From positions 1 to 16,060 of the forward strand of contig JBBCAW010000127.1 of assembly GCA_051382295.1 (NCBI GenBank): 16,060 nucleotides of DNA, read 5' to 3'. Positions 1 to 16,060 of the stretch are shown here, one piece after another; position 1 is the first letter of the stretch, and the number at the start of each line of letters is the position of its first letter. A program made the translations under genes and the position numbers. This stretch comes from Bdellovibrionota bacterium FG-1. Its GTDB lineage: Bacteria > Bdellovibrionota > UBA1018. The notes beneath the pieces were generated by a model. It did no database searches. It was not told where the DNA came from and worked only from the letters and a program-made list of their open reading frames with translations.

Positions 1-309
1 GGGGGGGGCCCGAACAAAGCCGCGCAAAAAGCGAGGGGGGGGCGGGTTTTGGGGGGGGGGTGTTTGGGGGCTAAAGCGGGGGGGGGCGGAGGCACAGAAA
101 TCAATTTCGCGGCCGTCAAAAAAGTATCGGTCACCGGACCTGAATCTGATGACATCTGGCATGAAGGTTTTGGGGGTACTATTTTTCAAATCGTCTCCAC
201 AAAACTTGTTAAAAATCAGGATCGGATAGAAAATTTAGAATGGGATACACCACTAAACCGCGCGCTTGTGGGATTGCCGTCTCGATCGCAGAAGGCAGGG
301 GGGAAATAG
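1..309 (+). CDS. 3' end (partial) of a Gly-rich-tailed protein, probable paralog of the 311-2800 protein
   Basis: Frame 1 is open from the window start to TAG at 307-309. GGGGG-TEINF...SDDIWHEGFGGTIFQIVSTK parallels GGGG-ILSF...DTDIWHAASKDSIFEIVTKR at the end of the next gene. The first ~90 nt are G-run rich and may be low quality. Confidence 0.7.
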   Translation, partial: GGGPNKAAQKARGGRVLGGGCLGAKAGGGGGTEINFAAVKKVSVTGPESDDIWHEGFGGTIFQIVSTKLVKNQDRIENLEWDTPLNRALVGLPSRSQKAGGK

Positions 310-310
310 C

Positions 311-2800
311 ATGTTAAAGAATTCACGCAGAATTTATTCCTGGATTGTATTGGCATCATATCTTGGTTCGATTGTAGGTGGAGTCGTCCCATCGATTGCG
401 CATGCCTCTGGCGATTCGATGCAATACGATAATACAAAATATACGCCGCCCGACGTGAGTGCGGATTGTAATGACATTTGTAGTGTGCTGGTAAGTACGA
501 ACGTAAATGACAGTTGGACCTCGGCCTCCAAGGGATCATGGACTGAGAATAATGCACCGACCACGGTGAAGGGCCTCCAAGGGGTTTCCGGCGCAAATGG
601 GACTTGGAGTAAGGCTGACGACGACTGGTGTGCTGCGCATGGTTCATCTACAAGTCGAGATGCGCCGACCGCTCCTGCTTCACCAGCTCCGCTAAAGATG
701 GGCGCAGATAAAGTGACTCCAGACGATTGTGGAACCAAAAAACCGATGCTCAGCACGGATACCATGGGCTGCAAACAGTACGGGGATAATCTTTTGCGCT
801 GTAATTATAAGAACAATGGGCAACTTGTGTCCCAATGTGCGGCTTACAAAAAAGCGGATGAAGGAAAGACCTGGGAGCTGATTCTTTTTGCGATGGATGT
901 GGCAACGGCCGCTTCGTGTGGAGCGGTGTGTGCGTCTAGCAAGTTAGGGACGGGCGCTGCGATTGGAGGTACACTGGAACATCTTTGTTCTTGGGCTGCG
1001 TGTGGAGCGGGATTAGCAGAAGTCGGGGCTGCGATTTTTCTTTCGAGTGATCCATTGAAGGGGATTTTGGGTGGTGTCGGGGGTGTAGAGGGACTCAACC
1101 AGTGCGCGAATCGCAACAAGGGTGTTCCGGGCGAAAAGCCCGCGCCTGCGGCTCCCGGGAGTAATGTTAAGAAGCCTGCGGTGAGCCTGCAGCCGATGTA
1201 TGATTATCGCATCCCGGTTCCGAAGCCTAAACAGATCCATCCCTTTATGGCGGCCTTGATGTTTGGCGGCGGATCTAAGGCGTTTTTGATGGGGATGTTG
1301 GGGATGGGAGAGGCGTGGGGGAAGGGGAAGAAGACTCCTGCAGATTTGATAGATGAAGCGGTTGCGAAAAAGAAAGCGGCTGATAAAGCGCAGGCAGAAT
1401 ATGATACTGCGAAGAGCGCTGGTAAGCCTACTAAAGAATTGATCCCTCTAGATATAGCTAGAGACAAGGCGGCAAGGGATGCAGCAGCAGCTTTAAAGGC
1501 GGTTCCCAAAGGACAAAAAGATGTTGCTACAGATAAGATGGCAGCGGACAAGCCAGCAGCGGCCAAGCCAGCAGCACCAGCAGCAGCACCAGCACCACAA
1601 GGGGACAAGCCAGCAGCGACAGCAGCGTCGACAGCGGACAAGCCCGTACCCACTTCAGACTCCCAAAAAGTGGGGGAATACGTCGATAAACAAACCACCG
1701 CAGATAATATTGACCCAAGTAAAGTAAAAGAAAAAGCTGTCGCTAACGCCGAAGCCCAAGACCTAAAGAGGCAGCTCAGTGACGGGGACAAAAAAGCGGC
1801 GGAGGAGGCGTTGTCGGGCGCAAGATCGGCAAAAGATGAAGGGGATCAAAAGCGTATTAAAGCAGAGACCAAAGCAACCGAAGACCGCGCGCTGAAGGAG
1901 GCAGAAACAGCCAAAGGAATTAAAGAAGATACCGCAAAAGCCGATGCTGCGAACAAAGAAGAAAAAGAATCACGCGGCACTGAGGCTTGTCTAACGATGG
2001 CGGTCTTTGGTGCGCTAGCGACCTACCGGTACATCAACTGGAAAAATCATGAGGATTCAAAAAACAGTTCGTGCGAGAGTGTGAAGAAACTCTACGATAC
2101 CGGCAAAGTTAAGTTTGACGCAAATGGGGATCCTAATGGAGGAGGCGGTGGTTCAGGAGGCGGTGGGGGTGGCTCCACTGCGAACGCAGGGGGTGGGAGC
2201 AGTGGCAATAAGTCCGCCGCAACGGCCGCCGGGGCGGCCGCCCAAGCGAAGCTTGAATCCTATCATAGTTGCCGAGATAAGGGCCTTTCTGAAGGAACTT
2301 GCTCGCAGATGGCGGGAGCAACAGATGGCGGAATCCTTCAACGCTCGGGCCTGGATAACGTCGCAGTTCCCGCCGCGCAACAAATGGATCTCGAAGCGCT
2401 GAATGATCATCTCAAAAAATCGCGAAACGCTGGAGAAGCGGTTGGCGGCGCGCTGGGAGGCTCCGGAGAAATGGGCGCGGCCCTCGCAAATCTCGCGCAA
2501 GCGGTGCAAGACAATGGTGCGATTAGTGGACTCAATGATTTGAGTAGCTCCGCGTATTCGGGCGGTGGAGGCGGCGGCGGTGGCGGATCTCACGGTGGCG
2601 GAGGCGGAGGTAGTGACAGCGGTCTCGGTGGCCTCGCTTCTCTCTTTGGCGGTGGCGCACGCACACCGACGGCCGGTGGCGGTGGCATTCTGAGTTTTGG
2701 TGCGAAGCCTGACACCGATATTTGGCATGCGGCGAGTAAGGATTCCATTTTCGAAATCGTGACAAAACGGTATTCGACGACATCGGAGCGTGTGAAGTAA
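311..2800 (+). CDS. Large secreted hypothetical protein (829 aa): Cys-rich N-terminal region, hydrophobic Gly/Ala helices, Ala/Lys/Pro-rich linker, Gly-rich tail
   Basis: ATG 311 lies 1 nt after the upstream stop, so it is preferred over the track start at 266. Sec-type signal MLKNSRRIYSWIVLASYLGSIVGGVVPSIAHA-S, long uninterrupted ORF. Confidence 0.85.
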   Translation: MLKNSRRIYSWIVLASYLGSIVGGVVPSIAHASGDSMQYDNTKYTPPDVSADCNDICSVLVSTNVNDSWTSASKGSWTENNAPTTVKGLQGVSGANGTWSKADDDWCAAHGSSTSRDAPTAPASPAPLKMGADKVTPDDCGTKKPMLSTDTMGCKQYGDNLLRCNYKNNGQLVSQCAAYKKADEGKTWELILFAMDVATAASCGAVCASSKLGTGAAIGGTLEHLCSWAACGAGLAEVGAAIFLSSDPLKGILGGVGGVEGLNQCANRNKGVPGEKPAPAAPGSNVKKPAVSLQPMYDYRIPVPKPKQIHPFMAALMFGGGSKAFLMGMLGMGEAWGKGKKTPADLIDEAVAKKKAADKAQAEYDTAKSAGKPTKELIPLDIARDKAARDAAAALKAVPKGQKDVATDKMAADKPAAAKPAAPAAAPAPQGDKPAATAASTADKPVPTSDSQKVGEYVDKQTTADNIDPSKVKEKAVANAEAQDLKRQLSDGDKKAAEEALSGARSAKDEGDQKRIKAETKATEDRALKEAETAKGIKEDTAKADAANKEEKESRGTEACLTMAVFGALATYRYINWKNHEDSKNSSCESVKKLYDTGKVKFDANGDPNGGGGGSGGGGGGSTANAGGGSSGNKSAATAAGAAAQAKLESYHSCRDKGLSEGTCSQMAGATDGGILQRSGLDNVAVPAAQQMDLEALNDHLKKSRNAGEAVGGALGGSGEMGAALANLAQAVQDNGAISGLNDLSSSAYSGGGGGGGGGSHGGGGGGSDSGLGGLASLFGGGARTPTAGGGGILSFGAKPDTDIWHAASKDSIFEIVTKRYSTTSERVK
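1540..1646 (+). repeat. Intragenic low-complexity repeats (GACAAGCCAGCAGC and GCAGCACCA units) encoding DKPAAAKPAAPAAAPAPQGDKPAATAASTADKP
   Basis: GGACAAGCC occurs three times, with tandem GCA/CCA codon runs between. Confidence 0.7.
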
Positions 2801-2801
2801 A

Positions 2802-3374
2802 GTGGGGTCAGAAGCAAAAAAATATGCGACCTACATCGACCTGTTAGCGTTGCCCGACCCTCTCGTGGGGGAGATCATCGCGGGCGAACTTGTTAAGTCG
2901 CCACGACCCGGACCTAGGCATGCGAGAGCTTCCTCGGTGCTTGGGAGCAAAATCACGAGTCCCTTTGATGAAGGGCAAGGTGGTCCGGGTGGCTGGTGGA
3001 TCTTGGATGAGCCAGAAATTCATCTCGGCCAAAATATTTTGGTCCCGGACCTCGCAGGGTGGAAGAAAGAAAAATTGCCGAATATTCCGGTCGAAAAGGC
3101 ATATTTTGAGATAGCGCCAAATTGGGTGTGTGAAGTTCTTTCGAATAAAACTGCGGGTTTGGATCGCGTAAAAAAACTTCCAATTTATGCGCAGGAAAAA
3201 GTCGATCACGTCTGGTTGATCGATCCGGATAAGAAGACGCTCGAAATCTATTCCAGGGATGCGGCCCGGTGGATCCTTCTTAGTTCGTTTGCCGGAAATG
3301 AACGAGTTCGAGCCGCGCCATTTGATGCGGTAGAGATAGATCTTGGGGCGCTCTGGTTACCCGATGAACTTTGA
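2802..3374 (+). CDS. Uma2 family (DUF820) PD-(D/E)xK-fold putative endonuclease
   Basis: Family motifs ATYxDLLALP, EIIAGEL-xx-SPRP-xx-RH, PDLAGW, PNWVCEVLS, DRVKKLPIYA, HVWLIDP. GTG start lies 1 nt after the upstream stop. Confidence 0.92.
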   Translation: MGSEAKKYATYIDLLALPDPLVGEIIAGELVKSPRPGPRHARASSVLGSKITSPFDEGQGGPGGWWILDEPEIHLGQNILVPDLAGWKKEKLPNIPVEKAYFEIAPNWVCEVLSNKTAGLDRVKKLPIYAQEKVDHVWLIDPDKKTLEIYSRDAARWILLSSFAGNERVRAAPFDAVEIDLGALWLPDEL

Positions 3375-3401
3375 TTAGCTCAGAACTCTGACGCAAGCGC
3401 T

Positions 3402-3417
3402 CCTGTATCGATACAGG
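3402..3417. terminator. Perfect 16-bp palindrome between convergent genes; possible bidirectional terminator or binding site
   Basis: CCTGTATCGATACAGG is its own reverse complement and abuts the HEPN stop. No U-tract. Confidence 0.35.
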
Positions 3418-3801
3418 CTAGCCTATTTGGAGCAATCCCAGCGTCTTTAAGGCTTCAAGGCAGCGAAGAGAATCTTGCTCAACATAAGATTGGTCCGGAA
3501 TAAAGTCTTCTGCGCCGTAGAATGAGGGAATTCGTTCTCCAGTGAGAAATTCAAAAATGGATTCTAGGCTGCAAAGCGCCGGTGAGTTCAATCCAGATGC
3601 AAGTTGATTTAGATCATGAGTCTTCGCAGGTTCAATTCCTTTTTCAAGCAGTTTGCCCTTAATATATAGTTCAATGCTCTCGCCCGCTTTTCTGACAACT
3701 CTCTCAAAGTCTTTTTTTAGGTGGCTTTCATGAGCTTCTTGCGCGATTTTAATCGCTGCTCTCAAGTCGTAATCCGCACGCCGTTTTTGTCCATCGGTCA
3801 T
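3418..3801 (-). CDS. HEPN domain protein (MNT-associated, PF05168-like)
   Basis: 127 aa, helical, with RADYDLRAA, AGESIELYIKG, PAKTHDL and ERIPSFYG. Lies 5 nt downstream of the MNT gene. Confidence 0.85.
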   Translation of the reverse strand: MTDGQKRRADYDLRAAIKIAQEAHESHLKKDFERVVRKAGESIELYIKGKLLEKGIEPAKTHDLNQLASGLNSPALCSLESIFEFLTGERIPSFYGAEDFIPDQSYVEQDSLRCLEALKTLGLLQIG

Positions 3802-3806
3802 AGTGT

Positions 3807-4268
3807 TTAGGCTACCTCATCCTTCGGAACCCACATCCAGCCACCTTTGGAGAGCAGGTTTTTGCGCCATAGGCCTTGCTGAATCCAGGTGCGCGCCTCT
3901 CCAAGCGATTCGGATAAGAAGCCATCGTCTTTGAGAACCCAACAATTTTCAGACAACGATAGTCGCAACCCTACAGAGCTTAACCAGCCTGTTTCGCTGA
4001 TCATTAGGGGTGAGCAAGAAAGCGGAGCCTGAGGGTGAGGCCGTTGCTTGCGCCAGGATTGGTTGAACGGAAGAAACCACTGGGAACGTTCATAAGGGGA
4101 GCGAGGAATCGAATCTCCAATCAAAAGAATATCGAGATCACTATTTTCCGTCAGCGCACCCGATGAAAAGGAACCAAAAATAGCAACGCAACGCGGCTCG
4201 GGCTTTAAAAGTTGTGCCGTTTGACTTCGAATCCATTGCGCAACTATTTGACGATCAGGTAGTTCCAT
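3807..4268 (-). CDS. Minimal nucleotidyltransferase (MNT, Pol beta superfamily); antitoxin-like partner of the HEPN gene
   Basis: VAIFGSFSSGALTENSDLDILLI matches the GS-x10-DxD nucleotidyltransferase signature. Gene order is MNT then HEPN. Confidence 0.88.
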   Translation of the reverse strand: MELPDRQIVAQWIRSQTAQLLKPEPRCVAIFGSFSSGALTENSDLDILLIGDSIPRSPYERSQWFLPFNQSWRKQRPHPQAPLSCSPLMISETGWLSSVGLRLSLSENCWVLKDDGFLSESLGEARTWIQQGLWRKNLLSKGGWMWVPKDEVA

Positions 4269-4276
4269 CGAAATCT

Positions 4277-4304
4277 ATCTTACAAGATTCTCAGGTCAGG
4301 TCAA
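4277..4304 (-). promoter_or_regulatory. Putative sigma70 promoter for MNT-HEPN, probably giving a leaderless transcript
   Basis: Minus strand TTGACC-N16-TAAGAT. The -10 ends 8 nt before ATG 4268 and no Shine-Dalgarno is present. Confidence 0.55.
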
Positions 4305-4696
4305 GAGCACCCGCCCCACCTGTTGAGAGCGTGGTCGAGGGTGGCGAATAATTCTTGCGCCACAAAATTTTCGGCGATGTACTCCTTATAAATTCTTAAA
4401 GACTCCATCGAAAGACACCAGATCATTGGGGTTGATCGTAGTCTTGCCGGCGAGGCTCAGTTTCTGCAGAATGTCTTGCGGATTGAGTTCGCCCCCAAAG
4501 ATCGTTTTGAGGGACGTGTATTTTTGGAAATTGAAAATATGGATTTGGGGGAAAGCTTGTTTTCCACAGGATTCGACGTGGTGCTTTTCCCAACTTGCCG
4601 AACACTCCAGAGGATAAATGGGAGGCGTCCTGATTTGCTTTTCCATTCAAAGAGTTGGCTGATTAAGCTTCTTTTGAATGGAGTCGGATGTGCCAT
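4301..4696 (-). pseudogene. Decayed AAA_14/DUF4143-type ATP-binding protein
   Basis: Family motifs are spread over frameshifted fragments: FKRSLISQLFEWK...PFILWSVRQVGKS (degenerate Walker A); GKQAF...FNFQ...LNPQDIL...LVSFD (Walker B region); YKEYIAENFVAQEL...RW (DUF4143-like motif). The remnant is far shorter than an intact gene. Confidence 0.8.
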
Positions 4697-4801
4697 TTTT
4701 TCATGAATTTGAGAAAAATACCCCGGGTAAAAATCATAAAAATGAGAATCTATTGTTGTGGCGCCGCTTGCTGCGAATCTTCCGCCCTTTTGGGTTTCTG
4801 G

Positions 4802-4878
4802 AACTTCTCAAATTGGGAAGTTAAGCGGCTAAGTCCCCAGGGCCTAACGCCCGTAACTTCACCAAATCGGAAGAGGCG
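4802..4878 (+). repeat. Diverged third copy of the hairpin-doublet (REPIN-like) element
   Basis: aACTTCTCAAAttgGGAAGTTA...GCCCgTAACTTCACcaaaTCGGAAG aligns with the 76-bp repeats at 14565 and 15586, in the same orientation and 1 nt longer. Confidence 0.8.
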
Positions 4879-4986
4879 GCGCACCACCGGCGCACCACAA
4901 GTGCGCCAGAGGAGTACCACAGGCGTCGCCACCGTTTAACGTCGCAAACCTCCGTATTTACACGCTATTTTCGCAATCCCAAATAC

Positions 4987-5016
4987 TTGACCAAAAAACT
5001 CCACCTATGTTACACT
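4987..5016 (+). promoter_or_regulatory. Putative sigma70 promoter for the lipoprotein cluster
   Basis: TTGACC-N18-TACACT with an extended -10 TG at 5008-5009. Confidence 0.6.
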
Positions 5017-5175
5017 AATCACTGGGGAGTCGTGGGGAAATCAAGCGGTCCAGCAAAACGTCTCGGGGTACAGGTAAAACATTTAAAGTAACGCGTGATA
5101 TCGCCACGACGCCCTCCAAGGGTCTTTAGTATTTCCGAAGACTTGTCGAAGAGAAGAAGAGGAGGACGTAGCCGC

Positions 5176-6270
5176 GTGAAAACATATACTCCAACCACGA
5201 CACTCATGAAGTCAACCCTCGCGCTTGGCGCGTGCCTCGCACTCACGTCTTGCTACGAAACTCCTCGCTCTGTACCTGCAAGCAATCAAGCTTCGGGTGT
5301 AAACGGGAATCTTCAAGCCGAAGCCTCACCCTCTCCCGGACCTGCAACAAGCTACGGCGCGGCCGGTGTAAAAATCGCAAAGATTATTTTCAAATCCTCT
5401 ACCGAGGGGAGTTTTGATTCAGCATCTGTCGGCGGAACGTTATCAAAACCCGGCTTGGGCGCGCAGGCAGTTCGCCTCTTCAACGGGGATGGGTCTGCAC
5501 TCTCAAGCGGTGGCCCAAGCGTCCCGACTTGGCCACGGTGGCTTACCTCTGTGGAACTCGGAATCAGTGGCGCAAACAATGCGTCGGCTCCCGGTGCGGA
5601 TTGCGCACGCTTTGCGGATCCCTCTGAAAGTACAAATTCACAATGCTCCATCAATTTCCCAGATCCCGCAAAACCCGGCGCGATGGCGGCAACGTCGATG
5701 CCCTGTGGCGGCCCCGCCGGCTTCTATCGCGTGAGTGAGTATGATTGCGCAGAAATTCCCACGGCGCCCGGAACGGGGGGGCCTTTGGATGGCGTCTATG
5801 TGCGCGTGCAACTCAATCGAGAGCCCGCGGCGATTGCCCCGGGAGAAAACCTGCTTGCGATTCTTGAATACACCGCTTCGGGCCTAAACAATGCGCCGGT
5901 GCAGCCCACGGATTGCGTGAAAAATGGCCAGCTTGCGGCCGAAAATTGTTCCGATATGACTTGGAAGGTTTTTATAAAGCAAACCTCCCTGGACGTCGTG
6001 CAACCCTTTCTGCTCTTGGCACCCCCGCTGCTTGTACGCAACCAGCCCGAGGGCGTCGTTGGCGGTTCTGAGATTCAGACGAAGCAGATTGTGATTCCAC
6101 TGGCGACCGATCCCGCGCTTTCAGTCATTCAATTCTCACGCATCTCCGGCGCGGCGAATGCAGCGCGCGCTTCTTCGATTAAAGCCCTTTGTCAGGGCGG
6201 ACAATCAGCCGGAAACTCGCCCCTTTGCGCGGGGATGGTCCTCTATTCGTTAACGCTGATGAGGTTCTAG
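5176..6270 (+). CDS. Predicted Cys-rich lipoprotein A (about 364 aa), unknown function
   Basis: GGAGGA at 5161-5166 precedes GTG 5176 (alternative ATG 5206; track start 5095). Lipobox STLALGACLALTS-C. Shares motifs with the next gene. Confidence 0.8.
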   Translation: MKTYTPTTTLMKSTLALGACLALTSCYETPRSVPASNQASGVNGNLQAEASPSPGPATSYGAAGVKIAKIIFKSSTEGSFDSASVGGTLSKPGLGAQAVRLFNGDGSALSSGGPSVPTWPRWLTSVELGISGANNASAPGADCARFADPSESTNSQCSINFPDPAKPGAMAATSMPCGGPAGFYRVSEYDCAEIPTAPGTGGPLDGVYVRVQLNREPAAIAPGENLLAILEYTASGLNNAPVQPTDCVKNGQLAAENCSDMTWKVFIKQTSLDVVQPFLLLAPPLLVRNQPEGVVGGSEIQTKQIVIPLATDPALSVIQFSRISGAANAARASSIKALCQGGQSAGNSPLCAGMVLYSLTLMRF

Positions 6271-6272
6271 CA

Positions 6273-9200
6273 ATGGTTGCTCTCCTCGCTACGCCATCAC
6301 GCCTTGGAGGTCGGCATAAAACGGGAGGGCGGGCGTGCATGGTTTTGAGCCTGGCCTTGAGCGCGCTTGTTGGCTGCACCGGCAACCCTCGTGCTTTTAA
6401 CAAAGGCGAAACCCCAACTGTCAAAAACATTTTACAAGACCAGCTTCAGGATCAAGCCCACATCGCCTCTAGCAGTGTCGGGGTGCGGGTGAAATTTCAG
6501 TTTCAGGACTTCTATTCGCTGGCGTCCCCGAATCGCCAAAACAGTTGCGCAGGTGATGCGCGCACTTATTATGACCCTTTGAAACTAACCGAAAATCAAG
6601 CACCATTGAAATTTCCAGATGACGCTTTGAATCCGTCGACCACGATTACGCCTTCGTTTATCAAAAACGTGTCGGTGGATCTGACCGATGCAAACACGCC
6701 TTCGACTCTCAATGCGGCGCTTTCATGCAGCCTAGGTTCCGACCCGAGTCTGCCTCCGCCTTCGAGTTGTGCGACGTTTGACTACGGCGCCTTGGGCGGG
6801 TTGGACGCTTCGCTGGGCGGCGGGGTCCTAATGGTCGGAGGAATCGAAGGCTCCTCCACGCTCGGTTCATCGCTCTACGGAGTATCGATTCATGCGCTCC
6901 CGCCTTCGGCTGCGACGAACCCGCCGAACGCGCAAGTGCCTGGACTGTTGAAAGCCGATAAGCCGATTTCTTTTTGGAATGATCTATCGAGTACCCCCAC
7001 ATATGCGGGTCCTGTCCAAGTTGTCGGCGCGGCCTCGGCGTTTAGCGCCTCGCAACGAAAACTTTTGCTTTTTGGCGGAAGCATTCCGAGCGGCACTTCT
7101 TGGAACTCTTCTTCGCGCGATACCTGGAGTTTGGAGGTCGGCACTCAGACCTGGTCGCTTGTGAAAACGGCGATCAACGTGGATGCTTCGATCACCACCG
7201 TGCACGATAAGGCGAACGCTACTGCGGTTTTTCAATTCTCCAAAAATCCCGGCGCGCGCGCGGGATTTGGTTACGTCGCGGCTCAGGGGTTTGCGCTGGA
7301 GGGGCTTGCCGGCGATTTTGATAAGACCGATCGCCTGATGATTGTTGGGGGAGTGACGCCGAATACAATAAACGATAGCAATGCGGCCACTTCGAGTACC
7401 AACCCTTCTCTGCTCTATCGCTTCAATCCGACCTATGGGCCCGAGTTGGTGGACGCGCACAACGCCACTAACGCCACTCTAGGCTTTTGGGTTGATAATT
7501 ATCACACCCAGGTAATGAGCAACATCAGTAAGACGGATTCTCAACTGTTGTTCGGAAACTACCCCTTAAGTGAAATGGGTTTTTTCGCTTTACGCCAAGA
7601 AACTACTAAACGGGGCTATCTGTTATCGAGCGGAGGCTTCAAGCTCCCCGCAAAGACTCTTGATAAAACGCTTGATGCCCCCATCTTCTTGGAGCCAAAA
7701 GAGGTTTCTCCTAACCGGGATTTTCTTGCGGGTAGCAAAGACATACCCTCGGATCTTCTGTCCGTCTCCAACTGGCTTCTCGATTATCTGGTGCTTTCAC
7801 CCGCAGTCTGGCATGTGGCCGCCCCTCTCAATAATATGCTCTGGTTCGGCGGCGTCAGCGCTCAGCGTGGATTTTCGCTCGTCGATAATGAAATCCTCTA
7901 TTTTGGCGGAACTTATTGCCGAGGGTATTGGTTTTCGGATTGTGCCGCGGTGACCGGTGCCACAACTCCGGCTACTGGCCAAAAGCCCACAGTTCAAACA
8001 AATACCGGTGCGTACGTTAAACTCGGCGCCGATCTCTCCGGTACGGGCGCGCGCACTCTTGATAACGGACCGCCCGTCGCCGCCGGGCTCGCTTCGGCGC
8101 GCGGCCTGGACCCCGCGGGCAAAGTCATTATCGTCGCGTGGGGCGGGGTGCTTGATGATTTCAAGACGGCACTTGCCAATGATCTTTATTATCTCCACAA
8201 CACCAGCGGGAGCAAAGCCACGTGGGTCAAAGTACAGGCCGAGGGTGCCGATCTTCTTCCTATTGCCGGGCAGGGGCAAGCCTACTCAAATTCTGCCTTA
8301 GTCTTTAGCCACGTGACCCACAAGTTCTACCTCTTTGGTGGGTTCTCCAAAGAATCAAAGAAGGTGCTTGATTCAACCTGGGAGCTTAGCGTGTCGGGCG
8401 GCGCTTGTACGGCGGACGCGAAGACCACGCCTTGTAAATTTGCGTGGAAAAAACTCACCGCCGAAAACGGACTTACTTGCTCACCACAGTGTCCTTCGGC
8501 GCGGTTCCTCCATCGAATGGCGGAAGTGAATTATTATAATCGCGACGCCGCCAAAGAACCGGATTGTACAAAATCTAATGAACCCTGCTCTTTTGGAATA
8601 TTCATGGAGGGGGGGACGGATATGAATCTTTTCCTCTCGGATCGTTGGATGTATGACCCGGTGGCGCACTACGATCCCGTGGGTAAGAGCTGGGTCGGGC
8701 ATTGGCAGAAAATGGACGAGCTGCCCCCGCGAGTATTTGGCTCGATGGCGGCGGTCGATCTCAAAATTGCTTCGACGGGAAAAACCTACCCGCGCGCGGT
8801 GATGTTCGGCGGCGAGACGGGGATGCGGACGGCGGGGCTGGTTCCGATGACCGCGCTCGTTGCGCCTTCGGGAGTTTTAGAATATTTTGTCGCGCCCACC
8901 TTAGGAGATACGTGGATTTACGACTTTGAAAAAGAGAGTTGGAATCGGGCCAAATTGCAGGGTGGCGGCAAGGTAACGGATCCGATCAACGAGCATTTTC
9001 CTCCACCGCTCTCGGGCGCCGTGATGATCACGCGGGACTTCAAAGGGGCTAAAGTTCCGGAGGTCTTTTTATTTGGCGGTCGAACAAAGGATGGTACGTT
9101 CGCCCCTCTGAGCAAGGTCTATAAGTTTTGCTTAGGTTCGGAGTCAGAGAATCCCAGCGCCCCCTACGATTGTCTTGATCCCCAATACGTAACCGAACCT

Positions 9201-10262
9201 ACGGCGAAATACGAAGGCCGTTGGTTTGCCAAGGCCCCTTTTGCGGCGGTCGCGCGCGGCGCTTTCTTAGGGGCTGGTACCTATGATTCCACGCATGATC
9301 TGCTGCTTTTGACGGGCGGGCTTTACGGCGACAAGGTGGCGTTGAGTAACGTCGGAAAACTGCAGGCCGGCTCCGAGGTGCTTGAATATACTCCTCCGAA
9401 CAAACAGCACTCGGGAGGGGCGTGGCGGGTGGTGGCGCCTTGTGGCGTGGTCCCGCCTGAGCGTTTTGGGCATTCGATGCATTATGATGCGGTACAAGAC
9501 CGAGTCTTCTTAGTCGGGGGCACTAGTCCCACAGGAACTCCCTTGAGCCAAACAATTGTGGGGAGCGATAGTAAGGATCTGTCCATCCCGGACATGTGGG
9601 TGGGGAAACGCACCGGCGCCGTGGAGGATGGAACGCTTTGCTACGACTGGGAACAGGTTTCGACTTTTGGAAATGCTTTTGGTTTGAGCGGCGAAAAGAA
9701 TCCCCCTGCGGCGCTAAGTTTTGCGGCAAGCATTTATCTCCCCTCGTCGGGCTACAATACGGGGTATTATACGCTGACCGATTCGGCGTGTGCAAAGGCG
9801 GGCCCCATACTTTCGCCCGATTTTGAGGTCAATAAAACGTTGGCGGGTGGGGCCTACCTCGATATTGATCGCAGCGCTTTGGGGCCTAGCGAGAACCTTG
9901 TGCTTCATCTGAAATACATTCCTCAAGGTCCCCCGGGCCAAAAAGTCGATAAAACGGCCATGAGCGCCGTTGATGCCAGCTACTTTAAAATTCATCTCGT
10001 TAAAACAAATCAAACGCAGAGCGCTCTTCAACAAGTCCAGCAGCCTCGGTACCTCGCTTATACCTCCTTAAATCGTTATCCCCAGGTCGTGCAAACGCTC
10101 TCGGTGCTTGCGCCGGCGGATAATCAAATTCATGAGGATCAGATTGTGATTCCGTTGGCGATTGATCCTGAGATTGATCGCATTCGAATTGAACGTGTTT
10201 CAGGAAGTGCCGTCCTTCTCGAGGCCGCTGTCTATCGAATGGGCAATCGGGGGCAGCCATGA
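6273..10262 (+). CDS. Predicted lipoprotein B with about 12 Kelch-type repeats (likely double beta-propeller)
   Basis: ATG 6273 follows the upstream stop (alternative ATG 6339 with GGGAGG). Lipobox LSLALSALVG-C. Twelve hhhhGG motifs (VLMVGG, LLLFGG, LMIVGG, LLSSGG, ILYFGG, IVAWGG, FYLFGG, IFMEGG, AVMFGG, VFLFGG, LLLTGG, VFLVGG), many followed by DTW/DRW/DLY and a later W. Confidence 0.85.
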   Translation: MVALLATPSRLGGRHKTGGRACMVLSLALSALVGCTGNPRAFNKGETPTVKNILQDQLQDQAHIASSSVGVRVKFQFQDFYSLASPNRQNSCAGDARTYYDPLKLTENQAPLKFPDDALNPSTTITPSFIKNVSVDLTDANTPSTLNAALSCSLGSDPSLPPPSSCATFDYGALGGLDASLGGGVLMVGGIEGSSTLGSSLYGVSIHALPPSAATNPPNAQVPGLLKADKPISFWNDLSSTPTYAGPVQVVGAASAFSASQRKLLLFGGSIPSGTSWNSSSRDTWSLEVGTQTWSLVKTAINVDASITTVHDKANATAVFQFSKNPGARAGFGYVAAQGFALEGLAGDFDKTDRLMIVGGVTPNTINDSNAATSSTNPSLLYRFNPTYGPELVDAHNATNATLGFWVDNYHTQVMSNISKTDSQLLFGNYPLSEMGFFALRQETTKRGYLLSSGGFKLPAKTLDKTLDAPIFLEPKEVSPNRDFLAGSKDIPSDLLSVSNWLLDYLVLSPAVWHVAAPLNNMLWFGGVSAQRGFSLVDNEILYFGGTYCRGYWFSDCAAVTGATTPATGQKPTVQTNTGAYVKLGADLSGTGARTLDNGPPVAAGLASARGLDPAGKVIIVAWGGVLDDFKTALANDLYYLHNTSGSKATWVKVQAEGADLLPIAGQGQAYSNSALVFSHVTHKFYLFGGFSKESKKVLDSTWELSVSGGACTADAKTTPCKFAWKKLTAENGLTCSPQCPSARFLHRMAEVNYYNRDAAKEPDCTKSNEPCSFGIFMEGGTDMNLFLSDRWMYDPVAHYDPVGKSWVGHWQKMDELPPRVFGSMAAVDLKIASTGKTYPRAVMFGGETGMRTAGLVPMTALVAPSGVLEYFVAPTLGDTWIYDFEKESWNRAKLQGGGKVTDPINEHFPPPLSGAVMITRDFKGAKVPEVFLFGGRTKDGTFAPLSKVYKFCLGSESENPSAPYDCLDPQYVTEPTAKYEGRWFAKAPFAAVARGAFLGAGTYDSTHDLLLLTGGLYGDKVALSNVGKLQAGSEVLEYTPPNKQHSGGAWRVVAPCGVVPPERFGHSMHYDAVQDRVFLVGGTSPTGTPLSQTIVGSDSKDLSIPDMWVGKRTGAVEDGTLCYDWEQVSTFGNAFGLSGEKNPPAALSFAASIYLPSSGYNTGYYTLTDSACAKAGPILSPDFEVNKTLAGGAYLDIDRSALGPSENLVLHLKYIPQGPPGQKVDKTAMSAVDASYFKIHLVKTNQTQSALQQVQQPRYLAYTSLNRYPQVVQTLSVLAPADNQIHEDQIVIPLAIDPEIDRIRIERVSGSAVLLEAAVYRMGNRGQP

Positions 10263-10492
10263 GGTCATGGGGGACACGCGTAGAACTTTTTTACGCTGAA
10301 AAAAACTTGGGCACCCGCGTCGGCCAACCGGATTCGTCTTACTATTTACGGTCTTCGCTCGAGATTTGTCGAAAAATTGGGCAAATTCGCCGTTTTTTTG
10401 AAATTTTCAGAAAAATCCTAAGTCCCCGATACTCCTCGTTCTGCACACCTTTTGCCCGAGACTTGCAAGATAGTGCTTGGGGGTATTCTAAA

Positions 10493-12223
10493 TTGTTTTT
10501 AAGGGGGCATACACGCATTTTTCTGCTGTTACTTGCGCTGCCTGTTTTAGGCGGCTGTCTCAATAACGGTGGGACCAAGCCTTATTCAAACACCTCAGCG
10601 AAACAAGGGCTGATGGCGAGCAATCCTTTGGTCGGGGGTCAAGACGATGGCACCAACCTCTTGAAACTGCTTTATGTCGTGCGTAACTCCATGGATCCAA
10701 GTGGGACGCTGGATCTCATCGGCGATGATTCGCAGACGATGGGCCAGTTTTGTGCGGCTAACACCACGGCTGCGCAGGTGAGTGCGGGCGCCTCGAATTG
10801 CACCTGTGTTTTTGATTACATAAAAGCTGATGGCGCGCATGAGTCTTTTGAAGTGCCCACGATCTACAATGAAGCAAGTCTCTTGCGGTGCAAGTACACC
10901 CAAGTTCCTGCGGGCCTCCCTTATATGAATGTGCGGATTCACCTGACGAATGCCGATGCTTTTTCAAATACCATGAAATTCTATTTTCAGTCGGGCACGA
11001 ACTCGATTGCTGATCTGAGTAACCCCGTGAGTTTCATCCAAGCGCAGCGATATCAGTGCAAAGACCTCGTGACGATCGGACATATTTTCGATCCAACGAA
11101 TATGTATGATCCGTTTCAGTCTGCGGATCCCGCACTTTCTTTTCCGCTTAATTTTTACACCAATAACCTGGGGGGCGCGCTCGCGGCTTATGTCGGCGCC
11201 AACGTTCAAAGTTGGAATTGTCCACCCATCCCAAATGATCCTAACGAGAATATGGACCGGAGGATTTTCAGCGTCTATGCGGACAATAAAGGGAGTAAAC
11301 TAATTTATCCGCCCGAGGGCAGCGAGTTTGATCGCTCGACGTTTTATCTGGCCAAGAAGTCGGCGGGAGCTTTTGAAGTGGCGATTAATGCCTATATTGC
11401 GCCTCAGCTCGCTTCGGCCGATCCAGGCCCTGATGGTACGCAAGGGGGCACGGCACCGCCCCCTCTAGGTTATGGCGCAAAAACGGTTGTGGCCGGGTCC
11501 GGTCGGGAAGTCTGTCCTGTGGATACGGTGATTCCGCCTGGTTTTAAATGGGTCAAACTGTGGTTGTTTCGTGCGGATCTTCCCAAACGTAAGTATCGGA
11601 CCAGTGGCGTGCTGAGCGGCATGCATTCGGTGGCGTGCCAGCCAGATCCGTATTTTTTCAAGGGACCGAGCAAGGACGGGACAACAATAACAAACACGGC
11701 GGTCATCAACAGCTGTAAAGATGTAGCAGAGAGCTATCTGCTTAGAATCTTCGGGGGCCCTGAGGGAAACGCTAGTTGTCAGCCGATCACGGTGGCTAAT
11801 AATTCACTGGTCGAAGGGCAAACCTTTCATAATGCGGAGAACGCACTCGGTTTTCCCAAAGACACACTTTATAACGACGCATCGCGGAGCAGCATCGTCG
11901 ATGCGCAGCCAGGGACGGGTGACCTCGACGGCACTAATCCGCGATACGATTTTCTCTTTGTAGTCTCGCCGCCTGAGGTCATGTCCTCAGAAATGATCAA
12001 ATCCGAGTCTGCCGCACGATATACCTATACCCCTTATCGTTTTCCTATAGCTTCGGATTGTACCTCCAATGATCCCGATCAAGCGGGAAAAGGGGATTGT
12101 CTGGGGAGTAAAATTATTCACTATGAGATCAAGCTCCACGATGTTGCCGGTAACGGCGACCCGCCAGGGGATGATCCTTCACGCCAAGGAGTGTTTCCAG
12201 TATGTGCACTGCAACCTCTCTAA
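10493..12223 (+). CDS. Predicted Cys-rich lipoprotein C (about 576 aa), unknown function
   Basis: In-frame TTG 10493 after a G-rich RBS-like tract at 10479-10484 gives MFLRGHTRIFLLLLALPVLGG-C, a clean lipoprotein signal. The track start at 10259 is an alternative but adds 78 aa of intergenic-looking sequence. Confidence 0.8.
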   Translation: MFLRGHTRIFLLLLALPVLGGCLNNGGTKPYSNTSAKQGLMASNPLVGGQDDGTNLLKLLYVVRNSMDPSGTLDLIGDDSQTMGQFCAANTTAAQVSAGASNCTCVFDYIKADGAHESFEVPTIYNEASLLRCKYTQVPAGLPYMNVRIHLTNADAFSNTMKFYFQSGTNSIADLSNPVSFIQAQRYQCKDLVTIGHIFDPTNMYDPFQSADPALSFPLNFYTNNLGGALAAYVGANVQSWNCPPIPNDPNENMDRRIFSVYADNKGSKLIYPPEGSEFDRSTFYLAKKSAGAFEVAINAYIAPQLASADPGPDGTQGGTAPPPLGYGAKTVVAGSGREVCPVDTVIPPGFKWVKLWLFRADLPKRKYRTSGVLSGMHSVACQPDPYFFKGPSKDGTTITNTAVINSCKDVAESYLLRIFGGPEGNASCQPITVANNSLVEGQTFHNAENALGFPKDTLYNDASRSSIVDAQPGTGDLDGTNPRYDFLFVVSPPEVMSSEMIKSESAARYTYTPYRFPIASDCTSNDPDQAGKGDCLGSKIIHYEIKLHDVAGNGDPPGDDPSRQGVFPVCALQPL

Positions 12224-14526
12224 TTCGAATTCTATTTGTGATGGGCGCGGGCGCCTCCGTCTTTTCGGCGTGCACCAACTCGGGTGCGCCTCGAAAACCT
12301 ACGAAACCTGCCGCGAGAGCCAGCGGCACGCCGGGTTCCTCGACGGAGGCTTCGGCAAATGTGCTTACGACGGATCCGGCGCTAACCTATCGTGTTTCGT
12401 CAACGACGCTTGAAGAGGAGGATTCCAATCCCGTGCCGGCGCCCAGTTCGACAGCCAATGCGCCTGCACCGACGGTAAATATTTTCTTGAACGCAGACGC
12501 GCAGGCGTCTCCTTTTTCGTATCATTGTAACACGGTCACCGGCGCTTCCGCCGGAGGGCAGACGGCGAAACCCTGCAATTGTGAGTACACCTGGCAGGAA
12601 GTGAACCAGACGGGCGCAAAAGCCATTGCCGTTCCACGCTTGGTTCGCACGCCGGTCCTGGTTGCCCAGCCGAACCTTGTAAGTTGCAAAGCGCCGAGTA
12701 TGTATCACTCAGAAATTCCGGATGGGACCTTGATCAAGCTCGATATTCTACCGGCGCCTGGCAATGGCGACAAATTTGTGGTGAAGCCTTATACGCTGAC
12801 GAAAGCGTTGGGGGCAGTGGCGGGGGCGTTTCAAGATGAAAAGGGGAACACGTTTGATAACGTGCTTCGCTATTCTTGTTATGAGCAGTTTAAGCGGGGA
12901 ATGTCCATTCAGAGTAAAGTCGTAAAAGTTAGCGATACCGGGACCTCGGGGATGACGGCGAAAATTCCAATGGCGTCTCAGTTTTGTGTGCGCAAAGCGG
13001 GCGGGGGTGGGAGTGATTGCGAAGGTTTAGGCCAGCCTGAGAATTCGGCCCAGGCGTACTACTACAATCTGTTTATTCGAAACTCAGAGAACGGCGATAT
13101 CAATTATAATAATGGACGCTACATTTGTCCGCGTGTGCAAGAGTCCTTGGTTCAATCTGCGGTTTCTGGGACGAAGGGGACGCAAGGTCTGGCGTGGCCT
13201 TTGGACTCAAGTTTTGCCGTGTCGCTCAATCCATCTCCGGATTTTTCGGTCGGAATTGAAGCTTTCACAAAGCTAGCCTCGCTAGGGACAGACAAGGATC
13301 CGACGGCCGTAAGCTCGGGGTGCTTTAATAATTCCGCGAGCGGAGGGGGCGCGGCTTCGGGCGGCGAAACCGCGAGCGGTGGTTTTGTTAAATCGTGTTT
13401 GGGGTTTGCGGCGCCCCCCAGCGCGGCCGGGCAGTGTCCTGCGTTTAAGGATAGTTCCGGCCAAGTGCGCCGGACTTATCGGTTGCGTCGCTACGTTGCG
13501 CTTTTTCCGCCTGCCTTCGATACGGATGGCAAGCCGCTTGCGCAGGCACAATCGGTGGATACGATTTTTGTCGTGGATCGGCCCGTAAAAAACCCTGCGG
13601 ACCCCTTGAAGGAGTTTACGATGCTGGGGCCGAAGCCTTGTAACTTCGCATATTTTGATCATAAGAAGGTGACGAACGCGTCGATGGATCCCACAAACCA
13701 GGACGATACGCAGCATTATGTTGCGACCAATAGTTCCCTTTGGTTTGGCAAGAATGTCGATGGAATTGAATTGCCGAACACTTACGTGAAGGGGGCTAGC
13801 TGTCCCGCTGTGGTCCCGGTGTTGAGTGATGATCGGAGCACGTTTGCGTTGATCAGTGTTAAAAAGAACGACCAGAATGTAACATTGGATCATCTGTATG
13901 TTCGGCCCATTCGTCCTTGGGCACCTCACTACGAGGAGGACACCGATTTTCAAGCGTGTGTGCCGCTGGCGTCGCCTCTGCGAGATCCCCCGCTTCATTT
14001 TCAACAAGTGAGTCCGAAAGGAAACCTAGCTCAGGCGTGGTGCGCGGAGGCGTATCCGACACAGAACGATAATTTTGGCGAGATTGCGAAAAAAGTAACT
14101 ACGGATGCTGGCGGCAAAACAACTGTAAAATACGACAATACAATTCATCCCTATACGTCACACGGTGTGAAGAATACTGCGAAAGCTAGTGAGTGTTCAT
14201 CGACTCCTATGACGTTTCCTTCCAATGTTACAGGGCTTGAGCCTGTAGCCAAAAAAACCGATCTTTGCGATCGCACCGTCGTGGCAGGCAGTTTGGATTG
14301 GCCGAGGTTTCCGCTGCTCGCGCCGTCAGACAATGTCGAGCTCATGATGGTGATGGATTCCAGCTATCAGTGCACACTCACTTATGATGCCGGTGGCGGC
14401 AGGACTGGTAGAGGGACGCCGGCAGCGGGCTGTTGCGCAGCTGGCGTTTTGAAAAATGGGACGGCGGAGACTCCCGTCGGCGCGCACCTTGAGCCCGGCA
14501 CGGAGTGCGGCACGCCGGCGTATTGA
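12202..14526 (+). CDS. Predicted Cys-rich lipoprotein D (774 aa), paralog of lipoprotein C
   Basis: Overlaps the upstream gene by 22 nt. Signal LIRILFVMGAGASVFSA-C followed by a Pro/Ser/Thr linker. Motifs are collinear with lipoprotein C. Confidence 0.85.
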   Translation: MCTATSLIRILFVMGAGASVFSACTNSGAPRKPTKPAARASGTPGSSTEASANVLTTDPALTYRVSSTTLEEEDSNPVPAPSSTANAPAPTVNIFLNADAQASPFSYHCNTVTGASAGGQTAKPCNCEYTWQEVNQTGAKAIAVPRLVRTPVLVAQPNLVSCKAPSMYHSEIPDGTLIKLDILPAPGNGDKFVVKPYTLTKALGAVAGAFQDEKGNTFDNVLRYSCYEQFKRGMSIQSKVVKVSDTGTSGMTAKIPMASQFCVRKAGGGGSDCEGLGQPENSAQAYYYNLFIRNSENGDINYNNGRYICPRVQESLVQSAVSGTKGTQGLAWPLDSSFAVSLNPSPDFSVGIEAFTKLASLGTDKDPTAVSSGCFNNSASGGGAASGGETASGGFVKSCLGFAAPPSAAGQCPAFKDSSGQVRRTYRLRRYVALFPPAFDTDGKPLAQAQSVDTIFVVDRPVKNPADPLKEFTMLGPKPCNFAYFDHKKVTNASMDPTNQDDTQHYVATNSSLWFGKNVDGIELPNTYVKGASCPAVVPVLSDDRSTFALISVKKNDQNVTLDHLYVRPIRPWAPHYEEDTDFQACVPLASPLRDPPLHFQQVSPKGNLAQAWCAEAYPTQNDNFGEIAKKVTTDAGGKTTVKYDNTIHPYTSHGVKNTAKASECSSTPMTFPSNVTGLEPVAKKTDLCDRTVVAGSLDWPRFPLLAPSDNVELMMVMDSSYQCTLTYDAGGGRTGRGTPAAGCCAAGVLKNGTAETPVGAHLEPGTECGTPAY

Positions 14527-14564
14527 GGGTCTGTGCAGGGCCCCCGTTTTAGCGGTGTTTCGGG

Positions 14565-14640
14565 CACTTCTCAAACAGCGAAGTTAGAGGCCTACCGCCC
14601 CGACCCTTCGGCCCTTAACTTCACTCTTTCGGAAGTCGCG
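14565..14640 (+). repeat. 76-bp hairpin-doublet repeat (REPIN-like), left flank of the transposase
   Basis: 75/76 identical to 15586-15661 (C14609 vs G15630). Imperfect palindrome containing ACTTC-N9-GAAGT at 14566-14584 and 14618-14636. Confidence 0.95.
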
Positions 14641-15475
14641 CAGGAAAAAGCTCCACAGGAATTTTCTCTCGCAGCCTTGCGTCTCCCAAACACAGCGCGG
14701 CTGCAGCGAGCGCGGAAGGTGCCGGCGGGTTTTCCAAGGTATAATGGATGGCGCGGGGAGTGGTGTGGCAGATCTTTGCCAGCGGCCGGATTTGCTTCCA
14801 ACCAAAGCGGTGCGCGACGTGAATAAAGAGGGTGCGCAGAGGGCCTTTTTGACGGACTTCGCTGGCCGGGGTTTGAAGCGCGGCGGAGGTGGCTTTGAGA
14901 ATTTCTCCAATTGAATGCTCGGCCCATGCGGTGGGTTGCGCTGCGCGGGCCGGCGCGGTTCCTTCAATGGCCACCGACGGATCCCCGGATACATAGGCGT
15001 GAAAGCGGACTTGAAAATCTTTTTCCCGCTCCTTTAAAATCCGCCTCAAAGTGTCCGGGCTCACCCACGGCGTGGCGGTGGTCCGGGCGAGATCGCGGTA
15101 TGTTGACCACACCCACGCGAGGGGATCGGCGCAGAGTTCGGCGCGACAAGGATTAAGCGCCACGTATCTGATTTGCCGGCGCAAATGATGAAGGTCCGGA
15201 ATGAGCGCGGGCGGCGCAATGGGCTGCCAAAGTTTGGAAACGCCCGCGTCTTTGCTAACCGCGCCCAAGACTCCCGTAATTTTGGCGAGGTCATCACGTT
15301 CCGCTTGTTGAGGCACAATCAAGTGAAGGTGGTTCGGCATGAGGATGGCCGACAGCGCGCCCGGAAATAATTTTTTCAAAAAATTCCAAGCGCGGCACGC
15401 GGGTTCAAATTGTTTAAAGGGGTGATGGTGGGTGGTGGCGCGGACGGTCCAGTGATTCCATTTGGGTTGATTCAT
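14621..15475 (-). CDS. Y1 HUH transposase (RAYT/IS200-like) with C-terminal helical, HTH-like extension (about 284 aa)
   Basis: HWTVRA N-terminal strand, AILMPNHLHLIV (HUH motif), LWQ, IRYVALNPCRAEL...WVWSTY (catalytic Tyr and RAYT-type tail). ATG 15475 is preferred because the track start at 15505 coincides with the edge of a promoter motif. Confidence 0.9.
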   Translation of the reverse strand: MNQPKWNHWTVRATTHHHPFKQFEPACRAWNFLKKLFPGALSAILMPNHLHLIVPQQAERDDLAKITGVLGAVSKDAGVSKLWQPIAPPALIPDLHHLRRQIRYVALNPCRAELCADPLAWVWSTYRDLARTTATPWVSPDTLRRILKEREKDFQVRFHAYVSGDPSVAIEGTAPARAAQPTAWAEHSIGEILKATSAALQTPASEVRQKGPLRTLFIHVAHRFGWKQIRPLAKICHTTPRAIHYTLENPPAPSALAAAALCLGDARLREKIPVELFPARLPKE

Positions 15476-15488
15476 GGGTTTGCAGTTG

Positions 15489-15504
15489 TGCAATGAGTTT
15501 GCCA
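15489..15504 (-). promoter_or_regulatory. Putative sigma54 (-24/-12) promoter of the transposase
   Basis: Minus strand TGGCAAA-CTCA-TTGCA against consensus TGGCACG-N4-TTGCW, with exact GG/GC spacing. Predicted +1 near 15478, about 3 nt before the ATG. Confidence 0.6.
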
Positions 15505-15585
15505 ATGGGGGGTGGCGTGAATTCCGCGTGCGGGGTGCTCACAGGGTTTTGCCCGCGCGCTGCCGATGCGCCTGTGCTTCGGCGT

Positions 15586-15661
15586 CACTTCTCAAACAGC
15601 GAAGTTAGAGGCCTACCGCCCCGACCCTTGGGCCCTTAACTTCACTCTTTCGGAAGTCGCG
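15586..15661 (+). repeat. 76-bp hairpin-doublet repeat (REPIN-like), right flank of the transposase
   Basis: Direct repeat of 14565-14640 at an offset of 1021 bp, with one mismatch in the central spacer. Confidence 0.95.
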
Positions 15662-15790
15662 GCCCCGGAGAGGCATGTGGAATCCGTCCCGGCGCCTCGC
15701 CGGCGTACACGTCACCCTCGCTGCGCTGTCCGTGACCGCCGCGCGTTCAGGCGTTGATTTCACAGCGTTTTTTCTCAACAAATGTTCCGA

Positions 15791-15819
15791 TTGACTCACG
15801 ATACGCACTGCGTCATAAT
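15791..15819 (+). promoter_or_regulatory. Putative sigma70 promoter for the 15909 gene
   Basis: TTGACT-N17-CATAAT, near consensus. Confidence 0.7.
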
Positions 15820-15908
15820 TAGCACTTAGGGGAATCATAACGCGCATTTGTCTCAAGTCAGGGCTTCGTATTGTCGATGAATCTAATGAGAAGGATCGGG
15901 GGATTCGC

Positions 15909-16060
15909 ATGCTCTTTGGCGCCGCCAAAAAACAGAGTCGCATCGCATGGCTCGTACTCGTTTCGTACGCGAGTTCGCTGGCGTCGTTTCCGGCTTGGGC
16001 CTCGCCCGATTCAATGACTTATGACAATGACAAGTTCAAGCCTCCGGAGGTCACTCAAAG
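15909..16060 (+). CDS. 5' end (partial) of a secreted protein paralogous to the 311-2800 protein
   Basis: GGGGGA precedes ATG 15909. Translation MLFGAAKKQSRIAWLVLVSYASSLASFPAWA-SPDSMTYDNDKFKPPEVTQ aligns with MLKNSRRIYSWIVLASYLGSI...AHA-SGDSMQYDNTKYTPPDV. Open to the window end, so absent from the ORF track. Confidence 0.85.
   Translation, partial: MLFGAAKKQSRIAWLVLVSYASSLASFPAWASPDSMTYDNDKFKPPEVTQ

Follow-up and report, generated by a model that had tools for sequence, protein, structure and literature searches.

The window analysed here is a stretch of 16,060 bp that makes up the entire contig C127 of the 4.4-Mb assembly of Bdellovibrionota bacterium FG-1 (G000). Towards its end, a single long ORF on the minus strand (14621-15475, 284 aa counted from the ATG) encodes a RAYT-like HUH/Y1 transposase and stands alone between two 76-bp direct repeats, the left one downstream (14565-14640) and the right one upstream (15586-15661) of the gene. 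As the first-pass annotation had described, the repeats begin 1021 bp apart and differ by one mismatch; this is a C/G difference at repeat position 45, and identity is 99%. The last five codons (RLPKE) and the TGA stop (14621-14623) are encoded within the left repeat, likewise in agreement with that annotation; we propose that this is a by-product of the position of the repeat at the 3' end of the gene. A search of the 76-bp repeat against its own genome, which had been suggested at the same time, recovered the pair with E 2e-32 and identified a third, gene-less copy at 4803-4873 that has diverged to 70% identity and is a solo REPIN-like element. In total, three copies of the repeat, all on C127, and a single copy of the transposase gene were found in G000.

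Over three stretches, the contig is 93-99% identical to G013, a relative that carries another genus label. On its independent contig, the right repeat copy occurs at the orthologous position, identical letter for letter and followed by 18 bp of inner sequence. Duplication of one repeat during assembly is unlikely because of this copy, the differing flanks of the two repeats, and the same layout in homologs. As the G013 contig ends 18 bp inside the unit, its locus is not an empty allele, and no cognate transposase gene was found in G013, which is 85% complete. C127 would derive from a G013-like organism, through mis-binning or transfer. C127 may be mis-binned, since it is 93-99% identical to G013 in places and the repeat family is missing from the rest of G000. 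Composition separates the contig weakly from its assembly, as it ranks 21st most distant of 217 chunks with a GC content of 53.6% versus 51.1 +/- 1.3%.

Variable cargo at 2802-4696 lies between conserved operons, adjoins the solo repeat, and comprises a Uma2-family gene, an MNT-HEPN toxin-antitoxin pair, and an AAA-ATPase-like gene that is broken. In G013 (L261), the HEPN gene is swapped for about 700 bp of other DNA between flanks of 93-99% identity. Paralogous large unannotated genes occupy 266-2800 and 15909-16060; the gene at 15909 encodes 1235 aa in G013, and G014 lacks it at the orthologous site. Clusters paralogous to the Kelch-repeat/lipoprotein operon (5095-14526) exist in both G000 and G014.

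Each repeat consists of two palindromic YTTC-N9-GAAR boxes, 52 bp apart, which form a doublet with a 69-bp core (14567-14635 in the left repeat, with boxes at 14567-14583 and 14619-14635, and 15588-15656 in the right repeat). The pattern used for doublets allowed lengths of 68-71 bp, and of 86 copies from five assemblies, 72 measured 69 bp, 13 measured 70 bp, and one measured 68 bp. TYC and GAA were near-invariant among 25 aligned copies, which had themselves been selected by the doublet pattern, and the spacers were lineage-specific. At positions left free in the pattern, pairing between the boxes (0.29-0.82) was mostly better than pairing within a box (0.12-0.62). The minus strand of the left repeat forms a long imperfect hairpin (z -3.4), and the window was without a match in Rfam. 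A GTAG foot, searched as the tetranucleotide GT[AG]G, was present at 1 of 140 element ends, target-site duplications at doublet ends did not rise above background (3.57 vs 3.51), and a conserved cleavage or target motif was looked for at these ends and not found. More distant homologs showed different palindromes in a comparable doublet layout. Integron attC and loxP/FRT-like readings of the repeat were dropped on the basis of their consensus sequences, since GTT...AAC runs in the opposite order to attC and the geometry is different.

NCBIfam, a profile search of the PDB, a tree, and a fold comparison all bear out that the transposase is RAYT-like and not an IS200 TnpA, as had been claimed. 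The NCBIfam model of REP-associated tyrosine transposases (NF047646) matched at E 6.7e-9 with 35.8 bits, under its cut-off of 80. No Pfam family was matched by the transposase; PF01797 was found at nine other loci of G000 and was absent at this one. The sole significant sequence match in the PDB was E. coli TnpA-REP (4ER8, E 4e-8). A structure model with a pLDDT of 95.8, compared with the PDB by a VIA-align search, resembled 4ER8 (Z 13.8, rmsd 2.9, 140 aligned residues) more closely than IS200 TnpAs (Z 7.5 and 6.8). C-terminal residues 187-268, within a DnaA-domain-IV-like domain at about 185-268, matched DnaA domain IV with Z 10.0 (rmsd 2.4, 82 aligned) and 9.8, and weak matches to Pfam HTH_29, HTH_23, and HTH_28 occurred in 7, 4, and 1 of 92 family members, respectively. 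H49, H51, Y104, N108, and P109 were invariant across the 92 homologs, out of 120 listed, that were aligned. The HuH motif and the catalytic tyrosine in a Y---NP signature, described for class 2 TnpA-Y1 (PMC6006769), are present as NHLH and YVALNP. Given these motif residues, the RAYT-like fold of the model, and the DnaA-domain-IV-like tail, the transposase appears to fit TnpA-Y1 subclass 2.1.2 (PMC6006769). The 33-row tree was built without labelled reference sequences of subclass 2.1; it united 19 family rows in one clade (97/98) separate from two IS200-type rows, and its deep branches leave the clade unplaced. Clustering at 50% identity, for matches with E values up to 1e-30, gave 550 clusters for the clade, and homologous loci were titled Oligoflexia/Bdellovibrionota, Myxococcota, and other metagenome-assembled genomes.

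A predicted sigma54-type -24/-12 promoter, TGGC-N7-TTGC, lies on the minus strand at 15490-15504, and we take this motif to be the sigma54 consensus. With 14 nt between motif and ATG, it would imply a nearly leaderless mRNA. Motifs of this type preceded 52 of 123 family genes (25 of them strict) vs 0 of 246 control windows, often 13-15 nt ahead of the start codon, and an rpoN domain was detected in all five genomes tested. No sigma70-type site was found on the transposase strand inside the unit. The solo repeat (within 4803-5010) and the right repeat (within 15586-15819) each precede, by about 115-135 bp, a sigma70-like promoter that belongs to a downstream operon, at 15791-15819 for the right repeat and read by eye near the solo.

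To describe the layout across the family, 190 loci were reduced to 123 including that of the window, by removal of five loci that were partial or belonged to another family, removal of further loci whose flanks were short or whose genes were incomplete, and merging of the rest at 90% identity. With a pair threshold score of 50, against a highest shuffled score of 37, repeat pairs were direct at 37 loci, inverted at 7, and ambiguous at 7, and 72 loci were unpaired. Homologs are often bracketed by repeat pairs of their own, mostly direct, which supports the first-pass annotation. Among the unpaired loci, 42 of 72 had a hairpin on at least one side, vs 0 of 72 in-gene controls. The stop codon fell within the repeat at 33 of 51 paired loci. 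Terminal inverted repeats, a TIRtron trait, are not present at this locus, where the repeats are direct; they accounted for the 7 inverted pairs among the 51, one of which is 96% identical. Four of six gene-flanking pairs were clearly mutual nearest copies, with one tie and one that was not. At one site shared between species, the pair appeared homogenised, as copies agreed at 62/70 and 66/70 positions inside the loci, compared with 56-58/70 across species; homogenisation was absent in L056/L060 and ambiguous in two further ortholog pairs.

Doublets were also dispersed without a gene in relatives. Pattern matches numbered 38 in G014, 20 in G027, 16 in G013, 13 in G026, 11 in G055, 8 in G066, 7 in G056, and 6 in G059, whereas a reversed-pattern control gave 0-1 in these eight gene-carrying relatives and never more than 3 across 75 genomes. 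At least four matches, a threshold chosen post hoc, occurred in 9 of 17 gene-carrying relatives and in 0 of 57 that lack the gene, with gene-flanking copies included in the counts and kin that are not independent. Of the 38 doublets in G014, 5 flank family genes and the others form subfamilies, three of which correspond to its three genes. Solos share spacer sequence with gene-flanking copies. Six solos of G013 are 56-65/69 identical to the repeat of the window, and G059 has a different doublet with about a dozen dispersed matches. The orthologous position of the 4803-4873 solo in G014 has no cognate repeat. Doublets that both flank the gene and are scattered in the genome, a canonical REPIN-RAYT trait, are therefore present in relatives and not in G000 outside C127. 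Such dispersed gene-less doublets are REPIN behaviour, and the repeat represents a REPIN-like family spread through the genome and no private att site.

The first-pass annotation had further regarded the gene as part of a mobile cassette that excises by recombination between its repeats. Mobility gains support from units that are present or absent at orthologous sites of related species; excision to one repeat does not, as 0 of 6 orthologous gene-less sites carry a cognate repeat above shuffled background. These six sites are from relatives that are about 70-90% identical, two of the comparisons are weak (a single flank; an N gap), and that of the window itself is also without the neighbouring gene, so that loss by deletion fits as well. 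The cleanest case is reciprocal, between the congeners G075 and G085, each of which has a unit about 4 kb from the site of the other, with flanks that are 78-90% identical. Both repeats are gone from the empty sites, and the flanking genes lie 28-97 bp apart. Searches for orthologous flanks in G060 and G093 yielded none. Synteny in the family was for the most part uninformative: most of 30 loci among the matches listed showed a lipoprotein homolog with a pseudouridine-synthase-like gene immediately after it; these lipoprotein homologs are distant paralogs, and the pseudouridine-synthase-like label derives from ORF starts. On balance, we lean towards a RAYT-like gene flanked by 69-bp doublets, whose enzyme would copy these doublets around the chromosome as solos and, more rarely, would move as part of a whole repeat-gene-repeat unit via the outer hairpin ends. 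Movement through the outer ends would leave repeat-free empty sites. It would be slow, to go by the comparison of genomes, in which no circle, precise junction, or activity was seen. No recent duplication was detected, as the top of 63 within-genome pairs among the fetched loci reached 87% DNA identity. Near-identical copies in one genome, an IS200/IS605 trait, are accordingly missing, and G000 has a single copy.

If the gene were instead immobile, REPINs would insert beside it and species would differ by deletion of old paralogs. We consider this doubtful, given up to 16 matches in a genome (10 in another) at unrelated sites, genes of 77-83% identity in unrelated contexts, and the reciprocal loss of both repeats in the congeners described above; independent REPIN insertions would also not yield an orientation bias. 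A single-copy gene at a fixed site, a canonical REPIN-RAYT trait, was not what was found, as there are up to 10-16 matches in a genome and the site varies between congeners. The same reading does account for several units that are kept at one site across species, for the lack of duplicates at 95% identity or more, and for the host-type sigma54 promoter motif. Plasmids and viral contigs also agree with it: the plasmid search gave no full-length relative, with partial similarity (33% identity) limited to two Rhodospirillum records, and the search of viral contigs gave none. The literature (PMC8266576; PMC3333891) reports no mobility of RAYTs.

Equally improbable, in our estimate, is a cassette of the gene plus one repeat, in which recombination between the repeats by the RAYT or RecA would produce a 1021-bp circle and an empty site with one repeat, followed by re-entry at solos. 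The excess of direct over inverted pairs (37 vs 7) suits this explanation, and a hypothetical circle (14565-15585) would retain the ORF, stop, and promoter motif, as had been pointed out in the first-pass annotation; yet none of the six gene-less sites kept a repeat, and the seven inverted pairs, including the 96% identical one, cannot excise in this manner, since recombination would invert the gene. Solos are available as possible targets, but entry there would give hybrids, and the two copies in the window (68/69 identical) resemble each other more than either resembles any fetched G013 solo (best 65/69). The 97%-identical G013 also retains the inner sequence adjoining the right repeat. Strand exchange between equivalent iREP sites by E. 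coli TnpA-REP has been reported in vitro (PMC3333891), and in G014 a GNAT gene likewise lies between the copies of a direct pair that measures about 140 bp, both of which favour such a cassette.

It is highly improbable that the repeats are regulatory and passively copied, with the DnaA-IV-like tail or a host sigma54 activator using the boxes as operators or enhancers. Solos share spacers with gene-flanking copies, which needs copying, another copy sits at the 3' end of the gene, and the flanks of solos show no enrichment of sigma54 motifs (1 of 137 flanks vs 1.07 expected). In favour of such a role, the constant N9 and 52-bp period would be suitable for binding by a protein, single-box pairing is weak at inner positions (0.44, 0.62, 0.12, 0.20), and the upstream copy precedes the predicted sigma54 start by about 110-185 bp.

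For the favoured movement of the whole repeat-gene-repeat unit, both ends would be recognised on the same strand, as in IS200/IS605 peel-and-paste transposition, and such recognition is proposed to account for the bias to direct orientation. The DnaA-IV-like tail would bind the TTC-N9-GAA box, which would be double-stranded once the stem has folded. Some pairs would be kept alike by gene conversion or local strand exchange, and expression would depend on sigma54. The HUH/Y104 centre would nick and rejoin single-stranded DNA at the folded doublet, as reported for E. coli TnpA-REP in vitro (PMC3333891).

The system shares traits with several known ones. With REPIN-RAYT systems or REPtrons of groups 2 and 3 (PDB 4ER8; bioRxiv 2021.07.10.451892; PMC8266576), as outlined in these sources, it has in common a palindrome doublet with spacer, dispersed solos, doublets that were mostly extragenic at the loci inspected, a subfamily per gene, and the best structural match. 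Unlike these REPtrons, it lacks the GTAG foot, has copies in the tens and not hundreds, an extra DnaA-IV-like domain, several paralogs per genome, and whole-unit presence and absence. REPINs are stated for groups 2 and 3 only, and the RAYT gene is stated to be immobile (bioRxiv 2021.07.10.451892; PMC8266576). Subclass 2.1.2 of TnpA-Y1 (Quentin et al. 2018, PMC6006769) equals Bertels RAYT group 1 according to its Table 1, and as characterised there it shares the NHxH HuH motif, WQ, YxxLNP, a long C-terminal HTH of Bac_DnaA_C/HTH_23/HTH_28 type, and low identity among copies within a genome. The same text reports no REP-like sequences beside subclass 2.1 genes, whereas most genes here have cognate hairpins, and these occur as families dispersed in the genomes. 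TIRYT/TIRtrons (Di Nocera et al. 2013, PMC3733652) are, by their published description, the closest precedent. They are RAYT-like genes with long non-GTAG flanking repeats, some of them self-complementary; some overlap the 3' end of the gene, as already shown for tyrosine transposases in the legends of Fig. 8-9, and some form moderate repeat families. In contrast to TIRs, which are described as inverted and in many cases carry GGGGWSAS (PMC3733652), the repeat pairs here are mostly direct (37 vs 7), and those of the close clade are TTC-N9-GAA doublets with a fixed 52-bp period. The Y1 HUH enzyme and empty sites without hairpins are shared with IS200/IS605. In IS608 and ISDra2, as here, the hairpins of the two ends share one orientation. 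IS200/IS605 enzymes carry YxxxQ and measure about 150 aa, compared with YxxxNP and 284 aa in the window, and unlike in IS200/IS605, near-identical copies are missing and each end is an entire doublet of a kind that also occurs as a solo.

Taken with the genome comparisons, a previously undescribed REPtron variant, with a unit that would be slowly gained or lost as a whole, seems to us the best reading and a somewhat probable one. In the literature consulted, no description of this repeat, the clade, or a sigma54-controlled RAYT was found; the supplementary figures and alignments of PMC3733652 and PMC6006769 could include members, and the taxa searched in the supplement text of the latter gave no matches. 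Held more tentatively is the wider possibility of a still-mobile, sigma54-controlled REPtron clade of predatory-type bacteria, in which the DnaA-IV-like domain would read TTC-N9-GAA doublets that spread as REPINs, the unit would transpose as repeat-gene-repeat, and pairs would capture other genes. Such a clade might be a living intermediate between IS200/IS605 and domesticated RAYTs and form a REPIN system that belongs to neither group 2 nor group 3. As observed, the clade gives a 2.1.2-type enzyme cognate dispersed repeats and its tail a candidate binding site, where the role of the DnaA-like tail in subclass 2.1 is stated as unknown in the literature consulted. It adds a conserved sigma54-type promoter motif and comparative signs of a unit changing place. 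The recognition target of the C-terminal domain and the way in which an IS200-like transposon became a domesticated REPIN-RAYT system thereby become testable.

Capture of neighbouring genes has been proposed by the authors of the E. coli TnpA-REP study (PMC3333891). In G014 (C314; L382:1005-1839), a direct doublet pair with about 140 bp duplicated brackets a gene for a 168-aa GNAT acetyltransferase, not a transposase, and the single flank with a match in G013 is without a repeat there. A second RAYT-like family (YVYRNP) with inverted-repeat flanks as in TIRtrons was observed in related genomes (L019-L021). Seven copies of another Y1 family (NHxH ... YLxKN) are present in G000 (L317-L323 on C33, C1, C41, C61, C98, and C130), and a similar gene lies at L284:6586-7017. 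Three and two of the seven copies are nearly identical, and this family looks more like a recently active element. In G077, a repeat of about 190 bp (L080:5280-5480), located 1.5 kb from a gene of the family studied here, has more than 30 dispersed matches in the genome.
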